64,000 nucleotides of DNA, taken from positions 168,073-232,072 of the forward strand of contig CAWJKV010000007.1 in NCBI GenBank assembly GCA_963843555.1, in the 5' to 3' direction. Below the pieces are notes generated by a model that searched no databases, had not been told where the DNA came from, and saw only the letters and a program-made list of their open reading frames with translations. This stretch comes from an uncultured Methanosarcinales archaeon. GTDB lineage: Archaea; Halobacteriota; Methanosarcinia; Methanotrichales; Methanotrichaceae. Positions 1-64,000 of this stretch are shown in pieces; the stretch's first letter is position 1; every line of letters starts with the position of its first letter. The translations under genes were made by a program, and so were the position numbers.

Positions 1-1734
1 TAAAGAACCAGGTACTATCTTCTCCTTCATCAGCACTGAACGTGCCAGCATGCCCCCGGAGATGTTCTTGGCTTTGAAACCATTCTGCAGAAGTATGCGC
101 GTCGCATAGTAGGCGCGCTGGCCGGAGCGGCAAAATACCAGTATATCGCGGTCTTTGGGCAGTTCGCCAAGGCGCATTCGGAGTTCATCCAGCGGTATGT
201 TGCATGCGCCCGGCACATTCTCTACGGTGATCTCCTCGGGATGACGCACATCGAGCAGGAACCCGTCCTCTCCGGAATTCCAGTGGCGAAGCGGCATATC
301 TCCCCGGAGTACATCGGCTGCAACCATCCCGGCGAAGTTAATGGCAGACTTGGCCATTCCGAACTGGGGCGCATAGCAAAGCTCAGATTCTTCCAGGTCA
401 TAAACCGTCAAGCCCATCTGGATGGCCATGGCAATGACATCGATCCGTTTGTCCACTCCCTCCAGACCCAGTGCCTGTGCCCCGAGAACGCGTCCGTCTG
501 ATTTCCGGAAAATCACTTTCATCGCCACCATCTTAGCATCCGGGTAATACCCTGCATGGGCATTGGGGAAGATGTAGATCTTTTCATAGTCCTTCTGGCC
601 GAGCCGGATGAGCTGATTTTCGCTAATTCCTGTCCAGGCCACTGCACCTTCAAATACTCCGACGATTGAGGTTCCCTGGCTTCCGCGGAAACGGGAGTCA
701 CGCCCTGAGATCACATCGGCAGCGATTCGGCCCTCCCGGTTTGCCGGGCCTGCCAGCGGGATCAAAGACGATTCACCAGTCACAAAATCTTTGATCTCAA
801 CTGCGTCTCCAACAGCAAAAATGTCCGGATTGCTGGTGCGCATGTGTTCATCCACGAGTATTCCTCCACGCTCACCGATTGTGATTCCGGCCATCTTTGC
901 AAGGGCAGTCTCCGGACGCACGCCAATTGCCAGTATCACAATATCCGCAGGATGGGCCTTGCCGGATTTTGTGAGAACCTGGAGCGATCCGTCAGGAGAT
1001 TTCTGGAATCCTGCGGCCCCATCGTTGAGTGCGAGCCGAACACCGTTCTTCTGAAGGTATCGATCAACGAAGCGCGACATCTCCGGATCAAGCCGCGGCA
1101 AGAGCTGCTCATGCTTATGGACAATCGTCACCTCAAGCCCTTGATGCATCAAGTTTTCAGCCATCTCGATGCCGATGAACCCTCCACCGATCACCACCCC
1201 GCGCATTGGTCTCTTCACTACCTGATATCCAGTGTACGAATTCATCCCGGCTTGTTCCTGTTTATATTGTTCAATCCAGGCGCGTATCTCCCGAGCATCA
1301 GGCACGTACCTCACCCTAAAGATTCCCGGAAGATCGATACCGGGCAAATCCGGACGGACCGGAGCAGCACCGGGAGCCAATACGAGCTTATCATAGGATT
1401 CAGTGCTAACTTCGCCGGTCTTGACATTCTTCAGCTGCACTGTTTTCTGCGCTGCCGAGATCCCGACCACCTCACAGAGTGTCCGCACATCAATGGAAAA
1501 CTGCTCATGGAACAGCTTTTCATCGGCTACCAGGAGGCTTGATTCTTTTTCGATCACCCCTCCGCAATAGTAGGGCAATCCGCAATTGGCGAACGAAACA
1601 TAGGTCCCTCGTTCCACCATGAGGATTTCTGCATTCTCATCCAGCCTGCGCAATCGTGCCGCACACGACGCACCACCGGCCACTCCGCCAACTATGACTA
1701 CCTTCTTTCCCGTCTTCTTACCAACTGGTTCCAT
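1..1734 (-). CDS. CoA-disulfide reductase / NAD(P)H persulfide reductase family FAD oxidoreductase with C-terminal rhodanese domain (3' end runs off window)
   Basis: Not in the ORF track because there is no stop inside the window. Manual translation from ATG 1734 gives MEPVGKKTGKKVVIVGGVAGGASCAARLRRLDE...SFANCGLPYY...PLAGPANREGRIAAD...FCRSGQRAYYA; the start and the C-terminal rhodanese segment are in the same frame. Confidence 0.9.
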   Translation of the reverse strand, partial: MEPVGKKTGKKVVIVGGVAGGASCAARLRRLDENAEILMVERGTYVSFANCGLPYYCGGVIEKESSLLVADEKLFHEQFSIDVRTLCEVVGISAAQKTVQLKNVKTGEVSTESYDKLVLAPGAAPVRPDLPGIDLPGIFRVRYVPDAREIRAWIEQYKQEQAGMNSYTGYQVVKRPMRGVVIGGGFIGIEMAENLMHQGLEVTIVHKHEQLLPRLDPEMSRFVDRYLQKNGVRLALNDGAAGFQKSPDGSLQVLTKSGKAHPADIVILAIGVRPETALAKMAGITIGERGGILVDEHMRTSNPDIFAVGDAVEIKDFVTGESSLIPLAGPANREGRIAADVISGRDSRFRGSQGTSIVGVFEGAVAWTGISENQLIRLGQKDYEKIYIFPNAHAGYYPDAKMVAMKVIFRKSDGRVLGAQALGLEGVDKRIDVIAMAIQMGLTVYDLEESELCYAPQFGMAKSAINFAGMVAADVLRGDMPLRHWNSGEDGFLLDVRHPEEITVENVPGACNIPLDELRMRLGELPKDRDILVFCRSGQRAYYATRILLQNGFKAKNISGGMLARSVLMKEKIVPGSL

Positions 1735-1748
1735 GGTTGATCCCTCCT

Positions 1749-2795
1749 TTAGACCTCATTAAACTGGATGATCACTTTGATGTCGCCGGGTTGTCTCACG
1801 AGAGCCTGCTGGAAATTCTCCGGCTTCTCACGGCGGGTGATCAGGCGGTTCAGCCATGTCCGGTCCGATGCAGCCAGATTCTGACCCGCTCTATACCAGT
1901 GACGCTTGTTTGCATTCACGCTGCCGACAATCAGGTTATTCTTCAGGACCACTGCTTTTGCGATGTCGCCCACAGCCCGACTTTGGACGCCGCCGGAGCC
2001 GACGCCCGTGAGACAGATGATCCCGCCCGATGCAACTTTCTGGATCGCGTCCCCAATCACCGATCCCACACCGGTGCACTCGACGATGATATCTGGATCG
2101 AAATCCAGATCCAGGACACTCCCGGTATGATACGTCGCCCCCAGGGCATTGACGAGATCTGGCTTTGGTCCGGTGTCATTGCGATCGAGCACGTGGACAT
2201 CAATGTTATTCGCTTTCAAACGGAGCGTCGCCAACATACCAATCGGCCCTGCGCCGGTCACCAGCGCGGTCCTGGGCTCCCAGAAGGCGCGTTGGCCAGC
2301 TCGTAAGACCTGTTCCAATGCCTTGGTGATCACCGTCATCGGTTCGAGCAGCACGCCGAGGATGCCCAGGGAAGAGTCCACCTTGATGGCGTATTCGGGT
2401 TCGATCCGCCAGCGTTCCGACATAAATCCGTGGATTTCTTTGATTCCGCGCTCGGTGTACTGGCCGTTGGTGCACATGTCCCACTCGCCCACCGCACAGT
2501 TGGGGCAGGGAACAGGGTCCGGACGGCGGACGATGCCGACCACCAGGTCGCCCTTTTTGAAAGAACTGCGTGGCCCCGGATCGATGACGCGGCCGAGGGA
2601 CTCGTGACCCAGCACCAGCCGGGACTTTCCAGGCGGCGCCCAGCCGTAATTCCCCGAGACGATGTCGACGTCCGTCCCGCAGACGCCGACAGCCACGGCT
2701 TCAACAAGGATCGAGCCCTCACTCTCATCGGGCTCCGGGAAATCCTCGTAGCGTGCTGACCCTGGCTTCATAGGTTCTACAGTGATTGCTTTCAT
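1749..2795 (-). CDS. Zn-dependent glucose 1-dehydrogenase (medium-chain dehydrogenase family)
   Basis: GVCGTD, LVLGHESLG, VRRP-x-CPNC-x7-C, GAGPIG and GSVN motifs typical of archaeal-type GDH. Confidence 0.88.
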   Translation of the reverse strand: MKAITVEPMKPGSARYEDFPEPDESEGSILVEAVAVGVCGTDVDIVSGNYGWAPPGKSRLVLGHESLGRVIDPGPRSSFKKGDLVVGIVRRPDPVPCPNCAVGEWDMCTNGQYTERGIKEIHGFMSERWRIEPEYAIKVDSSLGILGVLLEPMTVITKALEQVLRAGQRAFWEPRTALVTGAGPIGMLATLRLKANNIDVHVLDRNDTGPKPDLVNALGATYHTGSVLDLDFDPDIIVECTGVGSVIGDAIQKVASGGIICLTGVGSGGVQSRAVGDIAKAVVLKNNLIVGSVNANKRHWYRAGQNLAASDRTWLNRLITRREKPENFQQALVRQPGDIKVIIQFNEV

Positions 2796-2848
2796 TCATG
2801 TAATCTCCTTGCACTTAACTAATCGAATTGTTTTGCTTGCAGATTGTT

Positions 2849-3955
2849 TCAAGCACTTGATAGTTGGATACAAACCGGCGTTGGCACTGCGGCCACGTGC
2901 CCGGTTGCCTGCAGCATCCCGGAATCCTGATCGATCCAGAATGTGACCACGGTGTCCGTATCCTGGTTTGCCACAAGCATCAGTGCACCTGATGGATCGA
3001 TGATGAAAGCGCGGGGACCTGCTCCCTGCGTCAATTCATGCCCGACAACCGACAACAGGCCGGTCTCGGGGTCGACGGCATAGATCACCAGGCTATCATG
3101 CCCCCGATTTGAGGCGTAGACAAAGCGACCGGAAGGCGCAACCATGATCTCCCCGCCCAGGTTCTGGCCTGTGAAGTCGTAGGGGATGGTGGAAATGGTC
3201 TGTAACGCCTCAAATGTGCCCTGATGCTCCTGGTAGCGGCAAACTGTGACCGTGGATTGTAGTTCGCTGATGACGTAGGCGAAGGGTCGGTGTGGATGAA
3301 ATGCCAGATGGCGCGGGCCTGTGCCGGGCGGCAGCTCTGTCCAGGGAGGATCGGCAGGGCTTAGCGTGCCCCGCTCCCTATCGAGGCAAAACGCCATCAG
3401 CCTGTCCGTGCCCAGGTCAACCGCCAGTATGAAGCCGCCATCGGGGCTTGGCACAACCATATGGGCATGCGGGCTTTCCTGACGTTCGGGATTGGGCCCG
3501 GAACCGGAAAACTGAACTGTATCGGTTGCCTCTCCCAGGCTCCCGTCCTTTAGGATCGGCAAAACGCATATGTTGCCTGTCTCATAGTTGGCCACCAGGC
3601 AATAGCGTCCTGCAGGATCAATGCTTGCGTAGCAGGGAGCCGTGCCATGGGTTGATTGTTCATTCAGGTAGCTCAGATGCCCTGTTACCGGATCGATGGC
3701 AAAGACGCTCAAAGTCCCGTTAGGGGCTTCGCTTTTATAGAATTCGTTGACGGCGTACAGACGGTTTCTGTCCGGCCCCAGGATCAGAAACGAGGGATTG
3801 ACCGTTCCGGCACCGGCTACAGTGGCGGCGTAGGTCAACTCACCTGAACTCAGATCCAGGTGATAGATGTAGATACCTTCGGCTTTGCCGTCAACAAATG
3901 ACTCGCGCCGTGTATATGTTCCAATGTAGGTGATGATGCGATCTGAACTTACCAT
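2849..3955 (-). CDS. pgl: 6-phosphogluconolactonase (beta-propeller lactonase)
   Basis: YIGTYT, NPSF, LVANY, RQESPHAH, GPRHLAFHP, YASNRGHDS motifs. Confidence 0.92.
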   Translation of the reverse strand: MVSSDRIITYIGTYTRRESFVDGKAEGIYIYHLDLSSGELTYAATVAGAGTVNPSFLILGPDRNRLYAVNEFYKSEAPNGTLSVFAIDPVTGHLSYLNEQSTHGTAPCYASIDPAGRYCLVANYETGNICVLPILKDGSLGEATDTVQFSGSGPNPERQESPHAHMVVPSPDGGFILAVDLGTDRLMAFCLDRERGTLSPADPPWTELPPGTGPRHLAFHPHRPFAYVISELQSTVTVCRYQEHQGTFEALQTISTIPYDFTGQNLGGEIMVAPSGRFVYASNRGHDSLVIYAVDPETGLLSVVGHELTQGAGPRAFIIDPSGALMLVANQDTDTVVTFWIDQDSGMLQATGHVAAVPTPVCIQLSSA

Positions 3956-4001
3956 ATCTGCAGCCTCCTTATGAAGAATTGCATATGAATCTAATCAGGA
4001 A

Positions 4002-4937
4002 TCAGATGGGGTGAATCCTGCTCGTTCTCCTCTCATTGGCTATGTATTCGGACTTTCCATATGGATGTCCGCCAAATCCATGGCGAATTATGGCTATTGC
4101 TCTGGCTGCATCGCTATCCTTATTTCTGGACCTGAAAAGCTCAATGACCGATTGGGTAATTACCGGCAGAGGAATCTCTTTTTCGATACCTTCCTGAACC
4201 AGCCAGTTGACCTCTCCTGTGTCCTCGATGTAGTCAGGAACTTCTTTAAGATCCTTGAAGTCTCCCAGACCCTTTTCCATCAACTCCACCAGCCAGCTCC
4301 TTATAACTGATCCATGTGACCAGACTCCAAAGATGTCACGCATATTCAGGTCGAAATCGGCGTGTTGCAGAAGCTCTACCCCTTCGCCTATGGCCTGAAG
4401 CATTCCAAACTCAATTCCGTTGTGCACCAGCTTAACAAAATGCCCGCTCCCCGGTTTTCCCGTGTGCAGATAACCTCCTTCAACTGCCAGAGCCTTCAAG
4501 ATCGGCTCGCAGATCACAGCTGCTTCGGGCCTTCCACCAATCATGAAACAGGCTCCGTGACGTGCACCATCAATTCCACCACTGGTGCCGCAATCAACGA
4601 AATAGATACCTTGCTTCGAGATCTCCTCTTCTCTGCGGATGGAATCTTTGTAGTAGGAGTTGCCTCCATCCAGGATGACATCACCTTTCTCCAGGTGGGG
4701 AATTAGCTCTTTCAAAACCAGGTCAACTGTAGGTCCTGCTGGAAGAGATAGAAATATGACTCTAGGGTGGCTTAAATTTGCCAAAAAATTTGTGTAATCC
4801 TCTACTACTAATACCCCATTTTGGGTCAATTCAGGCTTTTGTCCCCTCGCCTTTCCCACGATCTTGATGCCCTTTTCCACACCGTGGAGGGCGATGTTCG
4901 CACCCATTTTGCCAAGACCGATAATTCCAAGTTCCAT
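4002..4937 (-). CDS. gnd: 6-phosphogluconate dehydrogenase (decarboxylating), short YqeC-like form
   Basis: GLGKMG, DGGNS, DCGTSGG, GHFVKLVHNGIEFG, RHGFGGH. Confidence 0.92.
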   Translation of the reverse strand: MELGIIGLGKMGANIALHGVEKGIKIVGKARGQKPELTQNGVLVVEDYTNFLANLSHPRVIFLSLPAGPTVDLVLKELIPHLEKGDVILDGGNSYYKDSIRREEEISKQGIYFVDCGTSGGIDGARHGACFMIGGRPEAAVICEPILKALAVEGGYLHTGKPGSGHFVKLVHNGIEFGMLQAIGEGVELLQHADFDLNMRDIFGVWSHGSVIRSWLVELMEKGLGDFKDLKEVPDYIEDTGEVNWLVQEGIEKEIPLPVITQSVIELFRSRNKDSDAARAIAIIRHGFGGHPYGKSEYIANERRTSRIHPI

Positions 4938-5004
4938 CTCCAGTACATCCAGATATTATCAAATGTTGATATTTCTGGTAATTTATAGATATTTGAGATG
5001 CAAT

Positions 5005-5028
5005 CATAAAAGTATGAATAGTTATGAA
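5005..5028 (-). promoter_or_regulatory. 24-bp operator-like motif, copy 1 (upstream of gnd operon)
   Basis: TTCATAACTATTCATACTTTTATG on the minus strand; TATAAAT begins after a 17-bp gap, at 4987. Confidence 0.8.
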
Positions 5029-5137
5029 GGCTCCAACGCTCCTGGGAGACAGGCTCATTGGGGCTGGCTTTATTGGTTTCCAAAGACCGCTGGAATCACC
5101 ATCATACGGCAAAGACATCCGCGATTTCGTTAATTAG

Positions 5138-5758
5138 CTATGCCTCCTTATCGCCAGTGAGATGGGGAGAGAAAGAGTAGTATAATTGCGCCGCAATATA
5201 CCCGGCAAGAGCGATCTTTGGAGAGATTAATGCAAGGATCATTGCAAAGCCAGTAATAGCGGCGGCAAATTGCCGCCTCCTCTTCAAAGCATTAAGCTCG
5301 CCTCTTGCCGATTCATCGACGAGGATATGGGGAGTGGTGACTGCTGAACGTATGATTGTGTTCATCATAGCCGATGCCGCCAGTAGATTTAAACCGTAGA
5401 TTACCACCGGGAAAGCTGAATAGAGGCTATTGATGTGAGTAGCCATGAACTTCGTAGTGAATGGAAGCAGCGACACGAAGAACAGCATTAAAAGAGTAAA
5501 TCGGTATGTCCGGGGGGTCTCTTGTTTGGTCAAATAGGTAATTTCAGAATGCGCCAGCCAAAAGCTACCGATAAATGCAAAGCTAATGATGTACGCGATG
5601 AAATCAGGCCATAATGGCATGAGCGCTGTAATATCTTCGGATACCTCTGGTATAGGAAGATCGAGCACCAGTAATGTGATGACTATTGCAAACACGCCAT
5701 CGGCGAATGCATCTAAACGACCTTTGGGCAGGGATTTAATCATTGTTATCAACCTCAC
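5138..5758 (-). CDS. TMEM175 family (DUF1211) potassium channel, copy 1
   Basis: RLDAFADGVFAIVITLLVLDL, FW-x-x-H and LLPFTT; 6 TM helices; start may be at MIKS (5743). Confidence 0.9.
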   Translation of the reverse strand: MRLITMIKSLPKGRLDAFADGVFAIVITLLVLDLPIPEVSEDITALMPLWPDFIAYIISFAFIGSFWLAHSEITYLTKQETPRTYRFTLLMLFFVSLLPFTTKFMATHINSLYSAFPVVIYGLNLLAASAMMNTIIRSAVTTPHILVDESARGELNALKRRRQFAAAITGFAMILALISPKIALAGYIAAQLYYSFSPHLTGDKEA

Positions 5759-5817
5759 ACTAGAACCTGCTTCTTCCTTCTGGCTTTTGCCCTCTCGCCT
5801 TTCCCATCTTCATCCCT

Positions 5818-7083
5818 TCATCTATCTTTTGCATCAGCTCCGGTCGTGACTGTGGCGAACTGCCGTGTCCCTCCGTCGCGGTCCGAGAGGGCGCTGATCA
5901 GGATCGTTTCCTCCGGTCTGGGCGTGTCTGGCAGTTGGACGTGCACGATCACGCTCGCCGATTCGCTGGGATTCAGAACTGGTGTCCGTCCCGGGATAAG
6001 GCTGGCTGACCAGGGCGGAGGAGCCGAAGGCCAGGTGAAGTCCTCGGCCATCAGGGCGTAATCGGTAGGCTGCGTGTCCTGGTTGGTCACCGTGACGCTG
6101 TATGATACCACGCTGCCAGGTGATCCCTGGCCCGTCTGGTTGGCCGGGCTGAGGTCGATCCCAGGATCTGACTGTAGCACGACTTGAGGATCGTCGCCCT
6201 GCTCAGGTCCCCACACCTCTCGCCAGGGACCCGAATCGGGTTTCAGGTACAGGTCAAAGAAAGTCAACATCTCGCGGCGCGCGATCTCCAATTGTTCCGC
6301 ACGCGGCAGCGAGCCTGAGTCGCAGAATGGGATGTTGCTGTCCAGGAAGCCACAGTGACACCCTCCCTGGATGAGCAATAATTGGCGCGGTGGCCGGGCC
6401 ACGGTGTACATCGCCTGCGTGTTGGTCTGCCAGTCCACGATGTCGTCCTGATCGCCCGTAATCAGCCGCACTGGCGCGCTGATGTTCGGCATTTGGGCGA
6501 TGGCCGAGGGATTGGTCTCGGCAGCAGCCAGCGTGATCAGAGCCCGCACGCGCGAGTCGGCTGCCGCGGCCAGGATGCTCGAGCCGCCGCCCATCGAATG
6601 ACCGGCTATGCCAAAATGGGCGGTGTCCACCTGCCCGAAGAGCCATGAATCGGGATTCGCGTTCTCCGACTCCAAAAAGTCAAGGCTGTAGCGAAAGTCT
6701 TCTGCGAATCCCTGGTGGCTGGGGAACAAGAAGGTCATGTACGACATGGGAGCGATCACCAGGTAGCCATGGGATGCCAGGTGTTCCAAGGTGCTGCGGT
6801 AGGAGTTCGGATGCACCGTGAAGCCGTGGCCGAAGGTTACAGCCGGATAGGGTGCGCTGCTGCCATTGTACGGCGCGCCGTCGCCTGCGGTCGTGGCGGG
6901 ATAGTACAACTGGGATGTGAAGGTCTGGCCGTTGGGGCGGAGAATGGTCACGACCTGAAGGCCAGCGCCAAAGGGACCTGGATCGGCCAGATCGGCGTCT
7001 ACGGCTGTGCTCTGCCCCAGCACCCCCAGCAGCAAGGTGAGCAAGCAGGTCGTAGAAATCCAAACCGAGTTGTGCGTGGACAT
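5818..7083 (-). CDS. Secreted alpha/beta hydrolase (chlorophyllase/cutinase-like) with C-terminal Ig-like domain
   Basis: Signal peptide; HGF oxyanion motif, HLASHGY, GHSMGGG nucleophile elbow, GDQD Asp, GGCH His; beta-rich C-terminus. Confidence 0.85.
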   Translation of the reverse strand: MSTHNSVWISTTCLLTLLLGVLGQSTAVDADLADPGPFGAGLQVVTILRPNGQTFTSQLYYPATTAGDGAPYNGSSAPYPAVTFGHGFTVHPNSYRSTLEHLASHGYLVIAPMSYMTFLFPSHQGFAEDFRYSLDFLESENANPDSWLFGQVDTAHFGIAGHSMGGGSSILAAAADSRVRALITLAAAETNPSAIAQMPNISAPVRLITGDQDDIVDWQTNTQAMYTVARPPRQLLLIQGGCHCGFLDSNIPFCDSGSLPRAEQLEIARREMLTFFDLYLKPDSGPWREVWGPEQGDDPQVVLQSDPGIDLSPANQTGQGSPGSVVSYSVTVTNQDTQPTDYALMAEDFTWPSAPPPWSASLIPGRTPVLNPSESASVIVHVQLPDTPRPEETILISALSDRDGGTRQFATVTTGADAKDR

Positions 7084-7338
7084 GGAGTCACCTAGAACTT
7101 GTTATTGAAGGCAGTAAAGACCAGATTTGATACTGGAAGTACTTCAGAGCTATTCTGACTTGCATTGTCATGACTGGTTGGTTTAGTGAATTGGTACTTA
7201 ATGGATTCTCTTGCGAGAGGGATTTGGCGGATAAAGTAGTCTTGCCGAGGTTATCTCTGACAAACTCGTCAAAGCTGGACATGCCAATGTTAATGAAGGA
7301 TCGCCCATGAAGTTGTATGAAGAGCTAAACGCGAATCT

Positions 7339-8397
7339 TCAAAATCCGGACAATGATGTTGTCATCAACTCTTGGTCCCCCTTTACGCTCACCTGAATGG
7401 AAGAGCTTCGTTTTAACATCTCCTTCATCCAAATAGAATCCTTCACCATGCCTGCCCTGCTTACCGGATCATAATACTCAAACGACCACGATCCATTATT
7501 CTGGGAGGCATTTACGGCTACAGCGCAAGCCCTCCACCGGAAAAGCACAACCTTTGGGTCAGAATCAGCGAGATGCAAAGCCTCTTTCAGATCCGAAGCT
7601 GAATTTGGATCTCCAGAGTCCCGTTCTACATGCAGTCGAGGGTAAGAAGCAATGTATGACATATTGTTGCTGAGAGAGTTGTAGCTATAGACCTGGAAAC
7701 TGCTTTCATTCTTGTTCAGAATATTCCATTGAAAAAGGCTCCAATCGGGAAAGATCTCAAAATCTCCTTTAAGGTTTCCCGCAATATTTCCATGATTTTC
7801 GAGAGCAAGAGCCCTCTCTTTTCCCTCCACTCGCGCGCCTCCGACCACCAATATCATGATCAGAAACAGCACTAAGAGCTTGTTATTTGTGTTTCGGGAA
7901 ACGGATTTCCTTCCAAAGAAACCTCTGATTAACCACAGGGCTATGCACACGCTGGACACCAAGATTATGATCTCATAATGGAAGAGCAGCTCCGCTGAGA
8001 ATCTTGCTGTATCCAAGGGATAAAGCAGGGGCACTCCCTTAGTGATGAGATAATCCAGGAATAGGTGCATAAGGACTCCGGCGAACGCCAGAGCTGCCAC
8101 TGGCCAGGAGAGGCTGAAATCAATTCCAGTCCAGCGCATGAAGATGTCTCTGGCCGGTGGTCGCGAGATCAGGAGCATAGCTACCAGAGCTGTCAAGGAA
8201 CCGAATATCAATGAATGGGTTATCCCCCGATGTACCAGGAGAAGATCTGGCGAGGGAAAGATTATTGCGAGCCAGATGATGAAGACATCCAGGTCCGGGG
8301 CCACTCCTCCGATTACAAAGGCCGCTAGCAGCTTTCTATCCAACTTGAAGGAGCTTCCCAAAAGATACGGCAACACCGCATGAGAAATTATGTCCAT
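7339..8397 (-). CDS. Membrane-bound metal-dependent hydrolase (YdjM-like)
   Basis: MDIISH, PDLD, HRGITHS, HLFLD motifs. Confidence 0.85.
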   Translation of the reverse strand: MDIISHAVLPYLLGSSFKLDRKLLAAFVIGGVAPDLDVFIIWLAIIFPSPDLLLVHRGITHSLIFGSLTALVAMLLISRPPARDIFMRWTGIDFSLSWPVAALAFAGVLMHLFLDYLITKGVPLLYPLDTARFSAELLFHYEIIILVSSVCIALWLIRGFFGRKSVSRNTNNKLLVLFLIMILVVGGARVEGKERALALENHGNIAGNLKGDFEIFPDWSLFQWNILNKNESSFQVYSYNSLSNNMSYIASYPRLHVERDSGDPNSASDLKEALHLADSDPKVVLFRWRACAVAVNASQNNGSWSFEYYDPVSRAGMVKDSIWMKEMLKRSSSIQVSVKGDQELMTTSLSGF

Positions 8398-8813
8398 TCA
8401 ATTCTCTGGGCTTGATATCTCTTAATCATTCATTTTCCGATTGATGGATTAATTTCCGCTATACCTTTCAAATAACATCTTGGATACATATAAATGCTTT
8501 GCAGTAGCAGTCAACTTTTCGGCATCCACTTGAATCGCTTCCTATGACTTGGCCGGGGACTGGCTCGCTTCACGCAAAAGTCGTCACTTATGTCAAGCGG
8601 TCACGGCTCGTTTAAGCCTTTCTAATGCGAATACTGTCGCTTAAAAGGAGATGATGGTCCAAGTAAAATCCCTCATTTGAGTTTTTCGAAACATTTATTT
8701 ACCATTACTCAGATACCCAAACTCTAGCATTATCGTCAGATTGGCAAGCAATCAACTGGATAGACTGAGGGAATATGCGACGAAAACGGTTTCTGAGATG
8801 GAGTTGAATCGCG

Positions 8814-9899
8814 ATGACGGTAACCTCTGATATGATGATAGTATACGCCGTAATCATAAGTCGCTTCTTGTTGCCTCTTGCCATTCCGCGATTTCCTCTT
8901 CCTGCAGTCGTGGCCTGCATGCTGTTGGATGCAGCAGACTACCAAATTTTCAACTTCTTCACAAGTCTGCCTATTGAAAGCCTGGAATTCTATCAAGGCT
9001 ATGATAAATCTCTTGATATCTATTATTTGGGCATAGCCTATATTTCCACGCTTCGCAATTGGACAAATCCCTTCGCGTTCAAGCTTGACAAGTTCCTCTT
9101 CTTTTACCGTCTTGTAGGTGTGGCCCTCTTCGAGCTGACTCAGATTAGAGCAGTTCTGCTCATCTTTCCCAACACCTTCGAGTATTTCTTTATCGCAATC
9201 GAGGCCTTCCGCATGAGGCAAGACCCACGGAAGCTCACCAAGAGATTATTGATTATCATTGCAGCATTCATCTGGATCTACATCAAGCTCCCACAGGAGT
9301 TATGGATTCATATCATCCAGCCAAATTACCCCGATCTGATCACTGATAATCCATGGACTATATTGGTTGCAGCAGTATGGTTTGCAGGAATAGCAGCATT
9401 TGCATGGTGGCTGCTGAAAGAGAAGCAGGCCGGTAGGCAGGTTTCATTCAAGGCGGATCCCATTCCCCAGGATTTAGCATTAAAAGCCGAGCAAAGAGGC
9501 ACGACTTCGAAGTCCAATCGCTTCCTCGATGCAGCGCTCATAGAAAAGATTGCAATGATCTCGCTTCTCAGCGTTATCTTTGCCCAGGTACTCCCGGATG
9601 TAAAGGCCAGCGGCATCCAGATCGCCATCGGAGTGGCTTTATTAGTGATAGTTAACACTGCACTCAGCCACTGGCTTTCCAGGCGCGGGACTGAGTGGAA
9701 GTCCATTTTACAGGAGTTCGTCGTCATGGCGCTGGTGAATTTCAGCCTGATCCTGGCAGCTGACTTTCTGCTGCCCAGATTCGATGGCTCAATCAATCTT
9801 AGCACCGCGTTGTTCTTTGTCCTGCTCCTGACTCTGAATGTTACCCTCTATGACAGATATCACCAGATATATGTGCACCGATTTGCAGACAGTGGATAG
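8814..9899 (+). CDS. Polytopic membrane protein of unknown function
   Basis: 361 aa, about 10 hydrophobic segments, RBS-like GGAG upstream. Confidence 0.75.
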   Translation: MTVTSDMMIVYAVIISRFLLPLAIPRFPLPAVVACMLLDAADYQIFNFFTSLPIESLEFYQGYDKSLDIYYLGIAYISTLRNWTNPFAFKLDKFLFFYRLVGVALFELTQIRAVLLIFPNTFEYFFIAIEAFRMRQDPRKLTKRLLIIIAAFIWIYIKLPQELWIHIIQPNYPDLITDNPWTILVAAVWFAGIAAFAWWLLKEKQAGRQVSFKADPIPQDLALKAEQRGTTSKSNRFLDAALIEKIAMISLLSVIFAQVLPDVKASGIQIAIGVALLVIVNTALSHWLSRRGTEWKSILQEFVVMALVNFSLILAADFLLPRFDGSINLSTALFFVLLLTLNVTLYDRYHQIYVHRFADSG

Positions 9900-10131
9900 T
9901 TGAGGTTGCGACGGCGGACGGCGGAACCCTCTGCAAGCTACGGGATAGTCCTTAAGTTCGATTTCCCTGACCAACCCAGCCTGCAGTTCGAACTACCCTC
10001 CCAGTAAGGTCGTTATTATTTGCGATTATGATTCCGATAATGGCGGTTCCTAATCCCATCGTAACCTTGGCGGATGAGTTGCGCTCATGTGCTCGGTAGT
10101 ATACGATTTACAGCAACATGACACGCTACCG

Positions 10132-10155
10132 TTCATAACTTATCATACTTCTATG
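10132..10155 (+). promoter_or_regulatory. 24-bp operator-like motif, copy 2 (upstream of crystallin gene)
   Basis: TTCATAACTTATCATACTTCTATG (21/24 to copy 1); TATTAATT at 10173 after a 17-bp gap. Confidence 0.7.
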
Positions 10156-10215
10156 ATTCTTTCTTAAATAAGTATTAATTTGATGGAATTCCAATAAGTC
10201 TGATTAGGTGATAAA

Positions 10216-10584
10216 ATGAAATTCACTGGAAAAATAGCCATGGGAATACTAATCGCCGCAGTTGCGCTAATTGCGGTTGGCATCGCCCAAAACGAGACTG
10301 CAACAGAGATTCCCGAAGCAATAGTATTTTCAGGTACTATGATGGAGGGTAATCACAGACATGTCTTTATGAGTATACCAGATTTGACTGTTGGCTCAAA
10401 TGAGTGGAACGATGACATCTCATCGATTGTAGTCATTTCCGGGGAATGGACTTTCTTTGAGGCTCCTCTAGGCGCCGGGGAAGTGCCAAATCCATCCGTT
10501 ACATTGGGGCCCGGAGTTTATCCTGATGTAGCGAAAGAGAAAATACCGGACAATTCTATCTCACAAATCCGTTTAGAAGCCTAG
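10216..10584 (+). CDS. Secreted single-domain beta/gamma-crystallin family protein
   Basis: Signal peptide; Greek-key motifs WNDDISSIVVISGEWTFFE and LGPGVY...DNSISQIR. Confidence 0.8.
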   Translation: MKFTGKIAMGILIAAVALIAVGIAQNETATEIPEAIVFSGTMMEGNHRHVFMSIPDLTVGSNEWNDDISSIVVISGEWTFFEAPLGAGEVPNPSVTLGPGVYPDVAKEKIPDNSISQIRLEA

Positions 10585-10879
10585 ACGAAAAAAGCAGGTA
10601 AGGCCTAAGCAGGATCCTTGGGGTCCAGGCTTTATCTGTTCTATCCTTTTTCCTTTGAGAGTGTAATAGAAAGCATCGATGAATCCTGATTCGCACCCAA
10701 AACTATGAAAACGATTTCAGGGAAACATATTTTGATATGGTTGAAGGCTGCTGAATAGCTAGGGATCTGGATCCCATCATAAAAGTAGCCCGACTCTCTC
10801 TTGAGCGTTGACTGAGCAATAAACAAGATCAAGAATCGGGCCTTCTCACCATTGCCACCACTCTGTCTCCAGATTTTAG

Positions 10880-11159
10880 CGATTTAATCTTTCTTCTGTT
10901 TCTGCGACTTTCTTTTGAGTCATGGCAAGGCGTTTTTAAAGGCTCATTCTCGGCATGAGCCTGTCCGAGCAGCCTCTCAACTCCGCAATCCTTGCCTCGT
11001 ACTTGTACCTCTTGCCATTGCCGCTAAACGCTTTTTCGGGATTCTCGCCCAATTCATCTCTTGAAGTCCCGGTCATAGCGCCGCCTCGTCTTCTTCATGT
11101 ACTTCCCTCCATGAGTTGATGTTACTTAACTCATTTTCCACTGGGCGGGGTTCACTCCA
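10880..11159 (-). mobile_element. IS3-family insertion sequence remnant (left end plus decayed orfA)
   Basis: Terminal TGGAGTGAACCCC at 11159; orfA starts at 11098 with MKKTRRRYDRDFK, then an internal deletion, then ENPEKAFSGNGK...EARIAEL/ERLLGQAHAENE across a frameshift; the far boundary is approximate. Confidence 0.75.
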
Positions 11160-11728
11160 AAGGAGTAGTATAATTGCGCCGCAACATACCCGGCAAGAGC
11201 GATTCTTGGAGAGAATAACGCAAAGATTATCGCACAGCCAGTAATAACGGCGGCAATTTGCCGCCTCCGCTTCAAAGCATTAAGCTCGCCTCTTGCCGAC
11301 TCATCGACGAGGATATCGGGAGTGCTGACTGCTGAACGTATGATCGTGTTCATCATAGCCGATGCTGCCAGTAGATCTAACCCGTAGATTATTACCGGGA
11401 AAGCTGGATAGGGGCCATCGATGTGAGTAGCCATGAACTTCGTAGTGAATGGAAGCAGCGACACGAAGAACAGCATTAAAAGAGTAAATCGGTACGAACG
11501 GGGGGTTTCTTGTTTGGTCAAATAGGTGATTGAAGAATGCGCTAGCCAAAAACTACCGATAAATGCAAAGCTTATGATGTAAGCGAAGAAATCAGGCCAT
11601 AATGGCATAAGCGCTGTAAAATCTTCGGATGCCTCTGGTATGGGTAGATCGAGCACCAGTAACGTGATGACTATCGCAAACACGCCATCAGCGAATGCAT
11701 CTAAACGACCTTTGGAAAGGGATTTCAT
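11126..11728 (-). CDS. TMEM175 family potassium channel, copy 2 (last codons supplied by the IS end)
   Basis: Closely similar to 5138-5758 in DNA and protein; likely start is MKSLSKGRLDAFAD at 11728. Confidence 0.88.
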   Translation of the reverse strand: MKSLSKGRLDAFADGVFAIVITLLVLDLPIPEASEDFTALMPLWPDFFAYIISFAFIGSFWLAHSSITYLTKQETPRSYRFTLLMLFFVSLLPFTTKFMATHIDGPYPAFPVIIYGLDLLAASAMMNTIIRSAVSTPDILVDESARGELNALKRRRQIAAVITGCAIIFALFSPRIALAGYVAAQLYYSFGVNPAQWKMS

Positions 11729-11918
11729 TATGTTATCCACTTCAATGAGCAATAGGCCGGAGGCTGTACCTTTTGGCATGGGAATTCCAGTGCAATCATC
11801 TTTGCATGACTCATCTCATCCCTCCCAAACAATGGTCACAATTGTAAGCGTCACAAACAATGCTTGGGCAGCTCCCAGCAATGCCAGGAGTGCCAAGATC
11901 GTCATGATAAATGACAGC

Positions 11919-12440
11919 CTACTTCTTCTTTTTTGCCTCTGCGAGCGCTGCACCCATCAAGATTATCGCTTCAGGTTGAAGCAGACCCTGCGAGATCAAG
12001 ACCCCGTTCGAGTTTCGAAGAGCTTCTTTTATGCCCTTTGCCCATAAATGCTCAACGAGCATTATAAGCGCGGAGCTATTATTGGGGATCTTGTCTGCCC
12101 CTAAATTCAAGATATCGTCTATTGAATAACCAAAGCTCCCATCAGCCGCCAATTCTGCACCAGCCTCTGCACCGGCTTTCGCCCCTTCAATCCCGCCTGC
12201 GCCCAAACCAAGAAGTGCACCAACCGCGGCCCCCAGTTTAATAACCTCATCTTTTCCTAAATCTGTGCCTTCAATAGAGGTGATATTTCCTTTCGCATCC
12301 TTTGTTACGAAAAGGTAGTCAATTAAACGAATGACGCCCTTCTTCTTGGCATCATTTAGAGCTGGAAGGATCTCTCCACTGAACTTGTTACCAGGAAACC
12401 CGATAACAAACATCTGTATTGGTCCATACATCACTGTCAT
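11919..12440 (-). CDS. DUF6325/DUF1269-like protein
   Basis: GPIQMFVIGF, IRLID, Gly/Ala-zipper segment, SSALIMLVEHLWA. Confidence 0.8.
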   Translation of the reverse strand: MTVMYGPIQMFVIGFPGNKFSGEILPALNDAKKKGVIRLIDYLFVTKDAKGNITSIEGTDLGKDEVIKLGAAVGALLGLGAGGIEGAKAGAEAGAELAADGSFGYSIDDILNLGADKIPNNSSALIMLVEHLWAKGIKEALRNSNGVLISQGLLQPEAIILMGAALAEAKKKK

Positions 12441-12521
12441 GATTCATTCCTCTTATTTCTAATTCCACTAATAACAATTATACAAGCTTTTTTTGAGATA
12501 TATAGCTTTTTGAGATTCCTG

Positions 12522-12545
12522 CATAAAAGTATGAATAGTTATGAA
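12522..12545 (-). promoter_or_regulatory. 24-bp operator-like motif, copy 3 (upstream of DUF6325-TMEM175)
   Basis: Identical 24/24 to copy 1; TATATAT at 12504 after a 17-bp gap. Confidence 0.8.
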
Positions 12546-12640
12546 GCATGAGGCAATAAGATCATATTTAACAGGACGATCGGAGACCTGAAGATCACCG
12601 GCTGGCTGACATCTTTTATATGATCGGCATGCTGTAGACC

Positions 12641-12664
12641 TTCATAATTATTCATACTATTATG
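12641..12664 (+). promoter_or_regulatory. 24-bp operator-like motif, copy 4 (upstream of arylsulfatase)
   Basis: TTCATAATTATTCATACTATTATG (22/24); degenerate TATA (TCTATCTA) after a 17-bp gap. Confidence 0.78.
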
Positions 12665-12774
12665 AAAGCATCTCAAAAATCTCTATCTACTTCAGTAGTT
12701 AACATTGAAATCCTATTAGAATCATGTCCAAAGAATACGAAAAAATTTGAAATAAAGATGCAAGGAGAATCACA

Positions 12775-15141
12775 ATGGCAACAATCAAGACTTATAAAGA
12801 CGGAGCGCCGTTCACCGGCGTTATCGGACGTACCATAGAGGAATCCTCGCCTGCCTGGCCGGAGCCCCCGCGCTCCGCAGCAGGTGCGCCCAATGTCATC
12901 TTCTTCGTGCTGGATGATGTCGGCTACGGGCAGTTGTCGAGCTTCGGCGGGCTGGTCGAGACTCCCGTGCTTGACAGCCTGGCCAAAAGAGGCCTGCGTT
13001 ATACCAACATGCATACCACGGCTCTCTGCTCTCCGTCCCGAGGTTGCATCCTGACCGGCCGGAATCACCACTCGCTCGGGCTTGCATCAATCACCGAGAC
13101 CTCCACCGGCTACCCCGGCTACAACGGAATCATGCCTTTCGATAAGGGCATGCTCAGCGAGATGCTGCTGCAAAAGGGCTACAATACCTTCTTTGCAGGG
13201 AAGTGGCATCTCTCGCCTCCTGAACACGAGACGCCGGCCGGCCCCTATGATCGCTGGCCGCTTGGCCGTGGCTTCGAGCGTTTCTACGGCTTCCTGGGTG
13301 GCGACACAAATCAGTGGTACCCGGAACTGGTCTACGACAATCACTCGGTCGAGCAGCCCTCGCAGCCTGAGGAAGGTTACCACCTGAGCATCGACCTGGC
13401 TGATAAAGCCATCCAGTTCATTATGGATGCGCATGTCAACGCGCCGGACAAACCTTTCTTCCTGGAATACTCAACAGGCGCCGGTCATGCGCCGCATCAC
13501 GTTCCAAAAGAGTGGGCAGACAAGTACAGGGGTAAGTTCGACATGGGCTGGGACGAGTACCGCAAGATCGTCCACCAGCGCCAGATTGAGATGGGTATCG
13601 TTCCCAAAGGGACCGAACTTTCTCCGCATGACCCAGATATTCCCGTCTGGGATACGCTATCACCAGATGCGAAAAGACTCTTTGCCCGAATGATGGAGGT
13701 CTTTGCTGGATTTGTAAGCTTCACCGATCATCATTTTGGGCGCGTCGTCAAATTCCTCGAAGAGATCGGCGAGCTGGAGAACACTCTGATCATCGTCATC
13801 TCCGACAACGGTGCCAGCGCTGAAGGTGGCCTGGTCGGATCGCTCAATGAGATGTGCTTCTTTAACAATGTGGCTGAATCGGTTGAGGATAACCTCAAGA
13901 TGATCGACAAGCTGGGCGGGGTGGAGCTTTTCAATCACTATGCCTGGGGCTGGACAAATGCAGGTAACACACCGTTCCGCCGCTGGAAACGTGAGACCTA
14001 CCGGGGCGGCAGCACCGATCCCTGTATAGTCTTCTGGCCTAAAGGTATAAAGGCCAGGGGAGAGGTGCGCTTGCAGTATGCGCATATCATCGACCTTGTC
14101 CCAACGGTCCTGGAGGCACTTGGTCTGGAAGCTCCGACCAACATCCGGGGCGTGGCCCAGGCACCTATTGAAGGCGTAAGTTTTGCCCATACCTTTAACG
14201 ACAATGCTGCGCCCAGCCATCACCACACCCAGTACTTTGAGATGTTCGGTCACCGCTCCATCTACCATGACGGCTGGCGGGCGGTCTGCCCGTGGCCAGG
14301 CACGAGTTTCGTCGAGGCCGCCAAGAAGGGCCGTCATTTCGGCTCTGTCATCACTAACGAAGTTCTATTGGATATCGAACAAAACGACTGGGAGCTATAC
14401 AACGTGGCCGAAGACTATTCCGAATCCCACAACCTGGCCGCCACGCACCGCAATAAATTGATTGAAATGATAGGTCGATGGTATACTGAAGCGGGCAAGT
14501 ACAATGTGATGCCGATAGACGGCAGTGTCATCCAGCGTTTAACTGTGGAACGTCCGACGATATCCAGACCAAGGGACAGGTTTGTCTTCTACCAGAACGG
14601 GTCTCCAGTTCCATTTGCTGCAGCGCCCAAGACATACAACCGCCCATGGTCGATCACAGCCGAAGTAGTGGTCCCAGAGGGTGGCGCCGAGGGCGTTCTA
14701 ATCGCCCAGGGCGGCCGGACTGGCGGATACACCTTCTTCGTGAAGGATAAGCGACTCCACTTCCTTTACAATTTCCTCAACCGCGATAAATTCTGGCTGC
14801 ATTCCAACGAGATGGTTCCTGAGGGTGAAGTCGAACTCCGCTACGAGTTCGAGCCTACCGGAAAACCGGATTTTGCGAAAGGGAAAGGTGTGCCGGCCCG
14901 AGGTCAGCTTTACATCAACCGCAAGCTGGCTGCAAACATCGACATGCCCCATACAGTTCCAATCATGTTCGGGACAGAAGGCCTGACCTGCGGCTACGAT
15001 GGCGGCGCTCCCGTTGCCCCAGAGGAGTACAGCGATACATTCCCCTTCACAGGGACTATCAGCCGGGTCACCCTGGACCTATCAGGAGAGTTGATCAAGG
15101 ATGCTGAAGCCGATCTGAAGGTGGCAATGGCCCGGCAGTAA
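12775..15141 (+). CDS. Arylsulfatase (Cys-type type I sulfatase, AtsA-like long form)
   Basis: LDDVGY, ALCSPSR-x3-LTGRNHH formylglycine signature, GKWH, SDNG; no signal peptide. Confidence 0.95.
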   Translation: MATIKTYKDGAPFTGVIGRTIEESSPAWPEPPRSAAGAPNVIFFVLDDVGYGQLSSFGGLVETPVLDSLAKRGLRYTNMHTTALCSPSRGCILTGRNHHSLGLASITETSTGYPGYNGIMPFDKGMLSEMLLQKGYNTFFAGKWHLSPPEHETPAGPYDRWPLGRGFERFYGFLGGDTNQWYPELVYDNHSVEQPSQPEEGYHLSIDLADKAIQFIMDAHVNAPDKPFFLEYSTGAGHAPHHVPKEWADKYRGKFDMGWDEYRKIVHQRQIEMGIVPKGTELSPHDPDIPVWDTLSPDAKRLFARMMEVFAGFVSFTDHHFGRVVKFLEEIGELENTLIIVISDNGASAEGGLVGSLNEMCFFNNVAESVEDNLKMIDKLGGVELFNHYAWGWTNAGNTPFRRWKRETYRGGSTDPCIVFWPKGIKARGEVRLQYAHIIDLVPTVLEALGLEAPTNIRGVAQAPIEGVSFAHTFNDNAAPSHHHTQYFEMFGHRSIYHDGWRAVCPWPGTSFVEAAKKGRHFGSVITNEVLLDIEQNDWELYNVAEDYSESHNLAATHRNKLIEMIGRWYTEAGKYNVMPIDGSVIQRLTVERPTISRPRDRFVFYQNGSPVPFAAAPKTYNRPWSITAEVVVPEGGAEGVLIAQGGRTGGYTFFVKDKRLHFLYNFLNRDKFWLHSNEMVPEGEVELRYEFEPTGKPDFAKGKGVPARGQLYINRKLAANIDMPHTVPIMFGTEGLTCGYDGGAPVAPEEYSDTFPFTGTISRVTLDLSGELIKDAEADLKVAMARQ

Positions 15142-15332
15142 GTCGCTTGAGAGGTACCAAGAAGCATAGGCCTGTATGTCATCCAAAGTGGTCGTCGAAG
15201 GATAGCCGTATCGAATCCTGCGCCTGAATAATCCCCACCAGGTAATTGTGGAAGCCTGGTGGGGGCGCCTTCATTATAAGGAGGCTCGGCCGATATCGTA
15301 TGTTATTATTCCGAATTATGCTTCCAAGGCGC

Positions 15333-15810
15333 ATGAGAAAAACTGAGAAATTTGTACCGGGGATAGGACTCATTCGCGGCTATAACCGAGGTTGGCTTAA
15401 GACCGACACGGCCGCAGCAGTCACTGTTTTCGCCATTCTCGTCCCTTCGGCTCTGGCCTATGGTGAGCTGGCCGTTTCGAGCCGGTGATAGGACTGTATG
15501 CAGTTCTGGCCGCCATGGTCGCATATGCGCTCTTTGGCAGTTCAAGGCAGGTCATCATTGGGCCTGAGGCGACAACTGCTATCCTGGTGGCAACTATAGT
15601 CTGGCCGTTGGCTGGCGGAGATGTTGCCCGTTATGCCGCCCTGGAGGCGGCTCTGGCCATATCCATCGACTTCTTATGTCTTCTTGCGGGCCACTACAAG
15701 ATCAGTTTTGTGGCAGATTTTCTCTCAAAGCCCATCCTCACAGGTACATAACCGGGACCGCCCTGATAGTAATCGCCAGCCAGTTGGGCAAGCTTTTCGG
15801 CATCTCAAGA
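15333..15810 (+). pseudogene. Truncated, frameshifted N-terminal fragment of a SulP transporter
   Basis: LVPSALAYGELA / GLYA...YALFGSSRQVIIGP...DFLSKPILTG / IASQLGKLFG spread over three frames, ending before the convergent gene. Confidence 0.8.
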
Positions 15811-15902
15811 ATGCTGAGCATCAAGGACAGACCATGCCTGATTCCTGGCCACAACGTTTTGGCCTATACACCCACCCGGCATTCATAGCTCCTGATGTAG
15901 CT

Positions 15903-17612
15903 TCAGCGATATTCTGCCAAATAGGCATCAGCTCCCTCGCGTACCGAAATGTAGAAATGGTCGGCACCGATGACCTTCTCCAGCCCAGATTTTCGAAGGT
16001 ATTCCCGCACATCCTTGTTCATGCGAGAAAAGCGCAGTTCGACATTTGATCTGACCAGTTCGCCATGAAGCTTCTCCAGCATATCAAGGGCAGTGGTATC
16101 GATGTCAGAAACGGATTCAAGATCGACGAGCACCATTCGGACAGTCGGATCCTCTGCCACAAGTGATCTAACTCTATCCCGGAAATTGGGGGCATTGGCA
16201 AAGAACAGCAAGCCGTCAAATCGCAGGATAAGCAGGCCGGGATAAGTTTCGACCCCGGAGTAGTTATCAATATTCCTGAAAACGTCTTTACCGGGAACTT
16301 TTCCCAGGATCACGGTTGATGGCGCTTTGATCCTTCGTAGCAGCTGTAGAAGCGATAGAAGCACAGCAAACACCAGTCCAGGAAGTATGCCGAGCACCAG
16401 CACACCCAGCAAGGCCACAGACGCGGCCAGATAATCGTCAAACCGGATTCTATGGAGACGGGAGAGCTTCGAGAAGTCGATCAAATGCCACACGGCATGA
16501 ATGACTATAGCGCCGAGCGTGGCTTCAGGAAGGTTTTGAAATAGTGGTGTGAGGGCAACAATAGTGATCACCACCATTGCTGCAAAAATAATAGAGGACA
16601 TCTGGCTCTTGACCCCTGCCTGGTCGGCGGCCGATGAACGGGACATGCTGCCATCGACCACAAATCCCTGACTGAGGCCTGCTCCAAGGTTGGCAAAGCC
16701 AAGGGCAACCATCTCCTGGTTGGAATCCACCTCATATCCGTGGTTGGTGGCATAAGACCGTGCAATAGCCACCGATTCCGAAAATGCCACCAGCACGATT
16801 CCGGCAGCTCCTGGCAAAAGCATTACCAGTTCTGAAAATGTAATACCTGATGGCAGTCCGAATGAAGGCAGTCCTGTTGGGATGTATCCCACGACCTGAA
16901 CCCCATGCGCCTCTAAATTTAAGAGAGATGACGCCAATATGCTCAGCACCATGACTGCCAGAGCAGCCGGTATTTTCGGAACGAATTTGTGGATGGCAAA
17001 GAGCAGGACCAGGCTGATAATGCCAACGGAAAGTGTTGGAATATGGGCCAGGCCCAGGTCACGGATGAAGAACCATAGCTCTTGAAAAAAGCCTGCACTT
17101 TCAACGCTGTAACCGAGCATTTTGTCCAGCTGGCCGGCCACAATGGTCAAAGCCAGCCCTATTATAAAGCCGGTCAGGACCGGATTGGACATGAAATCGA
17201 CCAGAACTCCAAAGCGCAGCAGCCCGGATGCGACCAAAAGGACTCCGACCAGAATAGCCAGTACAGCTGCCAGGATGACAAACCGCTCCGGGTCGCCGGT
17301 CGCCACTGGAGCCAACACCAGCGCAGACATGATGGCCACAGTGGAACTGGGACCAACTGTCATGTGACGTGAGGTGCCGAAGATGGCATAGCCGAGCGCA
17401 GCCAGCGGAGCGGCATAGAGTCCTGCTTCAGGCGGAACTCCCGCGAGCGATGCATAAGCCATTCCTTCCGGCACGAACATCGCCCAAACCGTCAGAGCAG
17501 CCACCAAATCCCAGCGCAGCCAGGATCTGTCGTATCTTGGCAGCCAACTTAGAATAGGAAGAAAGGATTTGATTGATGACCTGGGTCGATGATTTTGTGG
17601 CTTTTCGGACAT
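15903..17612 (-). CDS. SulP/SLC26 anion transporter with STAS domain
   Basis: PEGMAYA, GLYAA, FGTSRH, DSNQE and LFFANA...DIDTTA STAS motifs. Confidence 0.95.
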   Translation of the reverse strand: MSEKPQNHRPRSSIKSFLPILSWLPRYDRSWLRWDLVAALTVWAMFVPEGMAYASLAGVPPEAGLYAAPLAALGYAIFGTSRHMTVGPSSTVAIMSALVLAPVATGDPERFVILAAVLAILVGVLLVASGLLRFGVLVDFMSNPVLTGFIIGLALTIVAGQLDKMLGYSVESAGFFQELWFFIRDLGLAHIPTLSVGIISLVLLFAIHKFVPKIPAALAVMVLSILASSLLNLEAHGVQVVGYIPTGLPSFGLPSGITFSELVMLLPGAAGIVLVAFSESVAIARSYATNHGYEVDSNQEMVALGFANLGAGLSQGFVVDGSMSRSSAADQAGVKSQMSSIIFAAMVVITIVALTPLFQNLPEATLGAIVIHAVWHLIDFSKLSRLHRIRFDDYLAASVALLGVLVLGILPGLVFAVLLSLLQLLRRIKAPSTVILGKVPGKDVFRNIDNYSGVETYPGLLILRFDGLLFFANAPNFRDRVRSLVAEDPTVRMVLVDLESVSDIDTTALDMLEKLHGELVRSNVELRFSRMNKDVREYLRKSGLEKVIGADHFYISVREGADAYLAEYR

Positions 17613-17768
17613 CTGATCACTTCTGTCTTTTTTGATTTTTCAGCTCTCCGAATGGCTGTTGTCTCCCGGATTAAATAGACCAACATCATGATGAGGGCCA
17701 GAATCCCTACCAACATCCCATTCTGGGAGAGCGGAGGCCTATCTCATCCAATAGCTGAAGGATTTATC

Positions 17769-18248
17769 TCAAAGATTCAATCTCCAGAGGGAGTAATTCA
17801 AGTAGGCTGCAACGCTTACCCATATAATATAAGGCACAAGCAAGAGCGCCGCCGTTTTGTTTATGGGCCAGAATTTTATGATAGTTATGAGAATCAAGAT
17901 CCACAGAACGGCAATTACCAGGAGACCGCTGGCCGGGGATCGGAGGGTGAAAAAAGCCACGTTCCAGAGAACATTGACTACGAGCTGGGCAGCAAAGAAA
18001 TATAGAGCGGTTCTTGCGGCCGGATTTCCGGGAACTTCCCGCCAGATAAGAAAAAGAGATACGCCCATTAGAGTGAATAGAATGATCCAGATCAATCCAA
18101 TAGTCGAGCCGGGTGGCGTAAAAGAGGGCTTGATAAGAGTAGGATACCAATCGGCTAGAGATCCTGCTGTCAATACCGAGCCTACTATGCCTGCCGTTTG
18201 GCATATGATGATGCTCAGAATAAGACGAAAGAGGTCGTTCTTGTCCAT
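17769..18248 (-). CDS. tspO: TspO/MBR tryptophan-rich sensory protein
   Basis: WYPTLIKPSFTPP, QLVVNVLW, LLVPYIIWV. Confidence 0.92.
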   Translation of the reverse strand: MDKNDLFRLILSIIICQTAGIVGSVLTAGSLADWYPTLIKPSFTPPGSTIGLIWIILFTLMGVSLFLIWREVPGNPAARTALYFFAAQLVVNVLWNVAFFTLRSPASGLLVIAVLWILILITIIKFWPINKTAALLLVPYIIWVSVAAYLNYSLWRLNL

Positions 18249-18511
18249 ATACCAGCCCTCAAAGGAGATAGCCTCTATTTTTCAACTTTAGGTCTTTAAG
18301 TTCCAATTAGTTAAATGTTTTGGTGTTTCTACTTAAATTTAAATTTCTTACCTGAAACCTGCAGAAAAGTTACCATTCCATGCTCTATTGAGGCAAAAAC
18401 GAGAACCATAAAATTCTCTATAGATGCTTTGGCCAAGACAGATAAGGGCGCAAAGCCCTGTCAACCGCAGACAATATATACAAAACACCATCTATTATTA
18501 TGTTGATTCTT

Positions 18512-18880
18512 ATGTTCGAAAATATCTTAATCGCAACGGATGGATCAGAACACAGTGAGAAAGCTGCAATTGCTGGTATTGAGCTTTCCAAGCTCACAAA
18601 GGGAAAGGTCACTGCTATATACGTCGAGGATCGAGACAAAAAAGGCATTGAGGCTACGGAGCACATAAGAGATTTGGCGAGCAAAGCAGGGATTCCATTT
18701 GAGGCAAAGATAGCCAAAGGAAATCCTGCAAATGAAATATTGAAGTTTGCTGAAGATGCCAAAATGGATATCATAGTCATTGGTAGTATTGGTGTCACAG
18801 GTCTAAAAAAATTCATGCTCGGGAGTGTCGCAGAGAAGGTAGTTCTTCACTCGGGAGTACCAGTAATGACAATCTATTGA
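18512..18880 (+). CDS. Universal stress protein
   Basis: ILIATDGS...GNPANEI...G-x-x-G...LGSVAEKV. Confidence 0.93.
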   Translation: MFENILIATDGSEHSEKAAIAGIELSKLTKGKVTAIYVEDRDKKGIEATEHIRDLASKAGIPFEAKIAKGNPANEILKFAEDAKMDIIVIGSIGVTGLKKFMLGSVAEKVVLHSGVPVMTIY

Positions 18881-19085
18881 GGTCTTGGAGAAGAAAGAAG
18901 GAGCCCTTAAAGAATGATTTCGGCGTCGAAATGGGCGGTGAAGGCTTCGACGAGAAGGGAGATGGAGCGGTGCCTGTGAATCGTGGTTCCCCCATTTAGC
19001 GCCGGAATATTTCATACAAGAAAAAGCATAGCTCCATTATACTAACAGCTAGCAATGCAATTGAGCAGATCCAGAAGGTAGTATC

Positions 19086-20160
19086 ATGAAAAAATTTCGA
19101 TTGTTAAAGGCCACCCGCCAGAGCACTGAATACTCCTGCGGGGCATCGGCCCTGCAGGCAGTATTGAGCTACTGGGGAAAAGATCTGGATGAGGAAGAGC
19201 TAATGAAGCTGCTCCATACCACTCCTGAGACCGGGACTTATCCAGAAGATATTGTTAAGGTTGCTCATGAGCTTGGGTTTGATGCCGAGGTTAGGGACAA
19301 TCTCAATCTAGACGATGTCGAGAAATCCACACAAAAAGGATGTCCCGTAATCATTCTGGGTCAGGCCTGGAAAAGCCGGCAAGAAGCGGAAAAAGCCTGG
19401 TCGGATGACTGGGAAGATGGTCACTATGTCGTAATTCTGAAAGTAGATAAGGATTATGTATATTTCGAAGACCCTTATGTGAGATTGGGGAAAGGTTTCA
19501 TGCCCCGTCAGGCGTTCGAGGAACACTGGCATAATATTGCTGGGAAAACACCATCCGATAGATCAAAGCAGATGCACGTAGGGATATTCATCAAAGGAGA
19601 GAAACCGGCTAAGCCCCAGTCGTTGAGGCAAATCGACACTTCAAAGCTGGATCTTGAAAAGATTCCTCCTCTGCAGCTTATTGTCGTTACCTTCAAGGGG
19701 GAGATATTGCCGTATGATTTCATTAAAGAGGTAAGACCTATTGCTGAATCCGGGCTTATCAGGCCGGCAGCGTACTTTGTCTTGCGCAAAGACAAAGATG
19801 GAAAATTAACGGCAATTGAAGGGGGCAACTTGCAGGAAGAAGAAGAGATGATAGAAATTGATGCTCTGATAGCAGTGATGGCAGGTCTGCGCCTGGGCGA
19901 ACGAGTAAATATCAAAGTCAGAGAAGAGAATGCCAGAGAGAGATGCATCCAGAGGAGATTTTGGGCTGCCTGCAGAAGATTTGGTGAGAATAGGGGAGAG
20001 GCTACCTGAAAACTCCTCGGCTTTAATCCTGCTCTTAGAGCATCTCTGGGCAAAGAAATTTAAGGATGCGGTCGCCAATTACGGCGGCGTCATAGTTAAT
20101 AATGAGATGATTAAAGCGGACACGCTGGCCGGCTTATCGAAAAAGCTTTCTAAAGATTAA
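19086..20160 (+). CDS. C39 family cysteine peptidase fused to a DUF6325-like domain (frameshift near 19940)
   Basis: RQSTEYSCG, GHYVV, FEDP catalytic residues; C-terminal half aligns with 11919-12440; ORFs 19086-20009 and 19930-20160 join at a GA run. Confidence 0.8.
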
Positions 20161-20184
20161 TTCAAATAATTTCGTGGTGGCAAA

Positions 20185-21066
20185 ATGCAAAAAGAGATTG
20201 GCTCAGGTATTTGGCAGTTTTCCGGAAATCTTCCCGGAACCCATATCGTGGTGCTGGGTGGAGTGCACGGAGATGAAAAGACCGGTATTATTTGCGTAAA
20301 AAATTTGTATGATATGTTTGCCTCCGACGAAAAGAGGGTGGACCGGGGAAAACTGACATTGATTTTGGGAAATGAAGAAGCCATCAAAATTGGCAAACGA
20401 GCAACGACTCCTGAGAACAATCTCAACCGCATGTTCTCGGATAAACATCTGAATGGGCCCATTCTGGACTTCTACGAATCCCGCCGGGCTCATGAGCTGG
20501 CTCCGATTCTCAGGTCTGCTGATATATCACTTGATATTCACTCTACTTCTGTGCAAACCATTCCCTTTTTGCCATGCGCTTTTTCACCCCGCCACGAATT
20601 GGTCTATAGGTGGTTTGATGCTGATATCGTGCTCTCGGACCCGGATTTTGTCCTTGGCGGCGTTCGTTCCACTACTGACGAATATGTTGATCATTCTGGC
20701 GGCATTGGCATCTGCTTTGAAACCGGCTTTGCCAACGATACCAGCCGCTTGCCAGCCGTAACAAATGGCGTCTTGAATATTCTGGCCGATCAGAAATTAA
20801 CTGAAGTGCCAGCATCGTTTGCGCCGCCCCAGCCTACCTACAGCGTCTACCGACTCGTAAGGAAGATAGTCCTCACAAAAGCAGGTTTTGCTTTCGTCAA
20901 AGGTTTTCCTCAATCATTCCAGGAAGTCAAAAAGGGGGAATTGATCGGATACCACGGCAGTATTCCAGAGGCTGCTGAGGAAGACGGAGTGATCGTTTTT
21001 CCAAGAGCCGCCGATCAATGGAAGATGGGTCATGATATCTTCTTTCTGGCCAGAAAAATTAAATAG
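20185..21066 (+). CDS. Succinylglutamate desuccinylase/aspartoacylase family (M14-like) protein
   Basis: GGVHGDE, NLNRMF, LDIHS, FETG. Confidence 0.88.
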   Translation: MQKEIGSGIWQFSGNLPGTHIVVLGGVHGDEKTGIICVKNLYDMFASDEKRVDRGKLTLILGNEEAIKIGKRATTPENNLNRMFSDKHLNGPILDFYESRRAHELAPILRSADISLDIHSTSVQTIPFLPCAFSPRHELVYRWFDADIVLSDPDFVLGGVRSTTDEYVDHSGGIGICFETGFANDTSRLPAVTNGVLNILADQKLTEVPASFAPPQPTYSVYRLVRKIVLTKAGFAFVKGFPQSFQEVKKGELIGYHGSIPEAAEEDGVIVFPRAADQWKMGHDIFFLARKIK

Positions 21067-21131
21067 TAAGGCTGCATCAATTCAATCAACTTGCTATAAC
21101 TCTTGAGGATAAGCGGTAAGATGGAAAATAT

Positions 21132-21890
21132 ATGATATTCCCTCTGATTTGGATAGCGATAATTCTAATTATCCTGGCAATTGTTTTAAGCCTCCTGGGC
21201 ATCAACCGCATTCCTCCTCGAATAAAGGAAACCAGAATCGCAAGGCTGATTTTGAGGAATACAACCTTAGGTGACAGGCTATGCGAGATATTCTATGGAG
21301 TCACCATGGTTACCGTGGTAAGCGGCATGGTAAATGTCGAAGCCTCAGGCTATGAGAACATAATGGCTGCCCTGCTCATCGTTTCCCTGGGCGTAAATAT
21401 CACCTGGGGAATAATTGATGGAGCGACTTCCGTTTATGGCGGTCTGGTAGATAAGGCTGAAGAAGACAGGTTAGTAAATTCGCTGAGAACGGACAGGAAT
21501 AATAAGGACAGGGAATCCGCCTCTGAAATCCTCCAGGGGACCATTCTCAGGAGCTTGAGCCAGGAAGATCAATCCAAAGTCGTTGACATGCTCCAGGCGG
21601 GAACGGCCGAAAAGCCCGGCAAATATGGTGCCTCAAGCGAAGACTTTAAAATGTTTCTGGCAATTTTCTCGATGGATTTCATAACCGTCTTTCCCGTGAT
21701 AATTCCATTCTATGTCCTGAAAGATCCTCAATCGGCGCTGTTCTGGTCGCACTTCATAGCCATTCTCCTCTTCGTGATAATAGGAATGGCCTGGGCGAAA
21801 TACTTGAACAAAAATATGATTAGAGCCGGTTTAGCTCTGGGAGTATTGGCGATAGCGACCATCTCCATTACATATTACTTTGGCTGGTGA
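21132..21890 (+). CDS. VIT1/CCC1-like membrane protein
   Basis: DRLCEIFYG, NITWGIIDG, PVIIPF pattern with 5-6 TM helices. Confidence 0.6.
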   Translation: MIFPLIWIAIILIILAIVLSLLGINRIPPRIKETRIARLILRNTTLGDRLCEIFYGVTMVTVVSGMVNVEASGYENIMAALLIVSLGVNITWGIIDGATSVYGGLVDKAEEDRLVNSLRTDRNNKDRESASEILQGTILRSLSQEDQSKVVDMLQAGTAEKPGKYGASSEDFKMFLAIFSMDFITVFPVIIPFYVLKDPQSALFWSHFIAILLFVIIGMAWAKYLNKNMIRAGLALGVLAIATISITYYFGW

Positions 21891-21936
21891 TGGTGTAATA
21901 TCGAATAAAAAATAGATATGCAGATCGCTGCTTTAA

Positions 21937-24229
21937 CTATTTCAGACAATAGACAAAGTAGGTTCCATCGATATTTTCAACGCCGTGGCTCTCATGCCCG
22001 AATCCTGGAAAAAGGTGATCCCAGGCCTGAAGGGCGCGCAGGTAGCTGAGATAAGGTCCATCGTCCGGACCTGCATTTTCACCGGGCATTAGCATGGGAA
22101 TGCCGGGCGGGTAGGGCACAATACCCACTGCAACAATCCTCCCATCCATTTTGTTAACTGCAACAGACTCCACTTCATTGTGCACCAGCCGGCTGTAAGC
22201 ATCACCTGGTTTCATTACCGGCTCGGGCAGCGTTGAGAAAGCCTGCGAGAGGAACTCTGTCTGCTTCGAATCCTTCATTTGCTTGAACATTTGATCGGAC
22301 AAATCACGCAAACCCATGCCAAGATAGCGTTCTGAATGGCTGGAGACAAGGTCTGGCAATACATCTTTCAGAGGGACATTGGAGTCATAGTCTTCCTTGA
22401 ACCTCAAGAGAGCGTTTGCGAGTGTACCCCACTTTCCTTTAGTAACACCGATGGAAAACAAGAATAGGATAGTGAAGTCAGTGGTCTTCTCCGCCACAAT
22501 GCCACGGTGATCGAGATAAGCAGAGACCAGAGTAGCGGGTATGCCGGTCGCCTCCAGGCTGCCGTCCAGCGCAATTCCTGGTGTGACTACAGAGACCTTA
22601 ATGGGGTCCAGCATGCAGTAGCCGTCTTCCAGGTTATGAAAGCCGTGCCATTTGTCACCGGGATGCAGCACCCATGCATTCGGATCGGTGATCAAGAGCG
22701 ACTCAGGTGCATCCTCAAAGGCCATGCGCTTGCCTGTAGCGGGATCAGTTACTTCATCAGCATTCCAGGTATTGAAGAACCATTCACCTTTCGCACTATA
22801 CTGCCGGTGGACCCGCCTGAGCGCCTGCCGGAAGGCGACCGCTTCTGCTATCGACTCATTGGTGAGGGTCCTGCCACCTGCTCCTTCCATCATTGCTGCC
22901 GAGATCTCATTAGAGGCAATGATGGCATATTGGGGTGAGGTCGAAGCATGCATCATGAAAGATTCGTTGAAGCGCTCGTGCTCCACGGGACTGCGCCCGT
23001 CTCGAACATGAATGAAAGAGGCCTGAGAGAGCGCAGCTAGCAGCTTGTGGGTGGACGTTGTCGTAAATACCGTAGGTCCCGTTATGTTCTGCAGGGTCTC
23101 CGTTCATGCCGTAACGATCCTGGTAGATGGGGTGGAAGCGGGCGTAGCCGTACCACGCTTCGTCGAAGTGAATGCGGTCCACGCTCCGGCCTAACAGATC
23201 CAAAACCCGGGTGGCATTGTAGCACAGGCCGTCATATGTCGAGTTCGTGATAATGGCATGCATGGGTTTATGATTGGCCGCTGTTGCCAGCGGATTCTCG
23301 GCAATAGATGCCTGGATGGCCTCCGGGTCTATCCGCTCCGGGTAAATCGGACCGATAAGGCCCAGATGGTTGCGAGAAGGTACCATGTAGGTGGGAATAG
23401 CCCCTGTCATGGTGAGAGATTGTTCGATGGACTTGTGGCAGTTGCGATCCACCAGGGCAATGTCATTTCTTGTTATGCAGGCCATGAAGATGACGCGATT
23501 TGATGTTGAGGTACCGTTGGTCACGCAGTAGGAGCGATGGGCTCCAAAGATGTGAGCCGCATACTTTTCGCTCTCGCCGATTGGGCCGGAATGGTCCAGC
23601 AAAGAGCCCAATTCCCCTACCGAAATGGATAGATCAGATCGAAGCAGGTTCTCGCCGAAGTACTGGAAAAAGGCTCTGCCTATAGGCGACTTGAGAAAAG
23701 CAGTGCCTCCGGCATGTCCCGGTGTATGCCAGGAATACTCATAGACCTGGGCGAACTTCACCAAGGCTCTGGTAAAGGGCGGGGTGATCTGATCCCGGTA
23801 GCGGAGCATAGCGGCAATAATCCGTCCGGCAATAAAATAGCTGGTATCTTCCAGGATCCAGATGATCTCATCCACTATGCGCATCTCTTCGGAGGTTATG
23901 GAAGTGGCATGGCCGCGCTCGATCATCAAAATTATTGGTATATGCACATTTCGCAAACGAACTTGAGACAGCAGAGACTTGGCTTTGGTATGAGTCGTGG
24001 GATCATCGTCTCCCAGGCTCCAATCCAGCAAAATGCATTGTATTGATGGATCGGAGATGACAACGGCCTGGCCGTCGTCTGAAGATGTCGATTCTATCAC
24101 CTGCACATCTCTACTGTGCAGTTCCTCGATCAGCGAGCGGGTAGCACGGCCGTTAGCGGTGGGCGATTGCAGCTCGTCATCTACTATCAACATTTTCATG
24201 CTGATTATTCTTTCACCCTTTGGAGTCAT
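21937..24229 (-). CDS. Orn/Lys/Arg decarboxylase (fold type I, AdiA-like with wing domain), frameshift near 23080
   Basis: WHTPGHAGG, TNGTSTSN, DRNCHKS, HFDEAW, STHKLL PLP lysine (shifted frame), MMHASTSPQY, PYPPGIP. Confidence 0.92.
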
Positions 24230-24335
24230 TGATCCTCAAACCTTCTATATTTGGGAGTATTGCTTCATAAACGGAAGTTCCGCTCAAAACTTTTCTATAA
24301 AAATTCCTTCCTCAAAACTACTTAATACTTTCTAA

Positions 24336-25247
24336 TTAGGATACAAGATAAACACCGGCTACTATTAAAAAAACTGCTGCCAGCTTTAAAACTAGCGTTC
24401 TTGAAGTCAGCTCCTCTATTAAAGCTCCAGGAATAAATATACTGAGCGTCACAACATAAATCAGAGTCAAAAATGGCTGCAGTGCAGCAACGCTTGAGAC
24501 TAAAGCTACAGATCCCAGAGCATAGGCGAAGATCAGTGCACCTCTTCCCAAAAAGTCGAATATCTCTTCTGCAATTAAGGCTGATGATAATAGCCTTCCC
24601 TGCCGGAAATATCCAAATGCTTCATCTCTAATTTCCTTTATCCATAAAAAAGGAAGAATCATCAAGAAATTTCCTGCGGACGACCACATAATCAGGTGCC
24701 ATTCGTCCATGAAAGAGAGCAAATACTTGGCAGCTACGGCATAAAAAGCTGAGAATATCCAGAAGACGACCATGTACTTCAGTGCTGGAGATAAGATCGA
24801 TGCTTCTCCTTTGGCTGGAGGCTTATAGGATACCAATATGGCGCTGATCACCAGAAGGATTCCTCCGGCGTAATCTCTCAAATCTAAAGTCTCCCCCAAA
24901 AAGATAAATGCCGCCGGGAAGACAAAGATCGGGTAAATATAAACCATGGCGGACACTCTGGAGGTCTCCTCAACTTGGAGTGCTCGGAGGTAAGATGCCC
25001 AGAGGACAACCTGTGCGGCCCCGGCTACCATGGCATAAATGGATTGAGGATAAACGAATCCATGCCCAATCCAAAGGAAAATCCCAATGGTAAAGATCTG
25101 TTGTAGAATTATTAATGTGATGAGATAACAATTGCAACTGCGTATGTACTTATCCAAAATGAGCTTATCAATAACTCCCGTGATGGCCAGGGAGGAAGCG
25201 CCTATAAGGGAGAATATGAACCAGTCCACATATCGATCCTTTCTCAA
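24336..25247 (-). CDS. EamA/DMT family transporter
   Basis: 10 TM helices, duplicated EamA pattern. Confidence 0.88.
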   Translation of the reverse strand: MRKDRYVDWFIFSLIGASSLAITGVIDKLILDKYIRSCNCYLITLIILQQIFTIGIFLWIGHGFVYPQSIYAMVAGAAQVVLWASYLRALQVEETSRVSAMVYIYPIFVFPAAFIFLGETLDLRDYAGGILLVISAILVSYKPPAKGEASILSPALKYMVVFWIFSAFYAVAAKYLLSFMDEWHLIMWSSAGNFLMILPFLWIKEIRDEAFGYFRQGRLLSSALIAEEIFDFLGRGALIFAYALGSVALVSSVAALQPFLTLIYVVTLSIFIPGALIEELTSRTLVLKLAAVFLIVAGVYLVS

Positions 25248-25292
25248 AGGATATTATACCTTTCTTCTTCTTAGCTTTGGATATCATTGGAA

Positions 25293-26186
25293 TTAAGATA
25301 TCAAATATATTCCTATTACTATCATAAAGACCGCTATCAACTTCAAGGACAGCGTCCTGCGATCCATTTCCTCCTTTAACAATCCGGGCATCAATAAACT
25401 CAGGGCCGCAACGTAAACGAGCGTAAAGAAAGGCTGCAAGGCCGCCACACTGGAGACAAGTGCAACCGATCCCACTGCATAGGCAAAAATAAGAGCTCCT
25501 CTGCCCAGGAAACTGAAGATCTCCTCAGCCAACAGAGCGGAAAAAAATGATCCGCCTCTTTGCACGTATCCGCAAATCTCGCTCCGGACAGATTTTGTTA
25601 TGAGAAAAGGCAGCACGGCAATTAGATTTCCCAGGGACAGCCATATCATGAGATGCCATCCATCCATAAAAGAAAGCAAGAGCTTGGCAGATATGGAATA
25701 GGTGGCGTAGAAAATCCAGAATAGTAACATGTACCTGAGAGCCGGCGAAAAAATTAAAGACCTTCCTTTGGTTGAAGGCCTGTAGGATATCAACAGGCCG
25801 CTGATCACCAGGAAGAGGCCGCCGATGTAATCTTTGGGGCTCAGGATTTCGTCCAGGAAGAAGAAAGCAGCCGGAAAGACAAATACAGGATAAACGTATA
25901 CCAGGGCAGCTATTCTTGATGTCTCCTCAACTTTTAGTGCTCTCAAGTAAGCAGCCCAATAGGCAATCTGGATGACTCCAACCACAATCGCATAAAGGGA
26001 GTGAGGATAAACGAAACCTGATCCCATAGTCAAGAAAATGCACGCGGCCAGAGCCTGCTGCAAAAAGATGAGGGCTACGAGATAGGCATGGGAATTTTGG
26101 ACATATTTCTCCAAAATGAGCTTGTCAATGACTCCAGTAATGGCGAGAGAGGATGCGCCGAGCAAGGAGAAGAAAAACCAGTTCAT
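25293..26186 (-). CDS. EamA/DMT family transporter (tandem paralog)
   Basis: Closely similar to the adjacent copy. Confidence 0.88.
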   Translation of the reverse strand: MNWFFFSLLGASSLAITGVIDKLILEKYVQNSHAYLVALIFLQQALAACIFLTMGSGFVYPHSLYAIVVGVIQIAYWAAYLRALKVEETSRIAALVYVYPVFVFPAAFFFLDEILSPKDYIGGLFLVISGLLISYRPSTKGRSLIFSPALRYMLLFWIFYATYSISAKLLLSFMDGWHLMIWLSLGNLIAVLPFLITKSVRSEICGYVQRGGSFFSALLAEEIFSFLGRGALIFAYAVGSVALVSSVAALQPFFTLVYVAALSLLMPGLLKEEMDRRTLSLKLIAVFMIVIGIYLIS

Positions 26187-26727
26187 CTTGGAACCTCAGC
26201 GGCAGAGACTCAGTTCTTCAAGCCTGGGAGCAGCCGCGTATCTGGATACCACAAACTGCATATCATCTAAAGGTCGATAATCACAATGCATCCTACAAGC
26301 TCACCCGCCAAAGCATTCCATTGCCTTCGCTAATCACTGGAATCTAGATTGTGCCCTCCCATTCATTAAACCCTTCAAAAGTAATAAGTATTTTGATACT
26401 AATGCCTTTAAAACATTCGATTTATCACTATTGTTTCGTCCAACCAAGAGCCAGAATATTCGTAGTTCAGTTTAAGGACTCATGACTGGTTACAAGAGAT
26501 AGAGACCTGCAAGAAGTAGTTGAAGGAGACCTTACGAATCCACAATTGAAAGTTGATGCATTGCTGGGTAATCCCTTTCGCCAGAGCTGATCATCCAAAT
26601 CCTAGCCCCACTTGCGCAGCAGGCAACGACCGGGTAGAGGAAAAGCTCATCTTCTCGATGAGCCCAAAAACTTTTTATCAACCCTAAACGTCAGTACTGA
26701 TATCATCTGATCAGGTTTGGGAATAAA

Positions 26728-27402
26728 ATGATAGCTAGAACGTCCTTAGGGGGGGTCAACAAACTTCGCACGATTTTTTATATATTATTTTTCATTTATT
26801 TATTATATCTCTTATATGATTTTTTTTACATGGAGTCAGATCGCTACCTATGGACGTTGTTTGCTATCTCTTTGATATTAATCCCCTTTGCCTTCGAAAA
26901 GCTGACCGGAATGTACTTTCCATGGGAAATCAAAATTTTGATAGTTCTTTCTCTGCTTCTTCATACGGCAGGAGAGTTTCACAGATGGTATTATACTTTG
27001 CCTCATTTCGATAAAATCTCTCACATAATTTCTGCTGCCGGAATAGCATATCTGGTATTTATTTTTATCATTTTAGTTGAGCTTTACTATGGGCTGGAAT
27101 GGAAAATACCCCGAATAATTGTCTTCATAATCCTCATGACTGCATCCTTCGCCCTCTTCTGGGAATGGTGGGAGATATTTAGCGATAATTATTTCGGTTC
27201 AAAATTCTTTTGGGATTTTAAGGACGGCGTCGGAGATGCAGCAGCAAATATCGCAGGGGTAATTATTGTATCTTTGGATGTAAATAAATACCTAAAAAAA
27301 AGGACTTACAAAGAGGTTGCTGAGGATTTCATAATTCCGGATGAAAGCGGGCATTATGCTATGAAATGGGCATTCCTACCAATCAAGAAGGAAAAAGAAT
27401 GA
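26728..27402 (+). CDS. Membrane protein, DUF2238/YjdF-like
   Basis: H-x-x-GE, FDKISH, FWEWWE, DGVGD motifs; AT-rich. Confidence 0.6.
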   Translation: MIARTSLGGVNKLRTIFYILFFIYLLYLLYDFFYMESDRYLWTLFAISLILIPFAFEKLTGMYFPWEIKILIVLSLLLHTAGEFHRWYYTLPHFDKISHIISAAGIAYLVFIFIILVELYYGLEWKIPRIIVFIILMTASFALFWEWWEIFSDNYFGSKFFWDFKDGVGDAAANIAGVIIVSLDVNKYLKKRTYKEVAEDFIIPDESGHYAMKWAFLPIKKEKE

Positions 27403-27447
27403 GAATAACAAGAGGGATATATTCATAAAGATATACTAGAGGATATT

Positions 27448-27912
27448 ATGTTTTCTGATTTTCTTATTGGGTCAATTATTATTCTTGTTCCGTTGGGAAT
27501 CTTAATCCTCACTTTAGCAGTCGATCTCAATATGAAAGAGCAGCAGCTTTCTCGAAGAATTAAAAAGCTCAACATGATAGCTAGTAGTTTGACAGAAAAG
27601 AAGATAACGGATTTGAATAGCGTTCTAGGCGGCCTCGATTTAGATGAACAAGATAGAAAACAGGTCGACAAGCTGGCTAATCAAGAGGATATTATAAATA
27701 ACAAAGAAAACGGCCCTGCGAATGACCCTATTGAGGACTATGCTCTTGCAGCCAAAAAGGTAGCCACAATAAGATTCGAAGAGAAGCTGCTGCTCAGTGC
27801 CAAAATAAGGTATTTCAAAATTTATGCGGCAATTATGTATATATTAATATGGGTTACTTTAGGAATTTTGCCTCTACTCTATAATTTGGGATTTCATTGG
27901 GATTGGAAATAA
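27448..27912 (+). CDS. Hypothetical two-TM protein
   Basis: 154 aa with N- and C-terminal TM helices; RBS GAGG. Confidence 0.6.
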   Translation: MFSDFLIGSIIILVPLGILILTLAVDLNMKEQQLSRRIKKLNMIASSLTEKKITDLNSVLGGLDLDEQDRKQVDKLANQEDIINNKENGPANDPIEDYALAAKKVATIRFEEKLLLSAKIRYFKIYAAIMYILIWVTLGILPLLYNLGFHWDWK

Positions 27913-28064
27913 AACATTTAAGCAATATGCGATTACATACTGATGCCTACCAGCCGCAGGGAAGATTCTAAGATAGCTTGCCGTTTCCTCCCAGACTACT
28001 TCATCTTTTCCAGTCTTTGCCATACGTTCTCTGAGTAGTCATATCGTCCGCAGTTATGATTAAT

Positions 28065-30879
28065 TTATCCCCAGAACCTCTTCGTCCTGGCATATTCCCT
28101 CTCCGCCTTCAGGATATCCCTGTAAAACTCCAGCTCATCCCTTTGCCGCTTTCCAACCACCCGCGCTGCCGTCTCCGGCCCCAGGCCCCGGCTGGCCAGG
28201 GCTATTGCGGCAGTCTTGCCATAGCTCAACACCAGATTGGCATTCCGAAAGACCCTTTTTGTCCTGCGTTTCTCCTCGGCGGTCTTCTTCTTCTCCGGCT
28301 TCTTGACCACCTTGATCTCCTCCTCCTCCCAGGGCTTGAGTGCGGCCACCATGCGTGACCCGCATAAGGGGCACTCCGGCTGCTCGGGCACGCGCTCGAC
28401 CTGGCGCATGGACTTCCACTTCTTGCAGTTCACGCAAAAAAGCAACACCCGGTCGTTCATGATCCTATTTTTAAGTAGGTTGATTACTGCGGCATCAGCA
28501 TGCTCCGGTGAGGTGACGTCTCTGCCTCCACCACGGCCGCTGGTTCCAATGGGCGAGAGCCCGCTGGTCGTGATGGCTATCGTTCCATCCCGTATCCGCT
28601 CCAGCACCCGTTTTGCAATGCAATATGTCCAGGCGGTCGTGGTAGATCTCCCGCAGCGCTTCCCGGTACATAGGCGTGCCTTCGAAGACTGCCAGCAATT
28701 TCGCCATGCTCACCCTCTGGTAGTCCACGTCCCTGGAGAAGGCGCCGAACTTGCGGGCCACATGCACCATCTTCCAGCGCAGGAGCGTGGTATTCTTCAG
28801 GGTCATCTCCAGGATGGGCTCTACATAAGTCGGGTCCAGCTCCAGGATCATCTTCTCTATCTCCTCCGCCAGCAGGACTTTGGGCAGCGTCAGCTCGATT
28901 CGATAGGGATCTATCTGCAGGGCTATGCTGGACCCAAAGCGAGCAGAAAGGATGGAGGTCATGACCCTTCCCAGGGTATCGTTGGTCTTGTGGCCAAAGC
29001 AGGCGTTGATGATGGCTCCCTCGCCTCCGCTCTCCACAACGATATGTGATTCATCAGGAACAGGCAGGTTCTTTTCCATCTGCTTTTTTATGAGGTCGAC
29101 AAGCTCCTCTGCCGCTTCCTGGTCTACAGGATACTTTCCTCGCAGCTCTTCTACGGCAAGCGTGCACCCATTCCCGCTTCCGCCCCCGTCCTTCTCCAGA
29201 GTCTCGCGGATCTCTCTCCGAATCCGGCCGACCTCCTGTGCCACATCAAAGGGAACGGGAATCTCCTCTCCAGTCCAGCTGGGAATCTCGCCACTGCGGT
29301 GAATGGGGACGACCTTGATCTCGTTCTCCCCTATCTCCGTGATCTCCCAGATCTCTCCCTTGGTGACGAAGGTGGCTCCAGGCTGGGCGAAGCTGATCAC
29401 GAAGGCTTCGTCCAGAGTTCCCACAGACCGGCGTCCCACGATATCGTAGACGTTGAACCTCTTCTCATCCGGGATCATGGAGAGGTTCTCGATGTAATAC
29501 TCTCGCGCCTTGCGAGTTCTCTGCAAAATTCCGTTGTACTGTCGGACCAGCCTGTGTTCTTCCATCTGGTCGACGACACCTTGCAGTTCCTCCGGTGTCA
29601 GATCCCGGAAGGGGTAAGCTCGGGTGACAATCTGGTGGGTCTTTTCCAGACTGATATCCCCAAAATCCATCTCCAACCCAACAATCTGGTTGGCCAGGAC
29701 ATCGGTGGGCTTTTCATGAATCTGGATCGACTCCAACTCCATGGCTGCCGCCCTGCGGGAGATGGCGCAGGCCTCGGCCACGTCGTCGGCACAGGTGGCG
29801 ATTATGGTCCCGGAAGAGATGAGGCCGATCTTATGGCCGGCGCGGCCTACACGCTGCAGCAGCCTCGAAACCTCGCGCGGCGAACTGTACTGGATGACGT
29901 GATCCACATCTCCGATATCAATTCCAAGCTCCATGGACGAGGTGCAGATGAGCCCCCGCAGGGCTCCGGCCTTGAAGGCCTCCTCCGCTTCCACCCGGGC
30001 TTCCACAGAGAGGCTGCCGTGATGGACGCCGATGGGCTCGCCCAGCTGCCTGAATCGTGAGCCCAGAACCTCAGCCGCCTGCCGGGTGTTGACAAATATC
30101 AGGCACTTTCTGGTATGCACCATCTCCCTGATCCAGCGAATCTGGGCTGCCAGGCGGGGATCGCACTCAAGCTGGCTTGCCATGGCATAGTCTGGCCGGG
30201 AGGCCTGAGGGCTGACTACCCGAAAGTCGCTCGCTCTCTCCATCTCGGTCTGGACGATTTTGCAGGTGCGACCGGTTCCGACAAGCAGTTTGGCAACGAC
30301 CTCAGGCGAGCCGACGGTGGCAGAGAGACCTATGCGCTGAAAGTCGCCCGCAAGCTCTGCCAGCCTCTCCAGGAGCACGGAAAGCTGCGAGCCGCGCTTG
30401 GATGTGGCCATCTCGTGCACCTCATCAACTACAACCATCTTGACCGTGGTGAGATTTTGGCGCAGGCGCTTGCCGGTCAGCATTATCTGCATCGTCTCTG
30501 GCGTCGTTATCAGCAAATCAGGGGGCTTTAGCGACTGCTTCCTCCGATCACTCTGGCTGGTATCGCCGTGACGCACAGCTACGGTAATGTGAAGCTTCTC
30601 TCCCCAATCATGAAATCGGCGCAGCATATCCCTGTTCAGCGCCCGCAGGGGTGTGATGTATACTGCCTGGATGCCCTTCCGCTCGCCGGCAAGAATCTTA
30701 TGAAAGATAGGCAAACTCGCAGCCTCAGTCTTGCCGGTGCCGGTGGGCGCAATGAGGAGCACATTTTCTCCGGCTAAAATTGCAGGTATGGCCTGCTCCT
30801 GCGGCAGCGTCGGCTCAAGGATAGACTCCTCCAACAGCCTTGCCCTGATCTGGCTATCAAGCTGACCGAAAACGTTCAC
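28065..30879 (-). CDS. lhr: Lhr-like ATP-dependent DEAD/DEAH helicase with C-terminal Zn finger (frameshift near 28615)
   Basis: APTGTGKT, TPLRALNRD, DEVH, LSAT, HHGSLS, QRVGRAGH; CVNC/CPLC in the distal ORF. Confidence 0.93.
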
Positions 30880-30973
30880 AAATAATCATTCCTGGAACCG
30901 GGTATGAAAACCTTGCGGCAAATGCGATAAGAGATTACGTCGATAAACGATTGATTACTGCACTGGGTAATGC

Positions 30974-31297
30974 ATGAAACTCTTGAAGCAACGTTTTTTT
31001 CATTCTGAAGAAATTTATCTTACAGACAGGGGGCTTCGCCTCAGGCGCGGGTCAGTGCTCAAGACGGATGGCTCTCGGAAAACCGCTCACGCATTGGGAC
31101 GCATTTTGGAGTCAGGCCAAGAGCTTTCGCTATTCGAAGAGGAAGTGCCGCGCGAAGGCGTCCGCGTCACGCGCAGCTATCAGTTCACGCGATGGATTGA
31201 TGCTTCATCTCACCTCTGGGTGGGGCGCCGCAAAGCTGTTGGACGCGGTGAAGGTTCAAGCGGGCTGCAGTTCGACTCTCTGGATGCAAAAGACTGA
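30974..31297 (+). pseudogene. Probable C-terminal fragment of a larger uncharacterised bacterial-type protein
   Basis: EEEVPREGVRV...RWIDAS.HLWVGRRK..GRGEGSSGLQFD resembles a conserved C-terminus (from recall); N-terminus looks non-coding. Confidence 0.45.
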
Positions 31298-31307
31298 TTG
31301 ATATCGT

Positions 31308-33291
31308 TTATCTTGCCCCGGGCTGCTGCTGGCTGATGCAGTGGATCGTCCCCAGGCCCTGCACCACCTCCCTGCAGTCTATTCCCACGACCTTCCTCTC
31401 CGGGAAAGCCTCCTGAATTATCTGCAGTGCCACTTCGTCGTTCTCGTCTTCGAACACAGGCACCATGACCACATCGTTTCCGATGTAGAAGTTGGCGTAG
31501 CTGGCAGGCAGCCGGCAATCCCCGCCAACGGGTCCTGGCATGGGCAGCTTGATGACATTTAATGGGTTACCATCCTGGTCCGTCTCTCTGCAGAGCTGCT
31601 CATAGTTCTCTCTGAGGGCTGCGTAGTTCTCATCCTCGGGATCGTCCTCATAGGCGCATAGCACCGTCGTCGGATTCACGAAACGGGCGATGTCGTCCAC
31701 ATGGCCGTCTGTGTCGTCTCCGGCGATTCCCTCCTTCAGCCAGATGACCTTTGACGCACCCAGGAATTCCTTCAGATAGGTCTCGATCTCTTCTTTATTC
31801 ATGCCGGGGTTTCGATTCCCGTTAAGCAGACACTGTTCTGTGGTCAGAACCGTCCCGCAGCCGTTGACGTCGATGGAGCCGCCCTCCAGGACTATTCCCG
31901 GCAAGAAGCATTCCATCTTGAGGTCGTCATTGATGAGGCAGGGAATCCTCGTGTCTGCCATCAATCCCGGGTACTTCTCTCCCCAGGCATTGAAGGTCCA
32001 GGCGACCATGGCAAGGTTATTCTTCCCTATCTCCTTTTCCTGGTTTACGACAAAGGTGGGACCATAGTCCCTGAACCAGACATCCGCATAGCCGATCTGG
32101 TGGAATCTGACTCTATGCAGATCGACCTTTTCTCTCCGCAGCCGATCAAGGACAGCGCTCTGCATCATCTCGTCTTTGACCAGCAGATTGACAATCTCGC
32201 TCTTGTGGATGGCTTTGATGATGGCAACGTATGCATCCTCCACTCTCTCGATCACAGGGAAGGTGTCCTGATCATAAGGCCAGGAGAGCCAGATGGCAGC
32301 ATGCTCTTCCCATTCGGCAGGCATGTGGTAGCCGAGCTGCAGAGGTGTATCCTTCAAACTCAATCCAACTGCCTCTTTCTCTCTCTTTTTTCCTGAAACG
32401 TCAACCTTCACCATCTCGATCAGAGGCCAGTAAACATCGGGCCGGCGGTTCCGGAAAAAGCCCCAACCCTCTCGCACCAGTTCGTTCTTGACAAGATCTA
32501 TCTCTGCTATCAGAATCTCTTCCTCGCTGCTGCTGGCTCTGGCCACCATTTTGCCGAAAGAGTCGCACACAAAAGAGCTGCCCCAGAATTTGAGATCCTC
32601 CTCCCAGCCCACCCGGTTGGCTGCGGCAACGTAGACGCTGTTAGCAATGGCGTGGCCCCTCTGCACCGTCTCCCAGGCATCGTGCCAGTCTCCCTCAGCC
32701 TGATCCTTCACACCCTGAATCCAGCCGATGGCGGTGGGATAGAAGATGATCTGGGCTCCGTCGCAGGGCGGCCGCCCTCGCGGCCTCGGGAAACCACTGG
32801 TCATAGCAGATGAGGACGGCAAATTTCGCATAGCGCGTATCGTAAATCCGGATCTCCTCGCCAGGTGTGAAGTAACTCTGCTCGTAAAAGAGTGGATCGT
32901 GGGGAATGTGGATCTTGCGGTAGGTCTCCAGAAGGCTGCCATCGCTATCGATCACTGCCACGGAGTTGTAGTAATCTGCCACATCCTTTTCGAAGACGGG
33001 TACTATTATCACAATCTCCAGCTCTCTGGCCAATTGGGAAAAGGCCGCTGTGGACTCGCCAGGAATGGTCTCCGCCAGAAGAGAGGCATCCTTTTGATCC
33101 CATTGCGGAAAGTAACGCGTCCGGTAAAGCTCCTGCAGGCAGACGATCTTTGCGCCTTTGCTCGCTGCCTCTCGTACCTTTCTAATGGTCTTCTTCAGGT
33201 TTAGATCTCGATCTTCTGCTACTGTGGTTTGAATCAATCCAATGGTGACCCGAGTTGCGATACTATCTGCTGCCATTTTCTTTTTCCCCAT
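31308..33291 (-). CDS. N-carbamoylputrescine amidase (nitrilase) - agmatine deiminase fusion (frameshift near 32762)
   Basis: Nitrilase triad LQEL, YRKIHIP, ICYDQWFPE, then MPAEWE, WFRDYGP, LEGGSI, DTDGHVD, GTIHCISQQQP; the domain junction lies inside one ORF. Confidence 0.92.
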
Positions 33292-33353
33292 AATAGAAGG
33301 AAGCCCGTGGGTTAACTAGCTTTCGGGATTTTCTTTGGACTTTTGAAGATCTC

Positions 33354-34064
33354 TCAAAAAGGCTTTCTTCCTGCCATCAGCCCAATGCAAAGGTACTGCC
33401 AGAGCATATTGACGTCCGATAATCCCGCATCCCGCCACCACTCCTCTTTCTCTCTCTTGCTGGTGTAGTAGTGAGTCTCCAAATCATCCCTCAGCCGGGC
33501 CACAAAGTCGGAAGTGGCCGGATCAACTTTCAGGCGCCTCGTCTCCATCTCCTGGAAGAACCACTCCTGCATATCGCTTCCCTCTTCGGCGTAGCCTTCC
33601 GCCGCCAGGAGCCAGCCGCCTGGTTTGAGCAAGCGAAGGCATTTTTTTATGGCTGCCTTGTAGCGATCAAAGGGCAGGTGCTCCAGGACCAGGGTGGATA
33701 CAATGGCATCAAACTTTTCGTCGCCCAACCCCTCATCCCAATCATCCCGGGAGAGGTCCGCCACCCTGGAGCCCAGGATCGCTTTCGGATATGTGCGGGA
33801 GATCTTCTCTTCGGCTATGCGCACCATTCTCTCCGAGCCGTCGATAAGAAAAACCGATGCCGGAATTCTCTTGAGGATGGCAAGCGTTGCATTGCCAGTT
33901 CCGCAGCCCAGATCGATGATCCTCGGCTCCGGCGGCAGGTATCTGTGAGCCGCCTCTGCCACGAGGTCGATCATCTCCAGGTAGCCGGGCACAACCTGGG
34001 ACTGATAGTGATCATACGCCTGGGCATGCTTGTCGTAGCACGAGACGGTTGCATCCTCGCTCAT
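33354..34064 (-). CDS. Class I SAM-dependent methyltransferase
   Basis: IIDLGCGTG, FDAIVS, LKPGG. Confidence 0.9.
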   Translation of the reverse strand: MSEDATVSCYDKHAQAYDHYQSQVVPGYLEMIDLVAEAAHRYLPPEPRIIDLGCGTGNATLAILKRIPASVFLIDGSERMVRIAEEKISRTYPKAILGSRVADLSRDDWDEGLGDEKFDAIVSTLVLEHLPFDRYKAAIKKCLRLLKPGGWLLAAEGYAEEGSDMQEWFFQEMETRRLKVDPATSDFVARLRDDLETHYYTSKREKEEWWRDAGLSDVNMLWQYLCIGLMAGRKPF

Positions 34065-34126
34065 CGCTTTTCACCATCGTCATCAGTTATATTTAATTTC
34101 GCGCTTTTTTTCCTGGCTTTTTGCGG

Positions 34127-35360
34127 TCAGAGAAATATCCAGTAGACCAGCACATTCAGGACCGTCAGTGGCACGCCCACCCGCGCGAAATCCAGGAAGG
34201 TCAGCGTCTCGCCGCTCTTCTCCGCATTTTGGATTATTATCACGTTGCTTGCGGCGCCCAGGATGAAGAGGTTCCCGGCGATGGTGCTTCCCGCGGCCAG
34301 GGCCATGAGATCCTTTGAAGTGGGATTCAGCAGGAGCGGCTGGAAGAGGGCGACGAATGGCACATTGGAGATGATCTGGCTGAAGAGGACGCTCAGAGCC
34401 AGGATGGCGGGAATGGATGTGAAGCTTGCAGAATTTCCCACCAGGAAGGTCTGGAAAGCTCCCGACCTCCAGACGCTGTCCATCAGTACGAACATGGCCG
34501 CAAAGAAGACAAGAGTGCTCCAGTCAATATTTTTCAGAACATCAAATCTTCTCCCAGATAAGAGGATGATGGGCAGGGCGGAGAGAACGGCGATATAAGT
34601 CAGCCGGAATTCCTCTCCACTGCCGAAAATGACGGCCGCGATCTTTGCCGATATCAATATGAGTAACAAAATCACTGAGATCCGGGAGAGACGGGCAAGC
34701 TTTGGATCCCGGATCTGCTCCTGGCAGATCTGCAAGGGACGGTGCTGGAACTGATCCCTGTAAAAGAGCCGGAGCAGCAGATAAGCCAGCAGAAGGTTGA
34801 CGACTGTAGGAATAAACAGGTATCGCAGGAAGACCAGGAACGGATTGGCCAGACTTCCATTGATGGCGATGAGGAGATTTTGCGGATTGCCGATAGGACT
34901 CAATGCGCTTCCGGTGGTCACGGCAAAGGCCAGAGTCAGGAGGAGCAGTTTGGGGGATATCCTGAGCATCCTTGCCAGGTAGAGCACGAATGGCGTGCCG
35001 ATTATGGCCAGAGTATCATTCATGAGCAGGGCGGATAGAAACCCCATGACAAAGAGAATAAGGAGCACGAGCTGATCCAGATTCTTTGCCCGGCAAAATA
35101 TCTGGTTGAAGAGATGAATGAGATAGCCGCTCTCCGACATGGCCTCTCCTATCACAAACATCCCTGCCCAGGAATATCATCACATCCAGATTTATAGCAC
35201 GAGCTGCAACTTCAGGGGTCGTCTCGCCAAAGATGAGAACTACCAGAGCGCCCAGCAGCATAATCTGCCAGATCTGAAGCTTGAATTCCCCAAACTGCCT
35301 AATGGCTATGAGGATCAGAACAGCAGCCAGAGCTACGACGGAAACATTAGTATCGAGCAT
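34127..35360 (-). CDS. ArsB/NhaD/CitMHS-type anion transporter (frameshift near 35170)
   Basis: SALLMNDT, SPIGNPQN, IDWSTL, SNVP, STIAGN. Confidence 0.88.
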
Positions 35361-35643
35361 ACAATCTAGAATTCCAGGGTTTCTTGACTATTGTTCCCCG
35401 GCTCTTCTCACTGCCATTTATAAAGGGATCGCTATCAAAAAGTTCTGAATCGAGCCAGATAATATTATAAAATTACTCCATTGACCTCGTAATCTCTTAG
35501 AGAAAGATCATAACATATAATCCTGACCGACATCCTTATAGCTTGCAAAAATGCTACATGCTACCACATACCATGACATTTCGTTGAGGGGATGTTGTGT
35601 TGTAGCGGCTGCATAGAGAGCAGCCAAAGGGTTGGTGTTAAGC

Positions 35644-35832
35644 ATGCTCGGCATTGATGATCCTTGGGTCTGGGGCGTCTATCTTCTTTGCATTTTTAGT
35701 ACGCTCTTGTGCGTGATTTACGGCATTATCAACTGGAATCGAGGCGGAGAGCAGGAATCCCAGCAGATTGAAGAGGAAGCTGCATGGGAGACCGGCGAGG
35801 AAGAGATGCAGGAAAAAGAGCTGGGGCTGTGA
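35644..35832 (+). CDS. Symporter small accessory protein
   Basis: MLGIDDPWVWGVY...YGIINWN directly upstream of the SSS gene. Confidence 0.8.
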   Translation: MLGIDDPWVWGVYLLCIFSTLLCVIYGIINWNRGGEQESQQIEEEAAWETGEEEMQEKELGL

Positions 35833-35837
35833 TTTAG

Positions 35838-37424
35838 ATGAATCTCCTTCTTTTAAATGTCATTATCCTGATCTATCTGCTGGCCACGCTATATCTCGGG
35901 TACCGAGGTTGGAAATCCACCAAGGACTCGGAAGGCTACCTGGTGGCGGGCAGGAAGACCCATCCCTATATCATGGCCATGAGCTATGGTGCCACATTCA
36001 TCAGCACCTCGGCCATAGTCGGCTTCGGCGGCATAGCCGGCCTCTACGGCATGGGCCTCTTGTGGCTGACTCTGCTCAACATCTTCGTGGGGATCTTTGT
36101 GGCCTTCATAGTTTATGGGAAGCGCACCAGAAAAATGGGTCACAACCTCAATGCCATGACCTTCCCCGAGCTCTTGGGCAAGCGATTTGATAGCAAATTC
36201 ATCCAGTATTTCAGCGGTCTCGTGATCTTCTTTGGCATGCCGCTCTATGCCGCGGTGGTTTTGATCGGAGCAGCTCGCTTTATGGAGGCAACTCTGGCCA
36301 TAGACTTCAATGTGGCATTGCTCATTTACTCTGTTATCATCGCTGCCTATGTGATCTGGGGAGGTCTGCGCGGAGTCATGTACACCGACGCCTTGCAGGG
36401 CACCATAATGTTTGTGGGCATGGCCCTTCTCCTGGTTATGACTTACTTCCAACTGGGAGGCGTAACGGCTGCTAACCAGGCCCTTACGGATATGGCTTAC
36501 CTGGTTCCGCCAAATCTCGCTGCCCAGGGTGACACCGGCTGGACGTCGATGCCCGCCTTTGGAAGCCCCTGGTGGTGGTCTCTGATATCTACCATTGTCA
36601 TGGGAGTGGGAATAGGAGTTCTGGCCATGCCTCAGCTCGTGGTGCGATTCATGACCGTAAAGTCCAACAAGGAGCTGAACAGGGGCGTATTGATTGGAGG
36701 CATTTTCATTCTGGCCATGACCGGCGTCGCCTTCGTGGTGGGGGCTCTCACTAATGTGTTCTTCTACCAGACACAGAACAACATATCCATAGAGGTTGCC
36801 AAGGGCAATGCCGACAGCATAATTCCCATCTATATCAACGCCGCCACGCCGGAGTGGTTCGTCTACATCTTCATGCTCACGCTTCTGGCGGCAGCTATGT
36901 CGACCTCCAGCTCCCAGTTCCATGCCCAGGGAAGCGCCATAGGCAGGGATATCTACGAGACGCTGACCCGGAAAAAGGGCGGTAGCTCCATACTGATCAC
37001 GAGAGTGGGGATTGTAACTGCCATAATAATTGCCGTCACCCTCGGTTATATCCTTCCCGCGAACATAATAGCCCGCGGCACGGCGATCTTCTTCGGCCTA
37101 TGTGCTGCCGCTTTCCTTCCCATGTACTCCTCTGCCCTCTACTGGCGAGGAGCCACCAGGGCCGGAGCCATGGCAGGCTTAATTACCGGCACATTCGTAA
37201 CCGTCTTCTGGTATCTGTTCATCCACAAAGCCGAGGCAGTACCACTGGGGATATGCAAGATGCTCCTGGGCAGAGACGTCCTGATCACTCAGATGCCCTG
37301 GCCCGTCGTGGATCCAATCGTGGTAGCCCTGCCTGTGGCGATACTGGTAACTGTGGCCGTCAGCCTGGTGACGAAGAAGATGAACGAAAAGCATCTGGAG
37401 GAATGCTTTAAAGGATTGAAATAG
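35838..37424 (+). CDS. Sodium:solute symporter (SSS) family protein
   Basis: YLVAGR, GGLRGVMYTDALQG, PQLVVRF, AAAMST; 13 TM helices. Confidence 0.93.
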   Translation: MNLLLLNVIILIYLLATLYLGYRGWKSTKDSEGYLVAGRKTHPYIMAMSYGATFISTSAIVGFGGIAGLYGMGLLWLTLLNIFVGIFVAFIVYGKRTRKMGHNLNAMTFPELLGKRFDSKFIQYFSGLVIFFGMPLYAAVVLIGAARFMEATLAIDFNVALLIYSVIIAAYVIWGGLRGVMYTDALQGTIMFVGMALLLVMTYFQLGGVTAANQALTDMAYLVPPNLAAQGDTGWTSMPAFGSPWWWSLISTIVMGVGIGVLAMPQLVVRFMTVKSNKELNRGVLIGGIFILAMTGVAFVVGALTNVFFYQTQNNISIEVAKGNADSIIPIYINAATPEWFVYIFMLTLLAAAMSTSSSQFHAQGSAIGRDIYETLTRKKGGSSILITRVGIVTAIIIAVTLGYILPANIIARGTAIFFGLCAAAFLPMYSSALYWRGATRAGAMAGLITGTFVTVFWYLFIHKAEAVPLGICKMLLGRDVLITQMPWPVVDPIVVALPVAILVTVAVSLVTKKMNEKHLEECFKGLK

Positions 37425-37428
37425 ATTC

Positions 37429-38026
37429 TTATTTTTTCGACTTCAGCTCCTTTGGAATAACCCTCGGCACCTCTTTCTGGTAGTCTTCGTACTCTTTGCC
37501 GAACTGATAACGCAGCCTTCTCTCCCAATGAAGTGATCCCAGGAAGAGGTAAACCGATGTCATGGCGTAAAGGACCAATAGCCTGGAGGTCATAAATGGA
37601 GTAAGCCACATCTGCAGGAGACCGGAGAGGAGGAACGGGTCCTGCACGAAGCAATAGATGCCTCGCGGATTTGAGAGGCTCCGGATTCTCGGCCTTGCGG
37701 AGCTGCTGGCTTATGGAGAATCTGTGAGGTGCATTAATGAAGGCGAGGATGGTCGCCATGCTCGCCATGAGCTGACCGGTAACCATCAGCCATCGCCAGG
37801 GCGACTTGATTGTGTAGAGCCTCTTGCCGGGAGACAACAAGAAAAGCAGTGCCAATGGCGCCAGGGTGATGGCGGCGAATATACTGAAGAACTTTACATA
37901 CCAGCTATCCATGCCTGGCCCGAAGATGTGCCAGACGAGACTCTTGAACTGCCTGCTTACCAGGAGGCTATGCAGAGCCGCATAGGCGGGCAGGTAGGCA
38001 AACTGAATGGCGCTGATCATTGACAT
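37429..38026 (-). CDS. ICMT/nurim/MddA-like membrane methyltransferase family protein (frameshift near 37665)
   Basis: HSLL motif; GIYCFVQDP...WLTPFMT...ERRL...FGKEYEDYQKEVP. Confidence 0.65.
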
Positions 38027-38093
38027 AGAGATCAGATCTCCTCTACATTTTGAACTGACTATCCAATCAAGTGCTATTATCTGTAAATCGCAT

Positions 38094-39432
38094 TTAATCA
38101 GGTTTTCGCTTCACCTGCAGCCTCGTCCCCGCCTTTGCCACAATCACTACCTTCTCACCCTTCTCCACCGGCTCCCTTGCCTCTGCTCTCCAGTACTCAC
38201 CCTGGAAAAGCACATAGCCTTCCGGGTCCAGCCTGTCGATGGCCTCTGCTTCCTCGCCATCAAATCGATCATTTTCAGGCGGAGCAAATCTGGCCCGGGC
38301 CACCTTATAAATGGCAAGGGCCAGGAATAAGCCCAGTATCAGCGAGGGCAGAATGAGAGCTAGGGCCATCGACTGCTGGTAGCTTCCCGGTACGTACCAC
38401 TGGGGAAAGCTGGTGGGCACGAAAAGGACGCTGCCGACGATAACGCATATCAGGCCGGCCACGGCCAGAATTCCAAAGGAATGGCTGTGAAGTTCTGCCA
38501 GGATCAGCCCCAATCCCAGCAGGAGCAGGAAAACAGCTCCAATATTCACATTAAAGCCCAGTCCAATCAGGCCCAGTGCTAAAGCCGTCACGCCAAAGAC
38601 TTCTGCACCCACTCCCGGGCTGGAGAGTCCGAACACAAGGGCATAAAGGCCGATCAACATCAGCAATCCGGCAATCGTGGGGTCCGACAGGAGCGACTGG
38701 AACTGCAAGTTGAGTGGCGGCTCAAAATACTCTACCTTTGCCCCCGAGGTGATCAGGGTAGCATTCTTCGCCCTGCTGCCGTTGATCTGGCTCAGCAGAT
38801 CCTCGGGCGAGGCTGCAATGTACTCCACGACGCTGTAGTTCCTGGCCTCATCAGCGTTCAGGTTCAGATTGGAGAGCACGAACTCCCTGGCTGCTGTCGT
38901 GTTTCGCCCGTGCTTTCTCGCTTTCTCCTCGATCAGAGCCACGATAGCATTGATGGTCTTGCTGTCGTTTATCGGCACTGTTCCGCCTGTGGGAGAGAGC
39001 TGCACCGGCTGAGCTGAGCCGATGATAGTATGCGGCGCCATGGCTGCCACATCGGAGCTGACCAGAATGATTGTTCCCGCAGACCAGGCGAAGGCGTCTT
39101 CCGGGTAGACATAGACGACAACAGGCAACTTCGTCTCCTCCATCTGCCTCAGGATTTCCGTGGTCTCTGCCAGGCCGCCGCCCGGTGTGTCCAAAAGAAT
39201 CATCAAAGCCAGGGCCTCTTCCGCCTCCGCTGCACCAATGGCGGCGAGAACAATGTCATCGCTGACGGGCGTAATAGCACCCCGCAACTCGACAGCCAGG
39301 ACCGACCCGTTCGATCCAGCAGAGGCCGAGCTGGCAGGGTTAACAGAGAGCAATAAAATTAAAATTAAAAATAGAAGGTCAATAAAGCCCGCTCTGTTCC
39401 CTGCTCCCGAGCCGGGACCGGATTGCCTTCAT
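38094..39432 (-). CDS. nfeD: NfeD membrane-bound serine protease (possible frameshift in the signal region)
   Basis: LDTPGG, AWSAG, IGSAQP, GEYWRA OB domain; adjacent to stomatin; ATG at 39432 is out of frame with the body. Confidence 0.88.
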
Positions 39433-39439
39433 ATGCCTT

Positions 39440-40300
39440 TTAACTCCTGGATCTTGCTGCCTCAGTATCCGCTTCTCTTAAGGCCGTTCGCTTTGCCTCA
39501 TCCGCCCGGTTCGCTTCCTTTTCGGAAAGCTCCCTGTTTAGAGCCGCCGTCAGACCTGCAATTGAGCCCGTTCCCGTATCGCCGGCAGGAGTGACGACGA
39601 TGAGCGTCTTCTCCCTGGCGATATCTACCAGAGTCTGCAGCTCCCTCAGCTTCAAGGCTGCAGGAACTTCTTCATAAAGCCGGGCGGCATCGGTCATTGT
39701 CTTGGAGGCCTGGAACTCGCCATCCGCCAGAATGATGCGTGACCTCTTTTCCCGCTCCGACTCCGCCTGCTTGGCAATTGCCCTTCTCATCGATTCAGGC
39801 AGAGCGACATCCCGCAGTGTGACTGCTGTTACCTTGATTCCCCAGGGATCGGTATGCTTATCCAGGATCTCTTGCAGCTTCTTGTTCAATTCATCGCGCT
39901 TGCAGAGAAGATCATCCAGTTCGATCTGGCCCAGAACGTCCCGCAAGGTAGTCTGCGACAGCAAAGACGTGGCCATCTTGTAGTTCTCCACCTGAATGAC
40001 AGCTCGAGCGGGATCGACCACCCGGTAGTAGATGACCGCATCCACTTCCACGCTCACGTTGTCCTTGGTTATGACCACCTGCTTGGCCACGTCGATGGTG
40101 AAAACTCTCAGGTCGAGCTGCATCACTCGATCGATGATGGGAATTATAAGAAATATGCCGGGCCCCTTCACACCACTGAAGCGTCCCAGTCGAAATATGA
40201 CCACTCGTTCATACTCTCGAACGATCTTTACAGCCTGGGATAGTACGACCAGCACAATCAGAATCAGCAGAGCTATGATAGCATTATCAAATAAAGCCAA
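39440..40300 (-). CDS. Stomatin/SPFH (slipin) protein
   Basis: EYERVVIFRLGR, TKDNV, QTTLR, AESEREKR. Confidence 0.95.
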   Translation of the reverse strand: MALFDNAIIALLILIVLVVLSQAVKIVREYERVVIFRLGRFSGVKGPGIFLIIPIIDRVMQLDLRVFTIDVAKQVVITKDNVSVEVDAVIYYRVVDPARAVIQVENYKMATSLLSQTTLRDVLGQIELDDLLCKRDELNKKLQEILDKHTDPWGIKVTAVTLRDVALPESMRRAIAKQAESEREKRSRIILADGEFQASKTMTDAARLYEEVPAALKLRELQTLVDIAREKTLIVVTPAGDTGTGSIAGLTAALNRELSEKEANRADEAKRTALREADTEAARSRS

Positions 40301-40417
40301 ATAAACACCATCAGGTAAGCGTCCTTCTTATCTTAAATACCTACCCTGCAATATCCAGAAAAGAGTGAATCAGGTCCGAGAATAGAGACCTGGGCTTAGA
40401 CCTGGGGCACGAATAGA

Positions 40418-40603
40418 CTATTTCTTGAACTCTGTGTAACCGCACTTTCCGCAGCTCTGACGATCTCCATGCTCCGCCAGGAATACGCCGTTTCCACATC
40501 GCGGGCAAACAGATTTCTTGGTCTTGATGGTGTCTCCGCTCACTTCATAGTATTTGGCTGCACCATTTACCTCACCCTTCTTGCCCTTCTTTGCGGCTGC
40601 CAT
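40418..40603 (-). CDS. rps27ae: 30S ribosomal protein S27ae
   Basis: CPRCG...FLAEH...CGKCG. Confidence 0.95.
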
Positions 40604-40912
40604 CTAGCTTGCCTCCGGCTTGGCTTCCTCGGGCTTGGTGAATGTGTTTCGCTCTATGATATGAACTCTCTCCACCTGCTTGGCCCTTTCTGCAGTCTCG
40701 TAGATCTTGGCATAACCAATGGTCTCGCGCTTTCCAAACTCCGTCTTCATGCTGTCCACGAAGACGAGGCTGCTCTTCGAGTTCATTGTTGCAGCCAATC
40801 TCTCCACAACGCTCTTTCTGGAAGGTGTGGACTCATCGTGAATAACCTTGAAAACAATCTCCCGCCGATTCAGGTTGGGGTTGTTCTTTTCTTCTATAAC
40901 CTGTATATCCAA
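40604..40912 (-). CDS. rps24e: 30S ribosomal protein S24e
   Basis: NPNLNRRE, TPSR, GYAKIY. Confidence 0.95.
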   Translation of the reverse strand: MDIQVIEEKNNPNLNRREIVFKVIHDESTPSRKSVVERLAATMNSKSSLVFVDSMKTEFGKRETIGYAKIYETAERAKQVERVHIIERNTFTKPEEAKPEAS

Positions 40913-40915
40913 CTT

Positions 40916-41446
40916 TCATTCCTCCACTATCATTTGTTTCATAAATTCATCAATTCGCGTCTTCATCTCAGGTGTAACATCGACCAGGACACTTCCCTCA
41001 TCGGGCTGGCCATAAACCACCACGGAACCCAAGGGGGCATAGAGTATGGCTGGAAGAGTCGCCAGATCCTCTTCGCCATCTACTACTATCTTCACCCTCT
41101 GGTCGCCGTTTAGAGATTCTCTGATCACGTCTATGAGCTCTTTTGTCAGAGTTGCCGCAGGGTTTTTTACTTCAATCGTCTTATAGCTATCGTGATCCAG
41201 ACTCGTTACGATGTGATCTGGGACCGGCATCCTCTTGGTTTTGTTGTCGACGACGGCCAGGTCCGGCACTATGGATGCGGTCAAAAGATAGAATGCCGTC
41301 ATATCACCAACTGCTGCAACTTTCTTGGCGGCCATCAGCTTCTTTTTCATAGCTATTGTGCAGTCCAGGCCATTTCCCTTGAACAGCCTGCCCAGAGGAT
41401 CTTTCAGCTGAAGTCGCAGCTCTTCTGGAAGACGGAGTAGACGCAA
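40916..41446 (-). CDS. GTP-dependent dephospho-CoA kinase (DUF359)
   Basis: VGD, VVDNKTKR, VDGEEDL, YGQPDEG; conserved synteny. Confidence 0.9.
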   Translation of the reverse strand: MRLLRLPEELRLQLKDPLGRLFKGNGLDCTIAMKKKLMAAKKVAAVGDMTAFYLLTASIVPDLAVVDNKTKRMPVPDHIVTSLDHDSYKTIEVKNPAATLTKELIDVIRESLNGDQRVKIVVDGEEDLATLPAILYAPLGSVVVYGQPDEGSVLVDVTPEMKTRIDEFMKQMIVEE

Positions 41447-41447
41447 T

Positions 41448-41633
41448 CTATCGCACCTTCAAAGCATACCTTCCGGGAAGGGTAATCTCCAGCTTCTGCG
41501 CGATGATCGACTCTTTGGGATCGATGATCACGACATATCCACTCCAGTCTTTGCTGAGCGAGGCTGAGTTGCAGATGGGACAGACCTGCCCCTCAACTAT
41601 TCTGCGACATTCTCTGCATGCCTGCTCTGTCAT
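41448..41633 (-). CDS. spt4: Transcription elongation factor Spt4 (RpoE'')
   Basis: ACRECR...CPIC...WSG...PGRYALKVR. Confidence 0.95.
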   Translation of the reverse strand: MTEQACRECRRIVEGQVCPICNSASLSKDWSGYVVIIDPKESIIAQKLEITLPGRYALKVR

Positions 41634-42208
41634 TTCGCCTCTGCCTCAACGCTTACTTCCGCTTTAGTATCGGCTTCAAGCCACTCCTGTTTTCCTAAGC
41701 CCGTCTGCCTCATGGTGAGCCCGATCTTGCTCTCGCGAGGCTCTTTTTCATTCAGGCTTACGGCTATAACCCTGGCTCGAACCTTATCCCCTTCTGCTAA
41801 GGACTTGTTCGACTCTTTGCTGACCAGCCGCGCGTTCTTTTCATCATAAGATATATACTCATTGGTGATCTGGCTGACATGCAGAAGGCCATCGAATGGT
41901 CCTAAAGAGAGGAATGCACCGAATTTGACGATCTCCACGATCTCGCCTTCGATGATCTCCTGCATCTCGGGATTGAAGACGAGGGCATCGAAATTCACTT
42001 CGTAGTAAATGGACCCGTCTCCGGCCAGGATGTGACCTTCTCCAATATTATCCGCTCCGAGCACGGCCACGATGGTTCCTAAAGACTTGTCAACTACTGC
42101 CTCGTATTTGTCGCGCAGTGCCTTGTCCACCGCCGCCTCGAGGGGATCACCCAGATGATCCGGCTCGATCTTGGCCACACCCTTAAGCTTCATCTTCTTA
42201 TACATCAA
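41630..42208 (-). CDS. rpoE1: DNA-directed RNA polymerase subunit E' (Rpo7)
   Basis: FGAF, DGLLHVSQI, KIGLTMRQ. Confidence 0.95.
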   Translation of the reverse strand: MMYKKMKLKGVAKIEPDHLGDPLEAAVDKALRDKYEAVVDKSLGTIVAVLGADNIGEGHILAGDGSIYYEVNFDALVFNPEMQEIIEGEIVEIVKFGAFLSLGPFDGLLHVSQITNEYISYDEKNARLVSKESNKSLAEGDKVRARVIAVSLNEKEPRESKIGLTMRQTGLGKQEWLEADTKAEVSVEAEAK

Positions 42209-42615
42209 TACTCCTTCTTCGTCGCCTCTAGATACCGTCCCTGGCGCAGGTATATTACGGTGATGCCTTTACTAAATAACCTTTTCTTCAGAGCTTTGTC
42301 ATTGGTGAAGACGGCTGCGCCTTCGCTTATGGCCAGCTCCTCGATGGCTTGATCGGCATCAAAATTGTCTTCTCCAACGATATGGCAGCACTCGGAGAGT
42401 CCCAGTGCCACGCGGGCAGCAATTTTGTCCCTTCCTTTATCGGCCTTGGTTGCCAGAGAACGGAGCTCTCCCAGGACCTCGGCCGGAACGATCCACTGCA
42501 CATATCCCAGACGCTGCAGCTCGTTGAAGATATCCACTCCGAACTGCTCGGGCACCATCAATGCGTTTGTGTCGATGATTACCTTTATGCTATCTGTATC
42601 GAGGATTTCCTTCAT
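42205..42615 (-). CDS. PIN domain protein (Fcf1-like)
   Basis: IIDTNAL, ADQAI, TNDKAL; conserved synteny. Confidence 0.9.
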   Translation of the reverse strand: MKEILDTDSIKVIIDTNALMVPEQFGVDIFNELQRLGYVQWIVPAEVLGELRSLATKADKGRDKIAARVALGLSECCHIVGEDNFDADQAIEELAISEGAAVFTNDKALKKRLFSKGITVIYLRQGRYLEATKKEY

Positions 42616-42624
42616 GCCGCTCGA

Positions 42625-43920
42625 TTACTCAATTATGGTGCCGACGCCAATGAGCCGCCATCTGGCGCCAATGCGCCTGCTCACGGCCACGCGGTCTCCC
42701 TTATCGGCGCAGACGGGCCTCTTGAGCTGCACCTGCACCACGCCGCCCTCACGAGCACTGGTGACGACTCCCACGGTTGTGGCTGTGCCGACGTTGAGCA
42801 TGAGCGGCTCGCTGGAGTGGATGGGCTCTACATTGGATTCGTCCGTAACTCCCACGACCCTTTCCAGGAGCTGCATATTCATGGTAAAAGTGCCTCTTGC
42901 GGGCGGAAGTTTGCCGGGTTCGCCTGCAACCTGGCCCACCAGAGCATCACTCTTGGTCATGATGGGGTCGAGCAGAGTGCCTACGCCCATCAGGCCGCCG
43001 GGAGTTATCTCATCCTGGACATGACTTCCGGCCAGAAGAGTTACAACTTTGGTCTGAATGGGGACCCATTGTTTCCTGCCTTCGTATTCCACCAGCCTGC
43101 CCGGGCAGATCTCTATCTTGTCGCCTATGTGCAGCACTCCCTGGCTGAGGGAGCCGCCGATGACTCCGCCTTTGAGGGCCTCCGGCGAGGCTCCTGGCCT
43201 ATTGATATCGAAGGATCGAGCGACCTTCAACAAGGGGGGCTTGTTAATGTCTCGGGACGGCGTGGGTATTTTCTCCTCGATGGCCTGTATGACCATATCG
43301 ACATTCAGGTTCTGCTGAGCTGAAATTGGAACAATGGAAGCATTTTCGGCAACGGTTCCTTTTATGAAATCTTTGATCTGGCGATAGTGCTCCAGTACTT
43401 CTTCCCGGGACATGAGATCGATCTTATTTTGCACTATCACGATTTTATCGATACCTGAGATGTTGAGGGCCATGAGATGCTCTTTGGTCTGCGGCTGGGG
43501 GCAGGGCTCATTGGCAGAGATGACGAGCACCGCACCATCCATAATGGCGGCTCCGCAGAGCATTGTGGCCATGAGCGTTTCGTGGCCCGGGGAGTCCACG
43601 AAGGAAACGGTTCGCAGAACTGCAGTCTCTGTGCCGCAGTGGGGGCATTTCTCTTCTACGCTATAATTATCCGGCTCCGGGCATTTAGGGCACTTTCTGA
43701 AGGTCGCATCCGCATAGCCCAGGCGAATGGAGATGCCTCTTTTGACCTCTTCGCTATGCTGATCGGTCCAGACTCCGGAGAGCGACTTAACAAGAGTGGT
43801 TTTGCCGTGATCGACATGGCCAACCATGCCGATATTGACCTCTGGTTTTTTGGGCGCAGGCTTTTCTGCCTCGGTTTTTGGATCTGATTTAACCTCAGAT
43901 TTGATATCGGATTTTGCCAA
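42625..43920 (-). CDS. eif2g: Translation initiation factor aIF2 gamma subunit
   Basis: [33 protein letters not shown]. Confidence 0.97.
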
Positions 43921-43995
43921 ATTGAAATCTCCTTAAGGATTGTAATGATCAGGGGTTGATGGTTATCACTATATAAATACTTCATGGCTCAGCCG

Positions 43996-44223
43996 TTAGC
44001 CCGGGATTCGATTATTTTTCAGCAATTCTACCTTGTCCAGAATCTCTTTTGAACTCCTTCCACTTCTCAACCGGGATGCGAAATTCCGTTCTTGGACCAT
44101 CCTGTGTACCTCTCGCTGGTCACATACTCGCGGATGTCAATTCCTACTGTTTCGTGAAATTCGGTCTTCTCAACAACGATTCTCAGTGGTATCGCTCTTC
44201 TTTAATCTTCCCGTCTCCACCAT
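43996..44223 (-). CDS. PC4/YdbC-like ssDNA-binding protein (three apparent frameshifts)
   Basis: Manual reconstruction: MVETGRLKKSDTTE/IVVEKTEFHETVGIDIREYVTSERYTGWSKNGI/RIPVEKWKEFK/EILDKVE. Confidence 0.65.
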
Positions 44224-44321
44224 GAAAATGCTCCGAGGTTTGGCTTTCGTCTCCCTGCCATAATTGGCTTTCCAGAAAAGGATTTGGGATCAGATCCTTT
44301 TGCCAGAGGCTGCTTTCTACT

Positions 44322-45273
44322 CTATCTGGAAATGTCTACATGGAAGGCTCTTGTGTCTGCCACAATGTTCTCCCAGGACCGTTTGTAGACGAAGTAGATG
44401 GTCGTCTTGCCCGGCTTCAAGGGCGTGAAGACAAATACAGATGTGCCGCCTGAGCCCAGCGCCCCGGATGGGGACTTCTCAAACTCAGTTCTCGCTTGCT
44501 CGAGGAGGACGTAATCGTAGTCCGCGGTCCAATTATATCCTGTAGTGGGATTGGCAGGTATGGAGATGGTGAACGATTCGTTTACCCGGGCCTGGATCAA
44601 CTGCACCTTCGTCTCCTTATCATCGGGAATTATGTAGTTGTCCACGGGCTGCATGAGTGGATAGTAGTCTACATTCTTATCGTTCAGGATCATGGGCTCA
44701 TCGCCAATTCCGTCGCCGTTCCCGTCCGTTCCGGCATAGTCGGCCCAGTAGTTGCCCAGGCGGCTGCGCAGCACGCGGCTATTGAACTGGTAATTTATCC
44801 CTTCGCTGGAATTCCAGTGAGCAGTCATCTTCCGCGCAGACGCCGCTCTGGCTATTGAAATCGTTGAGGAAGATGGTGGCGGGAAGGACGACCTCCAGGG
44901 TGCAGTTGTCACTATTAGCCCCGTCGCAGCAGGGCCGCCGAACAACAAGGAAGCCCCGCAGAACTGCACCATTGAGCAGCCAGAATTACCCGTCCCTTAT
45001 CCGGATCAAGGGTGGGCTTTCCGCTGCCCGTGTCCAGGCCGTGCAGATTTACAGGTTTGCCAATTATCAGGGATTCGCGGTAGGTTCCCGTCTCCACAGT
45101 TATGGTATCTCCAGGCGAGGCTTCGCCCAATGCGGCCTGGATGCTGGCATAGTTGCAGCCCTGCGGGCAGACGCGCGTCTCGGCCGCGGACGACGGCGGC
45201 AGAATTGCGAGGAGCGCGGCGACGCAAGGAGGGCGAGCAGGACGGGAATAAATAGTCTTTTGTAATCGGGCAT
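44322..45273 (-). CDS. Secreted NosD-like (short) + chagasin/I42 protease-inhibitor domain protein (several frameshifts)
   Basis: Signal peptide, VCPQGCNYASIQAA...GDTITV..GTYRE, GNYWADY.GTDGNGDGIGD, NPTTGYNW, YKRSWE. Confidence 0.75.
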
Positions 45274-45351
45274 GGTAATATGCAGTAATTAGTCTTGAAA
45301 TTTATTAGCTTTCTGATCGGCTTGGCAAGGGAAAAAGGCGGGCGAGCATCC

Positions 45352-46288
45352 ATGTCTCAAGGAAATGTTATGGGAGAGCGGGAGCTGATCCGGCGCATAT
45401 CGGAGATCCTGGGCGGTGTGGAGAACGATGACTGTGCTGTTATTGATGCCGGGGACCGTTATCTTGTAGCCACCACGGACATGCTGCACCAGAAGACCGA
45501 CTTTCCCGATATCATGAACCCCTGGCAGATGGGCTGGATGGCAGTGGCAGTGAACCTGAGCGACATCGCTGCCATGGGTGCAGAGCCTGCGGGCGTGCTC
45601 ATCGCGGCGGGCCTGCCGCCGGAAGCGGATCTTTATTTTATCGATGAGCTTTTCAGCGGATTTGCAGATTGTGCCGCCTTTTACGGCACAAGGATTCTGG
45701 GCGGCGACACCGACTCGCATCAGGAGCTGACCATCACCGGCACGGCCCTGGGTTTCGTGGAGAAGGATCTGGTGCTGCGGCGCAGCGGCGCGCGTGTGGG
45801 CGACCTGCTCTGCACGACCGGCGCGCTCGGCCGCGCAGGCGGAGGGCTGTGGGCCTGGCAGCACGGAGTGGAGAGCGAGTTCATAACAAGTCTGCTGGAG
45901 CCCGAGCCCCGGCTGAAAGAGGGTCGGGCTCTGGCGAAGAGCCGGGCGGTCACGGCCATGATGGACAACAGCGACGGTCTTGGTCTCTCGCTCTCTGATC
46001 TATCGGAGGTGAGCCGGGTGGGGTTTGTGGTGAAGGAGGAGACGTTGCCGGTGGCCAAAGGCCTGGTGGAGATGGTGGGGCACGAAAGAGCTGTTGGAGA
46101 TGGTGATGAGCGCTGGCGGGGACTTCGAGCTTGTCTTTACGGTAAAGCCAGAGGCACTGGAGGCGGCCCGGAAGGCGTGCGAGCTGACGGTTATCGGGGT
46201 TGTGGTGGAAGAGGGGATCTGGATGGAGAAGGGAGGCGAGAGGAGACGGATCGAGGCGAAGGGGTACGAGCACAGGATCGGAGAGTGA
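45352..46288 (+). CDS. thiL: Thiamine-monophosphate kinase (frameshift near 46095)
   Basis: GERELI, DDCA, NLSDIAAMGA, GGDT, MDNSDGL, GGDFEL. Confidence 0.93.
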
Positions 46289-46349
46289 TTGCGGGAATCT
46301 GAACCTATGAGGAATGATGCCTGCAGTTGATCGAAGTTAGCAAATCTTA

Positions 46350-46490
46350 TCTAGACGAAAAAATTCCACCACTTCTTTCGGGGTTCCGCGCGGTGAGACG
46401 CGGCCCACCGGCCCACTCAAGGCCGTGGCGGCCCCCCTGACCCCGCGTTCGCGGGGGACAATCTGTGAAGCTCTTCCCTTTACGTTTAGA
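46350..46490. other. GC-rich multi-hairpin element (candidate structured ncRNA or MITE)
   Basis: Three internal stems plus imperfect terminal inverted repeats TCTAGACGAAAA / TTTACGTTTAGA. Confidence 0.45.
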
Positions 46491-46830
46491 CGTTTTTAAG
46501 AAGGTCCAGATGAAGCGCTTACATGCCATTATTGTGAGAGAATGAACGAGATGCTTGACATCATTGACTAGTTTTATGCCAACGGAGGTGGATTCATTAA
46601 AGCTATGCCTCGTGGAAATTTCGCATTAAGGTAAAAAATTTGGATTCTGAACCGACGAACCAGATATCCGGCATTGATATCTTCCGAACCACATTTCCAT
46701 TGTTGAAGATCCTTGAGGGTGCGCCATTACCTATTCTGCTCCTTCAAGATCGATCCCCATTACCACAGCAGCCCACAACCGGGAGGCGTCGCCGTTTAAT
46801 TCTCTCGATTCCTGGCATTTACCGTTGGTT

Positions 46831-47265
46831 TCATGTCGCCTTCACCTTCCCTATCGGCTCCTTTTCCGAAGTCGACGTTGCGTTCCCGGTGGAGACCAGC
46901 TCCTCAATCCTCTCCGCCAGCAGTGCTTCGGGATTCTTCGCAGTCAGATAATGTCCAGCCTTCGCATACCAGAGATATTTCTCATGCTCCAGCGCTTCAG
47001 CAGCAGATCGATAAGTTATCCAGTTACCATGAAACTGGTAGATGCTCTGCAGCGACTCAAGGATGACTACTATTACGCCCAGAGATCCCGTTACAGCCGG
47101 CGTACTCAATCCCGCAGCAAATGGAACCAGTGCTGCGGCTATGATCTCGACCACCTTGAGCCTCTTAAACCAATCTTGATTCCAGGCGCTCTTTTCGCTG
47201 TACCATTTAATCTGGTCTTCCATCCTCTCCAGTGTTATATTCATGACCATTGCCCTAACCCCCAT
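46831..47265 (-). CDS. DUF4231 / SLATT domain two-TM protein
   Basis: RMEDQIKWYSEKS...NWITYRSAAEALEHEKYL...LAERIE. Confidence 0.85.
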   Translation of the reverse strand: MGVRAMVMNITLERMEDQIKWYSEKSAWNQDWFKRLKVVEIIAAALVPFAAGLSTPAVTGSLGVIVVILESLQSIYQFHGNWITYRSAAEALEHEKYLWYAKAGHYLTAKNPEALLAERIEELVSTGNATSTSEKEPIGKVKAT

Positions 47266-47385
47266 AGCTCTAAATAAGACCGCTCGATTTGCGTTTGGAT
47301 TGCTCGGATTGCTTTGGATTGTTCCTCCAATCCCTTTGGGCTATCTGAATATATTCTGCTCAGGATTTCAAATCTTCGGAAGAAT

Positions 47386-48321
47386 CTATTTGATCCCGGA
47401 TTCATTGAACATTGGTGTTGGCCCGGTCACCGGCTTCGTCCCAAAATATGGCTCTCTCCTCGCATTAGCAGCCCTGAGCAGCTCTTTGATCTTCTCAGTG
47501 TCGCAGGTATCAATCTCGATCAGATTGTCGCTGCGCAGCAAGCAGGGCTTGATCTTCCCGTCCGAGGTGACGCGAAGACGCGTGCAGTTGGCGCAAAACT
47601 CTGTGTTGTCCATTGGCCGGACGACCTCCACCTCTGCCCCGTCCAGGAAGTACTTCCGGCGTCGGTGCATCGCGCGCGTGCGGATGCTGTCCGCCCGGGC
47701 CTGCAGGCCTCGTTCAATGCCTTCGATGTCTCCCGAGATGCCCAGATTCTTCAGATCGAGAAGCTCGATGAGCTGCAGTATCACGCCCTTCCGGCGGCTA
47801 AAATCGATCAATCCCGGGATCTCATGCTCATTCTTCTTCAAGACCACCACATTCAGTTTGATGGGCTCGAGGCCTGCTCTTTTGGCAGAATCAATTCCTG
47901 CCAGGACACTCTCCATGTCTCCAGCTTTTCCGCCTGTGATGGCACAATAGTTCTCCGGGTTTAGCGAGTCCAGGCTCACATTTACTCTGTCCAGCCCGGC
48001 TTTTGCCAGAGATTCGGCCTGATCGGCGAGAAAGATGCCATTGGTGGTCAAAGAGATATCCAGATCCGGAGGCATTTGCGATATCAAACCAGCCAAATCT
48101 TTTCGTAGGAGCGGCTCTCCGCCCGTGAACTTCAGGGAGCGAACTCCCAGTTCGGCTGCCGCCCTGGCGACATTCACCACCATCTCGTCCGGGATCTCTT
48201 CTTTCGGCCCCACCTCGCCCTCGTGGTGGCAATAGATGCACTTCAGATTGCAGCGAGGGGTCAGAGCGATCCGCAGGCCCGTTACCGGTCGGCCGAAAGA
48301 GTCCACCATCTGGCAGCGCAT
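47386..48321 (-). CDS. moaA: GTP 3',8-cyclase
   Basis: CNLKCIYC, TGGEPLLR, FCANCTRLR...KPCL. Confidence 0.95.
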   Translation of the reverse strand: MRCQMVDSFGRPVTGLRIALTPRCNLKCIYCHHEGEVGPKEEIPDEMVVNVARAAAELGVRSLKFTGGEPLLRKDLAGLISQMPPDLDISLTTNGIFLADQAESLAKAGLDRVNVSLDSLNPENYCAITGGKAGDMESVLAGIDSAKRAGLEPIKLNVVVLKKNEHEIPGLIDFSRRKGVILQLIELLDLKNLGISGDIEGIERGLQARADSIRTRAMHRRRKYFLDGAEVEVVRPMDNTEFCANCTRLRVTSDGKIKPCLLRSDNLIEIDTCDTEKIKELLRAANARREPYFGTKPVTGPTPMFNESGIK

Positions 48322-48365
48322 TGATGAGCAGCTTGTATGCTGCTAGTATTAGAACTCTGTTCCAA

Positions 48366-48755
48366 CTAGTATTCTATCTCACCCAGGCTGCGCTTGAGAT
48401 AGCTGAGCAATATCATGGCCACTATTATGCAAACGGCTAGGCCGGAGAGCAGTTCCTCCCCTGATTGGGGCGGGGCCTTCAGGTATATTATGCCACCGGA
48501 AAGCAGTGTCAGCATAAGGGTTACAATAAGCGACACCAGCATGGACCACATAATTGACCCCACTTCGTATCGCTCGAAGAAGGACGCAGAAAGGACGAAG
48601 GCGATCGCCGCCAGGATCAGGATTATGGAGAAACGTAAAGCCGGACCATCTCGGAAAAGCTGGATCAGCCCGAGGGCCAGAACCATCATCACTATTGACA
48701 GGAGTCCTGAAGCAAGAAAAGCCTTCAGAATGTAGTTCTCAAACCGAAACTCCAT
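48366..48755 (-). CDS. Hypothetical 4-TM membrane protein
   Basis: Hydrophobic 129 aa ORF with RBS GGAGG. Confidence 0.7.
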   Translation of the reverse strand: MEFRFENYILKAFLASGLLSIVMMVLALGLIQLFRDGPALRFSIILILAAIAFVLSASFFERYEVGSIMWSMLVSLIVTLMLTLLSGGIIYLKAPPQSGEELLSGLAVCIIVAMILLSYLKRSLGEIEY

Positions 48756-48874
48756 CCTAAACCTCCAGACCTTTATAGAGACTATATTGAATATAAAGAT
48801 TGTGTTTAGTTGCCTTCAAATAGTTTCGTATCCGAGTCTTCAAAAGCCAAAATCTTCAAAAAACTAAATTCTAC

Positions 48875-49282
48875 CTATTCAATTCCAGCCTTAATCTCCG
48901 CATCCAAAGCCGTCATGACCCGCATATGTTCATCTTTCAGCATTTCAGCCTTCTCTTTTGCCCCGTCCATGACACTGGACCGGCCCATCATCTCCAGCTC
49001 CTTGCTCATCGCCGAAAGGCGCATCGCCCCCACATAGGCGCTGCTGGACTTCAAGCTGTGAGCTGCCACTTGCAGCCCCTTTGCATCACCCGATTCTACA
49101 GCCTGCAAAATTGCTTTTACCTTTTCTGGCGAATGCTCGATAAAAAGGCCGCCCACCTCAGCAATTATATCTGGATCCCCAACATCCTGCAGCTCCCGCA
49201 AGCTGGCCAGCACCTTTCGATCAATAACCTCGCAGAAACCTTCTTCTCCTTCCTTCATCTCTAGCACTTCCACTATAACCAC
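48875..49282 (-). CDS. Hpt (histidine phosphotransfer) domain protein
   Basis: AAHSLKSSSAYVGA. Confidence 0.9.
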   Translation of the reverse strand: MVIVEVLEMKEGEEGFCEVIDRKVLASLRELQDVGDPDIIAEVGGLFIEHSPEKVKAILQAVESGDAKGLQVAAHSLKSSSAYVGAMRLSAMSKELEMMGRSSVMDGAKEKAEMLKDEHMRVMTALDAEIKAGIE

Positions 49283-49399
49283 AATCCCTTCGATATAGAA
49301 GTCTAACTAATTTCGTACTATTTATTCTTACCTTTTGTCCCTTCTTCCGGCCCTTGATTTTTCAGAAGAAATTCAAATCAGATCGATCATCCATGTCCC

Positions 49400-49520
49400 T
49401 TTGAAAGTTTGAAACTTCTTCCGATAGCGCTAGCAAGCTATCTCATGCTAACGGATTTGCTGACATAGTCGTCCATCACTGCCTCGATGCTCTCGCGAAT
49501 GGCCTTTAGAAGAACTTCAT
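49400..49520 (-). pseudogene. Decayed receiver-domain C-terminus
   Basis: LKAIRESIEAVMDDYVSKSVSMR*LASAIGR resembles the receiver consensus ...EAGMDDYISKPV... Confidence 0.5.
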
Positions 49521-49554
49521 CCCTTTGCAGCTAATCTGCTCTGCTCCCCAGCTA

Positions 49555-49850
49555 TTGATGCGGTCATCGCCGAGGTGGAGAGGATATTCGCTACGAGTAT
49601 CCGCGGCATACTCAATAAATTGAATGCATTCCATGATGAAGACTACATTTCATTAGACGGAAACACGAGTCATGGGCCTCTTCGCAGAAAATTATGGAGG
49701 ACAAGTTTAAAATATATAACGAATATGCCACTGTTGTGAAAGATGTCGCTGAATATAGTGAACAGATCCTGCTGAAGCTGGATAAGCTTCCTGGGAGACC
49801 TCATGCCTAAAATGCTGGAGCGCGGCCAACTGGAGCAAATGGCCGGCATT
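49555..49850 (+). pseudogene. Degenerate paralogous copy of the 3' half of the following gene
   Basis: Collinear DNA similarity with about 50270-50567 (GATGCGGTCATC..GAGGTGGAGA, GAACAGATCCTGCTGAA.CTGGATAAGCT, TGGAGCAAATGGCCGGCAT). Confidence 0.8.
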
Positions 49851-50615
49851 CTACACAGAAAGATCCGAGGGCAAGAGTACGTGGACAGAAAAGAGCTGAT
49901 TGGACTATTGAGCCTGAATTTAGGCATTGCTGCAGCCAACATAATTGTCTTCGCAATAATAGGACTGGAGTTTCCCGGGGCCAGTGCATTGGAAACGGCC
50001 TTTGGCGGCACAATAATCGTTTTAAGCGGCGTCGGGTTGACCTACGGCAACTATAAGCTCCTTACCAGAGAGGAGATAATAATTCCACCTCCTGAATGGA
50101 CGCTGGAATATTGTATTGAAGTGCTGAACAATCACCTGGGGCTCAAGACATTCGAAGAAACCATTGGCTTTCTGCTAGACCAGATTGAGCGGCTGAAGAA
50201 AAAGAATAGGACTATCCGGGATATCCTTCAGCAGAAATTCAGCGACTCAGAGATAAGCTACCGGAAATTTGATGCGGTCATCACTGAGGTGGAGAAGATA
50301 TTCGTCAAGAATATTCGCAGCATCCACAATAAAATGAATGCATTCGATGAAGACGACTACAATTCCATCAGAAAGAAATACGAAGCAGGGGCCTTTTCGC
50401 AGCAAGTTATGGAGGAAAAATTCAAGGTCTATGACGAATTCATAACATTCGTGAGGGCTGCCACTGAATATAATGAACAGATCCTGCTGAAACTGGATAA
50501 GCTGCTGCTGGAGATATCAGACTTTGACGGCGTAGATCCCAGCCAATTGGAGCAAATGGCCGGCATGATCGAGATCGATAATTTGATCAAGCAGGCAAAA
50601 TACTATAAGAATTGA
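49803..50615 (+). CDS. Two-TM coiled-coil protein (XpaC-like partner of TelA); start uncertain
   Basis: Two N-terminal TM helices and a helical C-terminus; first gene of the vWA-TelA operon. Confidence 0.65.
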   Translation: MPKMLERGQLEQMAGILHRKIRGQEYVDRKELIGLLSLNLGIAAANIIVFAIIGLEFPGASALETAFGGTIIVLSGVGLTYGNYKLLTREEIIIPPPEWTLEYCIEVLNNHLGLKTFEETIGFLLDQIERLKKKNRTIRDILQQKFSDSEISYRKFDAVITEVEKIFVKNIRSIHNKMNAFDEDDYNSIRKKYEAGAFSQQVMEEKFKVYDEFITFVRAATEYNEQILLKLDKLLLEISDFDGVDPSQLEQMAGMIEIDNLIKQAKYYKN

Positions 50616-50631
50616 TGGGTGGAGCATAAAC

Positions 50632-52309
50632 ATGATTGACAAGAGCAACCAGAACGTAATTTTAAAGATAATCGGATTAGCAGTTGCGGTATTTATCTTG
50701 ATTTTATATAGTTGATGCTATGATAGGGAGGCCCGGGCCCGATCCTAATCTCCCTCCGGATGAACAGCTGAAGGCCATGATCGGAGAAATAGATGTGAAA
50801 ACAGTCCCGCATCAGATGGGCAAGGTTGATATTCTGCCCCCTGAACTGATCGATATCCTGCCCCCTATCTCCAAATATCCGCCGCAGGTGAACAGCAGCA
50901 CACCCAGCTACATCGAAATATTTTCCTCAACCGAAAAAGCGGGCAGCGGTACTGATGGCTGGCTGACAGAGGTGGCCAGAGACTTCAACGACGAAAAAAT
51001 AATGATCGACGGCAAACCGGTATCGGTAAGGCTCAGAGGAATCGCTTCCGGGCAAGGTGCCGATTATATTACCTCTGGCAAGTATTTGCCGGATGCCTAT
51101 ACGCCGTCCAATGAACTCTGGGGCGAGATTATCAACTCCCGAGGGGTTAAAGCGGAAATGGTGGAAAAGAGACTTGCTGGCAATGTGGCCGGGATCCTGC
51201 TCACCAAATCCAAGAAAGACGAGCTGGAAGCCAAATACGGGGAAATCAATATCGAGACGATTGTGGATGCTGTCGCAAACAAAGAAATGACTATGGGCTA
51301 CACCAATCCTTTCGCCAGTTCAACAGGGCTGAACTTCTTGATTTCGACACTGCAGACCCTTGACAGCAATAACTCATTGAGCGATAAAGCAGCAGCAGGA
51401 TTTGAGAGCTTCCAGTCCAATATTCCCGTGGTTGCCTATACAACTTTGCAGATGAGGGATGCAGCCAAATCAGGTCTTCTGGATGGTTTCATCCTGGAAT
51501 ACCAGACCTACATGAATACACCGGATATCAGGTCCTACGAATTTATTCCCTTTGGAGTCAGACACGACAGCCCAATGTATGCGATCGGCGAGCTATCGGA
51601 AGAGAAAAAGAAGATCCTGAATGAATTTGTTAAATTCTCTCAGCAGGAAAAGTACCAGAACCTGGCCACCAAATATGGCTTTAACGGCCTTAATCAATAC
51701 AAACCCGAGGCTGATGCAGTCAGTGGCGACGTGATCATCCAGGCCCAAAAACTCTGGAAGGAAAAGAAAAACACCAGGAATATCGGCGCCGTCTTTGTGG
51801 CTGATGTTTCCGGCAGCATGATGGGCGAGCCGCTCAATAAACTGAAGGAGTCACTGCGCCAGGGTCAAAAATACATTGGCGAGGACAATCTGATTGGCCT
51901 GGTATCATATTCCGATGATGTCAATATCGATCTGCCCATTGCCAAATTCAATCTGACCCAGAGGTCCCTGTTTGCCGGAGCGGTTGATGACATGCAGGAC
52001 GGTGGCAGCACGGCAACCTTCGATGGGATTGCTGTCGCCATGCAGATGATCCTGGACCAGCAGGCAATAAATCCCAATCTGAAACCGATGATTTTCGTTC
52101 TCAGCGACGGCGAAACCAATAGAGGCTATTCTCTGAACGATATCAAAGACATAGTTAAGAAACTCGGAATACCAATCTACACAATCGGCTATAATGCAAA
52201 TATCCCGGCCCTGCAGGAGATCTCCAGCATCAATGAGGCTGCCAGTATTAACGCCGATACCGAAGACGTTGTCTATAAACTGGCCAATATGTTTAATGCC
52301 GAATTGTAA
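50632..52309 (+). CDS. Membrane-anchored substrate-binding + vWA domain protein (frameshift near 50705)
   Basis: MGYTNPFASSTG; MIDAS DVSGSM, TATFD, LSDGE; upstream out-of-frame TM segment MIDKSNQNVILKIIGLAVAVFIL. Confidence 0.88.
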
Positions 52310-52326
52310 TCCTGGGAGGAATTAAG

Positions 52327-53466
52327 ATGGCCTTTACAATGGAAGTCCCAGATGAAGCGGCGATCAAGAGCGAGGTCATAGAACAGGTCAAGCCGGTACC
52401 GGAAGAAGTAGCCCAGCTTCAGGCTGTAGCGGAAAGCAACGTCGCCGAGATCATGACCATGGATATCGATGAATTTGCCAAGAAGAAGGATATCCTCCAG
52501 TCAATCGAGTCTTTTGGGGCTGACTCGATGAGAAGATCGGCCGCAAAAAATTCTATGCTGCAGGTTACAGTCGGTAAGCTGTCCAAAGACGGCGATGAAG
52601 GCAGCCTTGTGGCAAGAGGTTTAGTGGATTTGCAGCGGGAATTGGAAGACCTGGACCCCAGCCTGATTGACTTCACCAAGACCGGCATTCTCGGCAAGCT
52701 TTTTGACCCGGTCAGGGCCTATTTTGCCAAATACCAGAAAGCAGATGCCGTGATTGCAGATATCATTGTCTCTTTGGACAGAGGTAAGACAACTCTGAAA
52801 AACGACAATACTACTCTGGAAATCGAACAGCAGGGAATGCGCGAATTGACCAAAAAGCTGATGAAAGAGATCCAGCTCGGAAGCCTGATGGACGAATCGA
52901 TTGAAAAGCAGATCGAGGCGGCCAAAGCCAGGAATGAAGACCCGGAAAAAGTTAAATTTGTCAGTGAAGAAGTCCTCTTTCCCCTGCGGCAGCGGTTTAT
53001 GGATATGCAGCAGATGATAGTCGTCAATCAGCAGGGCGTAATGGCGACAGAGATTGTTATCAGAAATAACAAGGAACTGATGCGCGGGGTAGAAAGGGCC
53101 AAAAATGTGACGATTTCCGCTTTGGGGATCTCAGTGATGGTTGCCGAAGCTCTCTATAACCAGAAGATTGTCCTGAAGAAGATTCAAATGCTCAATGAGA
53201 CCACGAATAATATCATCAGGAGCAACGCGCAAATGCTGAAGGGACAGGGGGCGGAAATCCAGAAACAATCAATGGAAGCCAATATCTCTGTCGAGACGAT
53301 GAAGACTGCCTTTGCCGATGTCATGGAAGCAATGGATTCCATCAGCACCTATAAGCAGGAAGCTCTGCCCAAAATGCGGGATACTATCAATCAGTTCAAG
53401 GAATTGGCCGCCATAGGCGAAGAACAGATTCAGCAGCTGGAGAAGGGACATAAACTAATGCCATAG
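52327..53466 (+). CDS. Toxic anion resistance protein (TelA family)
   Basis: LDPS..DF, YFAKYQ, LRQR, IRNNKELMRGVERA; all-helical. Confidence 0.9.
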   Translation: MAFTMEVPDEAAIKSEVIEQVKPVPEEVAQLQAVAESNVAEIMTMDIDEFAKKKDILQSIESFGADSMRRSAAKNSMLQVTVGKLSKDGDEGSLVARGLVDLQRELEDLDPSLIDFTKTGILGKLFDPVRAYFAKYQKADAVIADIIVSLDRGKTTLKNDNTTLEIEQQGMRELTKKLMKEIQLGSLMDESIEKQIEAAKARNEDPEKVKFVSEEVLFPLRQRFMDMQQMIVVNQQGVMATEIVIRNNKELMRGVERAKNVTISALGISVMVAEALYNQKIVLKKIQMLNETTNNIIRSNAQMLKGQGAEIQKQSMEANISVETMKTAFADVMEAMDSISTYKQEALPKMRDTINQFKELAAIGEEQIQQLEKGHKLMP

Positions 53467-53716
53467 CTCTAGAAAGCCGATGCCTGAAGGGCTGCTCAGG
53501 CTGGGGCAGAGTTTTATAAATCCTTGGATATTCTTCAGGCGGTCCAGGCTCCATTTTTCAGGTTCCTCGAGCTAGTTGAGGGATCAGAGTCAGTAGATCA
53601 ATCGATCTTTGGAATTGGAACTCTGCTGCAAGACGGCTGATTGATCCATACCAGCTTCTTTTCAGTGGGTTACGCGCGATTAACGCGGTAGGGTCTGGCC
53701 CCCTCAACGATATTGG

Positions 53717-53852
53717 CTATTTAAGCGGAATTATGACCTTGCCTCCGCTCTTCTGGCAGAAGGATTTGTTCGCCCGGGTCAACCTCCGTCGATTCCCGGT
53801 CCCTCTCCAGTATGGATGAGCCAGTATTCCATGGGCTCTTCCCATTTCTGTA
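53717..53852 (-). pseudogene. Decayed VOC/glyoxalase fragment
   Basis: KWEEPMEYWLIHTGEGPGIDGG ... KSGGKVIIP in broken frames; paralogous to 54383-54794. Confidence 0.55.
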
Positions 53853-53855
53853 TCT

Positions 53856-54347
53856 TTATTTTTGCATCTTCTCCAGCAGTTCATCGAGACGGTCATACGA
53901 ATCCTTGAGACCTTCTTCCATACCACTTTGGAGCATACCGTCACGGTCTTCAACCGACAGGAAGACGGATTGAGAGACCAGCTTTGTCCTATTGTTCGGC
54001 AACTCTTCAAACCTATCTTTTCCGAGGATGACATGCCCTGTCTCCGGCAATCCCTCGAACTCGAAGGTGCTGATGATTCGTTCAGGCGGCAAGACCTCGT
54101 GATTCACGCCATGAGATGCATACTCATTGCCTTTTTCATCTCTCTGGATAAATCGATATGAACCACCGTTTCTCGGTTCAAACGTCTCAAGCTTCATTGT
54201 GAATCCGCGTGGCCCGAGCCATTGCACATAGAGCTCCGGATCGATATGGGCCTTGAAGACGAGTTCTCTTGGTGCATCGAACTCCCGGATGACAATGAAC
54301 TCTTGCTTTCCAGGCTCTGCTATGAGTGTCATCTTATTTTTTGTCAT
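53856..54347 (-). CDS. SRPBCC/AHA1 (START-like) family protein
   Basis: [32 protein letters not shown]. Confidence 0.9.
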
Positions 54348-54382
54348 ACGAGTCCACCTTCATTGATCTCTGGTCTTGACCA

Positions 54383-54794
54383 TCATTGTGCATTCTCATC
54401 GCTCTGCATCATGCCAAAGATGTTGCCCTCGGTATCCTTGCAGTAGGCCAGCCAACCGACGCCTTTTATCGCCATCTTGGGGACGGCTATCCTTCCGCCG
54501 GCTTTGAGAGCGCTGTCAACGTGCTCGTCCAGGTCGGCAACGGACACTGTACAGACAAATGCGTTAACCGGTTGTCCTTCGACTGGGCTCTGGCCCCCGC
54601 CGGAACAATAGGCCGCCGTTGATGCCAGGTTCGGTCTCGGGTCCAGTCGTCACAAGCCAGTAACGATTTTCATCTTTAATCTCGACTCCGGGTATTACCC
54701 ACTCGGTTATCTCCCAGCCGAAGACATCTTTATAAAACTTCACAGCCCGTTCGGGATCGGCGGCATGTATCTCAAAATGTACTATTCTGTTCAT
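54383..54794 (-). CDS. VOC/glyoxalase family protein (frameshift near 54590)
   Basis: VHFEIHAADPERA..FY..VFGW ... GWLAYCKDTEGNIFGMMQ. Confidence 0.88.
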
Positions 54795-54986
54795 ACGATT
54801 GACATCTCCCGCATAATTTGATCTATTGTTATCGGTTCGATTGATTTAGCTGCTAGGGTTATACTTATGTCTGATCGTATAAATCTCTACGGATCGATTC
54901 AAATCTTTGGCTCTCTCTGTGAGCTTTGGATCTCTGTGGTTGAAAACGTCTCGAGCACGCTGGTTATAACCAAATGGTTACGGACG

Positions 54987-55072
54987 TTCACCACAAAGGG
55001 CCCATGATCCTCAGGCGGGGATCATGCCCAAAGCATGAAAACCAGTATGCTTTAAGAGTTTTTCATGTGGAG
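54987..55072 (+). repeat. Palindromic ~86-bp direct repeat, copy 1
   Basis: Differs from 55844-55930 by four substitutions and one indel. Confidence 0.9.
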
Positions 55073-55198
55073 AGCACAAAGCTCACAAAGAACGCACAAA
55101 GACGATTTAGCCGGAGCGCTGGGAACGCAGCGAGGGATAATTGAGTTGGACTCACTGACTGTGGATAAGACCATATACAAAGAGTGTGGAATTTCTAT

Positions 55199-55786
55199 AT
55201 GATGAAGCTCACCGCATTTGTATCTGGCAAAGTCCAGGAGGTCGGCTATCGAGCCAGGATAGTCGATATAGCCAATGCATTTGGCCTCAAGGGCATGGTC
55301 GAGAACCAAAAGGATGGCCGGGTGAAGATAATAGCCGAGGGCGAGGATGAAAAGCTCAAATGGTTTGAGAGTGCCATAGACATAAAGAATAGCTTGATCT
55401 ATGTCTCGTCCATAGAAAAGGAGTACTCTCCTGCAAGCAATGAGTTTGAAAATTTCGGTAAGCTGGTGGTCAAAGGCGAGACAGACACCAGGCTGGACAC
55501 GGCTGCAGTCTATCTTAAAGAGCTCGTCTCTGAGGTCAAGAATCTGAATGATAATCTGGGCGGCAAGATGGACCAGATGCTCGATAAGCAGAGACTCTTA
55601 ATGCTCGGCAGGCAGGATCAAATGATCGACAAGCAAGACCAGATGCTCGGCAAGCAGGACGCACTTCTGGATGAAGTTAAGGATATGAACAGGAAGTTCG
55701 ACAGGGTACTGGAAAATGATATCGTAGAATTGAAAAACGATATGGCCGAGGTAAAAGCTGCATTGAGAGAAAAAGGAATTATCTGA
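55199..55786 (+). CDS. Acylphosphatase with C-terminal coiled-coil/heptad repeats
   Basis: VSGKVQEVGYR, GMVEN..DGRV; KQDQML repeats. Confidence 0.88.
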   Translation: MMKLTAFVSGKVQEVGYRARIVDIANAFGLKGMVENQKDGRVKIIAEGEDEKLKWFESAIDIKNSLIYVSSIEKEYSPASNEFENFGKLVVKGETDTRLDTAAVYLKELVSEVKNLNDNLGGKMDQMLDKQRLLMLGRQDQMIDKQDQMLGKQDALLDEVKDMNRKFDRVLENDIVELKNDMAEVKAALREKGII

Positions 55787-55843
55787 TAGAAACTGCATGG
55801 CTCAGTTTCCATCTGCCTTTGGAAAATACTAAGGCTTACGACC

Positions 55844-55930
55844 TTCACCACAAAGAGCTCATGATCCTCAGGCATGGATCATGCCCAAAGCATGAAAAAC
55901 CAGTATGCTTTAAGAGTTTTTCATGTGGAG
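55844..55930 (+). repeat. Palindromic ~87-bp direct repeat, copy 2
   Basis: CATGATCC-N8-GGATCATG and CATGAAAAAC...GTTTTTCATG stems. Confidence 0.9.
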
Positions 55931-56120
55931 GCACAGAGAGCACTGAGAACTCACAGAGGCGTCTGTTATTACCCACTCGATACAGCAGCGAGGAACCCTC
56001 TCAAGCTGAATCTGGAAAATACAGTATTGCAGGAATGCCTGTAGGAACAATCCGATATTGCAGCCTGCAGCGGCTTTTCCCAGAAAATAAATAAAAAATT
56101 CAGATATAAATAAGGTGCAT

Positions 56121-56954
56121 CTAGAGTGGTACGAATCCGTACTCTTCGGCAACCTTCTGGCCCTTAGCCCCTACCATGAAATCAATATATGCCCTGGCTC
56201 CGGGAGTAGCATCGCCAAAGGTATAGAAGTAAAGTTTGCGAGCCAGCTCATAGCTTCCGTCCTTGATGGTCTCGGCCGCAGGCGTGACACCGTCCAGGGT
56301 GATCATGCCAACCGCACCATCCTCTGCGTAGCTGAATCCCAGATATCCTATAGCTTTATCACTGCCCGTCAGGATCGTCCTGATCTCGGCATTGCTTCCG
56401 GCAACGGTACCGACACCGGGCGTCTCTGCCTTCGTGTCCCCCATTATCACTTCATTGAAGGTGTCTCTGGTGCCGGAGGCCTGCTCCCTGGCTGCTACGA
56501 GTATTTGATCATCGGGGCCGCCCAGGTCCTTCCAGTTGTCGATCTCTCCAGCGTAGATCTTCTTGACCTGATCCCTGGTAAGAGAGGTCACACCAGAATC
56601 ATAGATTGGCTTGCTCACGGCAATGACTATGCCGTCGTAGCCCACAAGATTCTCCTGAAATTTGTCCCCAAACTGACTTATCTCATCAGCAGTAACCTCA
56701 CGGGAAGCGATTCCTATATCGGAGTTGCCCTCGACAATATTCTTTATGCCTACTCCAGTGCCGCCCCCGGTTACAAGCACCTCATAATCGGACTGCACGG
56801 CGTTAAAGGCCTCAGCTCCGCCTTCCGCCAGAGGCAATACCGTTGTCGATCCAGAGATACTGACTGTCTCCTTAGCCATGCCCAGCGTTGCACCGAATGC
56901 GCTTACGATCAGCGCTATCAATATTGCGCAAATTAGCTTTCCCAAACAATTCAC
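56121..56954 (-). CDS. pstS: Phosphate ABC transporter substrate-binding protein
   Basis: SGSTTVLP, GGGTGVG, ASR, SGTRDTF, YELARKLY. Confidence 0.93.
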   Translation of the reverse strand: MNCLGKLICAILIALIVSAFGATLGMAKETVSISGSTTVLPLAEGGAEAFNAVQSDYEVLVTGGGTGVGIKNIVEGNSDIGIASREVTADEISQFGDKFQENLVGYDGIVIAVSKPIYDSGVTSLTRDQVKKIYAGEIDNWKDLGGPDDQILVAAREQASGTRDTFNEVIMGDTKAETPGVGTVAGSNAEIRTILTGSDKAIGYLGFSYAEDGAVGMITLDGVTPAAETIKDGSYELARKLYFYTFGDATPGARAYIDFMVGAKGQKVAEEYGFVPL

Positions 56955-57083
56955 CGGCGGAGATAATGTGGGAGTGATATGTAAAGTCGATCAAAATAGA
57001 ATATATATCGATCTGTATTTACATACCTGGACATGAGACTATATAGAGTATATATCCGGCGGTATTGATATTTCGGTTGGACA

Positions 57084-57545
57084 TATGCTTGTTTGCGCGC
57101 AAGTGAATTATGCAATATTGATGTTTCGGATGTTGATTTAAAAAATTTGACAATTAGGATAAATAATGGCAAATGTGGCAAAGATGGAATATCGCTTATC
57201 AATAACGAATGTGCAACCACATTACGCCGCTATTTAGAGGCAAAGCCAAAGCTCATTATCGAAGGAAGAGAACCACTATTCTTTACGGACTATGGCCAAA
57301 GATGGCAAAGAACAGAAGTGCATCGCTTATTCTCCAATTACAAAGCAAAAGCTGGTATTGAAAAGGCTGGTGGTGTTCATGTCTTTGCCCGCCACACAAC
57401 AGCAACCATGATGATTGCAAATGGTGCTGATATAAGAATAGTTCAAAAAGTACTAAGGCACAATGATATAAGAACAACTCTTCGATATGCACATGTTAGC
57501 GATAAAACCAAACGGGAAAAATATGAGCAATGTTTGACTCTGTGA
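57084..57545 (+). pseudogene. 5'-truncated tyrosine recombinase/integrase (XerC/D-like catalytic domain)
   Basis: YACLRASEL, GK.GK, HVFARHT.AT, LRH.DIRTTLRY; no N-terminal binding domain. Confidence 0.85.
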
Positions 57546-57546
57546 A

Positions 57547-58312
57547 TCAGCTAATATTATTTAAGATCCTAATCAGTAGCATAACAAGATAATTTATGTC
57601 TTCTTTTTTATCTTCAATTTCTTTTTGGGTGATATCTCGCTTATTGAGTGAGCAGAACTATTACCTCTATCCCTATAGAAGTCTATTCTTTTTATTACTT
57701 GTTTATCAAAATTGGGATCAATTGGTTTAAAATCATCTATCTTAGTTTCCTAAATTATCCAGTAATGTAGAGAAGCTTTGGAACATTCCTTTGAGCGATT
57801 GTAATATAGGTCAATTTGTTTATTGCCATATTTTTTCCTTAAGATATCGATTACAAGATTCTCTAATAGCTTCCTTAATAGCAAACAAACAGGAATATAA
57901 CGATCGTTATCATAGAGGATGTTTATTTTATTAATTAGTATTTCTATAAAAATCATCTGGAAATGATGCTACAGATATTAGATTACCGAATCATTTTTAG
58001 CTTTTATAGTTGGACTTCCCAATGAAGGATCTATTTTCAATATTTTTTCCCTGGAAATATATAGTACTTCCATCAAAATTTTTACGCGATCTTTATAGTC
58101 TAAAGTCTTTGAATCACTAAGATGATAATAATTAGTTCGGGTATATATGATTTAAGTCCCCATATTAAAGTCATGATATCTTGAATGAGTTTATCCGTTG
58201 TTGATAATGTATTAAGAAATTCCTTGTCAGGAATTGCTCCTTTTTCCTTAGGTAATGCTTCTGCAGTGCTTATGAATCCTTCAAGCTTTATGAAGTCTGT
58301 TTTTAGTGTCAT
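57547..58312 (-). pseudogene. HEPN/DUF4145-like protein, multiply frameshifted
   Basis: FPDDFY, LLLRKLLENLV and YRDRGNSSAH recovered across frames. Confidence 0.6.
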
Positions 58313-58726
58313 TCAGTATCACTTTCCTGAATTAATACTAGTTGGATTGATAAAGCTTATCCTAGTTGTTTTATGGTAATTGACTAAATTATCATGTTTA
58401 ATAATATTGAAATTGGAGAATATGCCGATGGGTGAAAAAAGAGTGATCATATGCCGCGAATGATAACTATTCTAAGTGAGAAGTAGGAATCAAAGCATTA
58501 GATTTGGATTAATTTAGGTGTCTTTCGCTAAAGAAGGCCTCTTGAATTTATTGCATAGGAATTTATGCAATTATACGATATTGATTGCTTTGAGAAGAAG
58601 ATAAATATGGAGTAATATATTATAAAAACGAAGTAATAGCGTTATTAGAGAGAATTGGTTGTTAGTTATGTACAGCCAATTTCAATCGGTTATTCTTATA
58701 TTAGCTAGAGCTTATTAGCAAGATGT

Positions 58727-59451
58727 GTGGATAGAGCATCACGGTTCAGTCTGGTTCTTAGTTTCATCGCAATCATCATATCCATATATGCAGCCTACAA
58801 TTCTTATGAGCAGAACAGATTAACTGAAACTCTTAATTATCTTACAATCGATCCAGAGGTGTCACTTACTTCTACTGATCCAGATTTTAACAATTCTAAT
58901 TCTAGCCCAAAAATCCCGGTGGCGACTTGGGTCTACAAGTATGGTTGCTTTGGATAATAATTCAACTTCAGAAAGCCCTATGATCGTAGTGAAGAATAAT
59001 GGTCCCATAAGTATAGTTTCTTCAGGTATTAAGCATAGATTTTTTTCCTTTAATAAGCCAGAATGAGTTAAATGCCGTCACAATTAGCAGACCCTATTAA
59101 CGATATTGGCGGGGAATATATGGTCTTTGAGAGATATTAAATCCGAAAGAGTTTGTCTTGCAATCTCTTATCAATTCTGCTGATGAGCATGATTCATATG
59201 ATAGATCATATTCGATTTTGGTTTACTTATTCTTTATAGATTATTATAGGGAATCCGATATGAAGGGCTATGGTATGAATGTCGTCTATTTTGTCGATAA
59301 TGGTAGAGTCTATAACGGTAGGGATTTTATGAATAATCGCTATTATCAGACTATCATGAAAGATATAAATTCTACCTCATTTCTAAACGAGCCAAATTTT
59401 CCACCGGTATCTTTTCTGACGAAAAATGTAGCCAAATCTAATGGAAGGTAG
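58727..59451 (+). pseudogene. Membrane-anchored hypothetical protein, fragmented
   Basis: N-terminal TM ORF 58727-58957 and C-terminal ORF 59158-59451 on the same strand. Confidence 0.4.
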
Positions 59452-59648
59452 CCGACCAGGCGAAATTATGATCTACCGTTTCCAGAACTTCCACTATACG
59501 TCTTTAAATCTTCATAGATCATGATAGATTTTACATGATCTTCTTGTATTGATCACTCTGGGGATATATGATAGATATAACGTAATATATCATAAAGTAG
59601 ATATGGAAAAGAGTGACAGAAATTAGTTAATAGTTAAATTTAACTAAT

Positions 59649-60038
59649 ATGAACACGTTAATTTTCAAAAAAAACAGGTTAATAAACTGGAAAGTAATAC
59701 AACAATTATTCTTTATAGAAAATGTTATAAACGATGACCGATATTTTGTTGCGATGACAAGTAATCCAGTCTTATTTAAGATAGGACCATATAATGTTCA
59801 ATTTAATTCAGACAAGTATGCTCTCGAACAAAAAGACGATAATTCTGTAATAGCAACAGCTATAGGTTCATCTAATCAGACGGCAACAATATCCATTTGG
59901 CCGAATGACGAATCTCCATTATTAAATCTTGATGATTTAAAATTAATGCTAAGAGATACTTGGGTAATAGCTAGATGGATAGAACCAAGTTTGCCAAGTT
60001 CTAGTATAACCGCCCACTTCCAGAATCAAAAAAAGTAG
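59649..60038 (+). CDS. Hypothetical protein (probably fragmented)
   Basis: 129 aa ORF in AT-rich DNA. Confidence 0.35.
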   Translation: MNTLIFKKNRLINWKVIQQLFFIENVINDDRYFVAMTSNPVLFKIGPYNVQFNSDKYALEQKDDNSVIATAIGSSNQTATISIWPNDESPLLNLDDLKLMLRDTWVIARWIEPSLPSSSITAHFQNQKK

Positions 60039-60528
60039 ATGGATACGAAGGATTTTATGCCTGTATCCGTTATGGAAATGTTCCAAGAATATCTGCCTCA
60101 TGTGAGAGAGTAATTTGTTCATTAGATAATGGATATATACTTAATATCATTTCTATCTACCCTGTAACGGTCATGAAGAGCCAAAACCAGCCTTTATTGG
60201 AGACATAATTAGTTCTATCCATATTATGAGGCAATGATTTTTGTGCTTGTTCCATTTTTCATTTCCAAAATCTCCGCAATCCCTTGTTTTATTCTCTTCT
60301 TTGCCTGGTTTTTAGAGCAATTGGCCGATGCTTTGGGTGAGCTGCGATACATGACCGCGAAGGAAAGATACTTCATCTCCTTTGACAATTATGTGGCGCA
60401 TAAATTTTGCACAGGTTATCCTGCTTATTCGATGTTTGCATGGTGGCTGCTTGTCATTATTATGATTCTTCTTTTAACTTTGATGGAATGTCTATGATCT
60501 CATCTGGAAAGCAATATTTATTATAAAG

Positions 60529-61190
60529 TTATTCCAATTTCCATAATAGATTGATGTATACTTCAACCATTTCGGAACCTTGCGAATTAAATAGATGATA
60601 ATCTGCTAATCTCTCTTTATTAAAATTCATAAATGAGGGAAGAAGCGTTAAAGCAAAGCCCATAAAATATGAATCCATGACTGATTGCAATAGTCCTAAT
60701 TCTTCTGGTTCCAAATATAATGCATAATTTGTAATAATTTTACTGATTGATTCATTAAAATCTCTTGATTTGTTGTCTATATATTCCGCCCAACTCATGC
60801 TCTTGCCAGAATTACTCCAGATTCCTGGTCCCATTGAAGAAAGATCCAATTCTTTTAGATAGTCATAATAGTTTTTATTGCTTATATCCGAATACTTGGT
60901 GATACTTCCTTTGGAGCTAATGATTGAACCATGTCTCTCATAAGACTTAATTGACTTTTTATAGTGAGCCTCTGAAATACGGTTTGAAGCAGCTATATTC
61001 TTCTCACTTCTGCCTCCTCTTTAATGCTTTTCTCTATCAGTAGCACCGCAATAAGAATACCTAATATTTCTGAAAATAGATTTAATGAAAAATCTTTTAA
61101 TTCACCTTCAAAATTTAATACTAAATACAATAAAATAATTAATATACAAATAAGTATGCTAAAAGATAAATTACGAGAGTATTTTATCAT
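60529..61190 (-). pseudogene. Two-TM hypothetical protein, fragmented
   Basis: ORFs 60993-61190 (TM, NLFSEILGIL) and 60529-60849 are collinear. Confidence 0.45.
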
Positions 61191-61621
61191 TCATAGGAAA
61201 TTGTTTATTTATTCCTATTTAGCTTCTATGTATGAGATACGAAGTTATTCGATGTTTGGATAATAGCTGCCTATCCAAAATTAAATATCGTCCTATCTTT
61301 TTTATATACATGATATTATTGTAATTTTAAGCCGATTTTCAAGTGGAAACCATTCTCGAATTAAGTTAATTTCTTTATAAGTTTTAGTGATTGAACCTGC
61401 AATATCGATATGCTCAAAACCGATATCCGCAAAACAAAAAGCTCTTTGGTCTACTTCACTCATCGGGAAGTTGGATTATAGGTTTTGTCTATTTTTATAA
61501 AGTATGGTTGGAGCAGTTACCAGGAGAACAATTTAGACAAAAGTATAAGTTGCTTAAAACTATGAAAGTTAAAGTTTTTGCTGGAAAGTTTTATCTGTAA
61601 ACCCAACGTAATGGCTTTGAT

Positions 61622-63962
61622 ATGGATAGAAAGTTAGCGTTAGAGCAAGTCAAGGCTTTAGTCGATAAGTACCAAGATATTGTAAGAACTGGAAGAATCT
61701 CAAAGTACAATGAAGAGATGACTAAGAAGGATTTTATTCTTCCATTATTTGAGGCTCTTGGCTGGAAAACTTCAGATTCCGAAGAAGTTTCGGCGGAAGA
61801 AAAAATCTCTAAAATGCGTGTTGATTATGGTTTCAGAATAAATGGAATACCAAAATTTTTCTTAGAAGCAAAGTCCTTTCAGAGAGGATTTAGATAACAG
61901 AAAATTTGTTGAGCAAGCAATAAACTATTCATGGCATAAAGGTTGCACATGGGCTATTCTAACAAATTTTGAAGGTCTTAGAATTTTTAATGCAGAGGTA
62001 AAAACTGAGAATCCTTGGATGAGTCAACTTAAACCAACACTTCATTGCAATGAGTTTATTGCAAAGTTTGATGAATTATATTTGCTTTCAAGAGAAAGCT
62101 TTGAAAACCGACTTTTAGATTCAGAAGCAGAGAAGTGGGGCAAAAAAGCAAAGAAAACAGCAATAGATAAACAACTATTAACTGACTTTACACGGTTTAG
62201 AAGCATTCTGAGCAGAAATATTACTAAACTTAATTCTGCCAAAAAAATTACAGAACAAGAACTGGATGAATGCGTTCAGAGAATTTTAGACAGATTAATG
62301 TTTATTCGAAACTGTGAAGACAGAGAGTTAGAACCTAAGACTCTTATCGCCAATTATAGAGAATGGGAAAGCAAAGGTAAAGGAAATCTAATAAAAAGTC
62401 TGAGAGCAACCTTCCTTCACTTCGATGATGAGTACAACAGCAAAATCTTTGCCAAGCATCTTTGTGACGATTTAGAAATCGATAACGAGGTTCTTCATGA
62501 AGTCATTGAGGGATTGTACACTACCAAAGGATAATGAAGCATACGATTTTGCCATAATTGATGCGGATGTTTTAGGAACAATATACGAACAATATTTAGG
62601 TCATATTCTAAGAAAAACAGAAAAGACAGCAAAAGTAACCGAAAATCATGCTCATAGAAAGGAACAAGGCATCTACTATACGCCACCTTATATCGTAAAT
62701 TACATAGTTAGAAGCACTTTAGGAAAAATACTGAAAGGAAAGAAGGTTGATGTAGAACATCTTAGAGTATTAGACCCAGCTTGTGGTTCTGGAAGTTTTC
62801 TTATCAAAGCTTTTGATGTGTTAAATGAGTATTACAAAGAAAATGATGAGGATTACAAACAGACTCAACTTGATTTGCAATCAGGTATTCCTTTTAAAAC
62901 AAAAAGCAGAATATTGCAAAATAATATTTTTGGCGTAGACTTAGACAGACAAGCGGTTGAGATTGCACAACTCAATCTATTGCTGAAAATTGCAGAGAAA
63001 GGACATAGATTGCCATTATTAGAGAAGAACATTAGGACAGGAAATTCTATAGTTGATGACGAGAATGTCGCAGGTTCGAAGGCATTCAAATGGGAAAAGG
63101 AATTTAGCGATATTATTTCAAGCGGTGGTTTTGATGTTGCAATTGGGAATCCACCTTATGTTCAGACAAGAGGAATTAAGCGAGATAAAGCCTTACCTTG
63201 AAGCAAACTATTCAACTTATCAAGGAACGGCAGATTTGTTTGTTTATTTCTTTGAAAAAGAATTGAAACTGCTGAAAGAAAATGGCTATTTTGCAATGAT
63301 TGTTTCCAATAAATGGCTTAGAGCAGGGTATGGAAAAATCTTACGGACGATTTATCTCTGATTTTTGGATTGAAGAGTTGATTGACTTTGGCGATTTGAA
63401 GGTTTTTGCCGATGCTACAATTTACCCATGCATAATCATTATTAGAAAAATTAGGAAGCAAAATCCCAAAGATGAGAATTTGTAAAATTGAAACATTAAA
63501 CTTTGGTTCGCTTGATGTTATGTAAAAAATAATTCTTATTCAATCAACCAGTCAGAATTATCGGAAAAAGAATGGAATATTCAGAAGAGAAGAAGGAAAT
63601 GAACTCATTAAGAAAATACGAAACGCTGGATTGCCAATTGAGAAGTATGTTAACGCCAAAATAAATTACGGGATTAAAACAGGATTTAATGAAGCATTTA
63701 TAATAGATGAAAAGAAAAAGAGCGGAATTAATAAATGAAGATTCCCAAGAATGCTGATTTAATTAAACCAGTATTAAGTGGTGCAGAATCAAAAAGGTAT
63801 TCAATTAAGTCAAAGAAAAACTATATTATTTTTACCCGAAGAGGTATAGATATACTTCAATATCCTTCAATTTTAAAACATTTGGAACAATTCAAGACTG
63901 AATTAACCCCAAAAACCAAATTGAACTCAAGAAGAATACTCAACAAGACGAATCGGTCGTGA
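61622..63962 (+). pseudogene. Type IIG (Eco57I-like) restriction-modification enzyme, multiply frameshifted and possibly truncated
   Basis: N-terminal nuclease (FILPLFEALGW, RVDY, LEAK), LGTIYEQYL, RKEQGIYYTP, VLDPACGSGSFL, GVDLD, GNPPY, GIKTGFNEAF. Confidence 0.88.
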
Positions 63963-64000
63963 CGGAGCACGGAGTATATAATCATCCAGTCCTCAAAGAA

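Follow-up and report, generated by a model that had tools for sequence, protein, structure and literature searches.

We analysed a window of 64,000 nt on contig CAWJKV010000007.1 of an uncultured archaeon of the Methanotrichaceae, in which four 24-bp candidate operators stand before genes of diverse predicted functions. The operator at 5005-5028 (-) precedes an operon on the same strand that starts with a gnd-type 6-phosphogluconate dehydrogenase gene (4002-4937; TIGR00872, above cut-off), followed by those of a pgl-type lactonase (2849-3955; PF10282), a glucose dehydrogenase (1749-2795; PF16912) and a cdr-like pyridine-nucleotide disulphide reductase with a rhodanese domain (1-1734, the stop lying 6 nt beyond the window). 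The operator at 10132-10155 (+) lies upstream of a gene for a beta/gamma-crystallin-domain protein with a hydrophobic N-terminus (10216-10584, +). The remaining two are divergent: that at 12522-12545 (-), identical to the 5005-5028 copy, precedes the genes of a DUF6325/DUF1269-like protein (11919-12440, -) and a TMEM175-type channel (11126-11779, -), and that at 12641-12664 (+) precedes an arylsulfatase-family gene (12775-15141, +; PF00884). An orthologous divergent pair is present in metagenome locus L040. The initial annotation had placed the four sites at the right coordinates and on the right strands, with 0, 3, 0 and 2 mismatches for those starting at 5005, 10132, 12522 and 12641, respectively, and the targets that it named agree with Pfam/NCBIfam matches.

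The 24-bp element carries three TCATA(A) half-sites that share one helical face: two are direct, 10 bp apart, and the third is inverted. Its earlier description as a palindrome with an extra half-site one turn upstream, at a fixed distance upstream of BRE/TATA, was upheld. No match to it was found in 100 dinucleotide shuffles. Every window site is aimed at a gene start, with the A/T box quoted in the initial annotation 17 nt further on. When re-parsed against the tRNA promoters of the host, the core reads as a BRE, cTCAAATA, plus a TATA box, xCTATAAA, which places the operator end 7 nt upstream of the BRE. The cores of the gnd operon (4982-4997, -), the crystallin-domain gene (10163-10178, +) and the DUF6325-TMEM175 pair (12499-12514, -) combine a weak BRE, with a pyrimidine at -6, and a TATA box; that of the sulfatase gene (12672-12687, +) has a weak BRE and a TATA-like box.

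We then built a matrix from no sites other than the four in the window and scanned the genome with it at a threshold of at least 22 bits. This yielded 20 sites, compared with none in each of six local shuffles, and 18 of them stand before a weak-BRE/TATA core; the other two (C2:262935 and C7:57263) exceed 22 bits and have no core, and they were excluded. The proposed four-promoter regulon therefore stands as regards a regulon-type operator before accessory targets, but it comprises 18 promoters rather than four. Fifteen sites are located inside a single 46-kb accessory island. The target set includes genes for HSP20, USP and DUF1269 proteins and sulfatases, the gnd-pgl-gdh genes and both genes of the predicted tetraether synthase Tes (C7:145624 and C2:2942; NCBIfam NF045702, 645-648 bits for a cut-off of 450), so that every tetraether-synthase gene of this genome is a target. 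The two half-sites of the palindrome are separated by 4 nt, hence the name N4, in 17/17 accessory sites. A spacer-neutral scan of this genome (G000) returned these 17 N4 sites, all accessory, and one site with a 5-nt spacer (N5), before glnA; one N4 palindrome also precedes gltB1.

The N4 element is also present in two other genomes of the family and in 45 metagenome loci, with the same target gene set. Two further matches, G038:C75 and L038, have no core and were taken as chance matches, and an exact-pattern search of genome contigs returned two stretches, one of them genuine. Could the sites be mobile-element ends or an RNA element, or stem from duplication of a promoter cassette? Their clustering in one island, the identity of two window copies and an insertion-sequence remnant that abuts the site at C7:145469-145511 would fit such origins. 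However, conservation is limited to operator and core, the spacers and flanks being unrelated between sites (flanks 25-30% identical), all sites face a gene upstream of its TATA box, and orthologous promoters retain the sites at protein identities of 60-96%. In addition, the N4 pattern had no match in the viral contigs searched, and positions 4500-13200 have no Rfam match. These explanations are thus largely refuted and in our view most improbable; the unrelated flanks in particular answer the check for ends of a mobile repeat called for in the initial annotation, and the sites do not qualify as insertion-sequence ends or MITEs.

The geometry of the promoters is strikingly uniform. The core is found at offset 0 downstream of 17/18 genome sites, and the BRE has a pyrimidine before AAA in all 18, none having a purine at -6. 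For comparison, a purine occupies -6 in 149/227 other promoter-like matches and in 72/136 cases in the coding background, and DUF1269 orthologues devoid of the operator mostly have canonical GAAAAG/GAAAG BREs. Operator position and weak BRE suggest activation, which we consider likely: an activator would bind the 24-bp element, recruit TFB to a deliberately weak BRE and, as the initial annotation proposed, may co-induce the targets. The converse reading is that of a repressor operator, with a protein that, from a nucleus on the three half-sites, extends across the BRE, where the TCAAA motif resembles a fourth half-site two turns on. Indeed, TCAAA (positions 33-37) is highly conserved and shares the helical phase of the half-sites, arrays of three to four repeats occur at a formate/nitrite transporter promoter, and ribbon-helix-helix (RHH) proteins, the family of our candidate binder (below), are described as mostly repressors that often act by spreading toward BRE/TATA (PMC5569661, in the part available). 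Nevertheless, an invariant core distance and a uniformly weak BRE would be superfluous for repression, which makes this reading improbable.

The N5 form corresponds to TCATA-N5-TATGA, with one extra spacer base and the same core, and its inverted half-site is as far from the BRE as that of N4. It was found in 65 of the 100 Methanotrichaceae genomes searched and in 0/101 genomes of other families. Among 30 fetched N5 loci, 27 precede glnA, and these 27 sites have the same operator-core distance as the N4 sites; all 27 have the BRE pyrimidine, although this is partly imposed by the search pattern. Of 17 N5 loci drawn from five genomes, 10 have the palindrome at a gene for amtB, glnA or glutamate synthase, and N5 palindromes also occur at further promoters among 12 fetched regions. 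After deletion of one column, the N4 and N5 matrices correlate at 0.91, a value reached by none of 100000 column shuffles. By sequence comparison, the N4 element is thus a one-base-shorter kin of the N5 operator. The initial annotation, which overlooked the sister element before glnA, amtB and glutamate-synthase genes, had presented the N4 element as a stand-alone novelty of accessory genes; it is instead the 4-nt-spacer form of a family-wide ammonium-assimilation operator. Neither form is described in the literature that we searched, supplements aside, in keeping with the earlier failure to recognize the motif as a known archaeal site.

We searched for the protein that reads these operators. 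As had been surmised, the regulator is encoded outside the window: neither the island nor the 45 metagenome loci have a DNA-binding gene. We read through the HTH_20, TrmB, HTH_45 and REC families of G000 and of a second N4-containing genome, G005, and rejected several candidates. The divergent HTH_45-like C4:143815 (36/105 genomes), the RHH-like C5:168726 (92/105 genomes; no operator-like site upstream) and the wHTH protein C10:33487 (47/66 genomes) do not follow N4. The wHTH-HisKA fusion C15:40958, present in G080 and G057, and C5:26307, present in 4/5 genomes, are absent from G005. Conversely, Csa3 of G005 is represented in G000 by a frameshifted fragment only, and the G005 island has an HTH_45 gene whose closest G000 copies are 44-48% identical to it. 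NrpA, an activator of nitrogen genes in other methanogens, is a CxxCG zinc-finger protein; the CxxCG zinc-finger/wHTH protein C10:85192 occurs in 94/105 genomes next to CMD/SOD-like genes, with no nitrogen link. The likeness of a 107-residue island protein to the C-terminus of C5:168726 was not borne out by a profile search. An alternative-TFB promoter class was also discarded, each of five genomes, including G000, G005 and G076, having one TFB gene.

The best remaining candidate is an RHH protein encoded at C16:27592-28140 of the genome. It has an N-terminal CopG-type RHH_1 domain, is family-specific and is single-copy in G000 and G005; its C-terminal domain may be V4R/H-NOX-like, with weak support (model pLDDT 68, Foldseek E about 0.004). 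The gene is present in 69/74 genomes of the family and in 0/76 others. It is, however, also found in genera g4, g8 and g10, in which no N5 pattern turned up, and shared descent is enough to give family-restricted genes such profiles. In G014 and G002, the RHH gene directly follows the glnA-glt operon; in G036, it lies a few genes away; and in G019 and G020, a second copy, absent from G000 and G005, has nifH and amtB on either side. Furthermore, GGAA-N6-TTCC, the sequence given for the NrpR operator (PMC2723118, in the portion accessible), is found upstream of the RHH gene at 18 of 20 loci examined. NrpR-type boxes also occur at the glutamate-synthase promoter and at none of the N4 sites, and the N4 element, which differs from GGAA-N6-TTCC, is not itself an NrpR operator. 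RHH dimers bind repeated subsites cooperatively, according to the available part of PMC5569661. Such observations argue, on balance, for the RHH protein as the binder of N5; that most RHH proteins repress speaks against it as an activator. An NrpR-controlled RHH protein, if it is the binder, would be produced when nitrogen is limiting, a condition in which glnA and amtB have to be active, and this speaks against the repressor reading.

One protein does follow N4. The island codes for an eight-PAS protein devoid of output, REC and kinase domains, with a conserved helical tail of ~25 residues; the ESM Atlas yielded nothing usable for this tail or for the 107-residue protein. It occurs in 2/105 genomes, exactly the two with many N4 sites, and its gene adjoins an N4 site in 5 of the 45 metagenome loci. 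A role of this protein at N4 promoters is possible, though far from assured.

Taken together, the data are best explained by an RHH-linked activator cascade that acts through a family of N4/N5 operators, to which we assign a probability of roughly 0.5. Nitrogen limitation would release NrpR from the promoter of the RHH gene, and the RHH protein, the likeliest reader, would in turn act on its targets, serving the glnA, amtB and glutamate-synthase promoters of the Methanotrichaceae through N5. In a small number of lineages, ~18 promoters of general-stress, dormancy and membrane-lipid genes would have come under this operator family by way of an accessory island, with the eight-PAS protein probably adding a second input. 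That the same RHH protein reads N4 is a tentative proposal: one protein for both forms is disfavoured by the near-absolute split between spacers, as some blurring would be expected. A nitrogen-related reading of the island is likewise disfavoured, because its targets look like general stress genes rather than nitrogen scavengers; among 44 metagenome and G005 sites with an identifiable downstream gene, none precedes a nitrogen-assimilation gene. The most specific version, in which an NrpR-controlled RHH activator runs nitrogen assimilation throughout the family and was hijacked by the island through a one-base change in spacing, leaving ~18 promoters dependent on RHH plus a PAS co-activator, is rather unlikely.

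The same partition of N4 and N5 by target class, together with the stress-type targets, also favours a dedicated N4-specific activator, a paralogue of the N5 reader or a PAS-dependent partner, that would travel with the island and answer a redox, oxygen or energy cue; the likeness to the glnA element would then stem from a shared ancestry of the proteins. Where the PAS protein was not detected, N4 sites have decayed, as at the tetraether-synthase promoter of G017, with 22.6 bits, and a reversed half-site covers the TATA box of the PAS gene itself in 5/5 promoters with usable upstream sequence, which hints at a closed feedback loop. Against this alternative, we found no DNA-binding gene in the island or the metagenome loci, six tested candidates failed to co-occur with N4 (G005 families being compared in part), and G005, 97% complete, has one RHH copy. 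At 82% completeness, however, G000 may lack the gene of a dedicated regulator. We regard this alternative as plausible, if somewhat doubtful.

These data suggest an undescribed gene-activating system borrowed by an accessory island of an acetate-using methanogen. They provide a nitrogen-regulon operator for a major family of acetoclastic methanogens, testable in cultured members owing to the family-wide occurrence of N5, as well as a clean natural case in which one base of operator spacing separates a core from an accessory regulon. The route from PAS-rich signalling to DNA in archaea is called open, most such proteins being without DNA-binding domains (PMC5847659, in the sections available), and so is the regulation of tetraether-lipid synthesis (PMC8941075); to both questions, the analysis contributes a candidate protein together with a sequence and a list of targets. 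If the combined RHH and PAS reading is true, gene transfer would have assembled an AND gate here, an output-less PAS protein of archaea would for the first time have a DNA target, and GDGT synthesis would have a regulator.

By promoter architecture, the closest parallel is TFB-RF1 (PF1088) of Pyrococcus furiosus, which recruits TFB, and thereby activates, from a palindrome that keeps a conserved spacing to the weak BRE and TATA box just downstream; its site is TCTG-N5-CAGA, at two operons and with no extra direct half-site in the available account (PMC5937170), whereas TCATA-N4/5-TATGA has three half-sites and ~18 targets. EarA similarly acts at several 6-bp sites that lie right upstream of a weak BRE, within the Methanococcus maripaludis fla promoter; it differs in having four sites and, as far as the source at hand goes, the archaellum operon only, and the comparison concerns architecture, not site sequence (PMC5512572). 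In Methanosarcina mazei and Methanococcus, the NrpR repressor controls a secondary activator, as proposed here, but that activator, NrpA, is called nif-specific in the accessible parts of PMC9765008 and PMC11456600, and the element described here covers glnA, amtB and glt, with an RHH protein as candidate. TCATA-N4/5-TATGA, with at most one mismatch, was found in none of eight nifH upstream regions of genus g21 (presumed Methanosarcina, family f3). The candidate shares its N-terminal RHH_1 domain with CopG/Arc/MetJ-type regulators, among which archaeal AvtR can activate (PMC5569661, same portion). Finally, the island PAS protein resembles archaeal REC-(PAS)n and PAS/GAF proteins in having no output domain, such sensor arrays being proposed, in the available text of PMC5847659, to work by protein-protein contact; it differs from them by the absence of REC and kinase domains, by its helical tail and by its co-occurrence with a defined DNA motif.

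The 24-bp operator that the initial annotation reported at window positions 5005-5028 (-), 10132-10155 (+), 12522-12545 (-) and 12641-12664 (+) was recovered with 0, 3, 0 and 2 mismatches, respectively (matches in shuffles, 0/100), and the A/T box that it quoted is present 17 nt after each site. The window corresponds to C7:168073-232072 of the source genome, whose proteins have close homologues named Methanothrix sp. With a matrix trained on these four sites alone, 20 sites scored at least 22 bits in the source genome (2.68 Mb assembly, 82% complete), the next score being only 17, and none did so in any of six locally shuffled genomes. Two of them (C2:262935 and C7:57263) were excluded from the regulon, as the downstream core, i.e. 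a weak BRE plus TATA box, is absent. Fifteen of the 18 core-bearing sites lie at C7:134.6-180.7 kb, an accessory island that is partly low-GC (46% at 130-158 kb vs. 51.5%); the binomial p value of 3e-24 overstates this clustering because the island boundaries were set after seeing the sites. The four sites are confirmed; the regulon proposed earlier is partly supported, as an operator family with fixed geometry, and now extends to 18 sites and a sister form.

The operator (N4 form) combines a TCATA-N4-TATGA palindrome with an extra upstream half-site. Over 52 sites, left from 82 raw sites once those with shared flanks were removed, conservation is maximal at TCATAA (2-7), TCATA (11-16) and TTTATGA (19-25), then at cTCAAATA and xTATAAAT; values stay near 0-0.4 bits in the 6-nt spacer and on either flank. 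The flanks of the 18 genomic sites are unrelated (identity averages 25% upstream and 30% downstream), so the sites are not mobile-repeat ends; a mobile element or an RNA element is in practice excluded. The core offset is identical in 17 of the 18 sites, as located by a core matrix built from sites whose search pattern required a core. The core is distinctive in itself: used alone, it gave 20 matches of at least 17 bits in the source genome, 17 of them with the operator, a result that is circular for the training sites. With the tRNA promoters of the genome as reference for a normal BRE, a purine precedes AAA in 0/18 operator sites vs. 149/227 other promoter-like matches and 72/136 in coding DNA. 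DUF1269 loci without operator (27/30) have scores below 0 and mostly canonical GAAAAG/GAAAG BREs, and 46/51 tetraether-synthase windows (some duplicated, with approximate starts) also score below 0. No extra TFB was found in the five genomes tested, each of which has one.

Site-to-start-codon distances are 45-180 nt (16 start codons examined). The targets include three DUF1269 genes, a DUF6325-like gene, USP, DUF2173, a gene for an unassigned 107-aa protein, CMD followed by a SHOCT protein, gnd-pgl-gdh-cdr, bile-acid-symporter family and GH63/glycogen-debranching genes, three sulfatases directly and crystallin. Genes for HSP20, ABC1 kinase and squalene/phytoene synthase are neighbours transcribed in the same direction. 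Two further targets are tetraether synthases (NF045702, 645-648 bits, cut-off 450), the only two copies detected in the assembly; PMC8941075 names the regulation of GDGT formation as an open question.

Several features of the genome deserve mention in their own right. The GH63/MGH-like glycosidase genes at C7:158691-166128 are present in two copies of two ORFs each, and the related genome G005 has a single 907-aa gene. A 40-bp insertion-sequence-end remnant, with numerous copies in G057, lies between two divergent operators (C7:145469-145511). In the window, a broken SulP-type transporter gene (15246-16049 (+)) is convergent with an intact SulP-STAS gene (15903-17612), and a secreted alpha/beta hydrolase with PETase/chlorophyllase-like matches (5818-7083 (-)) is high-GC within the low-GC island. 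In a cluster devoid of N4 sites (C14:22286-32899), a gene paralogous to that of the 107-aa island protein is grouped with genes for a small membrane protein, for an alanine/lysine-rich repeat protein and for a protein of 2925 aa; they resemble general-stress genes and a cyclic-glucan synthase gene. The promoters of a HEAT-repeat gene (C5:195571 (-)), a DUF6325-like gene (C5:122.3 kb) and a crystallin paralogue (C5:236089 (+)) have kept spacer and core and lost the operator, which orthologues elsewhere bear, a visible case of site turnover.

The N4 form was found in 3/301 genomes of the class, namely the source genome, G005 (five sites) and G076 (68% complete; one site, before tetraether synthase). 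A metagenome scan yielded 47 stretches representing 45 loci, every one with an N4 site. Among 62 distinct sites assessed in these and two G005 loci, 44 face a homologue of a source-genome gene (island genes or tetraether synthase in 34 cases, nitrogen-assimilation genes in none), 8 are too close to a contig end and 10 have no match within 900 nt. Gene order is reshuffled among these loci. In the tetraether-synthase tree (26 rows), motif-bearing copies fall on one side of a 99/98 branch, together with a G017 copy, whose site is decayed; in the DUF1269 tree (29 rows), they require at least two changes.

When five genomes were searched at the DNA level for matches to the island, operator plus core was hit in two, G035 and G075, at glnA promoters with one additional base (N5 form, TCATA-N5-TATGA). 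This pattern occurs in 65/100 genomes of the family and 0/101 from other families, with 0 for reversed-pattern controls, and glnA is downstream in 27 of 30 fetched loci. After deletion of one column the N4 and N5 matrices correlate at 0.91, equalled by 0/100000 column shuffles, and the two forms share the weak BRE and its distance from the inverted half-site. The counts of 52 N4 and 28 N5 in fetched loci reflect pattern selection; in a spacer-neutral scan of the source genome, each of the 17 N4 sites is accessory and the single N5 site is at glnA. The palindrome gave 46 strand matches in five other genomes vs. 10 for the control; among 22 distinct loci examined there, amtB, glnA or glutamate-synthase genes follow 10/17 N5 loci (two ambiguous) and 0/5 N4 loci. 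Related palindromes or arrays are found in the source genome at both amtB genes, a glutamate-synthase-like gene, nifH (weak) and a formate/nitrite transporter gene, the latter preceded by four 10-bp TCA(T/C)A repeats (C12:74390-74450 (+)); gltB1 is preceded by one N4 palindrome. In genus g21, the sequence upstream of nifH lacked the operator in all eight cases.

The operator might be read by a CopG-type ribbon-helix-helix (RHH) protein of 182 aa (C16:27592-28140, PF01402), present in 69/74 genomes of the family and 0/76 others; such family-restricted profiles are, however, not independent. It is single-copy in the source genome and G005, also when only its RHH domain serves as the query. In 12 regions picked for suspected linkage from contig positions, its gene is directly behind the glnA-glt operon in two genomes (G014, G002), a few genes away in G036 and unlinked in G005; both G019 and G020 have a further copy, located between nifH and amtB. 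GGAA-N6-TTCC, the NrpR operator (PMC2723118), is upstream in 18/20 loci examined of 30 fetched; by our own reading, the gene at C5:113934 appears NrpR-like. The C-terminal domain gave a weak V4R/H-NOX-like model (pLDDT 68, Foldseek E 0.004). Against this candidate, it is also present in genera without an N5 match, and the N4/N5 split is strict. The main alternative is a dedicated N4 activator other than the candidates seen; six other candidate regulators were rejected, as their occurrence does not track the N4 element.

The island also encodes a 1194-aa PAS-only protein with eight PAS stretches. Its last PAS and conserved tail were found in 2/105 family genomes, the source genome and G005, and beside an N4 site in 5/45 metagenome loci; eight database homologues (656-2090 aa) are likewise PAS-only. 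A reversed half-site covers the TATA box of its promoter in 5/5 copies with usable upstream sequence. A second copy, 71% identical, lies outside the island next to an insertion-sequence fragment (C17:11596-14460 (+)). The PAS array could provide a second input, matching the view in PMC5847659 that archaeal output-less PAS proteins act by protein contact.

Another putative regulator is a 692-aa protein (C15:40958-43036 (-)), present in G080 and G057 and not in G005. It joins two winged-helix domains to a HisKA-like segment, in which Tyr seems to stand in place of the phospho-accepting His, and REC domains come next. G005 codes for a Csa3-type CARF-wHTH regulator (TIGR01884; C46:252-896), whose gene adjoins HdeD-like and DUF2173 genes; cas genes are absent from the 12 kb there. 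The source genome has merely a frameshifted fragment (C14:84936-85044). Small Sso10a-like winged-helix proteins (HTH_45) are expanded, each of five genomes having between 8 and 19 matches, and several of their genes share upstream motifs of their own.

The analysis shows a real operator family, its geometry, the weak BRE, the two spacer forms and their target sets. We propose that the bound operator activates by recruiting TFB to the weak BRE; the activators TFB-RF1 and EarA have their site directly upstream of a weak BRE, at a fixed distance (PMC5937170, PMC5512572). A repressor that extends across the BRE is a less probable reading. RHH dimers bind cooperatively to repeated subsites and mostly repress, though AvtR activates too (PMC5569661). 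We found no description of either form in the literature as far as accessible, where logo-only motifs or subscription journals would escape, and the available part of PMC3991700 gives no FilR1 motif for comparison. The initial annotation did not recognise the motif as a described archaeal site, and its sequence matches neither NrpR nor TFB-RF1 sites. The kind of arrangement is already known from TFB-RF1, EarA and NrpA under NrpR (PMC9765008, PMC11456600, PMC6801745, PMC4902934), and the N4 operator shares with the TFB-RF1 and EarA sites its fixed-distance placement just upstream of a weak BRE.
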